Assembly (NCBI GenBank): GCA_020891255.1
Contig: BQFW01000007.1
Span: 682,001-746,000 of the forward strand
DNA: 64,000 nt
DNA from: Entomortierella parvispora E1425
Lineage: Eukaryota > Fungi > Mortierellomycota
Reading direction: 5' to 3'
Shown here: one piece after another, positions 1-64,000 of the stretch
Layout of the letters: every line of letters starts with the position of its first letter
Position numbering within the stretch: the first letter of the stretch is position 1
The notes under the pieces: model-generated
Database searches by the model: none
The model's input: only the letters and a program-made list of their open reading frames with translations
Told to the model about the DNA's origin: nothing
Program-made: the position numbers and the translations under genes

Positions 1-2
1 GC

Positions 3-1017
3 GACCCTCTTATCGAGTTCATCAAGGGTCTGCTTCTTACACCGTTCATCCTCCATGCCAAGCCTCGCAAGCCTGTCTTGAACTCTCCTGTCGGCGGAGG
101 TCCCGATCTGCCCGAGGAAAGGAACGACTATCAAGAGGAGGACAAGCCCATGGTGGATGCCAACCTCCAACGTTATCTCGAAATTATGAAGTCTGTTGAG
201 GTCATGATCGAAGAGCACCGACGCAAGGCTCTCAAGGGCGTGCCAGAGCACTCGCGTCTCCACCGCATCGTGCCCTCGGTCGCGTCGTTCTTTACTCCGT
301 TGCCCCTTGAGGCTGCATTCTTGGATGCGAATGCCAAACATTCAATTGCAGCTCGGCGGTTTGTTCCCCCCAGTTTCAACGACATTCGAAGGTAAAGCAA
401 GAATGAACCCCCAAGGGATCGAGGCTTATTGTGATACCAGCATGAGATGTGTGATAAGGTGGGAAAATATCCCCCGAGATTCAGAACACTAACTTGATCT
501 GCACCCTTGTTCCCCCTCGTGTGACGCCATCCCTTTTAGGATCCTGAACACGGCTCAAGTCATGGCGATTGCTCCCACGATCAACCTGATCACCTTGTAA
601 GTTGGATTGCCAAGGACATACATCTATATTCCCAGCATCTGGTCATCTAACCTGCCTCCTCTTCAACCACAGCGATGGAGATATGACTCTCTATGACGAT
701 GGCACGTCCTTCACCGACAACTCACCCCTGATCCCCCTCTTGATCACCTTGATGCGTGCTGGTCTCCGAGTTGCCATTGTGACCGCAGCAGGTTACCCTG
801 GCGATGCTAGCAAGTATGAAGAGCGCCTCACAGGTCTCCTTCGTAGTTTTGGAAACCAACAGTTGTCCGAGAAGCTGCTCGAAAGATTCTATGTTCTCGG
901 AGGCGAGTGCAACTACCTCTTCCGTTGCGGATGGAAGCAAACTGAGTCTGGCTCTGCCGTTGTTGGTCTTACTTATATTGAACCCGAGTAAGTTTCGAGA
1001 GATGGGACGTTAATCCA

Positions 1018-1052
<35 letters not shown>

Positions 1053-1710
1053 GAGAACATCATTCTATGTTTGAGAAACTAACATTCTTTTGAATGGCCA
1101 TTTAGGGCGTACCAACCTGCCGACATGCTTGCTTGGAAACACGAGGAGATTCAAGAGCTCTTGGATGTTGCAGAAGAAAACCTGAAGCGTAATGTGGCAG
1201 CCATGAACTTGAAGGCTATGATTCTCCGCAAGTCTCGCGCTGTGGGAATTGTGCCCACCAACAATGGCAAGATCGCACGCGAGCAATTGGACGAATGTGT
1301 GCTTTCGACCCAACAGCGCTTGCTCGAATACCAGCAAATGTCTGGACCTTCCAAGATCGCCATCCCATTCTGTGTCTTCAACGGCGGAAACGATGTCTTT
1401 GTCGACATGTAAGTGATGCCTGATTGATTTCGAAGAGACACGCTGCTGAGCAAACCCCCGATCCTTACAAAGACCTTTTTTATTTTTTATTTTCAATAGT
1501 GGTAACAAGCTGATCGGAGTCCAGGTTCTCCAGAACTACCTTGGAGCGGCGCCAGACGCCACTATCCATGTGGGTGATCAGTTCTTGTCGACCGGAAACG
1601 ACTTTGCAACTCGCTCGAGCTGCTGCACCCTCTGGATCGTCAACCCCGAAGAGACGCAGGACGTATTGAAGGAGTTGACTCCTCTCTTGAAATTCCCCGC
1701 CGAGGAATAA
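3..1710 (+). CDS. ISN1: IMP-specific 5'-nucleotidase (HAD family), 5'-partial, 5 exons
   Basis: Open frame from position 3 (DPLIEFIKGLLLTPFILH). Spliced HAD motif I LITF-DGDMTLYDDG, then IVTAAGYP, LGGECNYLF, PFCVFNGGNDVFVD and HVGDQFLSTGNDFATR. GT-AG introns at about 392-539, 597-672, 988-1104 and 1409-1499; stop TAA at 1708-1710. Confidence 0.9.
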
Positions 1711-1896
1711 GTCAATGTCCATATTTCCATGATGTAGGCGCGTTTGAAGAAACAAAAAAAAATAGAAATCACCCTATCTAAATAATACTATGTCCTTGAC
1801 AGAATAAGGTCCAAGTGTGAAAGTTATCCAAGAGATCACAGATTGTCTTTCTCCCACCCCTTGCTCTTTTTTAAATATCCCTACTCTTAACAAAGC

Positions 1897-2459
1897 ATGC
1901 CCGATCCCCTCGCAGCCTCGATCAGACTATCAACGACCAAGGCAGCCCTAGAAGCCTCCGAGTTTGGAAACATGCCCGAAAAAGACGAAAAAGAGCTCGA
2001 GATCAAGGACAATGACCACAAAAAAAGTCAGACCAAGCGAGAAGAAAGACACTTGGTCAAGGATCCGAATTACGTTCTTAAGGCCTACTATGATGCTGGA
2101 GTCCAGCGAGAGGAAGTGCCAAAGAAATCGTCAATGACAGAAGACGATGAGGACAATCTGGAGGATAGTTTGGATGAGGATGGGTCGGATACGTCAGTGG
2201 CTACGACAAGGGATCACCCAAGACACCAGAAGCAGAGACATTAGAACAACCTCAAAATACTCTGAAGTTGGAACCTCTCCAAAACACGAAGGAGGATTTC
2301 CGCGACTACAAAGATGAGAAGGAGAGGAAGGAGGTCTGGATGAGTGTGTATGAGACCTTGACTGGCCTCAACATGGATCGAATCCGCGAATTGGCCGATC
2401 GGCAGCAAAAGAAGATCAATGCGGAAAAGAACGACAAGCAGTGGAAGGATGAACTATAA
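1897..2459 (+). CDS. hypothetical charged protein, two adjacent ORFs probably joined by an intron or frameshift; ends in KDEL
   Basis: ORFs 1897-2244 and 2268-2459 are both hydrophilic and protein-like but in different frames. A weak GT donor at 2168 with the AG ending at 2244 would join them in frame. Confidence 0.45.
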
Positions 2460-2757
2460 AAAGCATCCTCCACCTCTCTCATAAAACAAGCAATTGTATG
2501 GGGTTACCATTTGTTGGCTGGAGGTCCTTTGCAAGTATGTTTCTTCACGGGACCCTTTTTTTATTTTTGGGATGAGACGTGAGACGCGACGCGATTTTTT
2601 TTTTTTTCTCCCTTTGAATCCAATGAAACCTCTACACCCCGGACTGTCTCGCCTCCAGAATTTCTAGCGACAACCACTCTCTGTAGCCATTTTATTCTAT
2701 CTCTCCACCTTTCCCCACACATCAAAGAACCACTACGTAAAACATCCCTCCTCCTCT

Positions 2758-4608
2758 ATGCAAATCCAACAAATGAAGCCCCAACAGCCCCAAAGGCGCC
2801 TGTACTCGTTGACTGCCGTCCTGACTCTTCTCTTCTTGGCACTACCAACAACAAATAACCTCCAATACGATGGATCGGTGGCAGTAGGACATGGACAGAG
2901 AGGTGGAGGGGGGATGGTAGCTGCCACCTCAGCTACAACGGGAGAAAAGCCCTCCGTCAACAATAACCCATACTCAATCTTGAACAGAGTCGCTGTTGCC
3001 TATTCTGGACAATCCACCCCCCACTCGTCCGTTGGTACTGGATCCCATCAAAAACTTACCGCGGCAGAATCCAAGGCGGGTCGGATAAAGAAACGATCGG
3101 CCTCAGAAGTAGACGCAAAGGAAGCGCAACAGCAAAAGAAACTCTTCTCTGCCTACGAGGCCATTGTCAATTCGGAAAGTCAGATCCCCATGTTCTTGCA
3201 CCAAAGAAAACAGCCTACCAAGAAACACGCACAAACGCCAGCAAAACAGGCCGCGACCGCTGTAGCAGCCGCAAAGACGAACAGCAGCGAGAAATTAAAA
3301 AAGCAAGACAATCAAAAAAACGCCACCCAAAAGAAGAAAGTCAAGGGAGGCAACAAAAAGAAAGGAAACGCGAGCTCGACTGAGAAAACGGCCTTGCCCG
3401 ATGCGTCGTGGGATCGACCTCAGCGGAAAATTCGCTCGGAACAAGAACCGACTGTCGCGGCTGTAGAAGAGGCACCGACGCTCAAGACCCTCTTTGATAA
3501 TGTCTTTGGTGGACCCAATGCCGAAACTGCGGACGCCAAGGCCGTAGAGGAAGAACTGAAGGAGGACTCCAGTCACACAAAGGATCCCATCATCCCGGCG
3601 TCCGTGGGTGAACATATTGTTGAGGATCTGTCAAAGCTTATGAATGTCGAGTCCGTTACGGATGCCAAGGCCGCCGTGGAGGCTTTGGCAGCAGCTGCAA
3701 AAGAAATGTATCACCATCCTCAGCCCGAGTCAGGAGCAGTTCATCACGCAATCGAGCACCTTACTGAAGCCGTTGCTGCTGCTGCCGCTGCAGCAGAGAG
3801 CGCCGTCTCAACTCTGACAGAAAAGGCGCAGGAGGGTCTGGCTGCTCCCATGTCTTCTCATCCTGAAGAATCCAAGGAGGCGAATGAGTCGGTAGCCTCG
3901 ACAGACAAGAAGGGCACCGTTGTCATCAACGATCAGGAATATGAGCATCATCATGCTGAGCATGAAGAAGAAGACCGCGTGGGTGTTTATGATACAGACA
4001 ACCAGCGACAACAATACTATCCCCATCAGAAGGGACATGCTCTGCAGGACAGCAATGACTTCTTGGCCCATTATATGCACAGAGCTGATCCAATGGCGAC
4101 TTTTTGGAAAAGGGTCCTGACTACTTCCGCGATCGTCCTCTCTGCATTCATGGGTATTTTGCTCGTCATCTCTTACAAGATGTACAGACGCAACCTTCGT
4201 CTGGAAGCTCGATTTGGTGACGAGTCCAATGGCACAGTGGCCACGTCCCCTCTGGCGTTCTTCCACTACATCACCTTGGGCATCTTTGCCTGGCCCGCGG
4301 CTTTTTCTAGCTCTATCCAATTTCCATCCCCGTCATCTCTTTCAAGATCTGGATCTGGCACCTCCTCTTCCGCTGCTTCTGCAACTACAAAAGTCAGGAG
4401 AAGAAGCAGCCTTGGTCTTTTGGTTGGCGGATCCGAGAAAAGTCTGCTGCCTGAGCCTGTGGTTGCAAAGTCCTCGTCTTCAGCAGCTGTGAACAGTGGT
4501 GGTGGACCCATGCCCGCGATCCGAAGGACATCAGCCTCAATCCATATGCCGCATCTGGAGCAAACCCAGGAACAGTTTCAAAACCAAAACCAAGGCTACT
4601 CAAGTTGA
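2758..4608 (+). CDS. hypothetical type I membrane protein (signal/anchor, Lys- and Ala/Glu-rich ectodomain, TM helix, Ser-rich tail)
   Basis: 616-aa uninterrupted ORF with a hydrophobic N-terminal segment (LYSLTAVLTLLFLAL) and a TM segment (VLTTSAIVLSAFMGILLVISY). No family recognised. Confidence 0.7.
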   Translation: MQIQQMKPQQPQRRLYSLTAVLTLLFLALPTTNNLQYDGSVAVGHGQRGGGGMVAATSATTGEKPSVNNNPYSILNRVAVAYSGQSTPHSSVGTGSHQKLTAAESKAGRIKKRSASEVDAKEAQQQKKLFSAYEAIVNSESQIPMFLHQRKQPTKKHAQTPAKQAATAVAAAKTNSSEKLKKQDNQKNATQKKKVKGGNKKKGNASSTEKTALPDASWDRPQRKIRSEQEPTVAAVEEAPTLKTLFDNVFGGPNAETADAKAVEEELKEDSSHTKDPIIPASVGEHIVEDLSKLMNVESVTDAKAAVEALAAAAKEMYHHPQPESGAVHHAIEHLTEAVAAAAAAAESAVSTLTEKAQEGLAAPMSSHPEESKEANESVASTDKKGTVVINDQEYEHHHAEHEEEDRVGVYDTDNQRQQYYPHQKGHALQDSNDFLAHYMHRADPMATFWKRVLTTSAIVLSAFMGILLVISYKMYRRNLRLEARFGDESNGTVATSPLAFFHYITLGIFAWPAAFSSSIQFPSPSSLSRSGSGTSSSAASATTKVRRRSSLGLLVGGSEKSLLPEPVVAKSSSSAAVNSGGGPMPAIRRTSASIHMPHLEQTQEQFQNQNQGYSS

Positions 4609-4787
4609 ATAATAAAACGACAGAGAAATAGCGAGCGATAAAAAAAAAGGTGTTTATGATAAAATTTGAGAGAGGAGTGTAGTGGAGATGTGTATGTAAC
4701 TTGAGGACTGAGATTTCAGTCATCAAGGTGCGGGTCAGGTAGGTTACTCGAGGTGCGGGTTAACAACAAGTAGGTGGCGGGGAATAT

Positions 4788-5462
4788 TTAGTGGGCGTGG
4801 CTGTCCTCCTCCTCCTCCTCAACCTCCTCTTCCTCCTCCTCCTCAAGGACAGCCTCGGTGGCAGCCTCGGCGATCTCGACGTTGGCGGTCTCCCAGGCAG
4901 AGAGCTCGGCGGCGGCATCGAAAGCGGGGGCCTACCAAAAATAACGAAAGGTGCCATTTGTCAAGATGTTGCGATTGGACAAATTGGTGACATCACATAT
5001 CTCCCAGTGTCAATACAGGTCAGAATAAAAAACTATGTATTACCAGGGGGGCAACGGGAGCCTTGAAGTCCTTGATGGAGGAGGTGTCAACGACAAGGTC
5101 CTAAGTCATGCCAATCCAAGGTAGAGAATAGCAATTGCAGAAGGCTCCATTAGTTTGATGAACGGTGGCAAATCGTACAAGTACTGGTTCCTGTCCTTAT
5201 TGCTCCTGTGTCTTCTTTACCTTCTGGGAGGGCTTGTAGTTCTTGAGCTCCTTGATGTACAACTCCTTGAGGATATCTATATCCATGTATACAACAAATG
5301 TTCAGTATGTCTGCTTGGGCTGTATATTGGACATTACAGCCAAGCTGTATTGATTTCCATTGCAGGCATACCGTTCATGACGGGGGCAGAGGGGGCAGTG
5401 AAGCTGCGGACGGCCATGAAGGAGACGGCGGGGCGAGCGGCAACAGCGCGGGCAGCGGGGAT
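4788..5462 (-). CDS. ATP14: mitochondrial F1Fo ATP synthase subunit h (start exon upstream of 5462 not resolved)
   Basis: Spliced product IPAARAVAARPAVSFMAVRSFTAPSAPVMN-DILKELYIKELKNYKPSQK-DLVVDTSSIKDFKAPVAP-APAFDAAAELSAWE...EEEEEVEEEEDSHAH*. It has an Arg/Ala presequence, the subunit-h-type LYIKELKNYKP motif and an acidic tail, with three GT-AG introns. Confidence 0.8.
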
Positions 5463-6288
5463 CTATCATCAATACCAAGTTAGCCAGCGATCATTGACGA
5501 TATCAATTATACACGCGACTGTGTCGTCTTTGGTTGCGAGTAGTTCGAAGCTTTAGTCCAATTCAGAAAAGGGACTCCATGGATGGATGAACATTGGTGA
5601 AATGGCTGACAGGTGAGCCAAGATTGAATTTTGTGAAGAACCATTCGAAGTCGAAAAGTGAAATGAGCGTAGGGATAGATCCAGCCGAATCCAGCACAAA
5701 TGGCCATCACAGCTTATCTATATTTCTTTGTCCGACGGTGCGATCCTTTCCAGTAATGTTGGCAGCGTCATGGATCCAGTCTTTCTTCTAACCGAAGATC
5801 TATTGTCGAACATGCAGTGTTCCTGAGAGAGGTCGAATGTCGGGGGAATGAATCAAGGTCGGTCCATCTGGGGAGAGTGGTTGGGGGTGAGGGGAATGAT
5901 CAGACTGGAGTAGAGGACAGAGAGAGGGGTCCTTACAGCAAGACGAGCGAACATGGCTGAGGATGGGATGCGGGGTGATGGTGGGGATCAAAAGAAGAGG
6001 AAGGAGAGAATCAAAAGAAAGGGCCCTTTGGATGCATTGATTCGCTTCGATTCACCGCTCGATTCGCTCGTGGCGGACATCCCTCCCGTCCTCCCCGATG
6101 GTGTTCTGTTTGGAAGTGCGGGTGGCGGTCACTTAGCGAGGGCGTGCTATTCGCATATGCAAATAAAGAGGGTTCACGCATGTAGATCGCAGTCACGTTG
6201 CAGGATCCTCTTTCCATGCTCCCTTTGCACACGCGCACAGCCCGCGCCTTCCTTCTCTCTTCTCTCTCCGCATCCATTCCTGCATCTC

Positions 6289-7536
6289 ATGACATCTACC
6301 TCCACTTCTCCACTACGTGACCTCTTCAGGTCGAATCCACCCAAAGGCACTGACCCTGCTAGCCACCAGGACTTTGGCTCTCCGTCACGCCTTCAAAAGC
6401 TCCTTCTCAGAAACAAACCGACCAGTGCAGATCAGGACTATACAAAACTATCATCCACAACGGCACAGCCAAGATCGATTCTCTACAATTTTATCATGGC
6501 CCCGGGGACCAGTACAACAGCCAAAGTTCAAAAGCAGCCACTACCATCGCAACAATCATCCATGCTACTTCCACCCCTGTCTCTGCTTCCTAATGCGACG
6601 TCTTCAAAAGTGTCAGGGGTAGAAAAGACAAAGCAATCAAAGTCAGGGCTTTTTACAAAAGCAAGAAAGGAACCGGTCGCTGGAGCTGGAATGCCATTGA
6701 CAAGCGTTAAATCTAACGTCTCTTCAAAGAACAGGAAACCGTCAGTAGCACCCGATAAGCCTGTAATTGCCTCGCGTCCGTGGGGAATGTGGGCAAGTGG
6801 GGGAAGTGGCGAGGCAACACCGCACGTCACAATCAGCAATTCAGAAAATGTCAAAAAGACAAAGGACAGTGGAGCCAGACGGATATGGAGGTCAATGTCA
6901 CCAAGTCGCTCAGACGAGAATATCCACAGCAGGGATGAAATTGATGAGACCACAAAAAAGAAGAAAAGCAAGTTTCTCAAGTCCGGTTGGTCGTCGTCAC
7001 AAACGAAGAGTCCCGCCGCGAGATTGGAAAAATATGAACAGGAGCAACAGCATCATCAAATCATGCTACACCCATCTTCTAATATTAGCAGTCGTTCTGT
7101 TGCACACTCTCGTAGTCTTCAGCACGTTGACGGGCAGGAACAGCAACGCACGGTGGTCTATTCTGGACAAACACAATGCAATCACTCCTGTCAACTGTCA
7201 CCACAGAAACAGACACCTTCACGATTCAATGTCACGATTGCTGTACATGACATCTTTGGAGTTGGCAAGGTGACAGAGATGATGCTGGCTTTGTTCCTAG
7301 CGCATGATGCATTCTTGTGTCGAAGACCTTTTTGGCTACAATGCTCAATCTTGGCTTGGGAGGCCGTTGTGGTGGTGATGGTGATTTGGATGCTAATGAT
7401 GGCTATCTGGACCCTCATGCGAGTTGTCGGCGTAGCCGAGATTGTGGTGCAGGGAGCAGATGACCTGGTACGAGGAACCTTATCCGTGCTACGTCAATTT
7501 GCGCAAGCCATCCGTCTGTTACTTTTCTCGATGTAG
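6289..7536 (+). CDS. hypothetical protein, Ser/Lys/Pro-rich disordered body with hydrophobic C-terminal helices
   Basis: Part of the 527-aa ORF. The first ATG after the pyrimidine-rich leader is at 6289, and the C-terminus carries two hydrophobic stretches. Confidence 0.6.
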   Translation: MTSTSTSPLRDLFRSNPPKGTDPASHQDFGSPSRLQKLLLRNKPTSADQDYTKLSSTTAQPRSILYNFIMAPGTSTTAKVQKQPLPSQQSSMLLPPLSLLPNATSSKVSGVEKTKQSKSGLFTKARKEPVAGAGMPLTSVKSNVSSKNRKPSVAPDKPVIASRPWGMWASGGSGEATPHVTISNSENVKKTKDSGARRIWRSMSPSRSDENIHSRDEIDETTKKKKSKFLKSGWSSSQTKSPAARLEKYEQEQQHHQIMLHPSSNISSRSVAHSRSLQHVDGQEQQRTVVYSGQTQCNHSCQLSPQKQTPSRFNVTIAVHDIFGVGKVTEMMLALFLAHDAFLCRRPFWLQCSILAWEAVVVVMVIWMLMMAIWTLMRVVGVAEIVVQGADDLVRGTLSVLRQFAQAIRLLLFSM

Positions 7537-8187
7537 CGTAGCCCTTCAAGTGCATTACATCAAAATTAATAATATACCCGTATGCCAAAACACTACCAAC
7601 TACCCAACAGTCAGAAGAGAGTGGCTGGGACCATGTGGAGGCAGCGACGAAGACGAATGGCGAAAAGCAAGGCCGCGGTTATCTCCCTGTGTCTACAGGA
7701 TGTCTGTCTGTGCGAGGCAGAACAACAATTAGAGTGCAGCCAGGGACACCACTGCGCTCGGCGGACAAGGCACGCGGCTGAACGGATCACCCTTGTTCGA
7801 CTCGACAGTGCACCTGCTACCAAGCGAGGTCCCTTTAAGGCTTTATACACTCGCCTCCTCTTCTTCTCATTCCATTCTTCCTCATTCACCTCCTGATTCA
7901 TTGCATTCCCCATCGCTGAAAATAGGCCACTCGGAACGAAACGTGCCCGCCACCCCCTATTCCGACCAAAATCACCTTCTCGACCACTCGTCATCACCTC
8001 CGGTGCCACAGTTCGGGCTTTTCTGGCTGTCTAGCTGACCTCTTCTTTTCTTCTTTATCCTCATCGACCCTCTCGCCCGTGGATGAACGTACCCCGTCCC
8101 TCTGCTTCACTTCCTTTCTTTTCTCTTCCCAGGGCAAAACCCCATCTCTTCACAACAGCCTCCACTCCACTACTTTTTTGATACCTC

Positions 8188-9924
8188 ATGTTGTCAATAT
8201 CACAAGGGACAGCCCCTGCACTAGACCAACAGTCGAATAACACCCACTCGGTGGTCAGAACGCACTACGACGATGACAGCGATGACGAGAATGATACCCA
8301 TGGATCCCCACGTCGCCGCACAAACGGGGAGCGGACACCGTTGATGGGAACACCTGTAGCCGGAGGCACCAGACTGCTGCAGGACAGTCGAGATCATAGC
8401 TTGCACACGTTACACTTCCCTGAATCAAGCACTGGATCAAGAACAGGGACAGGACATGTTGCATTGCCAACATCGACAATAGTACCGGTGAGAACCAACC
8501 CCGAGGACCTCGACAGCGAAGGAGGTGACTGGAAAGACTGGATGGTGAGGAACGGCGTTCACCCTCGGACGTGGACGGGACAGACATATCTCAAGGCTGG
8601 GCTATTGTCCATCCTTCTGACGCTGGTTATTTTGGCCTTCACGGTCTTTCGAGTGCAGGATCATATCAAGGATATTCTCCAGTGAGTATTTCCAAGCGTG
8701 CTGCGAAGGACTTTCAAAAAAATGACATCACTCTCTCTTTTTGGATGACAACTGACATACTTGCTTCCATTTGCTGGCAATAGCTACATTGACGATCATA
8801 AGAGCATTGGCGCAGTGTTGTTTGTAACGTTTTACACAGTGGCATGCTGGCTGTTCCTCCCTGGGTCCCTGTTCACCATTGGAGCTGGGTTCTTGTTTAA
8901 ACCGATGCCGTTCGCGCTAGCAATTGTGTTGTTGGGCGATATTTTGGGCGCACTGGGCTCGTTCCTCTTTGGACGATACATCTTTTACGACTGGGTCAAA
9001 GGAATGATGTCCAAGCATCCAAAGTTTGGAGCCCTGGATCAGGTCATTCAGGACGACGGTATGTGCACCATCATCTATTTACTTGCGCAAGTATCAACGT
9101 CCCCTGACCCCTGTTCTTGCTAACCTATTTTTTTGTCTCTACTCTGTTATCTTCGAACGGGAATAGGCTGGAAGATCGTAGTCATGTTGCGGTTGACGCC
9201 CATTCCTTTCAACTTGATCACCTACTTTTTCTCCATCACCTCGATTCGCTTGACGACCTTAATCTGGGCAACCGCCTTGGGAGTCTTTCCAGGATCCTGT
9301 CTCGGGATCTGGATCGGATCTTTGCTCAAGGGACTCTCAGGAATCGACGACCCCGAACTGGAGACGAGACATGTGGTGATATTGATCATGAACGGAGTCT
9401 TTATCGTCTGCTCCATCCTGACACTCTCCCTCTTTGGAAAACGATCCATGAGAAAGGCAATGGCGCAGCTGGATCGACACCAACAGATTGAAGCGGCGGC
9501 GGCGGCATCTCTAGAGCAGCATCAACGACAACTCCAGTTGCTACAGGAACAAGGCACATATGGTGCAGAAGGTTCCACCACAGCTACTGATGTTGCTGTT
9601 GCCGTCAGACCTTCATCTTCCTCTATCTCTTCACTTGAATCTGAGACTGTGGTGTCCACGACACCAAACTTGCATGCTGTCAAGAAGATTGGAACGGACC
9701 CCTCGACCACCACTACAGGGTCGCTTTCTGAGGCTGAGACAGAGACGGATGGTCTACTTCATAGATCTGACCCTGAAGCTGGTGCCAGGACAGTCCCGAC
9801 TGGAACTTCCTCAGGGTTCACTCGCGGCGAACAATGGACGTTCGTAGGAATCGCTATTGCCGCAGTCATCAACATTTGTGTCTGCATTCCACTGTACTTT
9901 CACTTTAAAGACCAGTTGGCGTAA
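8188..9924 (+). CDS. TVP38: TVP38/TMEM64 (SNARE-associated, VTT/DedA) family membrane protein, 3 exons
   Basis: Motifs LFLPGSLFTIGAGFLF, GALGSFLFGRY and IVVMLRLTPIPFNLITYFFSIT. Introns at about 8682-8779 and 9060-9167. Confidence 0.85.
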
Positions 9925-10203
9925 CAGGACGAGAGCACTATGACATGACTGAAGATGTTTTGATGCTTGCCTTTGCCTCTCTTCAATAAAAATACAAATT
10001 AAAGCCAGCCTCAGCCTTCCGGTACGTTTTTGCATGCACTGGGCTACATCTTCCAAGAAATTTATATTGAAGCTGTCAAGATCTGGAGACAGAACGGCTC
10101 CCAGTCTAGGCAAGATATGCTTTTTATACTTTCTTTGCCCTCTACTCCTTTAAGGGCATCGTCCTATAGGTATGATATGGAGGAGGGGAGATTGGTCCTT
10201 GGC

Positions 10204-11510
10204 TTATTCCAAGAACATCATGGTAGCAACTTCCGGGTTCTTTTGGTGGCCATCCTTAGTAGCCTTCCACAGACGCGCGATCGCCTCATAAGTCCAGTCA
10301 AACTCGACTTCGGGGGTTGTAAATAACAACGAATCTTCTACCACTTGATCTTTCAATTGCTGTCTATCTTCCATCGCATTCTTGGCTGGCACCGGCTCCT
10401 CGACTTGGGTGACATTGCGGAGCCCGCAGGCTGCTGATTGAATTGGTTTTCTAGGTGGCATACGAGATTCTGCCAAGTCAAAGATTAACCGCGCACTGTA
10501 ATGGCGAGATAAGATATGAATAGTCCTGACGGCTGCGTATCGCTCCATATGGTTGTCGCTCTCAAACCCTCCCACTTTGTCTTTCAACTGCGACAACGTT
10601 ACATGCGAGACGCCCTCACAGGTCAAAAGAGACCTAGCATCCTCCCGCAGAGCTTGGGTCCGCTGCACAAACCCATTCTCTTCCAACGCCTGTCGCACAG
10701 GGTCTGGTGAATACTTGAGCAGATAGGGGAAAATGGCCATTGCCTTTTCCAACTCCCGGAGGCGATACCTGAGCAGGAGCTGGGGCTCGCTCTCCTCAGT
10801 CCAGGTTCTTGAGCGGTACTTTGACGTCATGTCCATATTCCTGAGTTCTTCTTGGAGTTTCCTTTCTTCAGGAGAAAGGGATAGGTCCGGGTATCTTTTC
10901 TCGTCCTCTTCTTGCTCCTTGAGCCTTTTCTTTTCTTCTTCAAACTCCTCGTCCGTCAGTTCCACCGAATAGTGGAATTCATCCATCATCAGCAAAGGCT
11001 GAACAAGCGGCTCAAGGACAGGTTGTAGAAAATCATACGTCTTCTTGACCTGAAGACTGGCATGGACATAGTTTCGAACACTGTCCAGGTGGTCCAGGGC
11101 AGGTTCGAGGATACTAAGGCAATGGGTGGACACTGCCTTTTTCGAAAACTGGCGGAATGCGACCCTGCCGTTCTGCCAGGATTTCTCACGCTGGTCCCTC
11201 CATTCAGGAACGTAGCGACTTGGATCAACCCATTTGGACGGGAGAGGGCCCGTCATTGCTTCCAGGTCTACATAAAAGAGGCAAAGGACGAGTGAAAGAG
11301 AGAAAGTTGTTTTTAAGTCATGTCAAAGGGTGTTCTTCCCGTCATATTTTGAAACATAGCTTCAATTGATCGCGTACCTGAATCCTTGATAAGACCCTTG
11401 GCACCAACAAAACCCGGTTCATCGTTCACTGGAGTGGGGGCAGCGGTTGCGCCCGTGCAAAGAATCGCCAGCGAGAGGAGGAGTAAAGGAGAGGTTTTGA
11501 GGATAACCAT
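10204..11510 (-). CDS. secreted hypothetical protein, 2 exons
   Basis: The signal-peptide exon 11510-11378 (MVILKTSPLLLLSLAILCTGATAAPTP) splices through GT-AG intron 11377-11268 in frame into the 350-aa ORF. Confidence 0.65.
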
Positions 11511-12137
11511 CGCTTTTGTCGTCAACGGAAAAGTTATTGTTGTCGTGTGAACTTGTAAATGAGAGACAGAGGTGCTTGAAAAAAAAAAAAAATGAAAGAG
11601 ATGGCAATGAAGTGAATGAGTCCGTCTCCATTCATGAAGATGAGGCGCGGGGCAGTTTTTCCGATGCTTTGCCGTTTTTGTTGCACAAAAACTCGTCTCA
11701 GTCATGAAGCATGGTGGGCTGAAGCTTTTGCTACTTGTAGTTCTTAAGAGGACGTGAACGGATGGGGGATTGTTGAAGGAACGGTGTGAATAACACTTCA
11801 GTGGCCTTCAGTGATGCAGGGGACGACAAGAAGGGAAAGAAAATGGGCCTCTACAGCGCTTGCATCTGGTTTCGCTTGAACGCAACCCTTGTCGATTTGC
11901 ATATTCAGGAACGAACACGAGCATTTGCATCAAAAGGCACTTCTCAGAGACTGCGGTCAGCACCTGCCTCGGTTGGAACGCATCCGCACACATGCATGCA
12001 TGCTCTTAGATGCTGCAGCGCATACAACACCAACAAACCAAAGGGTAAGAGACCTTAGTCAGGTCGCTCGGCATCTTTCAAATAAGTAATGACAAAACAA
12101 GCGTTACTATGATAGTTGATTTAAGGATACGAGAAAA

Positions 12138-14830
12138 CTACAATGCAACTGCAGTTGCCTCTGGAGCTTGAGATTCAACCGCATCCTTAAAGTCGTCAGC
12201 ATCCTCTTCATCCAAGTCGGTCTCATCCTCGGCCTTAGCATCTCCTTTCATATCGACTTTGAGTTCAATCTTCGGGTCTTCCTTGGCCTCTGCCTTGGGC
12301 TCTTCCACGACCTCTGCCTTGGATTCTTCATTGAACTTCACTGTAGGCTCTCCCTCGGTCACTATCACGACTTCTGTCACAGAGACAGAGTCTTCTTTCT
12401 CCGTAGAAATAACAGCTTCGGTCATCCCTGTAGTGGCAACCGCAGCTACTGAGGTCACTGGGGTGCCTGATGAGGCATCTGCATCCAGAAGGGACGTTGA
12501 ACTGGGTGTGTTCTTTGGTACTTCCTGCTCTAATGAAGGGACCACCTCCTTTACTGTACCCTCCTTGTCCTTATCTGCTAAAATCGAAGACAGATCACTT
12601 TTGGAGACGATGGAGGTTGTCGCAAATGGTTTGATAAAACCGCCAAAAGTGACCGCTGAAGAAGATGACGTCTTCCGGTGAGTAGCAGGAGTCGTTGTTG
12701 AGAATAAAGGCACATTGGGCGCCGAAGGCATGCCAAAGGCCGGACGTGAGAATGTAGACCATGAGGTTCTAGAATTTCGGGGTGATGATGCAGGCGATGA
12801 GGATGTCGAGGAGGAAGAGGACGTTGTTTTCGTCAACGAAGGCCTGGCTGTCGTAGATGAGGGGGACACTTCGGTCGTCGTTGTGGCCGTCGTAGACTTT
12901 GTGGTTGCTGCTGTAGTGACGCTAGCAGGTGACGATGTTGTCGATGTGGAAGAGGCGGTGGAAGACGTTGATAGCCTAGTAACAGGCTCTAGAACTTCCT
13001 TCAGTGGACCAGAAGGTGTCGCCGTAGTCACTGCTGCTGTTGGTGGTAGATTGGGCGTTGGCCTGACTGATCCACTGTCCTTGACCTGCGGCAAAAACCA
13101 AAGCTGAGGTCTACTTTCGTGGCGTTTGTCATCCACTAGGTTGCGAACCTTTTCGGGCATGTAGTTGAAGACCATGTTCCGCTTTAGTGAAGCCGAACGA
13201 CCCTAGAATTGTGTACAAGGATGTGAGGTTGGTTAGGTTAGTAATGAATAGTGAAAGAGATTCTATTTGAATGGATAGAATCGCGACCCTTAGAATTACC
13301 TTGCCAGAAAACACGCCCCGGATATGAGTGGAATAGTCTACAGCCGACTTTGCATAAGGAGCTCGTCGATCCCTGTATTCCTTGAAAACAGCGGTCAAGT
13401 CTGCCATAGTCGTCGACTCCATGTTTGATAACAAATTCACAAGAGTCACTGCATCCACGATGGCCTCACTGACAGGTTGATAGAACCCCTTATGGCATGC
13501 TATACAGAATACACAAGTTCATAATCGTCAGACGACTCCAAGCTTGTCCATGGTGTCAATAGTATTATGAGGTTGATCGCCATCATGCTCTTTCTTACCA
13601 TCGCCAATAAGAGCAGTTCGTCCACCGTACCAGGTCTCGCAGAATCGCTCCTCAGACATATGCATGTACATGCTGTCTTCGGGCGTAGTTCCAATCAAGT
13701 CTCCAATCTGACCTCCATATGGACAATCGTATTTCTTGATAGCCTCCAGCATCTCGTCCACATCCTGCTGTCGCCAACTGTTGACTTTGGAAGCCTCACC
13801 CTGTCGAATCGGAACCTTGGCCACCTCTCGGGTAATATCCCATGCGATCCTATTATCCAGTAGAGGCATGAACCAAATCTATAGAAGAGAGTGGTGTGTG
13901 AGAACAAGGAAAAAAACTAAAGGGCGCCCAATGTTGTTGCATCCGATGAGGTACTTTACAGCATAGGGCTTGTCCGGCACTTGAACAGATTGAATCTCGG
14001 TCATGGCATCCAACAGCACGGGGAAGGTCAGCGGATCCAACGGTTTTGTACATCCTGAGATGACCTGCAAATCGACGCTCATCGGGACCATGTCTTGCTT
14101 TGGCAATTTCTTCTTTTCTTCCATGGTCCAATAGAGCGTGTGTCTGACATTACTGAATCCTCCATCGGCCGCTATCAGAACATCGCCATCATGTGTAGTT
14201 CCATCTGAACAACGGACTGTCACTTTGTCCTTGCCCTGAATCATCCCCAAGACTTTTCCAGGGGCTAACCGCCGTGGAGGGATTCTTTGCAGCAGAAGCG
14301 AATGTAACTGCGATCGAGCCATGACCTCTGTGTGATAACCGTACCTATCGTGCAACAAGAATTTCCGAGCCGTTAATTGACCCTTGCCGATGCGTGGGAC
14401 AGGGCATCAAGGACAAAAGAAAAACCACAAAAGGTTGAAACGAGAAATAAATAAAGGTGACTTGCCTCTCCTTGTACGTTGAGTAATCAATACGACCGAC
14501 ATAGGTCATATCATGCTCGTTCAGGGAGAATCCACTCACGGGCTTTGAGATCTTTTGAATCTCTTCATAGATACCAAGCTGGTGCAAGAAATGGAGCGCG
14601 GTCGGACTGACCTGAACAGCGGCCCCAATGTTTGTGGAGAGGGCTGCAGTTGCGGGGATGGGCGTTGCAGGACTGGGCGTTGTTTCAGAAGCAGAGGCAC
14701 TGATCTTGGGCGGGGGCAGAGACTCTTCGATGATTGTGTATTCGAACCCGGCAAGTTCCAAGGCAATGGCGGCCGAAAGACCAGCGATACCAGCACCGAC
14801 GATGAGAATCTTGAGATCTGTTGAAGCCAT
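12138..14830 (-). CDS. FAD-dependent monooxygenase (group A flavoprotein hydroxylase-like) with long Ser/Thr-rich and acidic C-terminal tail, multi-exon
   Basis: Rossmann motif ILIVGAGIAGLSAAIAL, DG motif DVLIAADGGFSNVR, and a GD motif split by an intron (TALIGD-ACHK). Confidence 0.85.
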
Positions 14831-15561
14831 GGCTTTGTGCAGAGGACGGGGTGTGGAGGGGGACTGAGTGTCTAAAGAGAGTCGCGTGCGATATGTCTCT
14901 GTCTCAAAAGAGTGAAAAGGGGGCGTGCTTTTGGACTGGTCAAAGGGATGAGAACAGGCAAGGAGGGATGAATGGAAGGATGAATCAATGACAAGGTTGG
15001 GAGAACAGAGATGAATGTAGAGAATGAAAAAAAAAAAAAAAAAAAAAGAAAAGAGTGAGAGAATGAGCAGAGAAGGGACGTGGGTCAGCAACGGCCCAAG
15101 GAAGGCAAGCGCCTTCCCTCCCGTGCAAGCGTGCAAGCGTGCAAGGGAAGGAAGGCCGAAGAAAAAGAAGCAAAAAAGGGCGACTGTGGAGCACCGAACC
15201 TTGTTGCTGTCCTCTCTGGTCGCTCGCTCGTTCGCTGTCCCTCTCTGGTTGCACTGGCTCCGGCTCCCTATTTGCTTCCTTCGTGCTCATGCCACTCGAT
15301 ATTGCAAGGAACCCTGTCTCTACCCCTGCCTACTATATAGCACCTACCGCTCTATACATCCTCCACCTGGCAGCATCTCCCCAAGGCACGCGAATTTCTC
15401 TGTCTGCTTGCCGGCTCCATTTGCATGTGGCATGTGCAATTGAGCACCAGCACAACGTGCCACACACACACACACGCACAACAATCAACCAACAACAGTC
15501 AGCACAAGTAAAGAGAATAGGCCAGCCATCATGACAACCACTGCAACTTAGTCGCGTCCCT

Positions 15562-15570
15562 CTCCCTCGA
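15562..15570. repeat. left target-site duplication of the MULE (CTCCCTCGA)
   Basis: Identical to 19938-19946; 9 bp is the typical MULE TSD length. Confidence 0.75.
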
Positions 15571-15624
15571 GAGGATACTTCTTCACCCCCCAAAAGTGGC
15601 GTTTAGGCCCGGGAGGGACTTCGT

Positions 15625-15741
15625 CACGTGGAGTATATGGCCTTGCACTTATAGAATTGCAAGGATATAACGATAATGGTAGGATATAACGTACTCTCAC
15701 GTGATATCTACACGTGACAACATACGTCATTTAGTCACGTG
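15625..15741. promoter_or_regulatory. four CACGTG motifs in the left subterminal region of the MULE
   Basis: CACGTG at 15625, 15698, 15711 and 15736. Confidence 0.55.
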
Positions 15742-16717
15742 GATTTATATTGTCTGCCCAAATAGGAAGGAGTCTCGATCACCCCACAAAGTATAGGGAG
15801 ACATGTCCGAAAAACAACATCGTTCTATGTGAAGTCATTCAAATCGTATCAGAATGCCATGATTGTTAGCAATATCGATAGATATGATAAAAATACACCT
15901 CTCAAGTGATCGCGAGCAGTTTTGAACAAGTTTGAGAGCGTGTTCATCTTCGTTGTGCTTATTTTGACTGAAAATGACGAGGGTGTTCGCTATGTTTTGG
16001 CTAGTTACCATTGTATATTCAATTACAACACCACTTTCTTCCACATACATCCAAAACTTTCAGAATCCATGCCCTTTCCAATGTACATACTGTGAATGCG
16101 CTTTATTCGGTCAACACGCCTCGAAAAAAAGAACTTCACTTAGGAGCAAAGTGATCGACTTGGAAAAAAAATAGAATTTTGATGCATCTGAGGACATTTG
16201 TCTCGACTTTCCATGGTCAGAATTGCAACAATTGGGCTGAAAGCACTTTCCTGAGGTGGCCACACATTGTACGAAGAACGTAGTATCGTTTTCCTGCCAA
16301 AGAACGATTCCTCTAGAGGGCAATTGGATGAGTCATTCAAAGTAAAATGAACTTCTGACTACAATTTTACAGTAGTAATGCCTCAGCATGATGACAAGCT
16401 CTTGGCTGTTTTCCAAAGAAGTACTATTCATAGGCAGGTGTCGCGATATACATGTTATTAAAAGTTGGAAGAGGTTTGGCTTCCGGATTCAGAGCTATCA
16501 TGGTTCCTGAGATAGAGATATTGCTGCCATTTTATTTGTTTTTTTAAAAAAAAGAGCTCCCAGAAGGAGTATTTCCTCAGGAAACCCTGGGCCATAGGAA
16601 CAGCAACCGAGATTGCATCAGAACTTGCGAAAGAACACTGCCAAATCATATGGTTGAACTATGATCGATCATGTCGCATCGAAGATAGAGTGGGCTGTGT
16701 GTTTATTACATTATTAT

Positions 16718-19592
16718 TTAGAAGACTTGTCTACGTTTGTGTACGGCATTGAAGTGTAGAGGAGCTCTATTAACCATCTGACCAATACACAACGTTGTCT
16801 GTTGCAAAATGGAGGTGATGTCCTCCATCTCCTTGTCATCTTTGCTTTGCACGAGGCTAGATAGGATGTTGATCTGCTCTAGAGCTTTAAGCCTCCACTT
16901 CGCGGCCTCTCGTTGCAGATGCCTCCGTTCTTCATCTTCGTCGTCCCCTGTTACTATTGATTCTATCCCTCCCAAAACGACAGCAGCCGTTTCTTCTCCA
17001 GGCTCAATGCCAGCCAATAGCTTGTCCTTAGTGTCCTTTGACTCTGGAAGCACAATAGTTGTCATGGACCCATGAAAGTTGTTGTCAACTGGTAGTTGAA
17101 TGTTTGGAAACATGAGGGTAGCAGCAATGATATGTTTGCAAGGCTGAAGACGGCGCTTGAAGTCAGGGCACTCACAGGCCCGAATTGTGGGTGGATATGT
17201 CGTATGAATTGCAGTGATCTCGTACTCACTCCCATCAGACTTATCAAACGAGGTAATCCAGAGACGGTTCGAAAGGGTGTCATGTCGGAAGAGCTGGAGC
17301 CTTTGTTGAGCGGTCAAGTTCCTGAAACGACGCTGCACAGAAATCAATCGATCCTGATATTCTTTTTGTATTTTTTGATTGCCGTCCGAGGTTCAACGTA
17401 GCTGTGTTGATAATACTCTGGAAGTATTCGACGACAGCACCAGAGAGTACATTGATCACAGTGTCAAGCCGGGGACTCTTGTTGTCTCGCAGGAACTTCG
17501 ATTTCAGTTGACTGTGCCAGCTCTCCACATAGTTGTTGGTGTTGATGTCGGCCCAATATACATCACTCCGGTATGCGCGCATCCACTGTTCTCGCTTCTC
17601 CAGAGTAAAGCTGGTAGTGTCAAGGTATTCGAGGACTTCCGTGTAAGCACTGTCTAGCGTTAGAGCCTGGCGAAGGCTTTGCTGGAGTAGAGAGGCCTGG
17701 TCGGGATCTTGAGTGTACATCATACGGCGCAACATCTTGAAGATCACCTCGCGGGATTTGTCATACTGACGCTTTAGTTGTGCCTTCTCGTCTTTGTTCT
17801 TGCCGGTCATATCTGGATGGATCTTGCCAGGGAGAGCTCGAGCCCATGCGCGCTGAACGTGCCAGAGGCAGAGCTGAATCTTGACATCATCGAAGGCATA
17901 GTTGATGGCATTCTTCTCGATGTAGCTGTCGTCAACCACAATTGTTTTCACAATGCAATACGGCTTGTTTGACCCTTCTTGAACCATGAGTTGGCACCGC
18001 ACATGACTCAGCCAAAGGCTAAGAGCCGAAGCTGACATATCACTCGTAAGAAAAAAAGCTACTGGTATTCCTTTTCCAGAGGAGTGCGCAACCACAATTG
18101 TGTAAAGTTGCGTGTTGTCATGACGGGTTGTTCCATGGGTGGCATCAATGCTAAAGCCAGCGCCGAATTGTTGCAGCATCTTCCGCTGCCAAGGGGATAT
18201 AAATCCAAATCCAAACCGTTCCTTGGGACCAGTCTTGGCAGTTGGCGGTTCAATTGGCTGTTTATCGGGTGCAACGGATTCAATAAAAGCAGCCAATCGA
18301 CCCTGCTCGAGATTTAGGCCGACAGCCATTTTCTCAATGAGTGCAAAAGCCACTCTGTCTGATGTAGGAGTGGGATTCTTACCACGGGCAGGTTTCCGAG
18401 GAGCGTCTCGTTTCATTCGACCATTATCCACCAAGATATCCTTTCCCCCAAAACTGCTGGAAGAAGACCAAGCACCATCAGGTGCCTCATCGTATTCAAA
18501 CACGGAGAACCCCTGTTCTCGCAATTTCGTTCCCCACAGACGCATAGATATTCTCTCATCTTGGTCAAGCTGAGAAGTAATCCGTTGGCGACGAATGTCT
18601 ATATTATAGATGTCTTCCTTCGTGATGGCCCTATCTCTAGCACACTGAATATCGAATTGCGACTTGTCCTCCGGCGACGCTTTCGAAAGCTTTTCATAGA
18701 TGAACCGACGAGAGTGTCCTGCATCGAGCATCCTCTCAACCTGTTCCCTTCGCCATTTGGACAGGCGACAATGCCTGATATTCTCGATGGAATTCGTTTG
18801 GTGCCCTGTATGGTACGGTCTGTATGTAACAACGGCCTCTTCTGAGTTCTTGTAATACTTGACGAGAACGTATGACTTACAGCCAACCTTGCCACTGATC
18901 TTTTGACGCGGACGCTTCTTGAGTACATTCTCTGGAAAATCATCTTGGGTGGGGTCCTCTTTAAGGCTGCAGTCGCTGTCTGTACTAGAGTTGTCGTCTT
19001 CTGCTTTAACCTTGGTAGCCGAGCTGCCCTGTCGCCGGCGCTTCTTAGGGGTACCAGCGTGCTGGCAGAAGTATCTGACGGAGCATTCGAGGGAGGACTT
19101 CGTACTCTTCGACTTCCTCTCCTCCTTCTTCAGGTATTTGGTTGAAGCAAGACGCCCCTGTTCAAACAGCCAGGGAATGACCATCGATTTGTCCATGCGC
19201 TTTTCGATTAGTCGGTTGTGATTAGGATGCCGCGGAAGGAGGCCCCCGAAAACCTTGGTCCACAAAGGAACAGGAGCTTCCTGGTCGTTCGGGGGTTCGA
19301 CGGGTATCTCCAAGTTCTCAGTAACTTCCGATGAAGACACTGAGGCCGGGTATTCGACATCCTGAGCAGCCTCCTGGATATCCTCATCCTCATTGTCGCT
19401 GGAGTCCGAGGATTTATCTGAGAAGAAGCAGACTTCAAATGCAGGGTCTTCAACGACTGATGGGGTGACAGGGCAATCCTGTGGGGCCACATAGGTCTAA
19501 CAGGAAGACAAAAGTGTGTCGATATCATTAGTATCCACATATCTCAATTAGCCTACTGCGAGACATGCCATGCCATACCATACCTCTTCCAT
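16718..19592 (-). pseudogene. MULE transposase (FAR1/WRKY-like Zn finger, DDE core, SWIM finger) with one frameshift
   Basis: Micro-exon ATG GAA GAG (19592-19584) and intron 19583-19497 precede the main ORF. Motifs: YFCQHAG...GCKS...HTGH; FSIDATHG; IVVDDS; LCLWHV; TNNYVESWH. The SWIM finger CECPDFKRRLQPCKHI is in a different frame; removing one base from the T6 run at 17371-17376 fuses the two. Confidence 0.9.
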
Positions 19593-19867
19593 GTTGCAGG
19601 ACTATATCGCGTAAGGGCCTCGCGTTGCCTGGTGAATGGAACGTGTTAATTCAGGTTGCATTTCTTCTCTAATTCTTTTTGTTGATCCGTCCTTCAATAG
19701 AGCTACAGCCTACCTGGCAACGCTACTGTTGTCTGGGGTATGAGGGGAGGGTGAGGGGAGGGTAAGGGAAGAAGCAAAGGTGTTGTGAGGGACGGTCAGG
19801 AACGTTTGTTTTTGTGCATTGTGATGACGTGCTGATTTTGTGCACTAAGGGAGAACTCAGGTCAATG

Positions 19868-19960
19868 CACGTGATGGCACGTGGTGGCACGTGATATTTG
19901 GTGGCAATGTTTTTATGGGGGGCACATAAGGTAAATCCTCCCTCGACTACTGCTCACGTG
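19868..19960. promoter_or_regulatory. CACGTG (G-box/Pho4-type E-box) cluster upstream of the SPX-SerB gene
   Basis: CACGTG at 19868, 19878 and 19888 (exact 10-bp period, inside the MULE end), plus one at 19955 outside the element. Confidence 0.55.
19938..19946. repeat. right target-site duplication of the MULE (CTCCCTCGA)
   Basis: Identical to 15562-15570. Confidence 0.75.
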
Positions 19961-20232
19961 ACGAATTGTGAGTCTGCCTTTTTTTCAGTCTGGTAACTTT
20001 GAAGATAAGAGATCCCGATCAAGGTCTTTTTCACCGTACCCCGCACTCTTGCTCTTTCCTCTCTTGGCTCATTGCCTTCTTCACCTTCCTTGTCCTCTTG
20101 CTTCCTCCTCCACCTTTCCCTTCTTCCTCCCTTCCCTTCCTCCCATTTCCCATTAGCTCTCTCCTGCTCTCAACATTCGCTTCATTGCTACACCGCATAC
20201 TGAATCTCATATACCTGCCTACCTGATCACTC

Positions 20233-22775
20233 ATGAAGTACGGCAATTACCTTCGCGAGCGAAAGACCCAGCTGCCTGCTGAATGGCAAAAGGTCTTTAT
20301 CGACTACCAGGGGCTCAAGGACTATATCAAGACCAACATCGCCCCCGCCTGTCTCAAGCCCACCCTTGCCTCGGCCTCAGCTTTCCCTCCAGGAAGCCAA
20401 ACCGCAACCCCAGTTGTTCCTGGAGCGACTAATGCGGGTCTTCAGGCTTCGCTTCTTCCTGCGTCCGGCCTGATGGCCGATGTTGATCTTCAAGAGTTCT
20501 CGACAATGATTGCCCATAGACTGACTGTCCTGCAAACAGCCGTGCCAGAGTTTTTGGCCCGTCTTGACAGCCAGGTCACCGAGGTCTCTGCTTTCACGAC
20601 TCTTCAGACCCGCAAGATCTATGAGGCCTATGGCGCTTTCCAGGGAGGTCAGGTTGGACTTGGCCTTGTTTCCTCTCAATCCAACACCCATCACGAGGAC
20701 ATCCACAGCACCCCCGTAGCCAACTCCAGTACGGACAAGGCCACACCTGCATCGGCACAGGACGACAACTCACTGGAGAGCTTACTCCAGTCTGTGATCA
20801 AACTGGAAAAGTATATTTTCCTCAACTACACCGGGATTGTCAAGATCATCAAAAAGATGGATCGTCATGCAGGTCTGGGCATAAGCGGGGCCTATCTCGG
20901 TCGTGTCTGGAAGCTGCCCTTTGCCCGTGCTGAGCAATTGAGCTCGCTCAAGAAGGAGTTGATGGAGAAGCTTAGCGGTGTGATGACTAGAGTGACCGTG
21001 AACACCGAGACGGCCATTGGACGACCAGGTACAGCACACGTTTTCATTTCTCTTGTATTGCCATCCCTTGTCATGTTTCTCAGACGTGTGTGCGTGTGTG
21101 TACAACAAGTGCAAGGTGTTGTTGTGTGTGGTTTACAGTTGTTTGTGATGTCCTTATCAGCAACACCAACGGACATATGCCAGCAATAGCCGATCTGGCT
21201 CCTGTTGGTAAAAGAGGAGCAAAAAAAAAAAAAAAAAGAGTCATACTTCTGCCGATTCCAGACTGTGATAGGATGACACCGAGGCTGATCTTCAAATTTC
21301 CTTTATTTGTTCCACGGATAGCTCTGGACGCGCCATTCTCGCCCCTGGCCTTGAACTTCAAGTCAGACTCACCGGTCATGATGTGGAAGCCAACGGCTTT
21401 GGCACCCACAGAGAAGACCTGGTTCCCCCCTGCAGCCTTGTTGCCTCATCAGCGTGTTCTCATCTCGATGAGCGGACCCCACGGAACGGATATCATTGGC
21501 ACCTTGCTCGCCTGTGCTGCCAAATACCAATGTGAAGTCGAGGACTTTTCGTTTGCCCGTCTCTACCACAACGTGACCTTTGCGATTCTGATCACGATCA
21601 AGAATGACGACATGGATATCTTCAAGGATCTGGCCGCTGCTGCAAAGCGTTGGGATGCGACCTTGACATTTGACATTTTGGATTCGCTTAAGAAGGACCC
21701 TCACTTTGGAAACTATGTGCCTCGATCGCTTGAGGATGCGCCCTATGAAGGACGTCTCAAATACACGGCCACAGTTCTCTGTCAGCATGGCTTGACTTCA
21801 GCTTTCCTTTCAGACTGGACCCACTTGTTGTTGGTCAACAAGATCTCTGTGGAAAAGATGGTTCGATTGAACGAGGGACAGCTCTCCTGTGCGGATTATA
21901 AGCTCTCGATTCCTGCCAACTTGAGCATGGACAAGTTCAGGGAGGAGCTCTTCCAGCTGAGTGCCGATCATGGAACGGATGTGGCTCTTCAACCCTATGA
22001 TGTCTTCAGGAAGCACAAGCGATTGGTCGTCTTTGATATGGATTCGACCCTGATCCAACAAGAGGTCATTGATGAGATTGCACGCCACGCTGGCGTCATG
22101 GAGAAGGTTTCGGTAAGTCTCGTCTTTTTTCATATTTAGTCTGCATTGCGGTGATGATTCTCCAGCTCACTAGTGCATTTCCTTTTCTCTCCGGTTACTT
22201 AGGAAATCACGGAGGCTGCCATGAATGGCGAGATTGACTTCAAAGAGTCTCTCAAGAGACGAGTGGCGCTCTTGAAGGGCACGCCAGTGAGTGTCCTGGA
22301 GACTGTCAGGGAGCAACTGACTTTTACGGAGGATGCTCTCTACCTTTGCAAAGCACTGAAGAAGATTGGATTCAAGTTGGCGGTCATCTCAGGAGGATTC
22401 ATGCCTTTGGCATTGCATGTAAAGAACATTTTGGGATTGGACTACGCTTTTGCCAATCAGCTCAAGGTCTCGCCCGACGGATTGTACTTGACAGGAGAGA
22501 CGGTGGGACCCATTGTCTCCGGAGAGCGCAAGGCCGAGTTGTTGGAAGTCATCGCTCAGGCGGAATCGGTCACGTTGGATCAGGTCATTGCTGTGGGCGA
22601 TGGAGCCAACGACCTTTGGATGTTGGCCAAGGCTGGTTTGGGCATTGCCTTCAACGCCAAGCCTAGGGTGCAGCAGAAGGCCCGTGCAAGAATCAACCAA
22701 AAGAGTCTCAAGTACGTATTGTACTTGCTTGGATACGAGGATGCAGAGATCAGACAGTTGGCGACCAGTTCATAG
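20233..22775 (+). CDS. serB: SPX-domain / tandem-ACT / phosphoserine phosphatase (SerB, HAD) fusion protein, 3 exons
   Basis: SPX N-terminus MKYGNYL...IDYQGLK...LNYTGIVKIIKKMDR and two ACT-like segments. HAD motifs VVFDMDSTLIQQEVIDE, VISGGF, RKAE and VGDGANDL. Introns 21029-21321 and 22113-22202 join all parts in frame. Confidence 0.9.
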
Positions 22776-22885
22776 AAAAAGACATAGATTCGATTTTTTT
22801 TTAATAATAGACTCACAGTGCAAAGAGAAAGGGTATATGTTGTACAATGGTGTAGGGGGGTTTCTATCTTTTTCGTGTTTTTTCT

Positions 22886-25800
22886 CTAGATATATCCACC
22901 GGGGGATGGATGTTGACGCGATGGCGGCTGGTATTGCTGAGCATGATGATCAGCAAACGGGTTGTTGTGTTGGTTGTCGTTGGGATGGGCAAAAGGGTTG
23001 CCACCAGCGCCATTCGTACTTCCAGTCGATCGACGATGAGGATTTTGTCCATCCTGGTAGACTGGTGGAGGGGCCGACAACGGGCCCATGGGGTATTGCT
23101 GAGGTGGGTATTGTGAAGGAGAAGGGACATAGCCTGCAAACTGGTAGCCATTGGGGTCCTGCTTGTAATAATTGGGGTCGCTTTGCATCTGTCGTCGCCT
23201 GTCCACACATCCAGCGCAGCAACAGCTCCAGACACAGCAGAGAAACATCAGGCCGAACAAAGAAACGACTGGGACCACGATCCACAAATGATTCTTGGCC
23301 CAGGCTAAAACACCGTTCACGCCACTGCTGTACTGGCATTCACCTTGGTTGCACGAGCCTCCAAAACCACAAGATGTCCCATCCAAGAAAAAGACGCCTG
23401 GGATCTGCATGCAACTGAGTGCAGCGCCCGACGGGTCGTTACAGGTCAAGGCGCAAGAAGTGGACGCACCACATTGCTTCGTGATGCCTGGACGATCTTG
23501 TTGTTGACACTGCAGATCACGGGAGGTGCAGACACCATTGGCGCATTCCAGTCCTGAGGTGGCAGTTCCGTTGCTACCCTGGGTCGTTCCATTGCATGGC
23601 GTCTGATTCGCGAGATGCTCGTCGGCTGGGCAGGTGGCGCTGGTGCCTGAACAAACTTCTTGAATATCGCATTGCGAGATGGACGGTCGACAGACCTGTC
23701 CCTGGGGCTTCAATTTACAATTCAGACAACAGTCATCATTCAAGTCATCACAAACAGCGCCACCCTTGAGTTTGCAGGTCGTTCCATCACAGCAGGGATC
23801 CTTGGCACAATCCGCTGCCGAACCACAGTCGCACTCCTCTCCAGGCTCCTTGAGTCCGTTGCCACAGATGTTGCTTTGTGAATTTTGAGTGCTCCGAGTC
23901 CCTGGTGGCCTTAGACATTGACCGGACGAGCTCTTGATGGTGGCGCAAATGGTCTTGATGGAACAAGGAGAGAATTGCTTTGTAGCTACGGATTCTGAAG
24001 GGTTCATGATGTAGTTTGCGCCGGCATCACAAGTCGTCGTTGACAAGGGGCAACATTGACCAGTGGCGACGCCATTCGCAGCACAGGTCTGTGAATTGCA
24101 ATCATGAATGGCTCCGAACCCATGTCCAATCTCGTGAGCGACCACCATCCATTCGTTGGGCGTGATGGACGACACTCCGGTGCCGGCCGTGTATTGAGTC
24201 TGACCTATCTGACCCTTGACATCCTGGGACAGGGCCTTCATCTGACAAAGAGCTTTTGTCCAGGCGATCCCGACCACGGGGCCAGAGTTGCATTTCGTCA
24301 TGAGATGCCATAATCCTGCGCCGTCGTTGGCTCGGCCGCCCTGTCCTCGCCAAAAACTGAAGTCGCTGAGGCGCTGATCGATCGCATAGCCTACTGAACA
24401 ATCCTGGTTCCACGCTTGGCCCTGGACGGGGGTGGTAGGACAACCGTCGGGGACAATGTTGAGCGTGATGACCCCCAGGGCCACATTGAATGTGCTTTCG
24501 TAAATCCCAGAAGCAGTGTTGAAGTCTGCAAAGATTTGTTTCCGTGCTTCTGCAGCTCCCTTGTAGGAACGGACATAGGTACAATCTGCTGCCACTCCCT
24601 ATTTTTAGTCAAAGGTCAAGAATTAGAGAAAAAAACGTCGTATTCGATTCTTTTTTTTTTTTTTTGCCAAATAAAACATGAGCGACAAGATATATATGAG
24701 CTTCGTACCATATAGTTGACCATTCGGTTGGCGGGACATCCAGAAGGAACTGGGTTGGGTCCTGCAACCTTTAAAGCTACCTCTCGTTTCTGCATCAGAG
24801 GTCCATGCCTGATCACATCCGTCCATGAAGAACTCAAGTCAAAACCCGATGCCATCCGTAAACTGCTGTCGTGGAGGGTGCTAGTGAGATTGGGCGGGTG
24901 ATAGAAATCCTCGTCTGAATAGGAAATGCCTAGACCGCTGGCTTCTTTCTCGCTTTGACCCTGCAACAAGTCTGTACCACATGCAGACTCCTCTCGGGTT
25001 TGTTGATCCAGTCCACGTTTTCGACGCGCGAGATGATTTGGTCGATAAAGATCTGAATCCCGATAAATGACCAATCTCTGTCGCTCGGGGGTCGTGCGTG
25101 GGACCGCATCCTCGGATCGCTTCTGGATATGATAGGTGTCGCCCGTGCTGACATGATAGGTGTCCTCCTGAACCATAAAAGCTCCCCGCAAGAGCAAAGC
25201 ATTGCTAGAAGAAAAAAAAGTGGAACCCCGGCAAAAGTAAGAAAACCCCGTTAGTCTAAAGAGAAAGAAAAACGTTCTGCGATTGAATCAACACTCTTTG
25301 TTTTTGGTTTTTGCTTTCATCCATACTCGTCTTCTGGGTCGTGTTCGACCATCATGCGTGCCCAGCCGAGAACACCTTCCTCGTGCAACATGTGCTCCAC
25401 GGTCCTCTTTTCGGCTTTGGATGTCTTTGAAGCTCTGTCCCATTTCCGATCCGAATGATATTCATCCTGGACCACGATTCCCTTGAATGCCTTAATCTCG
25501 TGTCTTGATACAGGCCGTCCATCAGCATGGTGGCCAAGATCCGCGTCTGGGTGGATCAAATCAAGATTGGGCTCCAGGTGGAGATGGAATGTGGTGTTGA
25601 AAGCACTGAACTGTAACCGAATAGTGTCCTCCATGCGGACGAGACCTGGATCGCCTGCTAGTGGTTGTTCCGGGCTACGTTTCCCAAGAGGGGCTGTTGA
25701 GGGAGCCTTGGGAAGGATGTCATGTCGGAGGTTGAGAATGTGCTCCGAGCGAGTAATGGTTGGCCAGGCGGAAGAGTGGGCTGTAGTGTGTTTTTTATGG

Positions 25801-26100
25801 GAAAAAAGACGCAAAGGGACAAAATTAGAGGGTTGATAGGCGGACACAAAAGTTAAGCTACATTGGCCATTGACTATGTAAACGGGCTTGAAAAAAATAT
25901 GAGGGCGAGGGCGTGGGGCACAGATCTAATAGAGTCTTCATGTATCGCCATTGTGTAAGGGTCTTCATTTCTTTGTACTCACCTTGCGCCAGAGGCACGA
26001 GCATCAAAACCAATGCTGTTGACAGCAAGAGTATGCAAGAGGAGAGAGACATGCTTGTGAGACGAGCGGCGCCTCGAGGCATTGATGAAAGGAAGGTCAT
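22886..26100 (-). CDS. ADAM-family zinc metalloprotease/disintegrin, multi-exon
   Basis: Signal peptide, prodomain (FHLHLEPNLDLIHP), HEIGHGFGAIHD zinc motif, disintegrin CGNG...EECDCG...CC, Cys-rich region, TM helix and Pro/Gln-rich tail. Confidence 0.92.
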
Positions 26101-26393
26101 TATTAACTCTGAACGTTCAAAGAGAAAGATAAAAATGGGTATAAGGTGAAAATGCAGGGGTCGACCGAACTGCCAGTGGGGGGGTCCGCTGGATTGCCCT
26201 GGGGAATAGAGAGGAAGGATTCTGTCTCTTTCAGAGGCGATAGGAGGGGAACAGAGAGTGATAGAGGGGAAAGGGGGAGAGGACAAAAAAGAGATTCAAA
26301 AGAAGAGAGAGAAAAAGGTGAATGGGTCCTGAGAGAGAGATGAGACCATGGACAAAGGTGTGCCTGCAGGAGGTGAATGGGACGTTGAATGAG

Positions 26394-26463
26394 GAACAGT
26401 GAACAGTGAACAGTGACCAGTGAACAGTAGTGACCAGTGAACAGTGAGCGGGTGAAGAACAGT
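26394..26463 (+). repeat. 7-bp tandem array (GAACAGT/GACCAGT), about 8 copies
   Basis: Read directly: GAACAGT x3, GACCAGT, GAACAGT, AGT, GACCAGT, GAACAGT, spacer, GAACAGT. Confidence 0.85.
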
Positions 26464-26945
26464 GAGAGGGAAAAGCGAGGGAAGGAAGGAAAGACAGGAA
26501 GAGAACAGAGTGAAAACAAAAGAACAAGAATAACAAGACGGAGTGCCCATCATGGTCCTAGTCCAACCTATCCCTCTTTCTTTTCTTTCCCTGAAGCAAT
26601 GTCCGCCTGCCCGTCCCCTGGGAGCGGCCAGTGCTGGCCCAGGGATTTTATTGTGATTGAGACCTGGCTAATTTCGCAGTGCAAAGTGAGAGAGCGCACG
26701 CCCGAAAATAGACTGGATCCATGTGCGAGAGTGAGATTGAAATCTGACTGTCTGTCACTTCAAATCTTCAAATCGAACGCCACCAATTATTCCTGGACAG
26801 GTAACGTGACAACTTTCGAATCGAAAGGTGCTCACTCCCCTTCCCTCTCGCCCTCTTTCTCTTCATTCTCTTCATTCATTCTTTCGTTCCATTCCATTCT
26901 TCTTCTTCCCACACTTTCTCTCTTCCATACACAACCTTCTACACA

Positions 26946-27347
26946 ATGTCTTTCGCTGGCACTCCCCACAGTGGACCTCTTTCCGTCTCTGACTACTACA
27001 GCCAGGCCTTGAACGAGGCTGACGCCGGCAAGCGTCGTCGTCTCTTTGCTGACGCCCGCTCCTCAAACCCAAGCTCGTACCAGCTCTGGGTCAAGGCTGC
27101 CGAGGTCGAGGAGCACTATGGTGCAGATCAGTCCAAGCTGAAGGAGATGCTCTCCAAGGGTGTCACCGTCTTCAAGAACCCTGCTGGCTCTGGATGTACC
27201 GAGAACCACGATCACTCTGAACACGGTTTCTCTGGATCCCACGCCGTCGATAAGCACACCTGGTTGAACGAGGCCTCCTTGGCCGAGAAGAGTGGAAAGG
27301 GAAAGACTGCTGCTGCTCTCCATGAGGTCGTTGGCGAGGTCTTGTAA
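26946..27347 (+). CDS. small intronless HAT/TPR-like protein resembling an internal segment of Prp6
   Basis: 133-aa ORF with strong high-expression codon bias. Patterns LFADARSSNP...LWVKAAEVEE..G and WLNEASLAEKSG...TAAAL. Confidence 0.75.
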   Translation: MSFAGTPHSGPLSVSDYYSQALNEADAGKRRRLFADARSSNPSSYQLWVKAAEVEEHYGADQSKLKEMLSKGVTVFKNPAGSGCTENHDHSEHGFSGSHAVDKHTWLNEASLAEKSGKGKTAAALHEVVGEVL

Positions 27348-28790
27348 AGACAGAAAACAAAAAAAAACCAAGGATACCCTCAAAAACAGACAAAAACTCT
27401 TGGCAATTGGATTTTTCATTCCGTCACTTTTTTAGTTATCTTCCCACGAGAAAGTCATAGAGACAACTTTCCTCTCCATCTTTCTACATAAAAAAAGTTT
27501 TTTTTTTTGTCTGAATCTTTGTCAAATAAGCATGACCATGGGGACAGGAAGGGCAGGTGGTATCCCCCCTCAAAGCTTTTTGATCTTCGATCCTGCAATG
27601 TTGTGTAAAGCTGGACGATTCGCAAGCTTCATGCGCCAATGACGCGTTTTTTTTATCTTTATTTTTCTCGAAGGTCACAAGATCACAGCGGGAACTGTGT
27701 GGTATCCAGGACGAAAAATAAGTCGTTCGCGCGAAAAGGGACTGAAACTCTCTTTCTGCCCAAATGGAGTAAGCATGTTGTTGACGCGTCTGGTTTGGAC
27801 ACTGCTCCAAAGAAAAAAACCCATTACGTTACGCGACCTATCTGCAACCAACCACATCATCTCATGTACTACCTCCGTAGACGTGAGGCCGGGTCTTTCA
27901 TCCCTACTAGCTATGCAAGGTGACAACCTCCAAAAGAAAAAGGAAAAAAAAGTCGCCAGCTCTGCTTCCTACCTTTCATTAAACACCGAGCTTTGGATAT
28001 CTCCTCCTGCCCATCACCAATTTTTTTGACATTCCTTTAGTTCAAAGCTGCCATCGTCGCGCCTTATTTTCTCTGCGCAAGTCCCGCCAATGGGCTCGGT
28101 GACGATCATACTCGCCATCAGCAGCAGGAGAATCAGATATACTTGCATCTACTACTGCAGGGTATGTTAACAGTCAATAATTTCCCTTTCAAGAAATGGT
28201 AGACATGATACCCACGCTAATGTTGTCGTAATGGAAACTGGTGGAAACAGAATGTAGAGTGCGAAGTTGAGAGTCGTCCAAAGTAGCAGTTCGTACAACT
28301 TTCATATAAGAACATCCGCTCTTCAAGGCAGTGGCATCTTCGAATACCACAAAAAAAAACGCTGTAGGAGGAAGCGATGAGAGATGAAAGGAGACTGAGA
28401 AGAGAGTACTCAGGACGGCGAGGACTCAGGGGAGAGAACGCAAACGAGAAGCAAGTAAAAAAAATGTGAATGATGCGAGATGAAAGGATCAAGGACACGA
28501 AGACTGAAGAAAGAGAAAGCAAGGGAGAAAGAGGATGAAAGAGGCGTGATGCTTGGAAGAACCCTATTTACTGACGATACAAATGCAGGTCAATAGATCA
28601 GGAGTCAATGCCAGGCAACAGCCGCCTTCCTTGTCACTTGTTTTCCATGAGTGAACAATTTCCCTGTGGCTCAAAGGAGAGCCTTCAGAGATGTGATTAG
28701 AGTGCTGGATCCTGGCCGTTGTCGCAGTCGAGAACTGATACAAAATGGTAGGTCTGAAATGCAGAGACGTCGATTACCGCGGTTGTGTTA

Positions 28791-28825
28791 GGGTAATGCA
28801 TTCGGGTAATGCATTCGCGAATGCA
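28791..28825. repeat. 13-bp tandem duplication (GGGTAATGCATTC x2) overlapping a perfect 16-bp palindrome TGCATTCGCGAATGCA
   Basis: Read directly; the palindrome spans 28810-28825. Confidence 0.8.
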
Positions 28826-28895
28826 GACCGAAGGGCTGTAACATAAGATGGTTCGGACGTTCTTGGTGTCCTCGCTGGTGTCTTGGGTAACTTAG

Positions 28896-29307
28896 TTTTT
28901 TTTTCTATGCCTTTCTAGTGTCGACAAATGAACCTGGCCACGCACACAAGCCAGTAGACGCAGGTCTGCCAGCGTAGGATCGTCTTGGGCACCTGGACAA
29001 CGGCCTTGGAGATGGTCGGAGTGAGGTTTGCCGCATTGGCAGTGTCTTGTGGAAGGATTACACCAGAGGCATTGTCCCACGGTTGGCCCCGCTGTGCTTG
29101 CTTCTTCATCTTGGGGCGGACACCTTGAGCCTTCCCCCATGCAATCGTAACCAGATACGTACAAGGGCATCCCTGTCCAAACGACGAATAAGCTGGTGAG
29201 CAACTGAAACCACGACCGAGCGAGGGCTTTTAATAATTGGGGTCCAGGCATTGATCAAAGTCGAATGTAGCAGTACTTGGTAGGCAGTGGCGACCGAGGA
29301 GATCTGG
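28896..29307 (-). mobile_element. older decayed retroelement 3' fragment A (probable non-LTR ORF2 C-terminus); probably continues at 30216 and beyond, on the other side of element B
   Basis: Frameshifted minus-strand coding remnant: ...AHQLIRRLDRDALVRIWLR / AWGKAQGVRPKMKK / CQCGKPHSDHLQGRCPG...ADLRLLACVRGQVHLSTLER, ending in an A9 tract (T9 at 28896-28904). Confidence 0.5.
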
Positions 29308-29316
29308 TGAATTTTT

Positions 29317-30206
29317 TTTTTTTTTTCTTGTCGAAGGGTCCCTCGCAGGGGTTTATTGTCTGTTAATTGTAAGTACACATACGCAGGTGCGCCTGCTCCA
29401 CACAAGGGAAACGGACTAAGGGGGTCGTTCTGGGTCTGGCAGACTCAGGCTGTTTTTCAAAATTGCTTCTCTCCTGAGAAATAAAAAAAAATCAAAAAGC
29501 AGTCAGGCTCTGTCGTTCACCGCTGGTGTGGGTCTGAGTGTTTCCTACAAGGGCTGGTACGAGAGTCAGGCCTCTTTGGCTGCAGCGTGCGGTCCTCTCT
29601 AACTCGGTGGCCACTGGGAGCTGGGAGGCACATTCTTTCTTGTTTATTCCAGAATATTTCTGGAGGCGAAGGGAGGACTATTCTCTACAGAGCGACCCAG
29701 CGATACCTGCACGAACAAGGCGTGCTTTTAAAAAACAGGCTGTGTCCCACAGTCTAGGAAGATTCAGGCCGGTCCAGCAAGCTTGGACTGCCACCCAGAT
29801 CTGGGACGACCCCCTAAATAAAATGCTTTTGCATTGCACAACCCGTCTATGACGGCCCATGCACCCTGATTTCGTAACACCGCGACCAAAGGGCGGGAGC
29901 TTCTGGCTTGCTACAGCAAGGCCAGGTCCAGTCCCCTCTGTGGCCTTTCATGCTCGTTCGTCACTAGTTTCCGAGATCCTTTTCCAAGAAGTACTTCACT
30001 CCCCCTGTTCTTTCCATGACGTTCAACACGCGCTTTCCTTGGTATTCATCTAAGACATCTTTGTCCGCAGCCTTGTGGAGTCTCTTCATCCTTGTCGCAT
30101 CAAACCTGTCCCGGTTAAAGTTACCAAAGTTACTGTTGCTACTTCCGTGTCCGCCAGCACGGGTACTGGCTTGCTATAGCAAGGCCAGGTCCAGTCGTCC
30201 CTTCAT
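29317..30206 (-). mobile_element. 5'-truncated retroposed element B (non-LTR-like), about 890 bp
   Basis: On the minus strand it has a TT|AAAA-type target and a 9-bp TSD (TGAATTTTT at 29308-29316 and 30207-30215). It also has an A15 tail (T run 29312-29326), AATAAA about 25 nt before the tail (29352-29357), and a short coding remnant ending ADKDVLDEYQGKRVLNVMERTGGVKYFLEKDLGN* (stop 29964-29966). Confidence 0.7.
29903..30196. repeat. 31-bp hairpin-forming direct repeat, two copies (29903-29933, 30166-30196)
   Basis: CTGGCTTGCTA(C/T)AGCAAGGCCAGGTCCAGTC, 30 of 31 identical. Each copy folds as CTGGCTTGC / GCAAG-G-CCAG. Confidence 0.9.
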
Positions 30207-30302
30207 TGAATTTTTAAGCACCCCTTAATTGCACACCCTTAAGGAAACCTTAAGGATTGAGTTCTGGGTATATAAGTAATAAATAGAAACATGTCATCAT
30301 CA

Positions 30303-30374
30303 GCCCGCATAGCTCATTGGTAGAGCGTCTGCCTAGTAAGCAGAAGGTAGCAGGTTCGATCCCTGCTGTGGGCA
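30303..30374 (+). tRNA. tRNA-Thr (anticodon AGT), intronless
   Basis: Acceptor stem GCCCGCA/TGTGGGC plus discriminator A; D-arm TAGCTCATTGGTAGAGC; anticodon arm TCTGC-CTAGTAA-GCAGA; T-arm GCAGG-TTCGATC-CCTGC. Confidence 0.97.
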
Positions 30375-30387
30375 CTTGATCATTATC

Positions 30388-30403
30388 TTTTGACTTTTGT
30401 TTT
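30388..30403 (+). terminator. probable Pol III terminator (three T4 runs)
   Basis: TTTTGACTTTTGTTTT starts 14 nt after the tRNA. Confidence 0.5.
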
Positions 30404-31098
30404 GCCCCAGACCGTTGGTTGGTTTTCCAATGGCCAGGGAAGGACAGTTCTTTTGGATCGCCTATCCGTAGACCCTGCCATCCTCAAACCATCGATCGTC
30501 GACAGCATTCCTCTCTAAACTACCTCTAAATTACCACATTTTCTTCTCCTATTCGTTGTCTCTTTCATCATCGATTTGTCTTCAGAATAATAACCGACTC
30601 TTCCCCTCGCTCTATCGCCTCTAGCCTCTTGCCTCTCCAGTCGCGCCTTTAACTTGACATAAGGGCTGGCTTGTGAATTATTGTCCAATGTGTACCTAGG
30701 TTTTGCCATAAGATCCTTTTGGTTTGAGCTGCTCCGGAAATGCAAGAATACGTGTGATGGAGGAGGTAACTCCCCACAAGAACTGAGAAGGGCCAAACTA
30801 AAATAGCTATATAGATTACCGAGGAGAAGGCAACTAAAGACTGCGTATGCAGCTAGATATAATGAAGAGACGCGATCAGGATATGTCAGGAGCACAAAGT
30901 TCAAGGATAAAATGATAAATGCCAGATTACGGACAACGGCAACAGATGTGGGCTAGAAATATACAAAAAAAAAAAAAAAAAAAAAGAAAAGACGAGTGAC
31001 AATCATCTGCTTGGACAAGGCATTGACGGGTATCATGCATGGATTAGTTCGAGTAGTTTTATTTCTCTTGTATATAGAAGTTCCTAGTCGCGCCCTGT

Positions 31099-34000
31099 TC
31101 AATGGCGATCTTCAGCAGAGCGGATAAGGGATAGGAAGACCTCCTCAAGACTTGTCTGGGCGATACCCCACTGCTTGATGCGACCCTGCGCCTGAGCACG
31201 CTCCAACATGGCTGTCAGATCAGCCATCTTTTCCAAGGCCTGCAAGGGGATACCAAAGACCATCACACCTCCCGACTGATCCAAAAGGACAGACTCTGGC
31301 ACAATGGCTCTGGTGGCTTCCGAGAGCTCTTGCTCTAATTGCTTCTGAGAGGGCAAGTTGTTGTTGGAGTCGTGCACGATCGCCAAGCTGGTAGGATCTT
31401 GGACGGTAGGAATATAGTTGCCCAAAGCCAATTCGACTCTGTAACCATTTCCAAATTTGTTCTTCAGTCTGGTCGTGTTACCAATAGCCTTCAAATGACC
31501 CGAGACCATGATGGCCACCTTGTCACCGAGCGCATCGGCTTCCTCCATCGAGTGGGTAGTCAAGAGGATCGAGCGGCCACGCTTGAACTGGGCCAAGAAA
31601 GTCCAGACATGACGACGATGGATAGGATCCATTCCTGTGGTGGGCTCGTCCAAGATCAGCACTTGAGGGTCACCAATGGTCGAGATGATGGTGGACAGAC
31701 GGCGCTTCATACCTCCAGAGAGTCTTCCAGCCATGGTATGACGGTCCTTCCAAAGTTGAACTGCCTCCAATCTAGAGCGGATCCAGGTAGGTCGCTCACG
31801 GAGGTTCTCTTTGATAGCTTCCTTGGGGGTCGACTTTGAGAAGGATTCCAAAAGAGCCTCGGCAGGCAGGTCCTTAATACCGGCATAGAGCTGCAAATGT
31901 TCCCAGCACGTCAGGTCATTGAACAAGACATCGTGCTGAGGGCAGACACCCATCGAGGACCGGATCTGGGCCATGTCCGTGCGAATGGAACGGTTGAAGA
32001 GGTAAGCGTTTCCAGAGCTAGGGTCCGTGACACCATACAACATTTGCATCGTCGTTGACTTTCCAGCACCGTTTTGACCCAACAGCGCAAACAGCTCGTT
32101 CGGTTCCGTGATCAAGTTCAATCGATCCACCGCCTTGTTGACAATCTTGTTGGATCGACGGCGTTTGAGGCAGCAGCAGCAGCAAAGAGCCAGGTAGAGG
32201 TTCTTCCAGAATCCAGGGCCATTCTTAGTATAGATCTTTGTCAAGTTCGAGATACGGATCGCGACCTCGGATTGGCAATGGATGGCCTTCTCACGCTCAG
32301 CAGTGACATCGCTGTCCTCATTCTCGGGTGGGACACCCTCGTAAGGGGTCACCTTTTGGGCCTCGACCGACTTTTGACGGTCCACACCGGCCTTGCCACC
32401 ATGACGGACAAACAGGAAGGCATCGCGAATAGAGCCGAGGAAGAAGAAGAGGCTGCGGGAATGGCCATGCTCGTTGGGGATGATCTGGTCCAGGTACAGG
32501 GTCAACAAGGCAGCAATGACAACGTTGGCAAACTGATATGTCAAGCCAGAGATGGGCTGAGGCAAGATGTTCTGGATGGAAGGGTAACCTACGTCGTAGT
32601 TAGTCAGGTTGCTGAGGTGGAAACCTGGACCTGGAATATAAGTGCCAGCGGGGACCGTTGGGTTACTTCCCCCAGAAATAGTTCCGAGGGTCAATGTCGA
32701 TATCTGGGACCACAATCTTCCAAAGTGAATGAATGGGAAGAAGAAGCTCGCGATCCAGTACGTGTTCAGGGGAGGCGGGCTGTCGCTAGGGATTCCATTC
32801 GATCGATCGACATAAAGATCCAGCCAAGTGCCCGATGCCATCATGGGGACCACAATCAAGACGGCGACCACGACTGCGAATCCAAAACCCAGAGATGATC
32901 CTGTCTTTTGACAAAAAGTCGTCAACAAGAATCCAAAGATTGTCATGCTGTAAGTCAACAGGACAAACATCAGCCAGATCACAAGTCCGTTGGTGTTGGT
33001 GAAGAAATCCATCTTGAAGGCGTATCCGAGTGCCATCATGACAGAGCCCTGGACCAAGGCCATGATCCAAGCCGTCAACCATTGGCCTGTCCAGTAAGCG
33101 ACAGGTCCCAATCCCATCATCTGCATCGATTCCTTGCACTTCATTTCCTTCTCACGAGTAATGCGGAGCATGGCCATGACCATCGTAATACAGGCGGGCA
33201 AAGCCATCAAGTTGGAAAGCATCGTCGTTATGTCGTCCTTGGAACTGTAGCCGTTCTTAGTGCTGGCTTTGGGGAAGGACTTGAGGCTGTAATCCAAGGA
33301 AGCTTGGGTGTGCTGAGGGTCTAAGAACGTCAAAAGTGATTCATCCAAGGCGCGGACCATGTTGGGCAAGAGAGTGCCATAGCTGTCGTCGTTGCTTGAG
33401 ATGCGATTGTAGCCAGCCTCCTTGGTGTATTTGAATCCAGGAATAGTCGAAATGTTGGTGGCGTGGGTCATGTTGTAGTAGATCTGGTAGTTCCAATGGA
33501 TAGGGCCTCCTGCCGGCGTCTCCTTTGTAAACACAACACCTTTGATCCCAAAAAAAAAAAAAAAAAAAAGGTTAGGATTTTGATCCAAGAAGTGAAGTAG
33601 TGGTCTGGGACAGGTTCTTTACCGAGCTGAATCGTATCTGGGTTGGCGAGGGCGTAATCGTAGATGAACTGGTCCGAGGCCATGGGGACAATACCCATGT
33701 CGTTCTTGGGGACAGACATCGAGTCCCAAGCATTGGTCTCGACCGTCAGTGCAGAGCCGGTGCGGGCTTGGTTCTGAGTCTGGAAGTAGTTCATAATCTG
33801 AGTGGTCTCTGCATCCTGAGGTGCGTAGACAATGGTCATGCAGGCATTGGACAGTGGCTCGGGCTGCAGGTGAGCGGTGTGCAAGAGTCGAGGCGAGGTG
33901 TGGCAAAGAGCAGCGAGAAAAGAGCAGGGAGCGCGGCGGCTTGTCAGAGAGATTGTGGAGACAAGGCAACAGCCTTCATTTTTTTTGGATTTGCCGGGAA

Positions 34001-34389
34001 TAGAAACCTTGTATCAAACAAAGTATCAAAGACCGAAAGTAGACCGTTACCTTGCATTGATGAATGCCATCCATCTTCCACGTAACAACTGTGTTGTCGG
34101 CTGAAGTAACGAGTCCGTTGTCGGCAACATAGGCGTTTTGGACACCAAAGACGATACCGACCACCAGCAATGGCAACAGGACCGCTTGGAGAATAGCTGC
34201 CTTCCAGTACCGAACCAGGAGAATGCTGTTCAGCCGACACACGACACCCAATTGGCGGAACCAACGACCCGACACTGAAGAGGGTCGGGCAGAGGCATAG
34301 ACGACTGAATGGTGCATTGGCTGTGGTTTCGAGGAGGGGGTATGGGAGTCGATCTCCTCTAGTGAGAAAAGTTGACGATCTCTGGACAT
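31099..34389 (-). CDS. ABCA-subfamily ABC transporter, half-size (one TMD plus one NBD), 3 exons
   Basis: EKEMKCKESMQMMGL, Walker A GQNGAGKS, MGVCPQHDVLF, signature LSGGMKRRL, Walker B ILDEPTTGMDP, LLTTHSMEEAD and the ABCA-type C-terminal SLEEVFL. Confidence 0.92.
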
Positions 34390-35836
34390 ATTGGGCTGCG
34401 GGTGTGATAAAGATTATATATACAGAGAGGATTCGAGTGGTCGGAGGAGGATTGTGGAATGTGGAGGGAGGGTCCGTTGTCGTCAAAAGGAGACAGAGCA
34501 ACAGAATTGACTTCAAAGAGAAAAAGAGGAGAGGGAAGGTGAAGGTGAAAGTGGAGTGTCCTTGTCAAAAACCAACACGACAAGGAAAGAAAGTAAAAAA
34601 GATGAAAGCTGGGATGGCGCCCCACTTTATATTTGTTCGTGAGTGAAAATGACCGACGACGGTTCAGTTGCAGCTGAGATGCAAATTGGTCCAAATGCAG
34701 GAAGAAACCAAGGACAAAAGCCCTGTGCTACAGGAACCTTTGCCAAGGCAGACTCAGTCACCCCAGGTTGAAATCCGGGCAATCAAAGATCAGGCACAGC
34801 GCTGGCATTCTCGTGAACAATCTTAACAAGGGCTGTGGCACACTGAAAATTTATAGTGAGGGTAAGGAGAGCGCTTTCGGTGCAAGGCAAAAGAGCAATT
34901 GAGTGATCTTCCCTCTCGCTCTGCTTGCCAGGAACATTTCCCGTGCTTCCACGTAGCTTTCTAACGCTTTCATTCTTGTAACCCTTGCAACCCACGCTAT
35001 TGCTGGCACAAATGCAAAGTTCAGGTGGAGAGGGCCTCTTGCTTTGATATAATATACCGTTACCCTTCCTGTTGCGATGTTCCTGAAAGAGACAAAAGAT
35101 AGCGAGTGCGTGAGTGACGGGGTTCCAGCTGTGGAGTTCCACTAGGTGTTTGACCACATTTTTAGAGTTATCAATCAGCCTTTACATACCAGGGCACTCA
35201 TGTACCCGGCCACCAGAGTGGCTGCAGCCTGCACAAGAAGGACTTTAAACATCTTTTCTGCAGTGCCAAGAAAATCAATCGAGACAACTTTTCGCATTCA
35301 GGGAGCAATTGACCATCCTCTCCGAATACCGGGGTGCTCTTTGAAAAATGCCAAGACTTTCGCGTGTTATGTGGTACCTGGTTTCTCGTTTCCTTGGCAT
35401 GGTCCTCGCGCCCATAGGCTTGTACATGCACTCTTCGCAAAAGATAGTTCTCCAACTGAACACAGTGGTCGATGTTCACAAAGTTAAAGACACACCCGCC
35501 CCCTTTGAGCACCTTGTGTTTTGAATGTCTCTGTTTTCCACAACGTGGCGATAAATAGACAGCACCAACACGTCTGTTCAACCCTGCACCTTCTCTTTTA
35601 GCTCGGGCTGTTTTTTGTTTGCAGAATTTGTCGGTGGTTACCACAATTCAATGAACGAAGGCAAGAGGTCAGCGCCATGTCTGGAATTAGGTGAGGGGTT
35701 GCTTTTATTAGTAGCAACTTGTACGTTGTGGGGTTTGGACTTTTTTCTTGCATTAGAGCACTTTTTACCCCTCGACCACAAGTTAGGGAGTTGTATTTTT
35801 CCTCATTCGGTGATCGACAATGGTCAATTGGTGCCT

Positions 35837-38835
35837 CTACTGACACTCTTCCTCAAAGAGATCCAAAAGGCCTCCTCTTTCACTGTCTTGCCCATGCGCG
35901 TTTCGGAAAAAAAACATCAGATACCAATGTTGGCCCACTTCCTCCAAAACTTGACGGCTGTCGGATCCATCAGGATAACACTTGGACCATTGATCCCAAA
36001 GACAAAACGCCTCATCTTTCCAAGCTTTGAAGCTCTGAAGGTCAATCACGGTGGCCACATCTGTTCTGGTTGACCTTGCTGTAGGATCCCTATCCTTAAC
36101 TGACTCTATGTTTGCACTGGATTCGGGTCCCAGGGTTGGGAAGATACCCCAGTTGAGGATGTTTGTCGAGTCTTCTTCCGACATGTTGGTGTAAAGCTCT
36201 CCAGCTTGGTTCAGAGCGCCAAATGTGATCGGGTCCTTGCCATCCTCGGTCCTACTGCTGCCATTGTGGCATTGGATACCACGGATCAGAGTATCCAGTC
36301 GGTCCGGAGAGATAAAGAGCTCGAGGTAATCCTTTTGATAAACCTCACCTCCTTTAGGTCCCCAGCCGAAGACTTTGTCCTCACTCTTCACGGCTTCCAA
36401 AGCAGGCTGTGCATTCACAGGGAGATACCCACCAAGACTGGCCAGTTCTGACAATCGTTCTCTGAGATAACTGTTGTCGGCCGATGGAGAATCCGTTGGG
36501 CCAAGAGGGGGGAGAGAAAGGCCTTGATCACACCAAGGGAGAGTCAAAGTCTCTCCACGACAGTACCGCGCGAAAACACTTTGCAGGTCTTTTGGAGTTT
36601 TGATGACCCCCCAATTGGCGTCAGCTTCTTGCGAAGTCGAGTACTTGAGGCCGGTTCCATAACAATCTAAACCACCGTAGGGCAAAAAGGATGAGAAGTT
36701 CGGCTCGGCCGTAATTGAGGGGCAGGTCGAGACGGACGTCGAAGAAAGAGGAAGCGAGATTGTAGATGAGGATGGAGAGGGCGAGAGGGATGGTGATGAC
36801 GATGGAGGCAAGGAAGGGGGAGAATTGAAAAACGGCGAAGCATGTTGTCCAATATAGGAACCGGAATCAGATCGGGGTCGTGGGCTCCAGCATGGTTTCC
36901 TTTGTTCTTCTTCCTCCTTATCTGTTGCCTGTGCTGTCACTGACAATGAAACGGGTAGTGCCACCGAGGGGAAGTGCGCCCAAGATTCCGTCCGGCTTAT
37001 ATATGATTTTGGCTTGTTGTTCCAAAAGATGGGCCTGACAGTCTCGGATCTTCTTCTTGGGTCGAAGCTGTATCTCCAAGGCCGACACTTTTTTTGTGGT
37101 CCCAAGTTCGATCCCTTGGGGCCAGCTGATACGGCGATCGAAGAAGGGTGTTCTTGCTGGGTATGCGAAAGCTCAAAAGAAGTGGAAGTGGAGGAGAGGA
37201 GGTCTGCGCCTTCGAGAATGAGTCGTGTTGATTTTTCGAGATTGAAGGTATAAAAGTGAATGCCAGGTACACCGTCAGCAATCAGTTCCTTTGTCATATG
37301 GATGCCGACTTCAACGCCAAACTCGCGGACAGCTTGGTCGTCGTGCTAATAGAATTAGAAGAATGAAAGCAACAGTCGTTAATGTCCAGGACAGATGATG
37401 GTTTGCCCTTAGTAGCGCTTCTAAAAAAAGTGTGTGTTGGAGCTCGTTTTTACCTTGACAGCTTCAACACCGTCCCTAATCCAACTCGGTACGCTCAACC
37501 CGGCCGTGTTCTTGACGAACCCGCCGTAGCTCTGGATGGGCATCAGACCTGGCAAGATGGGACAGTCGATTCCGATCGCACGACATTTTTGGACCCAATT
37601 CAGGAACAAGGGCACATCAAAAAACAATTGGGTGACAATGAAATCCGCACCAGCATCGATCTTCGCCTTGAGAAACTTCAAGTCTTGATCAGAGCAGGTG
37701 GACTCAGGATGAGCCTCTGGGTATCCAGCGACGCCTATGCCAAAGTAGTCGCCGTGTGTCTGACGGATGTGCTTGACGAGATCAGAAGCAAAACAGAGTC
37801 CGCCTGCACAAGGAACCCAATCTTTTTGGCCTTGAGCAGGGTCGCCTCGGAGGGCAAGGATATTTTGATTGCCGCAGGCGCGTGCTTCCTAAGATCGATC
37901 AAAACCAATGGAGAAAAAAAAAGGAGCGGGCGAGTATGGGTCAGTTGGAGTCATCGTGTTAAGGTGTTGAGTGGACGTGTTTGATAACAACGGTCTTTGC
38001 CACGTTGTCTCTTTCGGAGTCCAAGAGGTGCCACCAACTTCTCCATGGAATCGCGGGGAGCTTCTTTTTTTCTTCTTTCTTGTCTGCATGTTTGAGAGTT
38101 TGGATCCAGTTTGTGGTCCAGGGGTGTGGAGCAGAGATGACTCTTTTCATACAGGGCAAACAAAGCCCATCTCTCCCTCTTGTATCTGTGCTGTTGACTC
38201 ATGAACCTTCCTCCGACTATTTGGGCGAAGACCACAAAACATGGGATTCAAATCTAAAATAACAAGTTTTTTTGAGTTATTATACCTTCAGGGCTTGATC
38301 GATCTTGTCCGTCGGATTGTTGGTGCAGATGAGGTGCAGACAGGTCTCTACTCCGTAAACCTTTTGTGCATGCGAGACAACCTCCATGGTTGCGGCCGGT
38401 CTTGACCCGCCTGCGCCCCAGGTGATATCTACAAACTCGGGTCCTAAATGACACATTCTCTCGATTCGATCGTGCAGATTAACAAGGCCCTGAAAGGTGT
38501 TTGTGTATCGTTGAAGAGCAAGAATGAAGGGGAGTAAGTAAGAGTAGAGAGAATAAGTCGAGCGATACCGGGCGCTTCCCTCGGTATTTTAAACATTTTC
38601 GCGTGGTTCCTTCTTTCAGGAACCAAAGAACAGAGCCAGAGAGGCATCAAAATGTTCATCGGGGTTTGGATATAAAGTCCATAGCCATATTCTCTCTGAT
38701 CTGAAATGGCCATCTACCCAAAAATGTAAAAGAAATAAAAGCAAGTACCTGTGCCGTTCTTGGAGAGAAGTACTCGAAAGAAAAGAATGGTCGGCCCTCT
38801 TTTTGCCTCTTGGTGATCCGGTCAATTATCTTCAT
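35837..38835 (-). CDS. MTHFR: methylenetetrahydrofolate reductase (MET12/MET13 family), multi-exon
   Basis: FSFEYFSPRT; FVDITWGAGG; LHLICTN; NILALRGDP; GVAGYPEAH; AGADFIVTQLFFD; GIHFYTFNLEKS; eukaryotic regulatory region ETVRPIFW...VFGWGPKGG..YQKDYLELFIS...FKAWKDEAF. Confidence 0.93.
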
Positions 38836-39221
38836 GGTAGAGTATGGGGGGTGTTGCTTGGAAGTTGGGAAAAGGTTGAGTCGAGGTTGGGAGGAGAATC
38901 GATCGAAAAAGGTGTCTTCAAGCTTCTGATATGAGTATGGAGAACAAACAGTGAATGAAGAAAGGAGCTCGAGGAAAGACCTCCATTTTATATGCAACTG
39001 ACAGGGGCAGCAATCAAAGTTTTTTTATTCAAGGTGGAACCCCCGACACGCTGAAATCGGCGAGATCCAGCCGCGGATGGGTCATAAACCTTGACCCACC
39101 TTCCTTTCAGATCGCGCTCGTTTGCCACTGTCTACTTGACGTCCTTCTTTCGCAGTTTCATCAGTGTTGCCCGCAATAAGTCGAATTGAATTTATTGTGA
39201 AGGGTTAGTGATGATAATCGT

Positions 39222-42200
39222 TTATACAAGTTCCAGGACCTTGATCACTCCTGAACTGTTGGCTGCCAACAGAATGTTGTTGGACGTATTCTTCTTCCAG
39301 CAAACTGAGCTGACGAATTGAGTTGGATCCTCGTCGGCATTCTCTTCGCCCTAAATGGTACCAGCAAAGGTATTAGTGTCAACAATACGAGGTTTTTCCA
39401 TCGCTTGACTGTCATCATCCCCATCATTCTTACTGTGACTGGATTTGAGTTGCCAAACTTGACTGTCACGACCGGATCCCGGAGTTCCTTGTAATATGTG
39501 TAGACGGCGTTGTTTTCAGATCCGCAAGAGATCCAGTCGCCTGACGCACTGAGGCCTACAAAGTTCTTTTCATTCACATGGCCAGTGTATGTCCTTGCGC
39601 AGTTCATCCTTGACGTATTCCAAAGCTTGAGTGTGCTGTCTGTCGATGCAGACACCAGCTCTTCTCGTCCCAAGAATTTGACATACGAAACTGCTTTCCT
39701 GTGACCCTTGAACACAAAGAGGGGTTCAGTCGCTTTCCGAAGGTCATAGTAATGAATGTGGTGGTCAGCACTTCCAAAGGCGATGTGGTGGCTGCTCTCC
39801 GGATTGAACTTGACGCAGCAGATGTTTGCCTTGCTCTCAATTGTGCAGACCGAGGCCTTGTGAGTTGTGGACCAAATTTTGACCTTGGTGTCATCACTTC
39901 CACTAGCCAATCTGGTTGGATCGGTCCTCGAGAAATCAACGCTCCACGCTCTTTTCTCATGCTCATCATAGTTGAGGGTGTTAAGTCCTGTTTGCGAATC
40001 CCACAAAGATACAATGCCTTCATAGTCTGAGCTGGCAATCTGTGACTTGATGTAAGAGTTCCATGACAAACAGCTACAACATACAACATGTGTTCGGTCA
40101 GAAATACATACATATATTCATCATGTTCAGAGGCTGACTTCACAGCTTTAGTGTCCATACCTGATTTTGCTCCGACACGTCATCTCACGAACGGGGTAAT
40201 GTAAGACGGAGAGGATCGGCTTTTTGTTGGACTGGTGCCGGGGTTTTTCACCCACCTCTAGCCCTTCTGTTCGATCGTCCCCCTTTAGACTTGTTCCTAC
40301 CAGTCCAGTCTTCTCAATGCTTCCATATTCAAATATTTTGATCTTTTTTGTTACGCCTGCTGTTGCAAAGTATTCGTCATCCCTGTCGAATTCAATCGAG
40401 GATACAATCGAAGATGTGTTGAAGATATCGCCATAGCGCAGCGTGTTGACGTGCTCGAATCGAGAGTATTTGGTAAATTTTGATATTGTCGAGCAAAAGC
40501 TTGAAAGTGCAGATTCACGTCTCGCTGATGCTAGTAATGGATAGAAGGAGCGAAAGACAGAGATATGTCAGCATTGTGAAAAATAAAGGTCTTGGCCACT
40601 TCGGTTCAAATCAACTTACAACTCAATGAAAAGTCAAAGTAGCAGCGTTGCAAGTCCTCAAAGTGGTCAGCGACACGCTTTTTGTTGATGTTGACTTGTT
40701 GTGCGATCTTGAGGTTTTGTAGTTCTGACTCTGTCGCCTCATCCTCAGGTCCAACTTCACTTTTGTTTTCACGTTCCATTTGCTGTTTGATAAAATGATT
40801 CGGATTTAGTTTTCATAACCTTTGCCTGTTGTCAGTCGCAGCATCACAATACAATATATATCATATCACTTACAGATAGTGTCCTCTTGGACCCAACACG
40901 AGCAGGGACAGCTTCATCTTCTTCCTCTGACACCTGATTTGGGACTTGAGCGCCTCCAGAGTTGAGCTGATCTTCTTCATCCTCTTCCAAGCCTTGCGTT
41001 GTTGTGTATCCGTTATACTGCTTAAGAACCTCCAGTTTTTCATGAGCCCTTCGAAGATCGTTGTCTAGACATTGGATCTGGGCGTTCAGACGAGCAAGAG
41101 CCTATCGATCCCCGAGTATAAAATCCGGTATTAGTGGCGAGAGTCTCGGTAACATCGCAGCTTTCATTTACAGGTCTCCATTGACCACGACTTGCCTCTT
41201 CTTTTTCTGCACGGGTATTCCTGAGGAAGTCAAGCAACACTTCCAATTCGACTTGCTCATCTGTCGCCTCAAGCTTCCTCTTCTTGGCTCTTAAGGTCGA
41301 CAGCATGTCATCGATTTCTATCAAGAGTGAGCGGCCAAGGTTGTTATTACACGCGCCTGCAAAAGCAGCCAAAGTATCCACAGGATGGTTCAGATCAGCC
41401 TACCTTCTCGAGTGAATTCTCGCTGGTCCAAGAGATCATGTCTAAGCTTGGTCCGTAGTTCAGTGTCTTCTTCTGAGTCGACATATCCTGTGGATCGTTC
41501 CAGAAGGCTGGTCACTGCGCATGTTCAACCAAGTGCATGATAAACACAATTTCAAATGATTAGTAAACTGGAGTGCGCCGTCCACTTTTTTTGCTGCGAT
41601 TGGTTGCCCCTGCATATGCTCTTACAGAGGAAATTGGGGAAGATCTGATCTCTAGTCAAGGAGCTTCGGCACAAGGGGCAATCCTGTTTTTCTGTCAGAT
41701 GTTGTGATATGCACAGATAACTAGTATCATACAAGAGCCAGGGTTAGACTTGTTTGTGCGAGAGAGAACTCTCTAACAGATAAGAGTCCAGCCGAGACAC
41801 GAAAACGTACCAGAACGAATGCCCGCAGCGAGAGATGAAGGACTCTTTCATCAATGATCTACAAATCGGACTAATCATGTGGAGAAGAGCGGTGGCAACG
41901 AAGGTCAGCTAAATTTGTAAGCATGGTCCCCTTCGCCTTTCTTGCAAGAGCAGAGCAGACGTTTTGCTGTGCCGAAAAAATTATTCGTTGTCACGACATC
42001 TGCATGCAGCCCCGTCCGAGTGCGTGGTGTCGGGAGACGACGGTGGGACAGCGAGGCCGACAAGGAGCAACAGAAAGCAACATCACATCCTTACCAGTGG
42101 TAATCGCTGAGCAGCTTGGACCGCCGGTCTAGCTGGTGTGCGGGTATGAGGGACTGTGACGAGGCGGGGCTCGTTGAAGAGGTGCTGACAAAGATTCCTG

Positions 42201-42441
42201 GGGGTAAACAGGACTGGCGCTGTGTAGGTCTGCCGCTGGAACAAGAGCCGTTGCTATTCACCAGGGTGATATTGCTGCCGCTACCGCCAGCACCGCTGAC
42301 AGAGTATGTGCTGGCATCAGGACTGCCGGCACTGCTTGCAGTGCAGCTCTCATCGCTGGTCTGGGTATCGTGCTCATGGACACTGGAGTCTTCGAGAGAG
42401 GCATTGCCTTCGGTGCCGGGGCCACCAAGACTCTGGCTCAT
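39222..42441 (-). CDS. COP1: COP1/RFWD2-type E3 ubiquitin ligase (RING, coiled coil, WD40), multi-exon
   Basis: Spliced C3HC4 RING ([38 protein letters not shown]) and a coiled coil. COP1-typical WD40 text: [86 protein letters not shown]. Confidence 0.92.
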
Positions 42442-42827
42442 GATGACGAAAGGAGGGGGGAGTAGATTAAAAGGTCAGAGACGAAACCAGCACGGAAGAA
42501 GAGGGAATGGGTAAACGAGTGAGAGAGATAACAGGAATGAGCAGCAAGAAGCAGATTCAGTGGGGAAGGTAGGAGGGGATTGAAGTGAGCGCATGCATGC
42601 ATGTGAAGCAGCAGAAGACATGGAGGGGAAAACTGTTTCTGATTACAGAGGGCGGACTTTGTGGATTGCATTTACACAGAGTGGATCGAGATTTCCCCTC
42701 TCTCTACTCTCCTCGCGTGTCTTGTTTTGCGTGCATGTACGCTGTCCGTGCCTGGGCCACTTTTCCTGTCTTTTCTTCTGTTCATGAGGCTCGTCTTATC
42801 TTTCTTTCCCTCCCATCCCATGCGGCC

Positions 42828-44396
42828 ATGATCATCCACACCCTGCTCGCATTGCTGCGAACCCTCACCGTCATTGCCGTTTTAGCTTCTCTCCTGCTTT
42901 ACAACTATGCCCGCATCTCTTGTCACTGGCATTGGCGAAAGTCAGAGTCATTCCTCAGGATGGTTGTCATTGCGGATCCTCAAATGGAGGGTGATGCAAA
43001 GATTGCTCGTCTCGGGAAGAGAGGTAACTAAAGAGCAAAAGACAACAAAAGAGATTGCAGTGCTACAGGGAGTGTGGGATGTCCCCTCTAATATATTATC
43101 TATTATACCTTCTCTGCTACAGCCGTGGTAGACCTTGCTTTCAACGATGCTTACATGCGACATATCTACAGCGCCATGACAAAACCATCATGGGGTCATC
43201 CCAGGGATTGGCTCGAGAGCCTGAAAGAAGCAGCCGTGTCATCTCAGAGCGCACAACCAACCCATGTCTCCATCCTTGGAGATTTATTCTCGAGTCAATG
43301 GATCGACAATACCGAGTTTGAAACTCGCCTTAGACGCTACATGAGCATTTTCCCTGCGTCGGTCGAAAATGACCATCCAGTACTTATCAACATAACGGGG
43401 AACCACGACATCGGATATGGGTACGATATTTCACAGGAGCGCATGGATCGTTGGGAGGGTGCGTTTGGTCTGAGCAACTTTGTGCAGGTTGTCAAGATCC
43501 CAGGATCGCAGCAGCATGTGCATCTTGTGGCCCTAAACACGATGCTCTTGGATGGACCTTCTGCTGATGAGGTGAGTTGTGGCGGTCAAGAAGCTCTATA
43601 GGTACAGATGCGTACCCACGGAAGCTCATACAATGTCTTTATTTAGAAGCTTCGTGGTCAAACATGGGAATTCCTCCAAGAATCGGCCAAAATTAAGGAG
43701 CAATACCCCGACGACAAGATAGTACTTCTTACTCATATCCCATTTCACAAGGAATCAGGAATCTGTGTGGATCCGCCCAGCATCCACGTCCATTCGTAAA
43801 GAAGTCTCAATGCTTGTTGTAATGTCATGAACCGAGCACTTCAGCTACACGGACTTAATCATACATGAATTTTTGATAGAGACAATACTATTGTTGAGCA
43901 GACAATGCTTACACCAAACTCAACTCTGTGGATTCTGGATCACTTGCAGCCTGACTTTGTCCTCAACGGACACGACCATTTTGGCTGCGATGTTATCCAT
44001 ACGCCGTCCTGGAACTCTGAGCAGGAAAAGTATAGTTGGACTGCAAAGAGAACAGAGGGTGAGATAAGTTTGGAGTCACCAGTGGACACCACATATCGCA
44101 AGCCCGTGCGTGAGGTTACACAGAGGTCTATGATGGCCGAGTTTGGTGGTTACTCTGGCCTCTTCGAGATCAAATCAACGGGACCTTGTACAGGAAAGGA
44201 GCCTGCAGTCAATGACGTTGAGTTTCACTATACCTCTTGTGGATTCGTCACTGACATTTACGTCTGGATTGTGATTGTAATCGATATTATTGTTGTTACA
44301 TGCTGGGGTATATTTTCATTCGCCTTCGCTGCTTTTAGTCTGGCTACTTCCAAGAAGAAGAAACCCACCAACGAAAAGAAGGAGAAGCTCCTGTAA
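42828..44396 (+). CDS. TED1: TED1/MPPE1(PGAP5)-like metallophosphoesterase (GPI remodelling), multi-exon
   Basis: N-terminal TM, VIADPQMEGD, LGDLFSSQWI, ITGNHDIGY, LLTHIPFHK, VLNGHDHFGC and a C-terminal TM helix. Confidence 0.8.
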
Positions 44397-44552
44397 ACTA
44401 TGTATAAAGACTTATTCATTGCTACTGTCAAAAAGTTACGTTGGTGAGGCCGATGAGCTGAAACAGCATTGTGAGAGCAGTCACATTTTTTTCCAGGCAC
44501 CAACGCGAATCAGATCTCTTCTGCATTCGCTCATTTCCATTTCCAGCCCGTC

Positions 44553-45776
44553 ATGCAGAACCTGCCGAATCGATTTCTACGGATTACTGGGTCCAAGAAC
44601 CAACTGTTGCGTCGTCTGGAACTGTTGCGCGTCTCTAAATCAGAGCGCCAATCGGAGGGTCATGTCCTTGTCCAAGGAATCAAGACCGTCCAAGAGTTGG
44701 CGAACAAGGGACATTCTATTCGGACTTTGGGCATTACCTATGATGAGAACAATCTACCAATCCAATCGCCAGCGTTGGATATAGTCCAGGGATCGACAAT
44801 TCTCGAGAGGGAACCTGATCGCTCTTCATCCGGTACACCAACAAAGCCAGGATCAATAGCAGGAAAAATTGTGTTCAAGGCTGATCAGTATGTTGCGGCG
44901 TCCAGGAAGCTGACAACCAGGATCTTGGGCACGGACTCTAGGATAGCAGAGCACGAAGTCTGGGCAGAGGTTGCCATTCCGGACTATGGGTATCTGTTCT
45001 CGCCATCTGGATCCAGTCGTGATGTCTCAGGAACGGCTACTGCTACTTTGAGCGGAAGAAAGAAATCTCACAGACCCTCATGGATGCGCGATGAAGAATG
45101 TGAGATTCAAAAGATGTTGGTCCTAGATCGCATATCGGACCCAGGAAATATGGGTCTGCTGATCCGCGCGGGGATGGCACTCAACTGGCATGGATCCTGG
45201 CATACTCCTGGTACTGTTGACGAATATAATAATAAGGTCGTTAGGGCATCTAGGGCCTTGTGTTTAGATTGGCCAACAAAGACGGGAGGATGGAAAGAGC
45301 TTGGTGAGTTCCTTGAAGGGAACGGCATGACACTCTTGGTCGCAGATATGATCCCTCGCTGGATCCTAGACCAATCTGAGCCACTGACTGCAGCATCTGC
45401 AGCATCATCAACGGAAACTAGTTCTGCAACCAAATTGAACATGAATGGTCTGGTATGGTGGAATTGGCCCGATAATCTCCCAAGAACGAGGTTGCCTTCC
45501 AAGGTGGCACTTCTTATGGGATCAGAACATCATGGAGTGAACATCGGCACTTCAGATGAAAATGGTGCAGTCAACCAGGACGATCAAAAAGAAAAGGATC
45601 GATTGCTTGAGAAGGCGATTAGAGTCTCTATACCCATGAACGCCGCTGTCGAGTCGATGAACGTTGCCACAGCCGCAACAGCCATGATGTGGGAGCTGAA
45701 TCGACTCTTGTCGCAGGGCACTGCGGAGGTCACATCATCGGACGCGCTGCAAATATTCGATCGCCTTGTGAAATAA
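44553..45776 (+). CDS. SpoU/TrmH (SPOUT) RNA 2'-O-methyltransferase, probably mitochondrial MRM-type
   Basis: 407-aa single exon with SPOUT motifs LDRISDPGNMGLLIR, ALLMGSEHHGV and IPM...VESMNVATA. Confidence 0.85.
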   Translation: MQNLPNRFLRITGSKNQLLRRLELLRVSKSERQSEGHVLVQGIKTVQELANKGHSIRTLGITYDENNLPIQSPALDIVQGSTILEREPDRSSSGTPTKPGSIAGKIVFKADQYVAASRKLTTRILGTDSRIAEHEVWAEVAIPDYGYLFSPSGSSRDVSGTATATLSGRKKSHRPSWMRDEECEIQKMLVLDRISDPGNMGLLIRAGMALNWHGSWHTPGTVDEYNNKVVRASRALCLDWPTKTGGWKELGEFLEGNGMTLLVADMIPRWILDQSEPLTAASAASSTETSSATKLNMNGLVWWNWPDNLPRTRLPSKVALLMGSEHHGVNIGTSDENGAVNQDDQKEKDRLLEKAIRVSIPMNAAVESMNVATAATAMMWELNRLLSQGTAEVTSSDALQIFDRLVK

Positions 45777-48567
45777 AGGGTGGGAGAAGCAATTGACAAC
45801 AGTGCGATCAGTCTTTATCCTTGCCATGCAAAGGGGATCAGAAAAAAGGTCCAAACCACACTACAAAGCGGGAGGTGTATAGCGCCACCAATTCTGTTGA
45901 CGCAGCTTTGTGTTTGTCCCCGGCAAAAGTCTGTCCCGACTGCTCCTTTTACACCTCAACGGGTAACATAAAAAAGAGCGAGGCCTGGGCAAAGGAGCAG
46001 ACTCTATGCAACTCAAAAGGTGATAGTGTTTCCGTAGCTTGAATAAGTTACGAAAGAAAGAGTATGGCGCAAGGTCACATTCTCACCTAGTCGGAGGTTA
46101 GAGTATTGGCGATTGAGAGGTTATCATGCATAAAGTAAAGGTCCTGTGAACGCAAATATGAAAAGAGCGGGGAAGGAGCAACGAGCAAGCGGGTCGATGA
46201 AGGAGGTTACAGGTTTTTTTACTATTCATCCACCCTATCTGTTTTCTACATTGTAAAGTGCGGGGGAAGAGTGTGGGGAAGTCTGGAGCCACGCAGGGGT
46301 CGATGCAGCTGGCTGCAGAAGTAAACAGAACACTGGGAATACGGGCAGGAGCATGGAGTTCGCCACCAATTGAGAAGGCTGGGGACCATGACCATGAAGA
46401 GTGCGGGGGAGTAGAATGCTTAGTCCACTCTATTGGCAATAAAGGAGGCAAACAAGAAAGGGAGTGAGCCAGGGAGAGAGCAGAAAGCCGCCCGGCTGGA
46501 CCGGGCAGGGGAACAGCCGGAGTTGAAAATGATGTCCGCCTGCGCTCAACTTTCCAGGCTTGGACAAAGAAGGCGAGACGACCCTCCCCCGGCGCAATAA
46601 GGTTGGCGAAAATGAGACATTTTTGCCGAACCTTGTGGTGGATAGGAGCGATGGCGCGGACAGAGAACAAGGACGAGGGACCAGGCAACAGGTTTGGGGA
46701 GGGCAACTGCACGCGATTAGTACAGGAAAAGACACAGTTCATAGAGTTGCTCCCTTACCGTCGCCCCCTTGATACGACTTCATTTTAGACTCATGGCGCC
46801 CTCTTGAGAGTGAGAAAGTAAGCGATGGATTAAACATTCCCTCGGCGAATGTTCTCCCGTCATGACAGGAGATGAGATGGACACCGAGGAATCAGCCTGT
46901 TAGGTGTGGAGGAAGGGCTATTTGTGGAGAGGAACAACTGCGCTCCATCTTCAGTCCAGGAAGTATCCTCAAACGATGATCCGGTTGCCCGGGGATGAGT
47001 CCCCGGGTTGAGGCATATTCGAATCCCTGGAGAAGCACCTCACTACCTTAATATACTCTATGGCACTTTGGGTTGGAGGTCTGATAAATCTCCTTCCTCT
47101 CTCATCTCTTCACTCCCATTCATCCTATCTCACCATCTGCTCCGGTCCAGAGGAATCCATCTCATGAATGTCAAGATGAGAGATGCGAGGTGCTGATCAG
47201 GCACACAAACAAACACAGCGTCGAGATTAGGGCAAGTTGCTACATCAACAACAGCAGCAATGTAATTCGAGCCACTGTCAACAAAGGGAACTCTCGGGAT
47301 TAGATGGATGCACTCGTCGACAAGCCAACCTGTGCTCGAGAGTGGACCTTTCCTCGGCCAACAGCAGCAAAGAAGGGGAGAGAATATTTCATCCGAGCGC
47401 AGACCACCGCTTTTGAGAGGTGGATGCAAGCGAGGCATTTGTTGCGCACTGCCGTTTTGTCCCTTCCTTCAGTGTTTATAGACCAATTATCGTCATCTTG
47501 TCTCTGGTCGACCCTGGGTTTGTTTTGTACCAAGGAAGAATCGGTCAGCGCTTGGAGCCACCAGAGAACATGAACGATTGAATCGATGCCACAACAACAA
47601 CAAGGGCGGCAATTGATAAAGCCGCCACGAGGCACTGTGAGGTTGCCATTGTTATTCCTCTCTTTGTTGATCGTTATTCTTCTTGAGTAGACTGTGGTAC
47701 AGTACAAGTGCCGCAGAGACTAAAATAAACGACACCCAAGGCAGGTGTGGCGATTGTGGCGACTCGAACACCAGGAGACAAGGCATGCCCATCGCAAGGC
47801 ATAGCCATCAAGACTGCAGTTGTAACATGTTGTTGCTGGTAGCGAACCCTTCTGCTTTTCAACAGTCAGGACCTTCACCGTCTCTGAGAATGCCCCCAGT
47901 CCAGGGTTGGTTCTCCGCAGGACCCATTCATTTCGAAATGAGTATGCAGTGTCCAAGTGGACACGCTTCTGGACTAATCCCGCCGTCTGAAAGAGTCTGT
48001 CCTTCAACTCAGTCAAAGGGATCCAGTGTCCATTCAGTCCAGCAGCACAATGGCCCAGAGTCTTTTGTTCAGTCATCAGAGTAGTGGGTGCTCTCACGCA
48101 CTTGTATCGTCCAGTCAGTCGCTCTTTTGTTGACAGGTTTGGTGGGTGGGTGGTTGGTTGAAAACTGCTGTTTTTTTTGCTCATTGTTTGCGTTGTCCAG
48201 ATGCTGTTTTTGCCCTGTTCGCGGCCGTTTGGGTCGTGTCAACAAACACTCTGCAACCCACTGGACATCGAGTTGACAAGACGGACGCTGCTGCAGGCAC
48301 CTGCACGCCCCCATTACCATGGGAACGGTTTTTCCGCCCGAGGGTTGAAAAGGGAGGCACCACTCGACCCGGTTCGCCTCTCTCTCTTCTCTTTTTGTTT
48401 TCCTTTTCCTTTCTTCTTTTTTGTTCTTCACATCTCTCTCTCTCCTCCCCCATCCTCCATCCTCTCCTCCCTTCCTTTTTGGTTACCCAGTGCCCATCCT
48501 GAGTCACTAAGCTTCTCCCCCCTATTGCCAGTCCGCCCCACCTTCCTGAAAGGATCCAGAGCCAGCC

Positions 48568-51500
48568 ATGTCTGAAAAGATTGAGGAGGGTAAGCAGAGC
48601 ATTCTTGTTTTTTCCCCCTTCCTTCTTCATGAGTGAGTGAGGTGGGTGAGGTGGGTGAGTTAAGGAACAGAGGACAGAGCCAGGCAGGGAAGGGAAGGGA
48701 AGGGAAGGGAGGAGAGGGCGCCGTAGACAGCAGCTGTGGTAGCAGTAACCCAGTGAGTGAGCATGCAGTCTCACCGGGTCAAGCGACCCAAATAGACCCA
48801 AAAAGAGCTAAATCACGCTCGTCCCTGGCGGAGTCTCTTTCCCCACCTCTGCTCTGATCCCGAGGATTGAGTCTCTGTCCCTCTCCTTTTCCCGAGGGAA
48901 GGGGAAGGGAGACGGCGATGGGGATGATGCCCTTTTTTCCTTTCCTTTCCTTCCCTTTCTTTTCCTTCCCTTCCCCTCTCTTCTTTTTTTGGACTGGTTG
49001 CTTCCTTGCTTCCTTGCTTCCTTGCTTCCTTGCTGCTGTCATAGCCTGCTTACTCGCGTTGACGGTGCATTCACAGGACTAACCTGGTTACCCATTTTCT
49101 GTCTCTCTTTCTCCTTTTCCACTTGTTTATTTTTCTTCCCTTTGGCCCTTTTGCTGCATTGTGAATCTGCTTGGATGATTGCCCTTTTCATTGGACTTGA
49201 TAGCCAACACCCATACCAAGGGTAAACTCGAGGTCGAAGAGGCCGAGCATCACGAGCACAAGGACGAGATCTCAGCCGAGCTCGAGGCCCTTCTCCAGAC
49301 CGACCCCAAGCACGGTCTCACCACCGCTGAGGTCGCCGAGCGTCTTGCCCGCTTCGGTCCCAACGAGTTGGCCGAGGTCAAGCGCAATCCTCTCCTCAAG
49401 TTCCTTGGCTACTTCACTGGAGCCATTGCTTACTTGATTGAGGTTGCTTGCATCATCTCTGCTGTTGTCAAGGACTGGCTTGATTTCGGTATTATCTTGG
49501 CCCTGTTGTTGCTGAACGCCTGTATTGGTTTCATTGAGGAGTCCAAGGCCGAGTCTGCTCTGGATGCCCTTCGTCAGACTCTTGCCTTGAAGACTCGCTG
49601 CTGGCGCGATGGCCACTTGGTCGAGCTGGATGTTGCTGCCTTGGTTCCCGGTGATATTATCGTTCTCCGTCTCGGAGACATTGTTCCCGCCGATGGTCGT
49701 CTCCTGGGTATTGGTGCCACTGGTGAGGCCACCGAGGGTGACCTCTTGATTGATCAGTCTGCATTGACCGGAGAGTCCCTCCCCGTCGCCAAGAACAAGG
49801 GCAAAACCGTCTACTCCTCTTCGATTGTCAAGCAGGGCCAGCAGATGGCTGTCGTTACCAAGACTGGTGGCGACACCTTCATTGGTCGTGCTGCCAACTT
49901 GATCTCCATTACTACCGAGGAGGGTCACTTCCAAAAGATTATCAACCGCATTGGTAACTTTTTGATTCTCATCACCGTCGTCCTCGTCGTCATCATCTTG
50001 ATCTACCAGCTCGTCCACTTCAAGGGCACAGAGGAGGGCAAGTTCTTGACCGTCCTCCGTAAGGTCCTCGTCCTGACTGTCGCTGCTATCCCTGTCGGTC
50101 TCCCCACCGTCATGTCTGTCACCATGGCTGTCGGTGCCAAGCAGCTTGCAGCCAAGAAGGTTATTGTCAAGCGTCTCACAGCTGTTGAGGAGATGGCCTC
50201 CGTCTCTGTTCTCTGCTCCGACAAGACCGGAACCCTCACCTTGAACGAGTTGACCTTCGATGAGCCCTACCTCACCAACAACTACACTTCTGATGATATC
50301 CTCTTGTACTCTTACCTTGCTGCTGAGGCTGGTGCCAACGATCCCATTGAGTTTGCTGTCCGTACCGCTGCTGAGGAGCAGCTCGAGATCCTGAAGAACC
50401 GTACCCATAAACACGAGGTTCCCGGCTACAAGGTCACCTCCTTCTTGCCCTTCAACCCCTCCACCAAGCTGACCCAGGCCACCATTACCAACCTTGAGAC
50501 CAACCACTCCTTCAAGGTCGCCAAGGGTGCTCCCCAGGTTATTATCCGTCTTGTTGGTGGTGATGATGATGCCGTCCGTGCCGTCAACTCTCTTGCCAAG
50601 CGTGGTCTTCGTGCCCTCGGTGTTGCCCGTACTATTGATGCCAATCTGGAGCAGTGGGAGTTGATTGGTATGATTGCTTTGATTGACCCTCCCCGCCCTG
50701 ACTCTGCCGAGACTATTCGCCGCTGCAACCACATGGGTGTTTCCGTCAAGATGATTACCGGTGATCAGTTGATTATTGCCAAGGAGGTCGCCCACCGTCT
50801 TGGTATGCAGCGTGTCATGTTGGATGCTGGACACTTGGTTGATGCCGACAAGTCCGAGGATGAGATTACCGAGCACGTCATCCGTGCCGATGGTTTCGCC
50901 CAGGTCATTCCCGAACACAAGTACCGTGTCGTCGAGTTGCTCCAGAAGCGTGGTATCCTCGTCGGTATGACTGGTGATGGTGTCAACGATGCCCCTGCTC
51001 TCAAGAAGGCCAACGTCGGTATTGCTGTCCACGGATGCACCGATGCTGCTCGCTCTGCTGCCGATATTGTCTTGCTCGCCCCCGGCTTGTCGACCATTGT
51101 CGATGGTTTGATGACTTCTCGTGCCATCTTCCAGCGCATGCGTTCCTATGCTCTTTACCGTATCACCTCGACCGTCCACTTCTTGATGTTCTTCTTCATT
51201 GTCGTCATGGCCTATGACTGGTCCCTCCCTGCTCACTTGCTGATTTTGATTTGCATCTTGAACGATTTGGCCACCTTGGTTATCTCGGTCGATAACGCCC
51301 AGATCTCGGCCCGCCCCGACAAGTGGAGAATCGGTCAATTGATCTCAATGTCCATCATCCTCGGAATGTGCTTGACCGCCTTGTCATTTGCCCACTTCTT
51401 CACCTTCTGGAAGCACTTTGGATATGCCCCTGTCAGTGCTGATGCACCCGATTCCCAGCGTAAACTCGAGTCGATCATGTACCTCCATATCTCGTCCGCT

Positions 51501-51953
51501 CCTCACTTTGTCATCTTCTCGACCCGTTTGACCGGTTACTTCTGGGAGAACTTGCCCTCGCCCATCTTTGCCGTCGTCATCATCGGTACCCAGATTATTG
51601 CTTTGTTGATGGTCATCTTTGGAGGTTTGACCCCCAAGGTCCCCGCCGGTGAGGCCATCGTCGTTCTGTTGATTTCGCTCGTTTACTTCATCATCCTCGA
51701 TGTCGTCAAGGTCCAGATCTTTAAGGCCTGGAACTTCGAGTTGACTGCCACCTTCGTGCCCACCGCTGCTCGCCGCCACAAGCTGGCTGACCGCAAGGCT
51801 GCCAAGATCCAGCAGGAGCGCGTCTGGTCCAGCATCGATGCTGTTCGCAAGGTTGCTGTTATGACCGCCGTTGTCTCTACCTTCCAGGAGAAGAAGCACG
51901 ACGATCATCACCATGCCACCGAGCAGATGGGCGACAAGGCCGAGTTCAAGTAA
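48568..51953 (+). CDS. PMA1: plasma-membrane H+-ATPase (P3A), 2 exons
   Basis: Exon 1 48568-48589 (MSEKIEE) and a 614-bp intron 48590-49203. Motifs DQSALTGES, IPVGLP, CSDKTGTLT, KGAPQ, DPPR, MITGD and MTGDGVNDAPALKKA; extreme codon bias. Confidence 0.96.
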
Positions 51954-52196
51954 ACACACAACAGAGATATCTTTTCGATCGATCGATAGTGTCTTGTTTA
52001 TATATCGCCTTGCTATCTCGTTTGTATTTAGATATATATGTCCTATATATAATAGAAACCATTTTGTTCATTCACTTGTGGTGTCATCTACCATTGAGCA
52101 TGCATGTTGACCTTGAGAAGGTAAGGACGGTGTTCTGGGCCTTTTTGTTATTACGTTCTAAAAAATGTATTAAATATAAGCGGCAAAAAGTCGCCC

Positions 52197-54055
52197 TTAC
52201 GATTCAACTGTTTCTAGCTTAGGAAGCACTACACATCGGAAATACGACTCATAGAAGCCCAGGAGCAACAAGATCATCGTCGTGGTCAAAGCCGTGGCCC
52301 AGAGGGGCAAGAAAATTCCAATGGGCGTCACGCAAATCAACGTGGCCACTGTGACGAGATGAGGGATTGAAAGCCTCTTACAAAATGTTCGCCTGAACAG
52401 GGCATGCCCAAAGACAAAGAGGGCCGGACCACCAATCATGATGGCCACATAGATGTTCTTTTCATGTTCCTCGTGATGTGGAATCATGTAGGGGTCCTCA
52501 ATAGAGATACGATCCGCTACTGCCGACCAGATTATACCGACGACCATGACAACATGAATGTAGGTGTATCCGAGACGACCCATCTTTCCTGGATCTGAAG
52601 AATGTTCGACATACTCAATGGCTTCCGCAGATGCAGTGTGGAAGTAGATCCACCACATGGCCGTGGCGCCGACGAAAGAGATGACGAACATGCCGACGCC
52701 TGCAGGCTGGTGCAAGACTTCCTTGAATGCCTCTCCTGTGACGACGATGGATTCTCCCAATGCAATGATAATAAAGAGTGAACAGCGTTCTAAGGAGCAG
52801 AGGATCGAGTGAGAAAGTGGGGAGGAAAAACAAGGGCAGGCATAGCTGTCCGTTGGATGAATGACGTTTTACCTGCAAGATGCCCTCCGTGGATATCCCA
52901 ATCGGCCGTGATAGATTTTCCAAGTCCCGGGGTATAGAATCCAGCGGCCGGTGACAAGTACTCGATCACAATAGCGACTGTCCACAGGACATTCCGTGTC
53001 GTTCCTCCAATCGCACCTCCAACCATCCAGAGAACTCCTGTAACAAAGAACCAAGCCGTGATACGAACGTAGTTCATTTGCAGCTTGTGTCCATGTAAAG
53101 CCACGACTGCCAGGATAGATCGACCCAATTGGATTAAAACGTACATACCCGCAAAGAGCAGGGATTGATCTGTATAAGAGCCCGAGATGACAGCTGACAT
53201 GATCAAGTTGATAAACATCAAGGCCATCAAGGCGATGCGAACGAGGTACGAGTCCGGGTTGAACCAATTGAAGGTCCAGGCGCTGAATACCCAAGCCCAC
53301 TATTTTTTTTTTGAAGGTTACACGTGCGAGATTGAAAAAAAAACGGGTGAGCTTTCTTTTCCTTTTTCCTCAGTGCTCGGATCTTTTCTGCCCCAGATCG
53401 CATTTTTCGCTTATGTTACCCAAACGGCCAGAGTGATGACCAGCATTTCCAGGACGACTTCCCAAGTTAAATCGTCCACCATGCTCTCTGAGATGGAGCT
53501 GACTAAAATAGGAAGAGAAGAAAAGAGATGGAAATAAGCATTCTGATCAGAAACCTGCAGGGATCTCCTCATCACAACATCAGAGCCACTCGTTTCCTTT
53601 TTGGCAACCTGGGACTTACTGGCATAGACAAAGACAAGGTCGAAAAACAGCTCAATGTTGGTTACTTTGGCGGCATCCGCGTGCTCCCGTTTCCTGAGCA
53701 GTTTGGCATGCAGTCTCACTTTAGTGCCGATACCACCATTTTCTGCAGAGTCAGAAAGCGTATTGGACGTCGAAAGGGCGTTGCCGTAGCTGTTGCCGTT
53801 GTTAGTGTCATTGCTGTTGCTCCCGTTGGTGAAGAAGGTGTCGTCAGTCTGTTTTCGTTGAATCGCGTTTTTGTCAAAGTTGCTGTTGTCGCGTTTGGAG
53901 AAGTCCTCAATATCAACGGGTTGTGCATCGGTCTGGTAGACATCATAAGACAGTACGCCATCGTTGTCACAGGGATCGATATTCCTTTCAAGGTTGTTGG
54001 CGTTGTTATAGCTGTTCGTCCCCTGGGACTCGATATCCCTCCGCGACTTGAACAT
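52197..54055 (-). CDS. ltrA: low temperature requirement A (LtrA) family membrane protein, paralogue 1, 4 exons
   Basis: VTNIELFFDLVFVYA, AVWWAWVFSAW, HLAERCSLFIIIALGESI and MWWIYF; three GT-AG introns restore the frame. Confidence 0.85.
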
Positions 54056-54412
54056 TGAGACGAGTTGTCTGTTCACGATATACGGATTGACACGCAGGAG
54101 AAAGGCAAAATAGGGGAGAGAAGAGAAAGAGAGGAGTGGAAGCGGAGAGTTAAAAGCGAGCTGCAGCAAGCGGGGCACAAAGACAAGGAGCAGTAGGAAA
54201 AAGAGAGGAAGGGGACAACAAACGAAACTGTCGTACGCACACCATGCAAAATAATTCATCAGCCACCGCGAGGGTCACACGGGCCTGAGACAGCCAGTCA
54301 ATGCGCTGTCTCAGACCCTGCAACTGTTTTGGTGGCGCACAGCCACTGTTCATACTGTTCCTCTCAAAGTGCTTGCATGTTTGTATCTTTATGATTGTAC
54401 GAGTGAATGGTC

Positions 54413-56176
54413 CTATGGTTCGGCCATAAAGGCGACCTGCGCAGGAAGAATGGCGCAGCTGAAATAAGCCTCATAGAACGCCAACAGCATCAGGATCGAC
54501 GTTGTCGTCACCGCCGTTGCCCAGAGAGGCAAGAAGATGCCAATTGGGGTCGCGCAGATCAGCACAACTACGGTGATTAGGTGCGGAATTGAGAACCTTG
54601 GGCGGAAAGTCCTCCGGAACAACGCATGACCGAATACAAAAAGGGCTGGGCCTCCGATCGTCATGGCCACATAGATCATTTTCCCCTGCTCGCGGTGCGG
54701 GACCATGTAAGGAAGGTCGATCGAGATACGATCGGCGACCGCACTCCAAATGATTCCAATGACCATAATAACGTGAATGTAGGTATAAGCGGAGCGACCG
54801 ATCTTTCCTGGATCGTTGGAGTGTTCGACATACTCTGTGGCCTCGGAAGACGCCGTGTGGAAATAGATCCACCACATGGCGGCGGCGCCGAAGAAAGAGA
54901 TGATAAACATGCTTACACCTGCAGGTTGGTGCAAGACTTCCCTAAATGCCTCTCCTGTCACAACAATCGATTCTCCCAACGCGATGATGATGAATAGCGA
55001 ACAACGCTCTAGTTTCCGAAAAAGAAGGATCCATATAAGTGCCAATCACTCACAAGACAAGCTGTGACATAAGTACCTGCCTGCAAGATGTCCTCCATGG
55101 ATCGTCCAGTCGGTTGTAACAGCCCTGCTCAAACCTGGTACGTAATTGCCGATCGTCACAGATAAATACTCAATCACGATTGCCACTGTCCACAGGACAT
55201 TCCTGGTGGTGCCTCCAATAGCGCCTCCGACCAGCCACATTACAGCTGTTCCAGTATGCCAGATTGACAGCCGGAGGTAGGTCCACATCAGACCATGACC
55301 ACGGAGGACGAACGTGGCCCAAAAGGAGCGTCCCAGTTGAATCAACACGTACATTCCTGCGAAGACAAGTGATTTGTCGGTATAAGATTCTGGGATGACG
55401 GCTGACATGACCAAACTGATGAGCATGGAACCCATGAGGAATATCCGAACCTCATACGAATCTGGGTTGAGATAGTTAAAAGTCCATGCACTGAAGATCC
55501 ATGACCACTAAGAAAAGATGCACGGCTGATTAGAGATTCCGGCGCTTTTTTACATCAATTTGAACTGAACTTGAAGAGGAGAGCATCCCTCTTCCCTCTA
55601 TTCTCTTACCCAGACTGCTAGGGTGACGATCAACATCTCCAAAACAACCTCCCATGTCAAGTCCTCGACCATAGTTTCCGAGATGGCGCTGACTACAAAG
55701 AAAAAAAAAATCACGAATGAGTTTAGTGCCATGCCATGACATGTCCCACAACCTTTTCTCTTCCTTTCTATCGACATACTTGCGTAGACAAAGACCAAGT
55801 CGAAAAACAGTTCAATGTTGGTGACTTTAACTTGCTCTGGCGATCTCAGTAGCTTTTCATAAAGCTTTTGCGTGGCCTCCCCACCCTCAACAGCTCCTAT
55901 CGGATCGGAGAGAGTATTGCTCTCTGACAAGCCATTGTTGTTGATGTCCAGAACATTACTGGCGCTGCAGGTATCTCCACTGGTGGAGAGACTATTGCTA
56001 GTTCGTTTCCTATGAGTAGCAACATTGCCATCGCAGTTGTTGTTACTGTTGTTGTTTTGGTTATAGCTGTCTTTGTCTTTGTCGCTGTCGCTGTTGCTGT
56101 TGCTGTTGTTAGGGTCAAGTTCAGAGACAGTTTGACCCGGTATATCGATGTAGATGGTATCGTTAGTGTTGCTCAT
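54413..56176 (-). CDS. ltrA: LtrA family membrane protein, paralogue 2, 4 exons (third intron needs a GC donor)
   Basis: Same motifs and the same three intron positions as paralogue 1. The in-frame junction HLA-ERCS requires the donor AG|GCAGGT at 55080. Confidence 0.8.
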
Positions 56177-57052
56177 AATGTTGACAAGGACCGTTGGTAT
56201 CGTCCGCTCCTTCGAAAAGTGAAGCAGAGTTGTGTGGATGCAAAGGGTAAATAGGAGGACAACGCCAACGCCGATACGCAGAAAGAGGTCTCAGCGGAAG
56301 AATCAAAGCCACATTTGCAAAGTCACACGTCCACGCGAAGAGCGATCAATCAAAACGCGTTCCACCAGCAAGGTCCAACCGAGGACAAACTTCTTTCCTC
56401 TTTATTCCTCCTTGCTTGAGTGGGTATTTAGCTTTACCGCTCGGCAGCAATATATCGGGCCTGGGAAGAAAAGGGGGACTAGGATGTATCTCCAGGCAGA
56501 TCCAGCCTGAACACGGCGGCTATAGCCCCCCAACTTGGATCCTCATCACGGACTTGTGAAGGACAAGAGCGAACATCGGAATATGACTGAGGGGAGAAAT
56601 AGTCCACAATTCTGACATGCATACAAGAAGGAACTTCTCGGGAAGCGGAGAGCCCTTTTAACATTGCTGCACCTCTTCACACCCATCGTAAACGCCTTCG
56701 GATGTACCTATCGCAACACCGCAATCCGTTTTGTTTGTAATATTCTCACCAGAAGCTTCTCAGGTCTGTGTCGTTGACGGTTACAGGACACTTCGCCCAG
56801 TTCCCCGCCGGCCAAACTCCGCCTTGCCCCACATCTGAAGAGATTCCTTTGTCACCAGAGAGAATGACATTGCGATATTGCACCGTCAGCAGACCCGACC
56901 ACATTCCGGGGTCATCTCTCCTCAAAATTGTTACAGGCTCGAAGAGACGAAAGAACACCAGAATATGGCTGAGGAAAGAGATGCACCCCCATCGGACAGC
57001 CCACAACAACAGCTGTTCTAAGTTTTTTTTTTTTTTTTTTTTTTTTTTTTAG

Positions 57053-58050
57053 GTGCTCATATTCATCTTGACAACAACACGCTACTCTTCCAACTTTCCA
57101 TAGCGATTGAGTACACATTTGATATTGCCTGTTGTAACACTCATCGAAAGACGCCTTCTTTTAAACATTCTCACAAGAGCCATCTCAAATCCGCGTGGGT
57201 CACTACCAGCTCATTTCACTTGAATCCTTTTTCGACTGTGCTTCCTCCCGCTCGCGATCTGGAGCAGATAGCCTGCAATTTAAAAAAATAGTCGTAGCAC
57301 TGTTGCTTTCGCAGCTCGCAGTGGCCGTGCTGAACTTTGACTCCGTCGCGCTGTTCATCCAACTGAAGCTTACAACCCATCAGTTGGGCCATGCTCAAGC
57401 CAAGACAACTTTGTGCGCCTGGGAGGCGCTATCAAATGGAGAGCCTACTGACCATTGTGGTATTACCTTGGATGAAGCTTGCGGGATCATTAAGCCGTAT
57501 ATCCTAGAGTTCATAAAACTAGGGTCCTATATTGATGCTATCATGGACATTCCAAGCTCGACGGTTTTCACCTGTTCATACAAATTATTAGGTGAGTTCG
57601 AATCTCCAAATACATAATCTTCATATTTCCATTCTTGTGCCCGATCCACAGTTTTTTCTTGGCATGTCCTTTCTTCAATTACCAAAATAAATGACGAACT
57701 AGTCCCCGATGTTGAGGATCTGCAGCCATAAGAAGCTCTGAAGCTCTTTGGATGATGGGTACACGCGAATGTCCCCAAGGAATTAGTGATGGGTCTTTCT
57801 ACACTGCCGCAACATCTGAGATTGGGGAAGGAAAAAGGGGCTCGCTCGGATGTTGCGACGCCTGACAGATTTCTGCCATAATGCGGAGTCATCACTCCCA
57901 CAAGGATGGGTTCTTGTCCTCATTGCTGGTATAGGTATCAGTTATTATTCTCCAGCATCCTTACAAAGACTGGGTCGAATCCCCGCCGCCAAGAGCGCCA
58001 TGAGTACCCGATTGCGGTGTCTACTGACTTGACACGCCCAGTGATCTGCT
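57053..58050 (+). pseudogene. possible decayed gene of unknown family
   Basis: The 140-aa ORF 57195-57617 has a canonical-looking intron (GTGAGT at 57591, CAG ending 57650). After it the frame continues about 130 codons with three internal stops. A T28-AG acceptor-like tract lies upstream. Confidence 0.3.
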
Positions 58051-58131
58051 GAAGGATTGGATATCCACAATACCTGTCCATACGAGCAGATTCAGTAGTG
58101 CCACTTGCAAATAATAGATAGGTTTATTATA

Positions 58132-61011
58132 CTAGTCATGGAACCATTCGCCATAGAGGTTCGGCCGTTCTCCCGTCAAGAACTCGTCGTAGGCCTGTCG
58201 CATCAGCCCCAGCCAGCTCCTGGACTCGATTTTGCTATGCCAGTTATTGTGCCAATGGTAGGTGTACGCGCCCATGAAAAAGACTTCTGGTCCGGCCGAG
58301 AAGACGTCCTCATTTCTGCTGTTACCGTCCATTCCTTGCGGTTGTTGCGACATTTGGTTCGGACAAACAGCGTGAGCATCGGCTGAAAACGCGTCCGGGA
58401 AAGAATGAAGATCCTCCAACATCATCTCGCGATCCCTGGCTTTGTTTGCTGGAACGACTGCTTCTTGTTCCCTGTCTTTTTTGCTCTCTTTGTCTGACTG
58501 AGACAAAGACTCCGGAGAAATATTCGACTCGGACGAATAAGGGCTAAGGTCTGCATGGTCGACACGCAGCCAGAGAGGGTCGAAAACTGCGACGGGCATC
58601 ATGGTCAAGCCGTTGTCTTCGAGCGATTGATCTTGAGGACGGAGATAGTATCGTAGCCGAGCAGGATGAAACACTTCGTTCGGTCTCATCTCCCGTTTAA
58701 CCAGTCGATGAGGCGTGATACTGGAAACTGTTGGTGGCGCAAACAGGGATCCGTCTGTATCCACTGCCATTTGAAGGGGATGATCCTCTAATTTGATTTC
58801 CACAGGCGCCTCCATCTCTTCTTTAGGCGGTATTGCTTCTTTTGGGAGATGGTGATGATGGCGGGATTGCTGTTGCTGCTTCTGCTCGGTTTCTGGCTCT
58901 GGGGGAGCCGTCTCATTGGAGGGCGGGTCCTGAGAATGATTATATTCATGTTTCGACTTCAGCTCCAATTCCTCCATGACTTGACGCTGTTTTGCCTTTG
59001 CGGCTTCCAGAATCCGTTTTGCCACTGAACTGCCCTTATTCATCCTAAGAACCGCCGTGTTGTACATTTCGGTATTACTCCACTCGTATGCAAATTCGAC
59101 GCCGGCGTCGTAGAATGGCGACATGTCCTTCAGGAGTAGCACATCCGCATCCAGATACATGCCCCCGTATCGGTGTAGGATCAAGAATCTAGCCTCGTCC
59201 GAGAGAGCGACTGGCGGTACCACATCATTGACCTTCATGGTTAGACCCTCCGTCATTGTGGACTCGACTGAATCTGTGTTTTCCGATGATTGGGAAGGCG
59301 GCGGCGGTGGAAAGGCAAAGGACTCTTGTTCGACCTGATGCCACGGGTGGATCTTGACGTATTGACGAATGGGATCCAAAACCAAATCTTGAGAGAATGG
59401 ATTCTTGGCGTAATTTTCAGGTTTGCCTCCGGGAAAATCACTCGAGTCGATCCAGAGATGAAGTCGTGAACGGTCCAGAGGTTGTGTGAACAAGAAAGCA
59501 TGCGCCGCAAGAGACAGTTTGTCCGAAATAGGTCCTCGCCAAAAGATGTGAAAGTCCATGGGCTTTGGATAAACCTGATCTTTTGATGCTGTAGACTCCT
59601 CGTCGTCCATCTCCCCTTCGTCTTCCTCCTCGTCTTCCTCCCCTTCGTCTTCCTCCTCGTCTTCCTCCCCTTCGTCTTCATCCTCGTCGTCATCATCCTC
59701 GTCGTCATCATCATCGTCGTTATTGTAGCCGTCATCATCATCTGATATCTCGGCATCTCCTGTGGCAGCAACTCCAAGTCCTTCCACGTCTGGATCTGGC
59801 AACCATTCTCGATGTTTGGGTCGTCTTCTATTTGCCATCTCTCTCGATTCCCTAGATGGCACCAAGTACAGGTGTTCCTGTGCGAGATAAGCGAGGCAAT
59901 GGGCAGAGCTATGGAGCTTCCTATCGCATGGTTCCCAGAGAGCGGTCATGTTCACGATCCAGCCGTGAAGAGGTCTTTCCAGGAACTGAGGTCGAGGCTT
60001 GGTCGTCAGTTTCTTTGGGCGAGAATCTGCTAGTTGTTGGTCCTGATCAACTTCCCTGCCTTCGTCGCCTTTATCATCCAGTACCCCTGGGATGCTCTCA
60101 GTCAAGATAGGGATCTCTTGTTCATGCCCTGTATTCTTGTTGTGAATATAATCCATCCACTCTTGGTAGGTCGCAAACGCTACGTCGTTCCCCTGTACCT
60201 TTTGCTTTCGTTCGCTCTGGACATCGTCCTTTTGATTCGTCACCTCCATGACAACCTCAGGAGATGTTTCCTCCTGCAGTTGTTGGTTCTGCTGTTGGGG
60301 CGGATGGCAGAACCTCGCAAACGCCTCCGTATTCAAAGCCGCGACTCGAGCATTGTTGGTACTAATTAGAGCCGGGAAGGGTTCCGATTCGAGTTGCCGT
60401 TGCCGTTCCAGTTTCCGTTCCTTTCTCAGCCTCTTTTCCTCCTTTCTCAGCCTCTGCTCTTCCTTTCTCAGACTCTGCTCTTCCTTTCTCAGCCTCAGCT
60501 CTTCCTTTTTCAGACTCTGCTCTTCCTTTCTGCGGCTGCGTTCTGCCCTTTCAATGGTCTTCAGAACCTTGAGCTGTTTCCTTTGAATCGTTGTCAGCTG
60601 GGAACGGTCAACAGACTGGAGGATTACAAGCTGCTCCTTTTGATCGTCCGTTAGAGTAGAGGACTCATCATATGAAGGTTGAGATGGCCGAAGTTCTGTG
60701 GCTAGAATCGGGAGAGGCGTCTTAAGAGTTGAGGTGTCTCCATCTTTCAACTCTTGCTCTGATGGGATCTGATGCACAAAATGATGGTGATGGTCCTCGA
60801 GGATAAGGTCAGGTCGTGGCTGGGATGCATCCTTTGACCGAACCCTTGCCCTTTGCTGCTGTTGCTTTTGAAGCAAGGTGTCTGTTGATGAGGCCGAGTG
60901 ATTCGGATCAAGGATACTGGACCAGACTGAAAGATAAAAAACGGAAGCGAAGGCACTCAAGACCACCAACAAAAGTGCGATGGGTCGATAATGACCGAAC
61001 AAGATCGGCAT
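58132..61011 (-). CDS. glycosyltransferase family 32 (DxD, OCH1/A4GALT-like) type II membrane protein
   Basis: 959-aa single ORF with an N-terminal TM anchor, FHIFWRG, LSDEARFLILHRYGGMYLDADVLLLKD, YNTAVLRM and YTYHWHNNW. Confidence 0.85.
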   Translation of the reverse strand: MPILFGHYRPIALLLVVLSAFASVFYLSVWSSILDPNHSASSTDTLLQKQQQQRARVRSKDASQPRPDLILEDHHHHFVHQIPSEQELKDGDTSTLKTPLPILATELRPSQPSYDESSTLTDDQKEQLVILQSVDRSQLTTIQRKQLKVLKTIERAERSRRKEEQSLKKEELRLRKEEQSLRKEEQRLRKEEKRLRKERKLERQRQLESEPFPALISTNNARVAALNTEAFARFCHPPQQQNQQLQEETSPEVVMEVTNQKDDVQSERKQKVQGNDVAFATYQEWMDYIHNKNTGHEQEIPILTESIPGVLDDKGDEGREVDQDQQLADSRPKKLTTKPRPQFLERPLHGWIVNMTALWEPCDRKLHSSAHCLAYLAQEHLYLVPSRESREMANRRRPKHREWLPDPDVEGLGVAATGDAEISDDDDGYNNDDDDDDEDDDDEDEDEGEEDEEEDEGEEDEEEDEGEMDDEESTASKDQVYPKPMDFHIFWRGPISDKLSLAAHAFLFTQPLDRSRLHLWIDSSDFPGGKPENYAKNPFSQDLVLDPIRQYVKIHPWHQVEQESFAFPPPPPSQSSENTDSVESTMTEGLTMKVNDVVPPVALSDEARFLILHRYGGMYLDADVLLLKDMSPFYDAGVEFAYEWSNTEMYNTAVLRMNKGSSVAKRILEAAKAKQRQVMEELELKSKHEYNHSQDPPSNETAPPEPETEQKQQQQSRHHHHLPKEAIPPKEEMEAPVEIKLEDHPLQMAVDTDGSLFAPPTVSSITPHRLVKREMRPNEVFHPARLRYYLRPQDQSLEDNGLTMMPVAVFDPLWLRVDHADLSPYSSESNISPESLSQSDKESKKDREQEAVVPANKARDREMMLEDLHSFPDAFSADAHAVCPNQMSQQPQGMDGNSRNEDVFSAGPEVFFMGAYTYHWHNNWHSKIESRSWLGLMRQAYDEFLTGERPNLYGEWFHD
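59611..59679 (-). repeat. 27-bp coding tandem repeat (EGEEDEEED), about 2.5 copies
   Basis: Unit CTCCCCTTCGTCTTCCTCCTCGTCTTC on the + strand. Confidence 0.8.
60421..60530 (-). repeat. 21-bp coding tandem repeat encoding heptads RKEE(Q/L/K)(S/R)L, about 5 copies
   Basis: RKEEQSL KKEELRL RKEEQSL RKEEQRL RKEEKRL. Confidence 0.85.
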
Positions 61012-61374
61012 TCTATAGGATGTAGATAGTCAGCGGGATGAGGGGTGCAATAGATGGGGAGTGCCGCTGTTGCTGTGGATGGTGGAGGGTGTGTAGTAGG
61101 GTAGTGAGTATCCCAGAAATGAGAGCGAGGATGCAGGATCTACGGAGATAAAAGAGAGAGAGAGGGGGGAATTTGGTTGACGTCTGAAAGTGATCCCTTT
61201 ATTTATCAAAAAGGGATCCTTCCTGCATTCCGCATTCCAGTCCGCCCTTTGGAGGGAGCAATCAATTAAACGCGGCCCGTGCATTCCTCTGTATCTGCGT
61301 GGTGGCACCAAAAGATGTGGTCTGCCCAGTTTTCGTTTTATTCGAAGCAAAACAGCAGAGGACAGCTTTCTTCC

Positions 61375-64000
61375 TCATAACGTGAATACTGTCCGCATGT
61401 CCATTGGCATGCCCGATCCTAGCTGTGGGATCTGTTCCAGGTCACGCTGCTTCATAAAATATCGCATACTTGTTAATAGTTCCTCGTATGTCTGTTCGGG
61501 CTTTTGGGACAGGCACTGGATCCAGGCGTAAGACACAGCTCCTCGGGCCATAGGACTCGTATACGGCTGCGGAAGGCTGTATCCGAGGGGGTTTGGAATG
61601 CCGTTTTCATCCAAATCATTGGAAGAGAGCGAGTTCATAGACGAGGACGCTTTCAATTTGTGATGATTGGATATAATGGCCGCGTCCTTCGTGCTGGCAC
61701 GGATGTCGGCAGAGGCTTGATCATCTCTGCACCCAGAGAACATCACGACGTTGCCTTTGGTCTTTCGGAACATTGCCATCTATCAAGAGATCGAGAACTC
61801 AATGTTAGAATCCAAGCTCGTTATTACGTGTCACTCTGCCATTTCCCCTTGAAATCAGTCCTTACCCTCTTTGCTTCTTCTAAATCTGCGCGATCCATTT
61901 CCGATGAGGTCCTCGAGTGATTCCGAGACCCGTTCTTGGACGAAGTTGCGGTTGAGGTGATACTTATCGTCGACGCTGAGGCTGGCGCTGGAGTCAATGA
62001 TTCAGCCCCTAGCCAGGCGCTGGCATCGCACTCAATCCCTCGACCACTAACATCCTGGTCTGCGTCAAAATCATCGCCTCGAACAGACTTGGCACGTTTC
62101 TTGGGCGATGACGCGAGCTCCCCTTCTGACGTCGTGTTCTCAGTCAACCCTTCTTCTGAGAATGCGAATGTTGAAACAGAGTCGTGTTTGTGTTCATCTG
62201 CATGTGTGATTGTTAATCGAGGAATGCACTCCTCGCCGTCTGGCGTTTCATCTGTATCAAGCATGGACCGTGTGGTGGAGGTGGCCGTAGATATCGGAGG
62301 GGTCAAAGCGCTGATGATAGTGGCTGGGGATAACGGTCTTCCAGGGGCTGGCTCCTGAATAAGTTGTACATTGACTGTCATGTTTTCGATGGAAGGTGAC
62401 ATGGGTGACAGGTAGGCTTTTGAGCAAGCTGTTTCGAGGTCCAACATGCAAACAGGACTGTTGTTGTGAGGATGTTCCGGATCGGTGGCCATGATTAAAG
62501 GCGAGGACGGACAGCTCTTGGTCGTGGTGGTCACTGTGGTCAAAGTGGTAGTAGTTGTTGTTGTGGTCGTTTGGGTCTGAGTTTGCTGCTGCAAGTTAGT
62601 GCTGCTATTGTTGTCCAGAACGCCAGAGGACATAGCTGCCATGGCGCCGACTTTTGTACGTGTCACCTTTTCGAGGGCCGTAATATGATTTCCATTATAA
62701 ACATAGGGAAGATCCAGCATGGTACCTTCAGTCCACAAAAGAAGAAAGGATGTTAGTATTCGAAATTGGAAAGGTTTATTGCGCATGGACCGATTCTTTT
62801 TCTTAAAAAAAAACTCACCACTGTGACATGCATCCACGAGGGCAGTCAGTTGGACGCCTGCGGGTAGCTCTTTAACCAAAATGTCATACATCTCATCATC
62901 CGAGATAATGCCTGACCGAAGGTAGTCGCAGGGATAAATAATCTCGTCGTATCCGTCCGCTTCATCTCCTACTGCAAATGTAGAGTAGAAAGAAGCAAGG
63001 TGAGTTATGTCTCTCCATAACCATCAAACATGGGTGCCTCCATTGCACCCCAGGAGCTCATAGTAACGGATGATGCCCCCTGTTTCGTGCTTACAGTGCT
63101 CTGCTTTGCCGTTGTACGAGAAGTCTTTGATCCGCCCACCGTGGCCTATACTCAGCATAGGGTGATGAAATTAGCCTGAGACCTATTTGCCCAAGCACAC
63201 ACATGTTCCGACGAGAGAAAAGTCCGACATCTGTTGTGCCTTGCTTACCCGCATAGTGAAAGAACAGTGAATCCTGAGGTTCAGCATCCTTGACCAGCCA
63301 TTTCATCCAGTAGCGAATGTTGGCCCCTGTAGGCCTCTTGTCCTCGTAGATCTGGTCGTCTGTCAGGATGATCGTGTCCTGGTATCGGAATCCATAGTAT
63401 CCATTTAGGAACCCAAATACATCCCGACTGTCATTAATGCAACCCAATAACTGGTTCGGATCTCCGAAGTAATTGATTCCAATCAACAGCGCCTTCTTTC
63501 GGTGGGGTCGAGTGGGCGTAGGTACCGTCCGCGGGATAACCGTTGTTATGGCAGCTTCTGCACTCTGATAGAGGGTATTGGCCTCCTTGATCTCCTGAAT
63601 GATGTTCTTAATGTCGTAGTCGCTGTTCAAGCCCGGGTAATTGTCGCTGCCACTATTGTTATATCCTCCGATTTCAGTTAGTGTTTGGGATGCTTGTTCC
63701 TCAGCCAGTTCTGATGTTGCTGTCCAAGTGTTTTTGGTATCGTTGTTCTTTTGAGTGGTCGGAGGCGGATGCGAAAAGTATTGGTGGCTTTCTTCTTCAG
63801 GGTTGCTAGAGGGATCAATGACAGACTTTGTTGATCGAGTAGGTGTCTTTTGACCGGGTGGCAGGTTATTATACGCCTGTTCAAGACCGGACGTGGTGCT
63901 GCCTTCCGGCAAGGACAATAACAGTGAAGGCTGTAGGGATTTGGAGGTGTTCGTATCCTGGGGCTCGATGGCCGAGTCTTCCAAGCGGAATGCTTCTGCT
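61375..64000 (-). CDS. MCA1: metacaspase (MCA1-like), 5'-partial, multi-exon
   Basis: [25 protein letters not shown] (catalytic His), [15 protein letters not shown] (catalytic Cys), [21 protein letters not shown] and QIPQLGSG. The frame runs open to the window edge. Confidence 0.92.

What the first reader, a model, noticed from the sequence alone, without database searches (positions are those of the whole stretch)
20233..22775. SPX inositol-pyrophosphate sensor fused to an ACT-ACT phosphoserine phosphatase
Seen: in-frame splicing joins an SPX domain to two ACT-like domains and an intact HAD SerB. The SPX part retains the ligand-binding residues (Y25/K29 in DYQGLK and the lysine cluster KIIKKMDR). 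Established: SPX domains bind InsP7/InsP8 to report phosphate status and are known on Pi transporters, VTC, Pho81, Gde1 and XPR1; ACT-ACT-SerB is the long bacterial form regulated by serine. Inference: the last, Pi-releasing step of serine synthesis would be under direct dual control by phosphate status and amino acid. I do not know this architecture to have been characterised.
Basis: partly seen in the sequence, partly recalled or inferred. Interest (0 to 1): 0.75.

Follow-up and report, generated by a model that had tools for sequence, protein, structure and literature searches.

The report
Phosphate-sensor domain on fungal serine enzyme
This soil-fungus gene really does join an SPX phosphate-status sensor to the enzyme that makes serine; the same join is conserved and already annotated across most early-diverging fungi, but I found no paper that describes or tests it.

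Summary
Three exons (20233-21028, 21322-22112, 22203-22775) encode a 719-aa protein: SPX domain, about 55 disordered residues, ACT1, ACT2, then a HAD phosphoserine phosphatase. It is 100% identical to the GenBank model "phosphoserine phosphatase [Entomortierella parvispora]".

The join is not a splicing artefact:
- RNA-derived contigs of two related Mortierellaceae carry the whole ORF uninterrupted. Their genomes have introns at the same positions, and the first is in the same phase.
- In Rhizopus delemar, residues 1-459 (SPX through ACT2) lie in one exon.

More than 100 fungal proteins share the architecture. They come from Mortierellomycota, Glomeromycota, Mucorales, Endogonales, Basidiobolus, Zoopagomycota, chytrids, Blastocladiomycota, Neocallimastigomycota and an aphelid, with a degenerate relic in Saitoella. 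Gigaspora has lost the SPX part.

The SPX ligand-contact residues (Y25, K29, K204, K207, K208; position 211 K/R) are invariant in 24 diverse sequences. The SPX helices evolve under purifying selection (omega about 0.08).

The proposed control of serine synthesis by both phosphate status and serine is plausible but untested, and its sign is unknown. No RNA run was listed for this species, and six literature searches found no paper on the fusion. I rate it a new, uncharacterised variant of SPX-regulated proteins that is already present in databases.

The parts
20233..21028 (+). Exon 1: start codon, SPX domain (aa 1-250) and the start of the disordered linker (to aa 265 plus the first base of codon 266)
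   Evidence: Pfam SPX E 7.9e-14. A profile of 24 orthologous N-termini hits only SPX structures in the PDB, best E 4.4e-21. The AF2 model of aa 1-250 (pLDDT 81, pTM 0.73) matches XPR1, CtGde1, rice SPX1 and Vtc4 SPX domains with TMt 0.72-0.80.
20305..20319 (+). Codons for Y25...K29 (DYQGLK), the N-terminal part of the basic ligand-binding surface of SPX domains
   Evidence: Y25, L28 and K29 are invariant in 24 sequences from at least 8 fungal lineages.
20842..20865 (+). Codons for K204-I-I-K207-K208-M-D210-R211, the lysine cluster of the long SPX helix (helix 181-213 in the model)
   Evidence: K204, K207, K208 and D210 are invariant, and position 211 is K or R. The stretch aligns to LNYTGLVKILKKYDKRTG of rice SPX2 and VNYTGFYKIIKKHDKMTG of 5ijp, the CtVtc4 SPX-InsP6 structure.
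21029..21321 (+). Intron 1 (293 nt, phase 1, GTACAG donor, CTGAT branch-like site, ATAG acceptor, internal A17 run), lying in the linker between SPX and ACT1
   Evidence: cDNA-like contigs show an intron removed at the homologous position and in the same phase in Linnemannia elongata (368 nt) and Mortierella sp. GBAus27b (152 nt). The public gene model uses the same junction.
21322..22112 (+). Exon 2: rest of the linker, ACT1 (aa 309-385 = 21450-21680), ACT2 (aa 411-490 = 21756-21995) and HAD motif I DMDST (D504 at 22035)
   Evidence: Pfam ACT_6 E 9.3e-9. DSSP shows beta-alpha-beta-beta-alpha-beta twice. Foldseek aligns about 416 columns to M. avium SerB2 (5it0, 3p96), TMt 0.74, E 5e-34.
22113..22202 (+). 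Intron 2 (90 nt, phase 0, GTAAGT...TTAG) inside the HAD domain
   Evidence: The TIGR00338 profile runs from position 45 to 46 across the junction. An intron at the same place is removed in orthologue cDNA contigs.
22203..22775 (+). Exon 3: the rest of the HAD phosphoserine phosphatase domain (aa 530-719) and the stop codon
   Evidence: TIGR00338 serB equivalog scores 199.9 bits against a cut-off of 144.15 on this exon alone. Catalytic residues S592, K639, D662 and D666 are invariant. The Foldseek alignment to M. jannaschii PSP shows 48% identity.

Best explanation
This is one gene of Entomortierella parvispora. It encodes the fungus's SerB2-type phosphoserine phosphatase (ACT1-ACT2-HAD), which carries out the last, phosphate-releasing step of serine synthesis. 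An N-terminal SPX domain is tethered to it by a disordered linker of about 55 residues.

Shown here:
- The three-exon structure.
- The four domains.
- Intact catalytic motifs.
- Intact, invariant SPX ligand-contact residues.
- Purifying selection on the SPX helices.
- Conservation of the fusion across early-diverging fungi.
- Physical continuity of SPX and ACT in a single exon in Rhizopus, and in spliced mRNA-derived contigs in two Mortierellaceae.

Inferred:
- The SPX domain binds inositol pyrophosphates or InsP6, as every tested SPX domain does.
- It transmits phosphate status to the enzyme.
- Mycobacterial SerB2 is regulated by serine through changes of oligomeric state at the ACT domains. 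SPX domains of VTC act through an SPX-SPX contact that PP-InsPs break.
- The most likely mechanism is therefore that ligand-free SPX holds the enzyme in a less active assembly and PP-InsP binding releases it. Serine, and with it one-carbon, nucleotide and phospholipid synthesis, would then run when phosphate is plentiful, while serine feeds back through the ACT domains.
- The sign of the effect is my weakest step. The reverse, inhibition by PP-InsP so that Pi is recovered from phosphoserine during starvation, is nearly as likely.
For: Gene model and identity with the public model.

Domains.

Single transcription unit in relatives:
- Logan contigs L002-L004 (L. elongata) and L006-L009 (Mortierella sp.), about 2.3 kb apart from one longer contig (L002, 6.2 kb), carry the complete 723-aa and 693-aa ORFs.
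- They lack the two introns present in the genome loci L001 and L005.
- Intron 1 is at the same linker position and phase as in the window, and intron 2 at the same place in the HAD domain.

Fusion at the DNA level:
- In Rhizopus delemar, residues 1-459 of 649 are in one exon.
- In the chytrid Spizellomyces, residues 136-448 are in one exon.

Breadth: SPX+ACT_6+HAD occurs in more than 100 proteins from at least 9 fungal lineages.

Constraint:
- Y25, K29, K204, K207, K208 and D210 are invariant.
- Omega is about 0.08 on the SPX helices, against 0.27-0.53 on the SPX inserts and 0.02-0.03 on ACT and HAD.

Regulatory precedents:
- L-serine-driven oligomer shifts in MtSerB2 (PMC10564941).
- PP-InsPs disrupting a homotypic SPX contact in VTC (PMC10167327).
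- SPX-bound PP-InsPs either activating or inhibiting, depending on the partner (PMC7381174).
Against: - No RNA run was listed for this species, so splicing of the weak GTACAG donor is inferred from homology and from the public model.
- No binding or activity data exist.
- pTM of the full-length model is only 0.49 and the linker is disordered. No SPX-enzyme interface is predicted.
- The last residue of the lysine cluster is Arg, not Lys, in this species.
- Gigaspora and, it seems, most Dikarya do without the SPX part, so it is dispensable for catalysis.
- The phosphorylated serine pathway is roughly Pi-neutral, which leaves the physiological logic and the sign of regulation open.
- I could not check whether the genome has a second, SPX-less phosphoserine phosphatase.
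Confidence: 0.6

Rival explanations
1. The protein is a real fusion, but the SPX domain does not tune catalysis. It might instead bind a partner in a PP-InsP-dependent way (as stand-alone plant SPX proteins hold PHR factors), set localisation or turnover, merely help oligomerisation, or be a slowly decaying relic.
For: A long disordered linker and low pTM give no predicted interdomain contact. SPX was lost in Gigaspora with the enzyme kept and expressed. It is degenerate in Saitoella (K29 replaced by T, ACT1 loop altered) and in Sanchytrium. Rice SPX1/2, which act by partner binding, are the best sequence matches among solved structures.
Against: Invariance of exactly the ligand-contact residues over several fungal phyla, together with omega of about 0.08 within Mortierellaceae, argues against a relic. 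Covalent tethering to one enzyme in more than 100 species is most simply explained by action on that enzyme.
Confidence: 0.28
2. The HAD domain is not, or not only, the serine-pathway enzyme. The SPX domain might recruit a phosphorylated substrate such as an inositol pyrophosphate, or the protein might dephosphorylate phosphoproteins, as is reported for moonlighting bacterial SerB enzymes.
For: MtSerB2 has reported effector and moonlighting activities (PMC4270767, PMC10564941). I could not rule out a second phosphoserine phosphatase in this genome.
Against: Exon 3 alone exceeds the curated equivalog cut-off of TIGR00338. The Foldseek alignment shows 48% identity to the M. jannaschii enzyme, and all motif residues are invariant. 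Omega of 0.02 on HAD fits an essential housekeeping enzyme. Public sources name the orthologues phosphoserine phosphatase.
Confidence: 0.07
3. Two neighbouring genes were wrongly joined: a stand-alone SPX protein ending at the stop at 21189, and a separate ACT-ACT-SerB gene starting at a Met in exon 2 (MMWKP, about 21377).
For: The GTACAG donor is weak. Intron 1 is long (293 nt) and holds an A17 run. An ORF-style protein, P0001 (286 aa, 96% identical), starts at that Met. No RNA run was listed for this species.
Against: Spliced single-ORF RNA contigs exist in two relatives with the intron at the same codon and phase. Rhizopus has a single exon covering SPX to ACT2. The architecture is conserved in more than 100 species. 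Only about 190 nt would separate the two supposed genes. P0001 runs 41 residues past the end of exon 2, as a prokaryote-style ORF call reading into intron 2 would.
Confidence: 0.02

Closest known systems
Mycobacterial SerB2 (M. avium 3P96/5IS2; M. tuberculosis Rv3042c): ACT1-ACT2-HAD phosphoserine phosphatase
   Same: The ACT-ACT-HAD layout over about 416 aligned positions, 32-33% identity, TMt 0.74. The HAD motifs and the SerB equivalog signature are shared. L-serine acts through the ACT domains and oligomeric state (PMC10564941).
   Different: The bacterial enzymes have no SPX domain or any other N-terminal extension. The fungal protein adds about 300 residues (SPX plus linker). Serine regulation of the fungal enzyme is untested.
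Characterised SPX proteins: Vtc2/3/4, Pho81, Pho87/90/91, Syg1/XPR1/PHO1, plant SPX1-4, NLA
   Same: An N-terminal SPX helical bundle with the conserved Tyr/Lys surface. It passes the Pfam gathering score and matches these structures by fold.
   Different: All of those partners transport, store or signal phosphate. Here the partner is an amino-acid biosynthetic enzyme that already has its own small-molecule sensor domains. This SPX also carries two disordered inserts (aa 51-83 and 139-178).
Gde1 (SPX-ankyrin-GDPD glycerophosphodiesterase)
   Same: It is the other case of an SPX domain on a soluble hydrolase of a phosphorylated metabolite. The SPX of CtGde1 (5ijj) is among the best fold matches.
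   Different: It has a different catalytic fold and reaction, yielding glycerol-3-phosphate rather than free Pi. It has no ACT domains. Its pathway scavenges phosphate rather than building an amino acid.
Short phosphoserine phosphatases (M. jannaschii PSP, human PSPH, yeast Ser2)
   Same: The same HAD catalytic core and reaction.
   Different: They have no ACT-ACT module and no SPX. Yeast Ser2 being short and SPX-less is from my own knowledge and was not tested here.

Membership tests
SPX domain (Pfam PF03105) | Sequence match above the curated gathering score | tested here: met
   52.9 bits against a cut-off of 27.8, E 7.9e-14. A family profile hits only SPX chains in the PDB, best E 4.4e-21.
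SPX domain (Pfam PF03105) | Helical-bundle fold with an N-terminal helical hairpin packed on two long helices | tested here: met
   AF2 model of aa 1-250 has pLDDT 81 and pTM 0.73. The top 49 of the 50 listed Foldseek matches are SPX domains (XPR1, CtGde1, OsSPX1, Vtc4), with TMt up to 0.80.
SPX domain (Pfam PF03105) | Conserved basic ligand surface: Tyr and Lys of helix 2, and the K-x-x-K-K-x-x-K cluster of helix 4 | tested here: met
   Y25, K29, K204, K207 and K208 are invariant in 24 sequences. The last position is R211 here and K or R elsewhere. The assignment of these positions to the phosphate-binding and lysine surface clusters rests on Wild et al. 2016, cited from memory, and on K127 of Vtc2 being named as a lysine-surface-cluster residue in PMC10167327.
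SPX domain (Pfam PF03105) | Binds InsP6 or PP-InsPs | not testable with these tools
   Needs ITC or another binding assay with purified protein.
Phosphoserine phosphatase SerB (NCBIfam TIGR00338, equivalog) | Score above the curated equivalog cut-off | tested here: met
   Exon 3 alone scores 199.9 bits against 144.15. Exon 2 supplies profile positions 1-45.
Phosphoserine phosphatase SerB (NCBIfam TIGR00338, equivalog) | HAD motifs I-IV (DxDxT, S/T, K, GDGxND) | tested here: met
   D504, D506, T508, S592, K639, D662, N665 and D666 are all present and invariant.
Phosphoserine phosphatase SerB (NCBIfam TIGR00338, equivalog) | Hydrolyses O-phospho-L-serine and supports serine prototrophy | not testable with these tools
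   Needs an enzyme assay and complementation of ser2 or serB mutants.
SerB2-type long PSP (ACT1-ACT2-HAD) | Two tandem ACT folds before the HAD domain | tested here: met
   ACT_6 covers ACT1 (35.5 bits against 23). Both beta-alpha-beta-beta-alpha-beta units appear in the model (309-385 and 411-490). The alignment covers the whole 396-residue MaSerB2 chain.
SerB2-type long PSP (ACT1-ACT2-HAD) | Allosteric response to L-serine | not testable with these tools
   Only the invariant ACT1 loop G317-P-H-G-T-D-I323 is seen.
Single fused gene (as opposed to neighbouring genes) | SPX and enzyme parts on one mRNA or in one exon | tested here: met
   Met for orthologues: RNA-derived contigs in two Mortierellaceae and a single exon in Rhizopus. 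For this species itself it could not be tested, because no RNA run was listed.

The most novel reading that the evidence does not exclude
SPX-ACT-ACT-SerB is the ancestral fungal phosphoserine phosphatase. It is a direct inositol-pyrophosphate control point on central amino-acid, one-carbon and phospholipid metabolism. Under this reading the SPX/PP-InsP phosphate-signalling system reaches beyond phosphate transport and storage in most non-Dikarya fungi, including arbuscular mycorrhizal fungi and Mucorales, and was later lost in Gigasporaceae and most Dikarya.
Probability: 0.5. Interest if true: 0.75.

Novelty: new variant of a known kind. Interest (0 to 1): 0.6.

Why it matters
Every SPX protein studied so far moves, stores or signals phosphate, and most are membrane proteins or large complexes that are hard to assay. 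Here the sensor sits on a small, soluble enzyme with a simple colorimetric read-out (Pi release) and a well-studied bacterial counterpart. That makes it a convenient system for asking how ligand binding to an SPX domain is converted into a change of activity.

If the regulation is real, it links phosphate status directly to serine. Through serine it reaches one-carbon units, nucleotides and phospholipids, which are the cell's main phosphorus sinks.

The fusion is present in arbuscular mycorrhizal fungi, where phosphate handling is central to the symbiosis, and in Mucorales. Natural SPX-less versions (Gigaspora, Dikarya) offer ready comparisons.

That hints that early-diverging fungi use SPX domains more widely on metabolic enzymes than the yeast and plant literature suggests.

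Tried and rejected
- **RNA evidence for this species.** The look-up of sequencing runs listed no run, so read laying could not be used.
- **Two-gene model.** The alternative was an SPX ORF 20233-21189 plus a SerB gene starting near 21377. I rejected it on orthologue cDNA contigs, the Rhizopus single exon and conservation.
- **P0001 (286 aa).** This looked like a separate SerB start. It reads 41 residues beyond exon 2, as an ORF call through intron 2 would.
- **Other long SerB relatives (583-1115 aa).** I checked nine for SPX: P0036, P0039, P0076, P0077, P0080, P0087, P0110, P0117 and P0147. None has it, so the fusion appears confined to the fungal clade. P0024 (463 aa), scanned in the same call, has SPX+ACT_6 and is probably a partial model.
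- **Literature.** Six full-text searches combining SPX with phosphoserine phosphatase, SerB, ACT domain, Rhizophagus, Mucoromycota, or Pho81/Gde1 found nothing on this architecture. Two papers on fungal phosphate signalling and its evolution do not mention it.
- **CACGTG boxes upstream of the gene.** I considered them as Pho4-type sites. Eight of the nine in the window sit at the two ends of the MULE transposon, so they are transposon repeats first of all.
- **Word search with window pieces.** I did not run it. Its length window cannot see 720-aa fusions from pieces of about 265 aa. I used the exhaustive representative search instead, then the word search with a full-length orthologue.
Full report
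**What is in the sequence**

Reading 19800-23200 on the plus strand gives three pieces that join in frame. Exon 1 is 20233-21028. Intron 1 is 293 nt (GTACAG...ATAG, phase 1). Exon 2 is 21322-22112. Intron 2 is 90 nt (GTAAGT...TTAG, phase 0). Exon 3 is 22203-22775. The joined ORF is 2160 nt and encodes 719 aa with no internal stop.

Pfam finds SPX in exon 1 (E 7.9e-14, 52.9 bits against a cut-off of 27.8). It finds ACT_6 in exon 2 (E 9.3e-9) and the HAD families in exon 3. The NCBIfam serB equivalog TIGR00338 matches profile positions 1-45 at the end of exon 2 and 46-219 at the start of exon 3. Exon 3 alone scores 199.9 bits against a cut-off of 144.15, which fixes intron 2 exactly.

**Whose gene it is**

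An exhaustive search with exon 2 found close relatives of 610-810 aa in which the match begins at residue 190-290. They therefore have an N-terminal extension of the right size. Pfam finds SPX above its cut-off in four of ten tested, and below it in three more.

A word search with one full-length relative listed 120 proteins, almost all with precomputed Pfam SPX+ACT_6+HAD hits. One of them, P0167, 'phosphoserine phosphatase [Entomortierella parvispora]', is 100% identical to my spliced model over all 719 residues. The window is therefore from that Mortierellomycota species. The public annotation already uses the same exon structure.

**Is the join real?**

No RNA run was listed for this stretch, so I tested the join in relatives.

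- For the 723-aa orthologue of Linnemannia elongata, three Logan contigs (two of about 2.3 kb, one of 6.2 kb) carry the complete ORF uninterrupted. The genome locus is 2637 nt long.
- For the 693-aa orthologue of Mortierella sp. GBAus27b, four such contigs exist.
- Aligning contig to genome shows three blocks with two gaps: 368 nt and about 89 nt in L. elongata, and 152 nt and about 98 nt in Mortierella sp. These contigs come from spliced RNA.
- The first intron has GTAAGT or GTAAGA donors and interrupts the codon just after ...ALSRS or ...AIRRS. That is the position and phase (1) at which the window's intron interrupts the codon just after ...AIGRP.
- In Rhizopus delemar, residues 1-459 of 649 (SPX, both ACT domains and the start of HAD) lie in one exon at 100% identity. 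In the chytrid Spizellomyces, residues 136-448 lie in one exon.

The fusion is thus a fact of the DNA in other lineages, not a product of gene prediction. I put the two-gene alternative at about 2%. Its only support is the weak GTACAG donor, the long A17-bearing intron and an ORF-caller protein (P0001) that reads through into intron 2.

**How widespread it is**

The architecture occurs in the following groups:

- Mortierellomycota, in many genera.
- Glomeromycota: Ambispora, Geosiphon, Diversispora, Rhizophagus, Glomus and Funneliformis.
- Endogonales.
- Mucorales: Rhizopus, Mucor, Phycomyces, Absidia and others. Umbelopsis also has it.
- Basidiobolus.
- Zoopagomycota and Kickxellomycotina: Syncephalis, Thamnocephalis, Coemansia and Smittium.
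- Chytridiomycota: Spizellomyces, Phlyctochytrium, Rhizophlyctis and others.
- Blastocladiomycota: Paraphysoderma and Sorochytrium.
- Neocallimastigomycota: Piromyces.
- An EukProt transcriptome entry (code 'Partr'), which I take to be an aphelid.

Saitoella (Taphrinomycotina) keeps a 613-aa version with a partly degenerate SPX, in which K29 is replaced by T. No other Dikarya appeared among the 120 best hits.

Gigaspora, Racocetra and Dentiscutata have 403-430-aa proteins without SPX. In Gigaspora margarita there is no SPX-like coding sequence within 4 kb upstream, and an RNA-derived contig has stop codons in frame before the start. This is a true loss.

Nine other long SerB relatives (583-1115 aa) have no SPX. 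The simplest reading is an ancient fungal fusion with later losses.

**The domains in detail**

An AlphaFold model of the whole protein, built with 24 orthologues, has mean pLDDT 75 and pTM 0.49. It shows the following:

- SPX helices at residues 3-50, 79-136 and 181-248, with two disordered inserts (51-83 and 139-178).
- A disordered linker at 250-304.
- ACT1 at 309-385 and ACT2 at 411-490, each beta-alpha-beta-beta-alpha-beta.
- The HAD domain at 500-719.

Foldseek's best matches are the Mycobacterium avium SerB2 structures. They align over about 416 columns, cover the whole 396-residue chain, and give TMt 0.74, E 5e-34 and 32-33% identity. Shorter SerB and PSP enzymes follow (sequence-level match).

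The SPX part modelled alone has pLDDT 81 and pTM 0.73. Its top 49 of 50 listed matches are SPX domains: XPR1 with and without InsP8, CtGde1 and CtVtc4 with InsP6, rice SPX1, and yeast Vtc4. TMt reaches 0.80. A profile of the 24 N-termini hits only SPX chains in the PDB.

**Is the SPX part still a sensor?**

Across 24 sequences that are only 28-67% identical in this region, the invariant SPX positions include M1, K2, Y25, L28, K29, N198, T200, K204, K207, K208 and D210. Position 211 is always K or R. These are the Tyr and Lys of helix 2 and the K-x-x-K-K-x-D-K/R cluster of helix 4. They align to the same motif in rice SPX1/2 and in the InsP6-bound CtVtc4 SPX domain. Their role as the ligand surface is established knowledge (Wild et al. 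2016, cited from memory; K127 of Vtc2 is named as a lysine-surface-cluster residue in PMC10167327).

Among three Mortierellaceae, pairwise dN/dS was as follows. Synonymous sites are saturated, so the values are rough.

| Region | dN/dS |
|---|---|
| SPX helices | about 0.08 |
| SPX inserts | 0.27-0.53 |
| Linker | 0.16-0.33 |
| ACT domains | 0.03 |
| HAD domain | 0.02 |

The SPX domain is therefore maintained by selection on exactly the residues that bind ligand. The HAD motifs (D504, D506, T508, S592, K639, D662, D666) and the ACT1 loop G317-PHGTDI are invariant too.

**How it most likely works**

The following is shown: one polypeptide, an intact enzyme, an intact SPX surface and long-term conservation. 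The rest is inference.

- In M. tuberculosis SerB2, L-serine acts by shifting the enzyme among oligomers of different activity through the ACT domains (PMC10564941).
- In the yeast VTC complex, PP-InsPs activate by breaking an inhibitory SPX-SPX contact (PMC10167327).
- The INPHORS model expects ligand-bound SPX to activate or inhibit depending on the partner (PMC7381174).

My best guess is that ligand-free SPX biases the enzyme towards a less active assembly and PP-InsP binding releases it. Serine supply for one-carbon, nucleotide and phospholipid synthesis would then follow phosphate sufficiency, with serine feeding back through the ACT domains.

The opposite sign is nearly as likely. Under it, inhibition at high PP-InsP would be relieved in starvation so that Pi is recovered from phosphoserine.

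I give 0.6 to 'functional PP-InsP-binding regulator of this enzyme' and about 0.28 to a role through partners, localisation, stability or none. I give about 0.07 to a different substrate.

**Comparison with what is known, and novelty**

The C-terminal 420 residues are a member of the SerB2-type long phosphoserine phosphatases. The N-terminus is a member of the SPX family. Both memberships were tested by curated scores, fold and motif residues.

What is new is the pairing. Characterised SPX partners are phosphate transporters, the polyphosphate polymerase, Pho81, Gde1, E3 ligases and stand-alone plant proteins. None is an amino-acid biosynthetic enzyme, and none has ACT domains.

The sequences and their Pfam domains are already public and are named simply 'phosphoserine phosphatase'. 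Nothing is new at the sequence level. Six full-text searches and two papers on fungal phosphate signalling and its evolution gave no mention of the architecture. That library lacks most subscription journals, so this is 'none found', not 'none exists'.

I did not check it, but it fits a wider use of SPX on enzymes in this fungus.

**Verdict**

It is a new, uncharacterised variant of a known kind of regulatory module, widely conserved and easy to test. Interest is 0.6.

Noticed in passing
The right-hand cluster lies 270-365 bp upstream of the SPX-SerB start codon. CACGTG is also the core site of Pho4/NUC-1-type bHLH factors (from memory), so the insertion could have altered regulation of this gene.
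   Followed up: partly
window 21221-21237 (inside intron 1): There is a run of 17 A inside the intron that separates the SPX and ACT exons. The orthologous L. elongata intron (L001:3815-4182) also holds A10, A8 and T9 runs. A possible intron-retained SPX-only isoform, ending at the stop at 21189, was not testable.
   Followed up: no
L014 and L015 (Gigaspora margarita): The Gigasporaceae orthologue is a 426-aa ACT-ACT-SerB without SPX. There is no SPX coding sequence within 4 kb upstream, and there are in-frame stops before the start in an RNA-derived contig. It is a natural SPX-deletion variant, useful as a comparison.
   Followed up: yes
P0019/P0270 (Saitoella, Taphrinomycotina): This is the only Dikarya lineage seen with the fusion (613 aa). 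K29 is replaced by T and the invariant ACT1 loop GPHGTDIIG by GDTDLKAV, while LNYTALAKILKKHDR is kept. It looks like a version in decay.
   Followed up: partly
P0039, P0077, P0087, P0110, P0147: These are SerB relatives of 840-1115 aa with an ACT_6 domain about 350-550 residues upstream of the HAD domain, separated by unassigned sequence. Their origin and the inserted part are unknown.
   Followed up: no
window 22886-24595 (minus strand): A convergent neighbour ends only about 110 bp from the SerB stop codon. Its 569-aa ORF has an HEIGHGFGAIHD zinc-protease motif followed by a Cys-rich, disintegrin-like stretch and a transmembrane segment. By eye it looks like an ADAM-type metalloprotease. No family scan was run.
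   Followed up: no
L002 (L. elongata RNA-derived contig, 6.2 kb): One assembled RNA contig runs from the SPX-SerB mRNA straight into the convergent RecQ-helicase gene on the other strand. That suggests overlapping 3' ends of the two transcripts in that species.
   Followed up: no

Follow-up and report, generated by a model that had tools for sequence, protein, structure and literature searches.

According to the reviews and literature searched, position-specific targeting of tRNA genes by LINEs is described only in social amoebae (PMC5006619, PMC5911963). TRE5-A of Dictyostelium discoideum is a two-ORF APE-type LINE that ends in an oligo(A) tail; TRE5 elements insert 44-54 bp upstream of tRNA genes of any specificity and in opposite transcriptional orientation, and the ORF2 of TRE5-A is composed of APE, RT and a zinc finger without RNase H (PMC5911963). 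Contact between the TRE5-A ORF1 protein and TFIIIB has been shown, targeting needs an intact B box, a single tRNA gene may be hit more than once, and the habit is understood as a way of finding safe sites in a compact genome. NLTR-A of D. purpureum and NLTR-B of P. pallidum carry RNase H downstream of the RT and are found 2-6 bp and about 50 bp upstream of tRNA genes, respectively, NLTR-B having a single ORF (PMC5006619). Non-LTR retrotransposons of the NeSL group [NeSL-1_TV, LIN15_SM and LIN25_SM] are also associated with tRNA genes and are each specific to one tRNA gene sequence (Pro, Arg or Glu; PMC4640811). Ty3 and Ty1 of yeast and DGLT-A of Dictyostelium are integrase-based LTR elements that are guided by the Pol III machinery to positions upstream of tRNA genes (PMC5911963).

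The window analyzed here, a stretch of 64,000 nucleotides from the genome of the fungus Entomortierella parvispora E1425 (contig BQFW01000007.1), contains fragments of two LINE families, referred to as A and B, upstream of a tRNA-Thr gene (Table 1). We consider it highly probable that the locus records three successive transposon insertions before this one tRNA gene and that both LINE families integrate by position and not by sequence, tethering being the most likely means.

Table 1. Features of the locus upstream of tRNA-Thr, in window coordinates.
Feature	Position	Strand	Description
Probable poly(A) remnant of A (T9 on + strand)	28896-28904	-	sequence read
Element A, old 5'-truncated 3' fragment of family A	28912-29297	-	C-terminal part of ORF2
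Host spacer between A and B	29298-29316		sequence not A-like
Target-site duplication of B, left copy, TGAATTTTT	29308-29316		exact 9-bp direct repeat
Poly(A) tail of B (T15 on + strand)	29312-29326	-	first 5 T overlap duplication
Distal part of B 3' UTR	29327-29419	-	93% identity to other B copies
TAA duplication flanking the 395-bp transposon	29417-29419 and 29815-29817		3 bp
Non-autonomous MITE-like DNA transposon, 395 bp	29420-29814		21-nt terminal inverted repeats; sits in B 3' UTR
B proper, ORF2 end and proximal 3' UTR	29815-30166	-	99% identity to at least 7 other copies
5' junction filler of B	30167-30206	-	31-nt duplicate of 29903-29933 and about 10 untemplated nt
Target-site duplication of B, right copy, TGAATTTTT	30207-30215		exact 9-bp direct repeat
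Host spacer between B and tRNA-Thr	30216-30302		87 nt; sequence read
tRNA-Thr(AGT) gene	30303-30375	+	ARAGORN; Rfam RF00005, 70 bits; presumed targeting landmark

The preliminary description presented B as one retroposed element (29317-30206) with a poly(A) tail, an AATAAA signal and a 9-bp target duplication, situated 87 nt from tRNA-Thr. These ends were confirmed: the sense strand of B is the minus strand, and the plus strand carries the T15 run, TTTATT at 29352-29357 and the exact TGAATTTTT pair. The single 890-bp unit was ruled out by the separate transposon at 29420-29814 and by the 40-nt duplicate at the 5' end (30167-30206), which is not colinear with B, and the element is therefore a composite. 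In other B copies the segment 29327-29419 joins directly to the segment that starts here at 29814. The 395-bp transposon is missing from these copies, which show the empty site, and it has copies of its own at C10:1107208, C10:1097375 and C8:2242405; at locus L024 its duplication is TGT. The transposon is a later arrival in B. B retains the last 41 ORF2 codons (29964-30089) and is 5'-truncated at 30166, where the at least seven other copies run on into ORF2. The 31 duplicated nucleotides of the 5' junction filler match their source at 97%, and the filler bears a template-switch signature. The rebuilt target of B is ...GGTGAATTTTT/AAGCACC... (the slash marks the nick), in which the nick lies 87 nt before tRNA-Thr in the context TTTTT/AA. 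The duplication of B alone is moderate evidence for this reconstruction, because a poly(A) tail would by itself supply the T's that make up five of its nine bases; the point is settled by the family data described below. The spacer between B and tRNA-Thr contains a TATA-like box at 30269-30276, about -34 to -27 of the gene.

Element A matches at least 40 copies in the genome at about 80% identity. Its reading frame is broken by a 16-nt deletion and a 1-nt deletion, it is without the roughly 200-nt 3' UTR present in other A copies, and the T9 run is located 7 nt beyond its last family-homologous base (28912). B had initially been considered to be nested in A, as removal of B restores a continuous frame. 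Homology to family A, however, stops at 29297, and the following 68 nt score below shuffled controls when compared to the family sequence. The continuous frame across B is therefore no evidence for nesting, and insertion of B into the coding sequence of A was rejected. Since A ends about 106 nt from tRNA-Thr, B landed in the spacer and not in A. A 10/13 repeat previously put forward as the decayed target duplication of A does exist, but 46 of 300 shuffles reach the same match and it was also rejected; a convincing target duplication for A was looked for and not found. The relationship between A and B, suggested earlier by a common 20-aa C-terminal motif, is substantiated by longer copies of the two families, whose proteins align colinearly over 453 aa including the motif (27% identity, E 6e-57).

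Association with tRNA genes was analyzed at 27 evaluable loci, which are a sample and not a census, as the copy lists are lower bounds (40 candidates were scored per search) and do not cover the whole genome. The null probability of 1.8e-4 per locus was derived from the 192 tRNAs annotated in the genome (PMC8759367). Intron-containing tRNA genes at L034 (Lys), L026 (Arg) and L055 (Lys) were missed by ARAGORN with default settings and recovered using Rfam and the intron option. A repeat designated 'Group 1' (L038-L049) was left out of the statistics, not being a simple A copy; it includes an A-like piece, but its copies all begin at a fixed point and carry 1.4 kb or more of other sequence. A tRNA gene is present 96-152 nt beyond the element 5' end in 17 of the 27 loci (P = 1.3e-57), and the orientation is head-to-head in all 21 tRNA-associated loci (P = 5e-7). 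The tRNA-targeting family proposed in the preliminary description is thus borne out in this sample by both enrichment and orientation bias. The median gap between the tRNA start and the element 5' end is 113 nt in family A (107-135, n = 9) and 143 nt in family B (96-152, n = 8), and the targeted genes represent ten amino-acid specificities (Thr, Arg, Gly, Glu, Ala, Asp, Ser, Lys, Asn, and Leu). Copies that are 99% identical to each other are found at different tRNA genes, and copies are stacked at L036 (A, A, A, B) and at L020 (B, A, B). In three of the four outliers among the tRNA-associated loci, a Ty3/gypsy LTR or whole element is wedged between the LINE and the tRNA. No recognizable tRNA was found beyond the 5' end at four of the 27 loci; L054 has a tRNA-like remnant only, and L065 is cut off by an LTR. 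When the association was examined from the tRNA side, an A or B match was present upstream of seven of the 59 listed nuclear tRNAs, compared to 0.24 expected. Eight clean target duplications, including that of B in the window, are exact, 9-19 nt long and unrelated in sequence, and place the nicks at -87 to -135. Two further B copies have clean duplications, with nicks at -133 and -135; the nick of B in the window (-87) is 46-48 nt nearer to the tRNA. Outside this genome, two soil-metagenome contigs carry relatives (50-61% identical) in the same head-to-head arrangement with a tRNA; among about ten evaluable metagenome relatives, only these two show a tRNA.

Other repeats are found at the same sites. 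A Ty3/gypsy element of this genome is located 5-16 nt from tRNA genes, nearer than the LINEs. A 1244-aa RT family at a constant distance of 2.8 kb from tRNA genes was considered as a third LINE and proved to be a Ty3/gypsy LTR element, and a supposed third retroposon family beside T-runs in L013 and L016 is the 3' UTR of family A.

The following history most probably accounts for the locus. First, a family-A LINE inserted by target-primed reverse transcription; its 5' end came to lie about 106 nt before tRNA-Thr, and the copy later decayed. Second, a family-B LINE inserted into the remaining spacer, its endonuclease nicking the tRNA-sense strand at TTTTT/AA, 87 nt upstream. The T-run at the nick primed on the poly(A) tail of B, reverse transcription stopped about 460 nt in and ended with a template switch, and a second nick 9 nt away yielded the target duplication. 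Third, the small inverted-repeat DNA transposon landed in the 3' UTR of B. In both families, the first nick falls about 87-135 nt before a tRNA gene, whatever its specificity, the orientation always sets the element 5' end beside the tRNA 5' end, and repeated insertion drives older copies outward and so builds stacks. The mechanism is most likely a tether between an element protein and something assembled at, or immediately 5' of, active tRNA genes. Candidate landmarks are TFIIIB, TFIIIC or Pol III, or a factor on the conserved upstream CACGTG element; on the element side, the analogy of TRE5-A suggests ORF1p as the tethered protein, the tail of ORF2 being the other candidate. Anatomy, family membership and insertion geometry are demonstrated here, and a partner in the Pol III machinery (TFIIIB/TFIIIC) is inferred.

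A possible alternative, to which we give less credence, is that the landmark is not TFIIIB/TFIIIC and that the nick is made at the distal edge of a footprint left by a factor on CACGTG or TGGTGGCG, or by the first upstream positioned nucleosome. Of 27 tRNA upstream regions, 16 contain CACGTG between -56 and -107 (P = 5e-24) and seven contain TGGTGGCG between -76 and -121; both motifs recur upstream of the tRNA in metagenome contig L076. In four of the five family-A copies with clean duplications, the nick lies 1-7 nt distal to the outermost motif, and nicks at -87 to -135 are well outside the region of about -30, near the start site, to which reviews assign the TFIIIB-guided insertions of Ty3 and TRE5-A (PMC5911963). 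However, CACGTG is absent from the spacer of the window's tRNA-Thr as well as from those of the targeted tRNAs at L015, L050, and L055. CACGTG is therefore not an obligatory landmark. Clean duplications are also few (n = 8), and the motifs may simply belong to the Pol III promoter context.

Random insertion followed by survival in harmless tRNA upstream regions, or a location of tRNA genes in repeat-rich DNA, would fit the four loci without a nearby tRNA and the gathering of other transposons (the Ty3/gypsy element and the DNA transposon) at these sites. Selection, however, cannot give a distance window only 60 nt wide, a single orientation at 21 of 21 loci, or 99%-identical copies at different tRNA genes, and we consider this explanation quite unlikely. 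It is even harder to maintain that the endonuclease reads a DNA sequence occurring upstream of tRNA genes, as R1/R2 or NeSL/LIN elements do. The TTTTT/AA nick of B is typical of APE-type nucleases and agrees with such recognition, but the eight clean duplications have no sequence in common, nick contexts differ between copies (GAA/TCA, GGG/GAC, AAA/ATT), and the targeted genes have ten different amino-acid specificities. Integration by position, most likely through tethering, is the reading that we retain.

The preliminary description deduced LINE identity for A and B and expected full-length copies with an APE-RT ORF2. Such copies are known for both families by genome coordinates and one annotated protein. 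In family B, an ORF1 homolog (C2:2887800-2888402, in a 631-aa frame) is followed by a 1743-aa frame containing APE (PF03372; C2:2888725-2889423) and RVT_1 (C2:2890573-2891373). This frame is contiguous with B sequence at C2:2891713, so that ORF1, APE and RT lie in adjacent open frames (C2:2887800-2891373). The annotated protein EMPS_01762 is 96% identical to the B ORF and contains RVT_1 (3e-20). In family A, APE (PF03372; C2:3487610-3488311) and RVT_1 (C2:3485642-3486478) are present in one 2361-aa frame which lies upstream of, and ends in, copy L052. RNase H (PF00075) was detected in both families (7e-13 in the A-homologous ORF of L052, 4e-6 in B), followed in the ORF2 of each by a CCHC tail of roughly 375 aa; in full-length A, endonuclease, RT and RNase H thus share one open frame. 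In family B, a gag-like ORF1 precedes an ORF2 in which APE, RT, a long linker, RNase H and the CCHC tail follow one another. In intact relatives, ORFs of 1928-2030 aa encode APE, RT and RNase H and an ORF1 lies upstream of them; APE is also found in the relatives L071, L080, and L081. A single-ORF reading of L071 and L080 was discarded, as their translated upstream flanks show an ORF1 running off the start of the locus. The closest solved structure is human LINE-1 ORF2p (E 1e-12), a match that, with the RNase H domain, gives the only pointers to a LINE clade, and a word search for APE-RT named only Mucoromycota relatives (Linnemannia, Entomortierella, Rhizophagus, and Geosiphon). Copies of A and B have a common 3' end and scattered 5' truncation points, and seven copies besides B in the window have target duplications of 11-19 nt. 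By their domain order (APE N-terminal to RT), poly(A), target duplications, 5' truncation and absence of LTRs, both families are classified as true APE-type LINEs. The window itself is without RT or endonuclease, as would fit processed pseudogenes of a host gene mobilized in trans, but this is practically untenable because the peptides form the C-terminal ends of ORF2 proteins of LINEs that carry APE, RT and RNase H, and each family has at least 40 copies with variable 5' truncation. No host gene is matched by the peptides, so that the refuting condition named in the preliminary description falls away.

Families A and B share with TRE5-A the APE-type, two-ORF organization with an oligo(A) tail, the insertion upstream of tRNA genes of any specificity in opposite orientation (21 of 21 loci here) and the repeated targeting of one gene, and the likeness extends to the safe-site interpretation. 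They differ from TRE5-A in having a fungal instead of an amoebozoan host, in their larger distance (nicks at -87 to -135, gaps of 96-152 nt) and in the RNase H and CCHC tail of ORF2; the ORF1 of family B is a candidate for a TFIIIB contact like that shown for TRE5-A. Compared by description, NLTR-A and NLTR-B have the same RNase H position and also lie upstream of tRNA genes, whereas A and B land farther away and family B has two ORFs instead of the one of NLTR-B. Unlike the NeSL and LIN elements, A and B use an APE nuclease and, instead of recognizing a tRNA gene sequence, insert before genes of ten amino-acid specificities. The position-specific habit is also that of Ty3, Ty1 and DGLT-A, but A and B are LINEs and use target-primed reverse transcription.

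To our knowledge, all known fungal examples of tRNA-gene targeting are integrase-based LTR elements. On balance, we lean towards the view that an RNase H-bearing, two-ORF LINE lineage of Mortierellaceae, with more distant kin in Glomeromycotina, evolved, independently of the amoebozoan TRE and NLTR elements, position-specific integration at about 90-135 bp before Pol III genes, has the tRNA upstream region in common with the Ty3/gypsy element (5-16 bp), and may read an undescribed CACGTG element and not TFIIIB itself. If true, Mortierellaceae, a family that includes laboratory-culturable fungi, would harbor the first LINE system of this kind outside Amoebozoa. Fungal LINEs which combine the same orientation rule with another distance and another protein architecture would clearly illustrate convergent 'safe-site' evolution, and would offer a second, independent system in which to study how Pol III steers target-primed reverse transcription. 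A new promoter-proximal feature of tRNA genes may also have come to light in the conserved upstream CACGTG. For genome annotation, stacks of 5'-truncated fragments beside tRNA genes of Mortierellaceae are to be expected and are not assembly artefacts.

The proposal in the preliminary description that elements A and B, the two retroposed elements left of the tRNA-Thr gene in the window, represent LINE families that insert near tRNA genes in one orientation is borne out by the compared genomic and metagenome loci. The tRNA genes on all loci were mapped by ARAGORN with introns and by Rfam, and family matches were placed on the same loci; the targeting statistics thus obtained describe a sample of loci and not a genome census. 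A tRNA gene starts 96-152 nt past the 5′ end of the element in 17 of the 27 loci with a visible 5′ end (P = 1.3e-57 against a null of 1.8e-4 per locus; median gaps of 113 nt in family A and 143 nt in family B), and a Ty3/gypsy LTR or entire element sits between LINE and tRNA gene in three of the four outliers. Orientation is head-to-head, with both 5′ ends facing, in all 21 tRNA-associated loci, and the targeted tRNA genes cover ten amino-acid specificities. An upstream A or B match was found at 7 of 59 listed nuclear tRNA genes, where 0.24 were expected; the published E. parvispora assembly contains 192 nuclear tRNA genes (PMC8759367). Eight copies show exact duplications of 9-19 nt that are unrelated in sequence and that put the first nick between -87 and -135. 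Stacks are common; locus L036, for instance, has A, A, A, B at its tRNA-Asn. On two metagenome contigs, relatives with 50-61% identity also stand head-to-head with a tRNA gene (tRNA-Leu and tRNA-Gln), few of the other contigs being evaluable. Three targeted loci would seem tRNA-free because default ARAGORN skips intron-containing tRNA genes (Lys-CTT, L034:6518-6621; Arg-CCT, L026:2452-2596; Lys-TTT, L055:2397-2496), which were found via Rfam or the ARAGORN intron option. Located by coordinates only, a fragment 80% identical to B (G000:C11:327125-327336) lies downstream of a tRNA gene (C11:327441-327513), some 104 nt away and in the same orientation, and may be a downstream-targeting, TRE3-like relative.

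Judged from their sequences, families A and B are both LINEs and related to each other. The longer copies have their 3′ end in common and scattered 5′ ends. In the A ORF of L052 (535 aa), a CCHC motif and a conserved tail come after an RNase H domain (7e-13), an arrangement also present in the B ORF; the two align over 453 aa (27% identity, E 6e-57), spanning the 20-aa motif on which their divergent kinship had been proposed. The previously inferred LINE identity with an APE-RT ORF2 was confirmed for both families, as APE and RT share one frame in each: a 2361-aa open frame ending in copy L052 for A, and a frame on contig 2 (C2) of this genome for B (see table). Full-length A and B were located by coordinates and not by base-by-base reading. 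The annotated E. parvispora protein EMPS_01762, which carries RVT_1, is 96% identical to the B ORF over 580 aa. In intact soil-metagenome relatives, ORFs of 1928-2030 aa encode first APE, then RT, a linker of some 600 aa and finally RNase H, and an upstream ORF1 bears a CCHC knuckle. The closest solved structure is human LINE-1 ORF2p.

In the window, the described retroposition marks of element B (tail, AATAAA, 9-bp target duplication and a site 87 nt upstream of tRNA-Thr) were all seen in the sequence. When the target is rebuilt without the insert, the nick proves to be TTTTT/AA on the tRNA-sense strand, 87 nt upstream of tRNA-Thr; target-primed reverse transcription from a nick on this strand can be read straight off the junctions. 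Element B is not one continuous element, as had been assumed. Searching 29317-30206 against the whole genome returned more than 60 matching pieces, and query positions 1-103 and 498-850 directly abut in other B copies, where an empty site with a single TAA is found. The intervening piece is a DNA transposon with three further full-length genomic copies. Both its termini also occur about 2 kb apart at G000:C6:324823-326875, which may be a longer element, parental or otherwise related to this MITE. Other B copies run on into coding sequence where the window's B has filler. Because neither piece is colinear with other copies, the window's B comprises about 460 nt of LINE 3′ end; 29814-30166 is 99% identical to sister copies, and it is therefore young. 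A template-switch filler stands at its 5′ junction, and the transposon arrived later in its 3′ UTR. Short pieces of own internal sequence occur at the 5′ junction of several B copies (L015:819-857, L020:2549-2617, L023 and window 30167-30196), derived from around reference positions 2792-2859 or 3046-3076, which suggests that template switching is frequent when B reverse transcription ends.

Coordinates of features in the window and of a B-family element on contig 2
Feature	Position	Strand	Remarks
tRNA-Thr(AGT)	30303-30375	+	Rfam 70 bits; sole tRNA gene of the 64-kb window
T15 run, poly(A) tail of B	29312-29326	+ (A15 on minus, the sense strand of B)	sequence read
AATAAA (TTTATT on +)	25 nt inward of T15 run	minus	sequence read
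9-bp direct repeat TGAATTTTT	29308-29316 and 30207-30215		exact match
DNA transposon inside B	29420-29814		395 bp; 21-nt terminal inverted repeats, TAA target duplication
5′ filler of B	30167-30206		last 40 nt; 31-nt duplicate of 29903-29933 plus ~10 nt
ORF1 homologue (B family)	C2:2887800-2888402		first of four consecutive features
APE (B family)	C2:2888725-2889423		Pfam scan of genome
RVT_1 (B family)	C2:2890573-2891373		Pfam scan; shares 1743-aa frame with APE
B-family sequence	from C2:2891713		downstream of RVT_1

Element A is older, with 28912-29297 showing about 80% identity to at least 40 genomic copies and a frame broken by a 16-nt and a 1-nt deletion. B had been placed inside A. Homology to family A ends at 29297, and the 68 nt further credited to A (29298-29316 and 30216-30264) score under shuffled controls against the family sequence. 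Before B came, some 106 nt therefore separated the 5′ end of A from the tRNA gene, and B entered the A-tRNA spacer and not the interior of A. The 10/13 repeat taken for the target duplication of A was matched by 46 of 300 shuffles, and a search for a duplication around this old copy gave none that was convincing.

Other repeats also lie at tRNA genes. In a young Ty3/gypsy LTR retrotransposon in L031 (L031:1202-7344; G000:C12:1093101-1099243), the two 608-bp LTRs are 99.8% identical, pol carries RVT_1, RT_RNaseH and integrase, gag has a CCHC knuckle, and the 5′ LTR stops 14 nt short of tRNA-Asn, head-to-head with it. Matching LTRs are also found at L006:2256-2863 and L035:3113-3720, some 5-16 nt away from tRNA-Glu and tRNA-Asp, and at C8:597770 and C1:2854035 the distance between an RT of this type and the tRNA start is constant, at 2.76-2.80 kb. 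The pattern resembles Ty3-style targeting, and the element wedges between LINE stacks and tRNA gene. A unit no shorter than 2.2 kb is present in twelve 99% identical copies (L038-L049, e.g. G000:C11:854073-857470), all beginning with GGATTTATCTATTTGAC; within each, an A-like 3′ fragment (~75% identity) precedes other sequence of 1.4 kb or more. Three of the 12 begin 25-44 nt past the 3′ end of a tRNA gene (Glu, Ile, Tyr), and an A-run precedes most of the rest.

Our literature search found no description of tRNA-targeting LINEs of this sort in fungi. TRE5 of dictyostelids follows the same orientation rule, but inserts at 44-54 bp and is without RNase H. The dictyostelid NLTR elements share the RNase H, but lie 2-6 or ~50 bp upstream. 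NeSL/LIN elements are each specific to one tRNA gene sequence.

Because the duplicated sequences differ, site choice must be positional. As a rival to the Pol III complex, which is the favoured landmark, CACGTG or TGGTGGCG elements upstream of tRNA genes could mark the site: among the 27 tRNA genes on L001-L089, CACGTG is present at -56 to -107 in 16 upstream regions (P = 5e-24) and TGGTGGCG just past it, at -76 to -121, in seven, and the nicks of family A are in many cases 1-7 nt to their distal side. However, the window's tRNA-Thr has neither, and they are thus not obligatory. CACGTG frequently lies within TCACGTGA and frequently in two copies (e.g. L016:2369-2374 and L058:1997-2002), both motifs also occur in L076, a metagenome contig from another Mortierellaceae, and no mention of either motif in this position was found in the searchable literature. 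As for the Pol III complex, the ORF1 protein of TRE5-A binds TFIIIB (PMC5911963), and by analogy a protein of the A and B elements would be tethered to that complex.
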